A stretch of 9,955 nt of DNA from Promethearchaeota archaeon (GTDB lineage Archaea; Asgardarchaeota; Heimdallarchaeia; Hodarchaeales; Hodarchaeaceae), in contig JBHLPG010000134.1 of NCBI GenBank assembly GCA_048939725.1, forward strand, positions 1 through 9,955, written 5' to 3'. The notes under the pieces are model-generated. The model was not told the DNA's origin, did no database searches, and saw nothing but the letters and a program-made list of their open reading frames with translations. How positions within the stretch are numbered: the stretch's first letter is position 1; the number at the start of each line of letters is the position of its first letter. This document shows positions 1 through 9,955 of this stretch, piece by piece. A program made the translations under genes and the position numbers.

Positions 1-311
1 ATAACCTCATCATGTTCATCGATGAATAAAAGGCCCCCATCACCAGGTATGAAAGCTGTAACCTGTTTTCCATTTTTTATCAATTGTACTCTAGCACACT
101 TTCTAATCGCAGAATTGGGCTGCTTAGATTCAATTCCAACTTTTTCGATGACGATTCCACGAGCTTGGGGTGCTCCTTCTAAAGGATCGAATTTCTCCTT
201 CAATCGAAGGACCTTTCTCTTATAAGTTGTACTCTTCCAACGAAATTTCTTCCTTTTCCGTAATAATTTACTAGCAGCAAATTCTCCTCGTGGTGATTTC
301 AATCCAGTCAT
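1..311 (-). CDS. rps12: 30S ribosomal protein uS12 (S12/S23e), N-terminal 103 codons; the 3' end runs off the left window edge
   Basis: Absent from the ORF track because no stop lies in the window. Hand translation of the reverse strand from ATG 311..309 gives [103 protein letters not shown]. The DPLEGAP...[26 protein letters not shown] core is the conserved uS12 signature. The position downstream of nusA is the canonical archaeal order. Confidence 0.93.
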
Positions 312-451
312 ATTTCTTCGCCAAATTAATTTAAAATTCTAAAATGTATAATCAAACTATATATTCTCAGCTTTGAACCGAATAGGGCTGTTATCCTTTT
401 TTTTTTCTTATATATATGAAGAGTTTTGTCACTCTAATTAATCTTAAAAAT
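312..451 (-). promoter_or_regulatory. nusA-rps12 spacer, probably carrying an internal promoter for the rps12 operon
   Basis: The spacer is 140 nt and very AT-rich, whereas the upstream genes are packed with gaps of 2-29 nt. On the transcribed strand a T5 run follows the nusA stop directly (446-450). There are several TATA-like boxes, for example TTTTAAAT (336..329), TTATACAT and ATATATATAAG (about 408-418). I cannot tell which box, if any, is used. Confidence 0.3.
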
Positions 452-877
452 TCAAGGAGGGCTTTGGATAATTACGTTATTGATTCCAAAGTGTCTTTTC
501 AGTAAAAGACGGGACCTCTGTATATTCCTCCCATTCTTGCCTATAGCTTTTCCCCTTTCCTGCGGAATGACTGTAACTACAACTGTTTTCTTTCCTGATT
601 TCTCATGAATCTCAATGTTTTTTGCTTTAGCAGGTGCAAGTGTATTTGCTGCAAAATTCTCTACATTTTCAGAATATTCAACAATGTCAATCTGCTTTTG
701 AAAATGTTCACGAAGACGTCTGATAGTTGTGCCTCCACGACCAATTACTTTTCCTGTGTCATTTCGTCGAACCACGAAAATAACGCGAGTTTCAGATTTA
801 TCCCAAACGCAATCGACAGCGAGAGCACCTGTAAGTCCTTCGAGAATGGAAATAAATCGGAGTTCTTCTTGGGACAT
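452..877 (-). CDS. nusA: archaeal NusA-like transcription factor (two KH domains), 141 aa
   Basis: Part of ORF 452..982. I trimmed the start to ATG 877..875 (MSQEELRFISILEG...) because the 982 start would overlap rpl30e by 76 nt. Two KH GxxG motifs are present: GKVIGRGGTTIRRL and GKAIGKNGRNIQRSRLLLKRHFG. Size and position between rpl30e and rps12 are typical. Confidence 0.85.
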   Translation of the reverse strand: MSQEELRFISILEGLTGALAVDCVWDKSETRVIFVVRRNDTGKVIGRGGTTIRRLREHFQKQIDIVEYSENVENFAANTLAPAKAKNIEIHEKSGKKTVVVTVIPQERGKAIGKNGRNIQRSRLLLKRHFGINNVIIQSPP

Positions 878-906
878 TCTAATATTTGACAAGCAAAAAC
901 ATCCTA

Positions 907-1206
907 TCAAATATAATCTAGAATTTTGGAATTCCCTGGATCTAAAATCGCTAGTGTAGAGACGACATGAGGACGCCCGCATGCTGCACCAAGATCAAAT
1001 CCAGTTTTCTCATATTCAATGACTGGGATCTGCGAGAGTTCACAATTTCTTAATAGTTTTCTCTTAGAGTCTAACGGGATATTACTTGAAATTAGGGCTG
1101 CTTTAACTTTCCCGCTTAAAACGCTTTTAATCGTAGCACTATATCCTATTTTCACTTTTCCAGTACTTATAGCCATACTTATGGCTTTTTCTATTTCTTG
1201 TTTCAT
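907..1206 (-). CDS. rpl30e: 50S ribosomal protein eL30 (L30e), 99 aa
   Basis: ORF 907..1206. The sequence GKVKIGYSATIKSVLSGKVKAALISSNIP...IPVIEYEKTGFDLGAACGRPHVVSTLAILDPGNS is L30e/L7Ae-fold-like. The ATG lies 2 nt after the rpoA2 stop (TAACCATG). This is the canonical slot between rpoA2 and nusA. Confidence 0.85.
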   Translation of the reverse strand: MKQEIEKAISMAISTGKVKIGYSATIKSVLSGKVKAALISSNIPLDSKRKLLRNCELSQIPVIEYEKTGFDLGAACGRPHVVSTLAILDPGNSKILDYI

Positions 1207-1208
1207 GG

Positions 1209-5103
<3,895 letters not shown>

Positions 5104-5200
5104 AAGGTAGTCTCCCAGTAACATAACAGATAGAGCAAAATAAAGAATTTAGGAATATTGATGAGTTTTTAAGGAAAGGTACTGGTAATGAATGTGAAAA
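5104..5200 (-). promoter_or_regulatory. rpoA1 upstream region: Shine-Dalgarno-like GGGAG plus AT-rich TATA-like boxes
   Basis: The transcribed strand reads ...TCAATATTCCTAAATTCTTTATTTTGCTCTATCTGTTATGTTACTGGGAGACTACCTTATG. It contains TTTATTTT and CTAAATT boxes 30-50 nt upstream of the ATG, plus the GGGAG. Because no gene abuts rpoA1, it needs its own promoter here or depends on read-through from upstream. The exact TATA/BRE cannot be resolved by eye. Confidence 0.35.
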
Positions 5201-5422
5201 TTACTCAACTAACGCTAGCTGCATAGTTGTTTATGTATTTTGACTAAGACCAGCCAGAAGTTTGCTTCCTTCAATTGAAATAATAATAGCAGAATTAAAG
5301 GAGAGGGATAAAAATTTTAGAAAGCTAATGGTCAGAAAAAACAATATGGCATGAAAAATTAGGTTTTCGTGTTCATTCACATCGCATTTACATAATTATA
5401 TTTAGATATACTTGATGAAATT

Positions 5423-5429
5423 AAAAAAA
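5423..5429 (-). terminator. oligo-T (T7) tract on the transcribed strand, 38 nt after the stop of the 61-codon ORF; candidate archaeal intrinsic terminator
   Basis: The minus strand downstream of stop 5467 reads TAAATGAATGATAGTAACAGAAAAAGCTTATTTGTGAAAGTTTTTTTAATTTC. Archaeal RNAP terminates at oligo-T runs. A weaker TTATTT lies just upstream. Confidence 0.3.
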
Positions 5430-5466
5430 CTTTCACAAATAAGCTTTTTCTGTTACTATCATTCAT

Positions 5467-5652
5467 TTAGTTATGAAGGATCAGATTATTCAGAGTAAAT
5501 ATGAAAAGACCAGCAAATAGGCAGAATTTTCCGATCCGATTGCCAGTGGGGGCATAGATGATTGAGCCAAGAGCTATTAAACAAGCTCCAAATTGCACAG
5601 AAACAATAATTTCGATGCAGGTGAAAATTATTATTGTGATGATTTCAACCAA
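5467..5652 (-). CDS. hypothetical small membrane protein (61 codons, two hydrophobic helices), or the C-terminal part of the upstream ORF
   Basis: ORF 5467..5652. The only start is TTG (5652..5650), and there is no internal Met. It lies in the same reading frame as ORF 5659..6180, separated from it by TAA plus two sense codons (TTT AAC). The sequence is strongly hydrophobic: IITIIIFTCIEIIVSV...CLFAGLFIFTL. Confidence 0.4.
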   Translation of the reverse strand: MVEIITIIIFTCIEIIVSVQFGACLIALGSIIYAPTGNRIGKFCLFAGLFIFTLNNLILHN

Positions 5653-5658
5653 GTTAAA

Positions 5659-6180
5659 TTATGTCCTCCATATCGGCATATTAGGAAATTGAAAGCCCAA
5701 TGGGAAAATTACACATAATAAACAGATTACGCTTTTTTTCAAGTTTTTTTTCCGCTTCATATCAGACGAAATAATGTAAAGACCAAGATTTCCAAGAAAT
5801 ACGATAAGAGATAAAGAAGCGAAAATAAACAGCAGGTAAGCTGTGATAAAGGTTGCTAAAGACTGAAATCCGTCAAATGGTTCAATTATCTCTCCCATAT
5901 TAGGAAAATTTGGATTAAAAATATAGAATAGGAGTGTTAAGATAGCTAATGATCTTAGAATCATCATTTTTCCATTTTCCTCGTTATAATCCAAAAGATA
6001 GACTATTGCTCCTAATATTATTGAAAGATTTACTGTAAAAATAGTGATACATATTAGAATTGGGAAGACTGATAAAAAAAAATCATTTATCTTGTTAGAA
6101 ATTAATTCTAAATAACTTATAACCTCACTTGAGAAGAAATCTCTATCAACCTTCACAAAAAATAAATCAAGATGAATCAA
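5659..6180 (-). CDS. hypothetical polytopic membrane protein, 173 codons (about 4-5 TM segments)
   Basis: ORF 5659..6180. A stop-free run of 173 codons is very unlikely by chance in DNA this AT-rich. The annotated start is TTG (6180..6178). GTG at codon 9 and ATG-ATG at codons 72-73 (preceded by GAGGA) are alternatives. TM-like stretches include FLSVFPILICITIFTVNLSIILGAIVYLL, ILRSLAILTLLFYIF, LATFITAYLLFIFASLSLIVFLGNLGLYII and VICLLCVIFPLGF. I recognised no family motif. Confidence 0.6.
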   Translation of the reverse strand: MIHLDLFFVKVDRDFFSSEVISYLELISNKINDFFLSVFPILICITIFTVNLSIILGAIVYLLDYNEENGKMMILRSLAILTLLFYIFNPNFPNMGEIIEPFDGFQSLATFITAYLLFIFASLSLIVFLGNLGLYIISSDMKRKKNLKKSVICLLCVIFPLGFQFPNMPIWRT

Positions 6181-6301
6181 GATTATCCCTAAAACTAGTT
6201 ATTAGAAGTATCTGAATCCATATTAAAAATTCAACAAGCCATATAAACTCCCAATAATATGAAAGACATATTTTCTCATTGAGAAGAATCTCCTTCTTCA
6301 T
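6167..6301 (-). CDS. possible 44-codon small membrane ORF, or a frameshifted N-terminus of the 173-codon ORF
   Basis: Found by hand translation and too short for the ORF track. ATG 6301..6299 gives MKKEILLNEKICLSYYWEFIWLVEFLIWIQILLITSFRDNLDSS, ending at TGA 6169..6167. It begins 18 nt after the ATPase stop and overlaps the TTG start of the next ORF by 14 nt in another frame. It has no Shine-Dalgarno-like element. Confidence 0.2.
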   Translation of the reverse strand: MKKEILLNEKICLSYYWEFIWLVEFLIWIQILLITSFRDNLDSS

Positions 6302-6319
6302 AATAATGAAAATAAGAAC

Positions 6320-7720
6320 TTAGAATCCACTACCAGTTTCCTGACATAATTCTAAGGCAATATTCTTTGAAGCGGTTATTGCTTCATTTAAACCAATTTG
6401 ATTGTGAGAAATTAAAAAATCCAAAGTGGATATACCTGATTCAGAGTTTGGATGGGAAAGAAAAGACTCAAATTTTTTTTCAGATAGGGTTTCAATCTTT
6501 CCTTCATTTGTTAATTCAGTAATTCTCATGATTTTACGTTTTTTTACATTTCTAATCCAAGATACATTTAGCTCTATGAAAATATGAGGGAAAGAAGTCT
6601 TCAAAAGTTCTAGTGGAATTTCATAGATATCCTTCAAGCGTCTGAATAAAAATTCAGGGTTTCTGCCATGAATTGTTTGGATTGATGGAATTCCAACTGA
6701 GAGTACATTCAAGAAAGCTGAGAAATTGTCTTTAGTTGAAAGTTCCCCTAAGTTTATAAAATCTGGACTTCTATGTAATATCTTTTGCATTTCTAGTGAT
6801 TTCGAAAAAATTAAGGTTTCTTGTGGATCATATCCTAACCGAAATTTTACTGTATTCCCCTGTCTTGTTTCAGTGGTTTCAAGAACATCTTCTACAGATA
6901 GAAGTCGTAAATGAGAAGGAATATATTCAATTAAGGCATTCTGTAAAGTAGTTTTGCCTGAATTTGGAGGGCCAATAATCGAAATAGAGACTTGATTCTG
7001 AATCAAGAAAATCAATAATAGAGCTTGATTTATAGTCATGCTTCCATTATTAACTAGATCTGGAATTTTTAATTTGTTTGAACGAAATTTTCTAATATCT
7101 ATATGATAATCTTCAATCGTTAAAGGTGGAATATCTACTGTAACTCGAGTGTGAAATAAAGAAGATACAAAATCTGTTTTCATGGTTGGATTACTTTTGT
7201 TTAATGAAAAATCATTTTCTAAAGCAACTCGATAAATAAAAGATTCAATCTCTTTTGTTGTAAGCTTAATTGATGTAATACATCTTCCATGTTTTGAATG
7301 ATCAATATATAGATTCTTCTTACTTGAATCAAGATATATTTCATCTATCTGATCATCAATCAAAAGTGGGCCTATTTTTTCAAGATCGAGAATACGTAAT
7401 AATACAGGGATTAAAAGTTGTTTTGGAAGTTCTAACTGGTTAGAAATATCTCCTGATAAATACTCATAAATTTGGTTAAAAGAACAAAAGTCATTATGCT
7501 GTAAAATGAATTTTTTAAGGAAAAATTTAATCTCATTCTCATAACGGTTAAAATTCTTTAAATGATCATAGGTTAGAGGATCAAACTGAACCTGATATTC
7601 AAATTCCTTTATATAGGGGACTTTTAATATTGATACAATATAAGACTGAAATGAATAAGAATCTATCCTTATAGTATCATATTCATTAAATCTAGTGTCG
7701 TAATTTAATTGGGAATTCAT
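6320..7720 (-). CDS. FlaI/PilB/VirB11-family secretion (type IV filament) ATPase, 466 aa, divergent
   Basis: ORF 6320..7720. The full family layout is present. The N-domain reads EKIGPLLIDDQIDEIYLDSSKKNLYIDH...RVTVDIPPLTIEDYHIDIRKFRSNKLKIPDLVNNGSMT. Walker A is IIGPPNSGKTT (6947-6973). The Asp box is RLLSVEDVLE. Walker B with the catalytic Glu is RSPDFINLGE (about 6743-6763). The His box is QTIHGRNPEFLFRRL (about 6659-6676). GGAAG lies 6 nt before the ATG and 21 nt after the upstream gene. Confidence 0.85.
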   Translation of the reverse strand: MNSQLNYDTRFNEYDTIRIDSYSFQSYIVSILKVPYIKEFEYQVQFDPLTYDHLKNFNRYENEIKFFLKKFILQHNDFCSFNQIYEYLSGDISNQLELPKQLLIPVLLRILDLEKIGPLLIDDQIDEIYLDSSKKNLYIDHSKHGRCITSIKLTTKEIESFIYRVALENDFSLNKSNPTMKTDFVSSLFHTRVTVDIPPLTIEDYHIDIRKFRSNKLKIPDLVNNGSMTINQALLLIFLIQNQVSISIIGPPNSGKTTLQNALIEYIPSHLRLLSVEDVLETTETRQGNTVKFRLGYDPQETLIFSKSLEMQKILHRSPDFINLGELSTKDNFSAFLNVLSVGIPSIQTIHGRNPEFLFRRLKDIYEIPLELLKTSFPHIFIELNVSWIRNVKKRKIMRITELTNEGKIETLSEKKFESFLSHPNSESGISTLDFLISHNQIGLNEAITASKNIALELCQETGSGF

Positions 7721-7741
7721 TTTTTACTTCCTGATAAAATT

Positions 7742-8038
7742 TCATTCTGGTTTCTTCGACTCCTGGAGCATTTGAGAAAAAATCACCCCTAAATTATTCG
7801 GAAGAGAATCTCTTAACAAATTTTCCTTGTTTTCTGCAATATCAAAACAATATTTTCTACGAACTATACCTTGACCATCGATATAAAGAGTGAGAATGTG
7901 GCCCTCCTTTGAATGAGACATTGCCTTGGTAATAAGAGAATGCTGTTCTCGAGCGTTGACTAATTCAGACTCAGACACAAAAATCGATTCCTTCTTTCCA
8001 CAGATTGGACAAGTTGTTTGAATAACAGTTTTTTGCAT
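7742..8038 (-). CDS. hypothetical small CxxC protein, 98 aa from ATG 8038 (103 aa from TTG 8053)
   Basis: ORF 7742..8053. The ORF-track start is TTG, and ATG 8038..8036 (MQKTVIQTTCPICGKK...) is the first ATG. It carries an N-terminal CPIC knuckle, later His residues (SHSKEGH) and one more Cys. It ends 21 nt before the ATPase ATG, so the two are probably co-transcribed. I recognised no family. Confidence 0.6.
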   Translation of the reverse strand: MQKTVIQTTCPICGKKESIFVSESELVNAREQHSLITKAMSHSKEGHILTLYIDGQGIVRRKYCFDIAENKENLLRDSLPNNLGVIFSQMLQESKKPE

Positions 8039-8374
8039 TTGAAGAACCGGCAATATAATTCCCGAAATTAATTTTGAGACTTAGAATAAAAAAACCCAAG
8101 TTTCACACAACTTAAACAACCCTTCTAAAACTAGCAGTAATGATTAGTATTAGAGCGGGGATGCAAGACCACAACAAATAGATTCATTAAAATCATTTGA
8201 AGGTGTTAATATTGATATTGATATGAAATTTGTCTATAACATTCTGATAAACGTTTCTGAGACCATTAGGAAAAATACTATTAAATTACGTTAAATACGA
8301 CGTATCAAATATCAAGTGAATTGGCTTCTTTTGAATGAATTTGATTTCCTTGACAATTGTTAGGTTCAAATAAA

Positions 8375-8420
8375 GGATTTTGGAATTTTATGATATCATA
8401 TTCCAGAACGAGAATTTCCA
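8375..8420. promoter_or_regulatory. cluster of GGAAT/TGGAAT motifs and a nested palindrome 36-81 nt upstream of the platform gene; candidate operator
   Basis: Positions 8381-8405 read TGGAAT-TTT-ATGATATCAT-ATTCCA. This is a perfect 10-bp palindrome at 8390-8399 flanked by 6-bp inverted arms. GGATTTT and GGAATTTT form a direct repeat at 8375-8389. A third inverted copy, GAATTTCCA, lies at 8412-8420. TAATTTA at 8424-8430 lies 26-32 nt before ATG 8456. Confidence 0.3.
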
Positions 8421-8455
8421 TTCTAATTTAGGAACTCTCGAAAAATTGATGTTCT

Positions 8456-9955
8456 ATGAGTAGCATCTCCGAGAATTTTCAGACCCTCTTATTTGGAAAT
8501 TTTAATTTCTTCGCCCAATATCAGTTTGAAAAATATTTCAAATCGAAATATAAATTGGGTGAAAAGCAGGTTCATTTGATTTCTTTCTCTTTTTTTGCCT
8601 TATCTCATTTCTTCATTGGATTTCAGATATTTCTTACCAAGAGGGTCATTTTTGAAGTAATATTGATTGAGATTATACTAATCATAACTCTGTTGAGGCT
8701 CTTCAACTACATCATTTATGTTGAATTCAAGGATTATTGCACTACAATAGAAACCATTGGGTACTTTGTTGTAAATGAGTTATTAATGATACTAGATACT
8801 TCAGTATCTTTGAAAGAGGCTACTAAATTCATTATATCGAGTAACTATCCTCTTTTTTCTGAAATATTTTCAGAAGCAATGATTTTAACACATTTCGGCA
8901 ATCCGTTGAATTTCGCATTAAAAACACTAATTCAGAAAAGGCTTTTTGGACGAATTCAAACAATATTCTTATATATTTTAGAAATTTGGGAAAATGGAAA
9001 AAATATTGCACTCCTCTCAAAGAACAGGATCCTTGGCAGGATATCCGATCAAATAACAGAGGAAACAAATAAAATTGACTCTTGGGCTTCTTTATCGGCT
9101 GGAATAATATTTCTAAGTCCCCCAGTTATATATTGCTTTCTATTAATTTCTGGGAATATGAGTATATTTTTCGGGATTTTAATCATAATTGGTATCATAA
9201 TTGGATCATTTTTTATCCATCCAGAAAAACATCTGACAGTATTTTCGAAAAATAATAAACTATTCTTATCTTATGATGTAAGATCCTTAGAACTCTTAGT
9301 TATTCTTTCAGAAAATTTATTAAGAGGAAAATCTTTCAATAAAAGCCTTAATAATACCTTAAATATAATGGAGATTGATTTACAAAAAGCAAGGACAAGA
9401 ATCACGGATCCATATACCAATTTTAGATTAGGTATTAAAGAAAGAAACGAAATCAGTGCGAATCTTTTAGCTGACTTTTTTCCTGAACGAATCATCCAGC
9501 TGATCCTTTTGATTAAAAAATTTTCAATGATCAATGTAATCATTGCAGGAGAAAAATTACAAGCAATAACAAATGAATTAAATAAAATCAATGAATTTCT
9601 AAGTAAAGGTGATGCACAACTTAAAGCAGCAAAATTACATGGAACTATAATTCAAGTGCTTGCCTTAATATCTCTAGGTTTTATTACTGGAGCCAGTTCT
9701 TTTTTTCTCCTTGTATCAAATATGTTGTATCATCCATTTACAGAATCCTCGTTACCAATGAATAATTCTGCCTTTGAATTGATTTATATGATGACAGCTT
9801 TAGTATTAAGCGTATTACCAATCAGGAGAATTAATATTAAAGGGCTCAAAAACATTGAAACAATTCCATGGAAGGAAATACTGGGATTTTCTAAATTCAT
9901 ATTGTTTTTAATGGTATATATATTTGTTAAAAACGTTTTAATGGGATTATATTAA
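8456..9955 (+). CDS. polytopic membrane protein with two T2SSF-like repeats (FlaJ/PilC/TadC-type platform protein), 499 aa
   Basis: ORF 8456..9955. The stop TAA is the last codon of the window. Two cytoplasmic helical segments are each followed by TM helices and fit the T2SSF pattern as I remember it. Repeat 1 spans aa ~98-230 (nt ~8747-9145): LLMILDTSVSLKEATKFIISSNYPLFSEIFSEAMILTHFGNPLNFALKT...LYILEIWENGKNIALL. Repeat 2 spans aa ~276-415 (nt ~9281-9700): LVILSENLLRGKSFNKSLNNTLN...LLADFFPERIIQLILLIKKFS...LQAITNEL. There are about 7-8 TM segments. The gene is divergently paired with a FlaI-type ATPase. Confidence 0.7.
   Translation: MSSISENFQTLLFGNFNFFAQYQFEKYFKSKYKLGEKQVHLISFSFFALSHFFIGFQIFLTKRVIFEVILIEIILIITLLRLFNYIIYVEFKDYCTTIETIGYFVVNELLMILDTSVSLKEATKFIISSNYPLFSEIFSEAMILTHFGNPLNFALKTLIQKRLFGRIQTIFLYILEIWENGKNIALLSKNRILGRISDQITEETNKIDSWASLSAGIIFLSPPVIYCFLLISGNMSIFFGILIIIGIIIGSFFIHPEKHLTVFSKNNKLFLSYDVRSLELLVILSENLLRGKSFNKSLNNTLNIMEIDLQKARTRITDPYTNFRLGIKERNEISANLLADFFPERIIQLILLIKKFSMINVIIAGEKLQAITNELNKINEFLSKGDAQLKAAKLHGTIIQVLALISLGFITGASSFFLLVSNMLYHPFTESSLPMNNSAFELIYMMTALVLSVLPIRRINIKGLKNIETIPWKEILGFSKFILFLMVYIFVKNVLMGLY

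Follow-up and report, generated by a model that had tools for sequence, protein, structure and literature searches.

What kind of machine is specified by a locus in which a type IV filament (TFF)-type secretion ATPase and a polytopic membrane protein are encoded divergently, with no pilin gene beside them? The question is raised by positions 5467-9955 of the window, the whole 9,955-nucleotide stretch of DNA analysed here, which makes up almost the entire 9,957-bp contig of an Asgard metagenome-assembled genome (MAG) of the Heimdallarchaeia/Hodarchaeales type. Heimdall-group Asgard archaea are the nearest archaeal kin of eukaryotes so far known. An earlier note on this DNA had described an ATPase gene, a CxxC gene, a 402-nt gap, and a gene for a polytopic protein in the region, and both coordinates and layout were borne out.

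The ATPase

A profile search assigned the 466-aa product of the minus-strand gene at 6320-7720 to the T2SSE superfamily of FlaI/GspE/CpaF-like secretion ATPases (Pfam T2SSE, 53.5 bits versus a cut-off of 24.9), as had been proposed earlier. The IRKF arginine motif (residues 209-212), Walker A (GPPNSGKT, 250-257), Asp box (SVEDVLE, 275-281), Walker B (FINLGE, 321-326), and His box (TIH, 349-351) are all intact, the catalytic residues do not vary in any of the 62 orthologues, and dN/dS is 0.10. We propose, from these sequence features, that the protein is a catalytically competent hexamer of the FlaI/GspE type. A serine replaces the arginine that follows the Walker B glutamate, and this substitution is a signature of the entire clade. 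Among solved structures, the nearest were A. fulgidus GspE (2oap, 67.5 bits), FlaI (4ii7, 56.7 bits), and CpaF (44.9 bits). Scores against NCBIfam equivalogs were all far under the cut-offs (61.8 versus 550 for FlaI, 95.2 versus 250 for VirB11, and 38 versus 1000 for BasE). Every curated equivalog cut-off, those for the named pilus and archaellum families included, was thus missed by far.

A diverged platform-like protein

The plus-strand gene at 8456-9955, the first of its operon, ends with a stop codon that is the final triplet of the window, and codes for a 499-aa protein with ca. eight transmembrane (TM) segments and two large cytoplasmic loops, with cytoplasmic helical domains at residues ~83-212 and ~255-345. 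Its sequence had no direct match in Pfam, NCBIfam, or the PDB, and because no Pfam or NCBIfam family was matched directly, the earlier designation of the protein as a "double-T2SSF" platform was unverifiable by a simple profile scan. Comparison of the family profile with Pfam-positive T2SSF proteins revealed remote homology over residues 21-182, in the first cytoplasmic domain (hhalign 97.0%, E 8.3e-11). Each half of the protein also aligned with a two-domain relative, P0172 (97.7% and 96.6%); for the second domain, this relative and a weak signal of an internal repeat (E 0.003) are the sole links to T2SSF. Among 1.84 billion proteins, the family has only 42 representatives, and its HMMER profile picked up T2SSF-bearing proteins at E-values of 2e-7 to 6e-4; distant family members carry Pfam T2SSF themselves (P0180, 48.8 bits; P0172, 43.8 bits; P0170, 29.3 bits). 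The AF2 model is all-helical (pLDDT 76.7), and its best Foldseek match in the PDB was to a chain in 3jc8, a model of the T4aP machine (probability 0.92, E 0.078), with low TM-scores (0.20 and 0.28). The protein diverges to 40% identity across orthologous loci at a dN/dS of 0.12-0.17. Its gene neighbours that of the ATPase in each of the 14 genomes, as well as in three paralogous systems. Remote homology thus supports a highly diverged two-domain T2SSF-type (FlaJ/TadC/PilC-like) platform, which a plain Pfam scan does not pick up.

The CxxC protein and small membrane proteins

The first gene of the minus-strand operon (7742-8053) codes for a cytoplasmic CxxC protein of 103 aa, with a predicted zinc-knuckle domain (beta-beta-alpha-beta-beta-beta) and a conserved C-terminal amphipathic helix. 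Residues C14, C17, H46, D58, R64, and R65 are invariant, dN/dS is 0.06-0.12, and each of the 30 homologues is of the Heimdall type. The AF2 model (pLDDT 83 overall, ~95 in the core) had no fold match in the PDB (best E 0.47), where no sequence match was found either, and searches of Pfam returned only sub-threshold zinc-ribbon matches. CxxC homologues are encoded directly upstream of paralogous ATPases in two further loci, L008 and L024 (hmmsearch 2e-18 and 8e-16, respectively). The ATPase gene is thus directly preceded by a CxxC gene both in the module of the window type and in two paralogous ones, and the CxxC protein is a partner characteristic of this ATPase clade.

Downstream of the ATPase gene on the same strand, a gene at 5659-6180 codes for a 173-aa polytopic protein (~4 TM) that is found in every orthologous locus at 41-72% identity, with a dN/dS of 0.16 and the conserved motifs YLLDYNEENGK, FLGNLGLY, and PLGFQFPNxPxW; its Pfam matches were all sub-threshold, and it contains no GxGD motif. 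The last gene of the operon (5467-5652, minus strand) specifies a 61-aa membrane protein with a pair of hydrophobic helices and, linking them, a conserved YAPxG loop. It matched nothing in Pfam or NCBIfam, and in 13 of 13 long orthologous loci tblastn found it, with 46-72% identity, immediately downstream of the gene for the 173-aa protein. A 44-aa ORF at 6167-6301 has no counterpart in any relative and is probably spurious. Thus, of the several small membrane ORFs noted earlier, the 61-aa and 173-aa genes are conserved, while the 44-aa ORF should probably be struck out.

A conserved seven-gene module

In relatives, the platform operon continues with a gene for a surface glycoprotein of ~1,170 aa, followed by one for a Cys-rich membrane protein of ~480 aa; their absence here is due only to the end of the contig. 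The large protein has an N-terminal signal or anchor, a C-terminal TM segment with a basic tail, and 37-51 N-x-S/T sequons (~18 expected), 17 of them conserved, and is predicted to be heavily N-glycosylated and located at the cell surface. It contains no recognisable domain. Since its N-terminus resembles an ordinary Sec signal or anchor and the -1 residue is neither G nor A in most orthologues, nothing flags it as a TFF substrate, and it could be merely co-transcribed with the machine and unrelated to it; one orthologue, from B3_Heim (L004), happens to fit the class III motif (KG|LSIVIL). All five accessory genes represent orphan families, so the description of the accessory genes as unrecognisable was apt.

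The window carries the left five-sevenths of a seven-gene module that is restricted to Heimdall-group Asgard archaea and is vertically inherited in Heimdallarchaeia/Hodarchaeales. The order and orientation of all seven genes are kept in every long orthologous locus (14 species-level genomes), including the divergent arrangement of ATPase and platform, and in 14 species the module lies at one constant site, flanked by rpoA' and the S9-L13-L18e-rpoD operon. What the earlier note took for a broken operon is therefore a conserved feature of the lineage and no sign of damage. Its suggestion of a reduced, host-associated archaeon is contradicted as well, the relatives being Heimdallarchaeia/Hodarchaeales Asgard archaea, one of which carries the locus on a 4.9-Mb chromosome. 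One MAG (L013) has a rearranged module, in which a ~6.8-kb insertion encoding an RRXRR-HNH endonuclease interrupts the 173-aa gene and the gene for the large surface protein is missing from the site.

Alignment of 12 orthologous intergenic regions (8054-8455 in the window, 402 nt, non-coding) revealed only two conserved blocks. The first, at 8086-8105, lies 33-52 nt upstream of the CxxC start and reads, on the minus strand, GAAACTTGGG, followed by a T-rich TATA-like box; judged by the archaeal BRE/TATA consensus, it is a promoter-like element of the CxxC-ATPase operon. The second, at 8355-8377 on the plus strand, is located ~80 nt upstream of the platform ATG (AATTGTTAGGTTCAAATAAAGGA in the window, GATTCTCGGGTTTAAATAAAGG in relatives) and may serve the platform operon in the same promoter-like capacity. 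The pattern CTYGGG + TTTWAA is common to both.

A FlaFind-type scan from every possible ORF start in the window found no class III signal peptide, and positions 5125-9955 are free of GxGD and GxHD motifs. Regex scans of the complete modules of two relatives (L002 and L006) found no pilin or peptidase, and neither Peptidase_A24 nor pilin Pfam families appear across the neighbourhood tables of the orthologous loci. The claims that the locus is pilin-less and shows no GxGD-type prepilin peptidase are upheld by these scans; where canonical pilin and peptidase genes might have followed just past 9955, orthologous loci have the glycoprotein and the membrane protein. Pilins may exist elsewhere in module-bearing genomes: in a 2026 preprint, unordered searches alone yielded candidate pilins from Asgard genomes (10.64898/2026.04.22.720090).

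Paralogous modules and small GTPases

The divergent ATPase/platform layout, CxxC gene included, recurs in paralogues. In three paralogous Asgard modules, from Hodarchaeales and a Thor-labelled MAG, the ATPase gene is adjoined by a gene for an Arf/Ras-family small GTPase of the Arf family, with the order Arf-CxxC-ATPase in both Hodarchaeales loci. The juxtaposition of the two genes suggests that the TFF motor of these paralogous modules may be regulated by a GTPase. A homologue of the large surface protein adjoins the ATPase-platform pair of the distant Thor-type module (hmmsearch 1.7e-46), and a weak match to it is present on the L008 contig.

Function of the module

On balance, and by a modest leaning, we favour the view that the module specifies a derived, lineage-specific machine of the TFF superfamily, which most likely assembles, extrudes, or operates a cell-surface structure; this function is inferred. 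Judging from what is established for the two families, the ATPase hexamer would dock on the two-domain platform in the cytoplasmic membrane, with the CxxC protein most likely serving the ATPase as an adaptor or regulator in the cytoplasm, and the 61-aa, 173-aa, and ~480-aa proteins (the last membrane-anchored, Cys-rich, and cytoplasmic) would complete the membrane complex. ATP-driven movement of the platform would then most likely assemble, extrude, or operate a surface structure involving the co-transcribed, N-glycosylated, C-terminally anchored ~1,170-aa protein. A filament subunit, if there is any, would be non-canonical or encoded outside the module. Because the order of the seven genes is fixed and the divergent region contains two similar promoter-like blocks, the genes are regarded as one functional unit.

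Of the readings offered in the earlier note, pilins elsewhere and a new machine with new membrane partners are both possible. The former, an ordinary Aap/Epd-like adhesion-pilus core whose pilins and class III signal peptidase have their genes in another part of the genome and whose orphan neighbours are regulators, anchors, or simply co-transcribed, is the less likely of the two, though it deserves serious attention: the ATPase/platform pair forms the core shared by all TFF, archaea commonly carry stand-alone pilin genes, and the B3_Heim orthologue of the large protein fits the class III motif. The preprint adds Asgard candidate pilins from unordered searches, and simple TFF with core components only in a few Heimdallarchaea (10.64898/2026.04.22.720090). 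However, seven genes rather than two are co-conserved while the platform falls to 40% identity, the ATPase clade has its own substitution and scores far under all named pilus and archaellum equivalogs, the platform is too diverged to be detected by Pfam T2SSF, and the divergent layout with its CxxC gene is repeated in paralogues. That the locus is what remains of a pilus locus, in decay and without function, is scarcely credible. It lacks pilin and peptidase genes, its sequences are highly diverged, and the L013 copy is disrupted; yet dN/dS is 0.06-0.17 for most module genes and 0.34-0.46 for that of the 61-aa protein, every locus except L013 has intact ORFs, catalytic residues are invariant in all 62 orthologues, and synteny is fixed. 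We therefore conclude, contrary to one suggestion of the earlier note, that the locus is not decaying.

A filament-independent translocator that moves DNA or proteins across the membrane, functionally akin to Ced, competence, or T4SS machines, appears improbable. VirB11 gave the top NCBIfam score (95 bits), the locus is devoid of a pilin, and a polytopic protein with two small membrane proteins and an ATPase might be likened to the Ced layout. Against this, the VirB11 score is far under 250, and archaeal GspE, FlaI, and CpaF outrank VirB11 among solved structures; no VirB4/HerA, VirD4, relaxase, or DNA-binding component occurs in any neighbourhood table, a giant glycoprotein conserved as a partner suggests a role at the cell surface, and the constant chromosomal site beside core informational operons disfavours a mobile transfer system. 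More doubtful still is the idea that the 499-aa protein is no TFF platform, its juxtaposition with an ATPase that works alone or with other partners being coincidental. The lack of direct sequence matches in Pfam, NCBIfam, or the PDB and a Foldseek E-value of just 0.078 with low TM-scores would fit it, but not the alignment with Pfam-positive T2SSF proteins (hhalign 97%, E 8e-11), the HMMER hits to T2SSF-bearing proteins (E 2e-7 to 6e-4), or the adjacency to the ATPase gene in all 14 genomes and three paralogous systems.

Comparison with known systems

Like the cores of known archaeal TFF (FlaI/ArlI-FlaJ, AapE-AapF, UpsE-UpsF, and A. fulgidus GspE, 2oap), the module has an ATPase of the same superfamily with all catalytic motifs and a polytopic, two-domain, T2SSF-related membrane partner. 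It differs in that the arginine after the Walker B glutamate is replaced throughout its ATPase clade, in that the core genes are divergent instead of adjacent and co-directional, and in having no pilin/archaellin, FlaH/FlaX/AapX/UpsX, or peptidase and a platform invisible to Pfam T2SSF.

From the same lineage come the simple archaeal TFF that Sivabalasarma & Albers, in their 2026 preprint, report from a few Heimdallarchaea as core machinery only, with ATPase and platform lacking co-located pilins, as here; models there require a platform HMM match, and the available part of the text does not mention the five-gene accessory set, fixed site, CxxC partner, or Arf-linked paralogues (10.64898/2026.04.22.720090). 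Small metal-binding proteins and pilin-less loci have precedent among archaeal T4P systems (PMC4858521). Subclade 4D of Makarova et al. 2016, from Thermoproteales, is pilin-less, of unknown function, and made up of just two components, a secretion ATPase and a highly diverged TadC-like membrane protein, which resemble ours (PMC4858521). There, the partner has 4-5 TM segments, the ATPase has a Cys-rich N-domain, and no secreted protein is encoded in the locus (PMC4858521), whereas our module comprises seven genes, among them those for a two-domain platform with ~8 TM segments, a CxxC protein distinct from the ATPase, and a giant glycoprotein predicted to be secreted.

Functionalised TFF machines such as the bindosome assembly system of Sulfolobus (BasEF), in which a TFF core puts large non-filament proteins on the surface, offer a functional analogy for the ~1,170-aa glycoprotein. 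Bindosome substrates are substrate-binding proteins with canonical class III signal peptides; in contrast, our large protein lacks both a consistent class III motif and a recognisable domain, and the BasE score is 38 versus 1000. Small-GTPase control is known from MglA/SofG of the Myxococcus type IVa pilus and brings to mind the GTPase genes of the three paralogous Asgard modules, but a GTPase gene is absent from the module of the window type itself, and the Asgard GTPases are Arf-like, a eukaryotic signature type, with a link that is genomic only. We conclude that the module is a lineage-specific variant within the archaeal type IV filament superfamily.

Layout and conservation of the locus

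In the window, the genes for NusA-KH, L30e, RpoA'' and RpoA' (452-5124) lie on the minus strand, together with ORFs of 61 aa (5467-5652), 173 aa (5659-6180), 44 aa (6167-6301), 466 aa (the ATPase; 6320-7720) and 103 aa (the CxxC protein; 7742-8053). A 402-nt gap separates the 103-aa ORF from the plus-strand 499-aa ORF (the platform protein; 8456-9955), whose stop codon is the window end. The ORF listing thus agrees with the coordinates and the divergent layout given in the earlier note. G+C content is 0.34-0.44 in the rpo genes but lower, at 0.27-0.33, across 5001-9500. The window is nearly the entire 9,957-bp MAG contig, which stops right after the platform stop codon, so the truncated look of the module is due to assembly only. 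Exact look-up returned no longer contig with the platform gene; the ATPase is recorded on contigs of 3.9 kb and 9,957 bp only.

The homologues are all from Heimdall-group Asgard MAGs, most of them labelled Hodarchaeales or Hodarchaeota and some Heimdallarchaeota, and orthologous loci include one on the 4.9-Mb chromosome CP070695.1. In these loci the complete unit reads rpoA', the 61-aa gene, a ~174-aa gene, the ATPase and CxxC genes (all minus strand), then the platform gene and genes for ~1,170-aa (large) and ~480-aa proteins (all plus strand), and finally the S9-L13-L18e-RpoD operon (minus strand). A genome scan with the platform profile yielded 14 species genomes, and tblastn revealed the seven genes in identical order in every long locus. 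In one MAG the locus (L013) is rearranged, with the 174-aa gene split by a ca. 6.8-kb insert (663-7481). This insert carries genes for an RRXRR-HNH endonuclease, a glycosyltransferase and a dCTP deaminase, and the large gene is missing from the site.

At the deepest split, amino acid identity is 58% for the ATPase, 51% for the CxxC protein, 44% for the 174-aa protein, 40% for the platform, 31% for the large protein and 26% for the 480-aa protein, with RpoA' at 91%. Comparison of the window with two relatives gave dN/dS values of 0.06-0.17 for the CxxC, ATPase, 174-aa and platform genes, 0.34-0.46 for the 61-aa gene and 0.015 for RpoA'.

The usual archaeal operon order is rpoH-B-A'-A''. In this lineage rpoB and rpoH do not precede rpoA', and the module sits in their place (the window and L002-L023), invariably with rpoA' on one side and the S9-L13-L18e-RpoD operon on the other. 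The spacer from rpoA' to the 61-aa gene is a hot spot for insertions: it holds an IS200/IS605-type Y1 transposase gene in L005 (6690-7085) and an orphan 333-aa ORF in L006 (5713-6714). In the window it contains a 49-aa hydrophobic ORF (5231-5380, minus strand), weakly conserved in the nearest relatives only (L002 and L003; 53% identity, E 6e-8 to 8e-7), which may be a small gene or merely a conserved region upstream of rpoA'. The 44-aa ORF (6167-6301, minus strand) overlaps the beginning of the 173-aa gene. All relatives lack this ORF and have a non-coding spacer of 110-260 nt in its place; it is probably spurious.

Across 12 loci, only two blocks of the 402-nt spacer are conserved. One, GAAACTTGGG followed by a T-rich box (8086-8105, minus strand), lies 33-52 nt ahead of the CxxC start; the other (8355-8377; GATTCTCGGGTTTAAATAAAGG in relatives) precedes the platform start by ca. 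80 nt. The two resemble archaeal BRE/TATA elements, and their likeness to each other suggests coordinated divergent transcription of the two operons. No Rfam RNA families were found in the window.

The ATPase

A Pfam scan placed residues 123-365 of the ATPase in T2SSE (PF00437) with 53.5 bits (E 2e-14), well over the gathering threshold of 24.9, which bears out the T2SSE assignment made earlier. The protein contains a Walker A motif (GPPNSGKT), the N2-domain arginine (IRKF), an Asp box (SVEDVLE), a Walker B motif (FINLGE) and a His box, and the catalytic motifs are invariant in 62 of 62 orthologues. Curated NCBIfam equivalog models were all missed by far: VirB11 (TIGR02788) scored 95.2 bits against a cut-off of 249.95, TrbB (TIGR02782) 64.4 against 304.55, FlaI/ArlI (NF058587) 61.8 against 550, TadA 54 against 373, and BasE 38 against 1000. 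By score, the ATPase lies outside the catalogued archaellum and pilus families. The best solved relatives are Archaeoglobus GspE (2oap; 67.5 bits), Sulfolobus FlaI (56.7) and CpaF (44.9), and solved VirB11 proteins rank well below them (31 bits). We conclude from these scores, the ranking and the motifs that the protein is an ATPase of the secretion superfamily, predicted to be competent, which groups on the archaeal side with FlaI and GspE and belongs to no named family.

FlaI, Archaeoglobus GspE and most distant homologues have an Arg after the Walker B Glu (GE[IV]R). All 62 orthologues have Ser at this position (residue 328; codon at 7336-7338) and 29 paralogues have S, Q, T or L; judged from the alignment, replacement of this Arg is a clade-wide signature, with the Asgard clade reading GE[LI][STQ].

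The platform protein

The platform gave no match to T2SSF (PF00482) in Pfam even at E<=1 and none in NCBIfam, and its family profile had zero matches among PDB sequences. Its 37 close homologues in 5.8 billion clusters likewise lack a precomputed Pfam domain (0/37). Among 1.84 billion representatives 42 relatives were found, and seven of the most distant ones carry a Pfam T2SSF domain (for example, P0180 with 48.8 bits, P0172 with 43.8 and P0170 with 29.3); a HMMER profile of the platform reaches P0170, P0173 and P0180. In hhalign comparisons, residues 21-182 of the family aligned with Pfam-positive T2SSF proteins at 97.0% probability (E 8.3e-11), and the first half aligned with the T2SSF region of P0172 at 97.7% (E 2e-12). 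The second half aligned with the second half of P0172 at 96.6%, and that region of P0172 is itself without a Pfam match. Aligned with each other in a wider alignment, the two halves of the platform matched weakly (E 0.0033, probability 9.7%), and the alignment of orthologues alone did not demonstrate an internal duplication.

Hydropathy analysis indicated about eight transmembrane segments and two large cytoplasmic loops. An AF2 model was all-helical (pLDDT 76.7), and its top Foldseek match in the PDB was one chain in 3jc8, a model of the type IVa pilus machine (probability 0.92, E 0.078, low TM score). Topology and model are compatible with a two-domain architecture. By profile comparison, the protein is a highly diverged platform of the T2SSF type. 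The double T2SSF platform proposed in the earlier note was missed by the plain Pfam scan; its first domain is established by hhalign, while the second is likely but not proven. Since Pfam-level scans miss this platform, current censuses probably undercount Asgard systems related to the type IV filament (TFF) superfamily.

Pilin and prepilin peptidase genes

A FlaFind-type pattern was run on every possible start of every ORF. No class III signal peptide was detected in 5125-9955 or in the complete modules of two orthologous loci (L002 and L006), and GxGD/GxHD motifs were absent from all frames of 5125-9955. The neighbourhood tables of orthologous loci contain neither Peptidase_A24 nor pilin Pfam families. 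For the locus, the reported lack of a class III pilin and of a GxGD-type prepilin peptidase was therefore confirmed. In the orthologous loci, the place right beyond 9955 is taken by the ~1,170-aa and ~480-aa genes and not by a pilin or peptidase gene. FlaH, FlaJ, FlaF/G and archaellin genes were absent from all orthologous neighbourhoods. The 173-aa protein was considered as a cryptic prepilin peptidase and rejected, since it has neither a GxGD/GxHD motif nor a Peptidase_A24 match.

The sole class III match was the large protein of the B3_Heim lineage (L004), KG|LSIVIL. Across orthologues of the large protein, the N-terminus is first basic and then hydrophobic over 14-18 residues, and the residue at -1 varies (D, N, T, K, E, S or G), with no conserved G/A. 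It looks like a Sec signal or anchor. Given the h-region of ca. 14-18 residues and the variable -1 position, a giant pilin is unsupported, though B3_Heim-type sequences match the motif.

Accessory proteins

The CxxC protein had been described as unrecognisable, and it and the 61-aa, 173-aa, large and 480-aa proteins all stayed below Pfam and NCBIfam thresholds. The CxxC protein gave only sub-threshold zinc-ribbon matches in Pfam. It has 30 homologues, all within the Heimdall-type lineage, in which C14, C17, H46, D58, R64 and R65 are invariant and a C-terminal helix is conserved. Its AF2 model is confident (core pLDDT ca. 95; beta-beta-alpha-beta-beta-beta topology). Foldseek found no significant match to this fold in the PDB (best E 0.47), and the profile had zero matches among PDB sequences. 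On the same Foldseek result we rejected a Roadblock/LC7 or longin-type GTPase partner, an idea taken from the Arf genes of paralogous modules. A metagenome scan with the CxxC profile yielded three loci only, which is not enough to take a census of neighbourhoods.

The large protein combines a hydrophobic N-terminal segment with a transmembrane segment and KKRK-type tail at its C-terminus. It contains 37-51 N-x-S/T sequons, against ca. 18 expected, of which 17 are conserved; its profile had zero matches among PDB sequences. Most simply, it would be a heavily N-glycosylated type I surface protein. An S-layer protein has been reported for Hodarchaeales isolates (10.1101/2025.02.26.640444).

The 480-aa protein, with zero matches in Pfam, NCBIfam and PDB sequences, has two transmembrane segments at the N-terminus and, on the cytoplasmic side, a domain in which cysteines are conserved. 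Their pattern, NQICxELC ... KKCxxRAxFC (L002 15134-16588 and orthologues), may form a metal or Fe-S site. It recalls AapX, an Fe-S protein of Aap pilus loci, although homology was not detected.

Paralogous modules with Arf-family GTPases

Hodarchaeales have paralogous ATPases (35-43% identity), as do MAGs labelled Thor, Odin and Hermod, among others. Two of the loci from Hodarchaeales, L008 and L024, show a platform-like gene divergent from genes for an Arf-family small GTPase, a CxxC homologue and the ATPase; hmmsearch supported the CxxC (2e-18 and 8e-16, respectively) and platform (4e-41 and 1e-4) assignments. The CxxC gene thus does accompany this ATPase clade, a co-occurrence that the earlier note had proposed to look for. 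The L008 module adjoins S10-S7 genes, likewise beside core informational operons. The Thor-labelled locus L009 has a large-protein homologue (1.7e-46) whose gene is divergent from those for a 320-aa protein, the platform (1.6e-51) and the ATPase, and an Arf-family GTPase gene again adjoins the ATPase/platform module. The 320-aa protein directly upstream of the L009 platform (5475-6437) is cyclin/TFIIB-like by eye only, and a Roadblock/LC7 gene lies nearby (14279-14764).

These layouts mark the ATPase, platform and CxxC protein as the predicted recurring core of an Asgard-specific clade, and the putative giant surface protein recurs at least once among the paralogous modules (L009). The Arf/Ras/Roc-family small GTPase genes beside the ATPase (L008 6938-7507; L024 3057-3701; L009 9725-10297) encode, judging by gene neighbourhood alone, a possible eukaryote-type switch on a pilus-type motor. 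Such an arrangement suggests a prokaryotic membrane motor under a eukaryote-signature switch, and the link bears on the control of membrane and surface dynamics before eukaryogenesis.

Discussion

The ATPase and platform very probably form a TFF-derived motor, and the module is almost certainly functional and vertically inherited. Decay of the locus, which the earlier note had considered, would fit the rearranged MAG locus, but is contradicted by dN/dS values of 0.06-0.17 and by the conserved seven-gene order; we regard its probability as negligible. That the 499-aa protein is some membrane protein other than a platform would be in keeping with its silence in plain Pfam scans; with the hhalign matches to T2SSF proteins, we consider this highly improbable.

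We are about evenly divided on whether the motor works with its own non-pilin partners on a surface structure involving the giant glycoprotein, the reading that we prefer. Chief among the rivals is an ordinary pilus core served by pilins and a peptidase encoded in trans. The FlaI/GspE-side motor would suit it, and candidate pilins in Asgard genomes have been found, only in unordered searches (10.64898/2026.04.22.720090); we hold this rival to be less likely than the preferred reading. A filament-independent translocator would also do without pilins. Ced-type DNA import uses the HerA/VirB4-type ATPase CedB, whereas the module ATPase is of the T2SSE type, and HerA/VirB4-type ATPases (CedB-type) are absent from the orthologous neighbourhoods examined; the probability of such a translocator appears low.

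Of all archaea, Heimdallarchaeia and Hodarchaeales are the groups that are most often positioned beside eukaryotes, and cultured Hodarchaeales strains rely on physical contact with syntrophic partners. Five orphan partners, among them a putative 1,170-aa glycoprotein, accompany an intact pilus-type motor at one conserved chromosomal site that lacks a pilin gene; the module is a concrete candidate, open to testing, for a surface machine that defines the lineage. On their protrusions, cultured Hodarchaeales bear helical filaments, 15-25 nm thick and with ca. 50-nm terminal knobs, which attach the cells to syntrophic partners and are often seen at contacts with methanogen partners (10.1101/2025.02.26.640444). 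It is a long shot that the module and its Arf-linked paralogues are the assembly machinery of these filaments. If they are, the module would represent a TFF-derived appendage of a new class that needs no pilin, with a giant glycoprotein at its centre and, in the paralogues, a small GTPase of eukaryote type in control, and this in the archaea closest to eukaryotes.

Among known systems, archaeal type IV pilus loci include small metal-binding and Roadblock proteins, and pilin-less two-gene systems (subclade 4D), whose function is not known, have been described (Makarova et al. 2016, PMC4858521). In our literature search, no paper was found describing the seven-gene module or its Arf-linked paralogues. 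According to a recent preprint, Asgard archaea are the exception to a wide distribution of TFF systems, and a simple TFF made up of core components only is present in a few Heimdallarchaea (Sivabalasarma & Albers 2026, 10.64898/2026.04.22.720090). The seven-gene module is new as a TFF variant and is partly anticipated by this remark.
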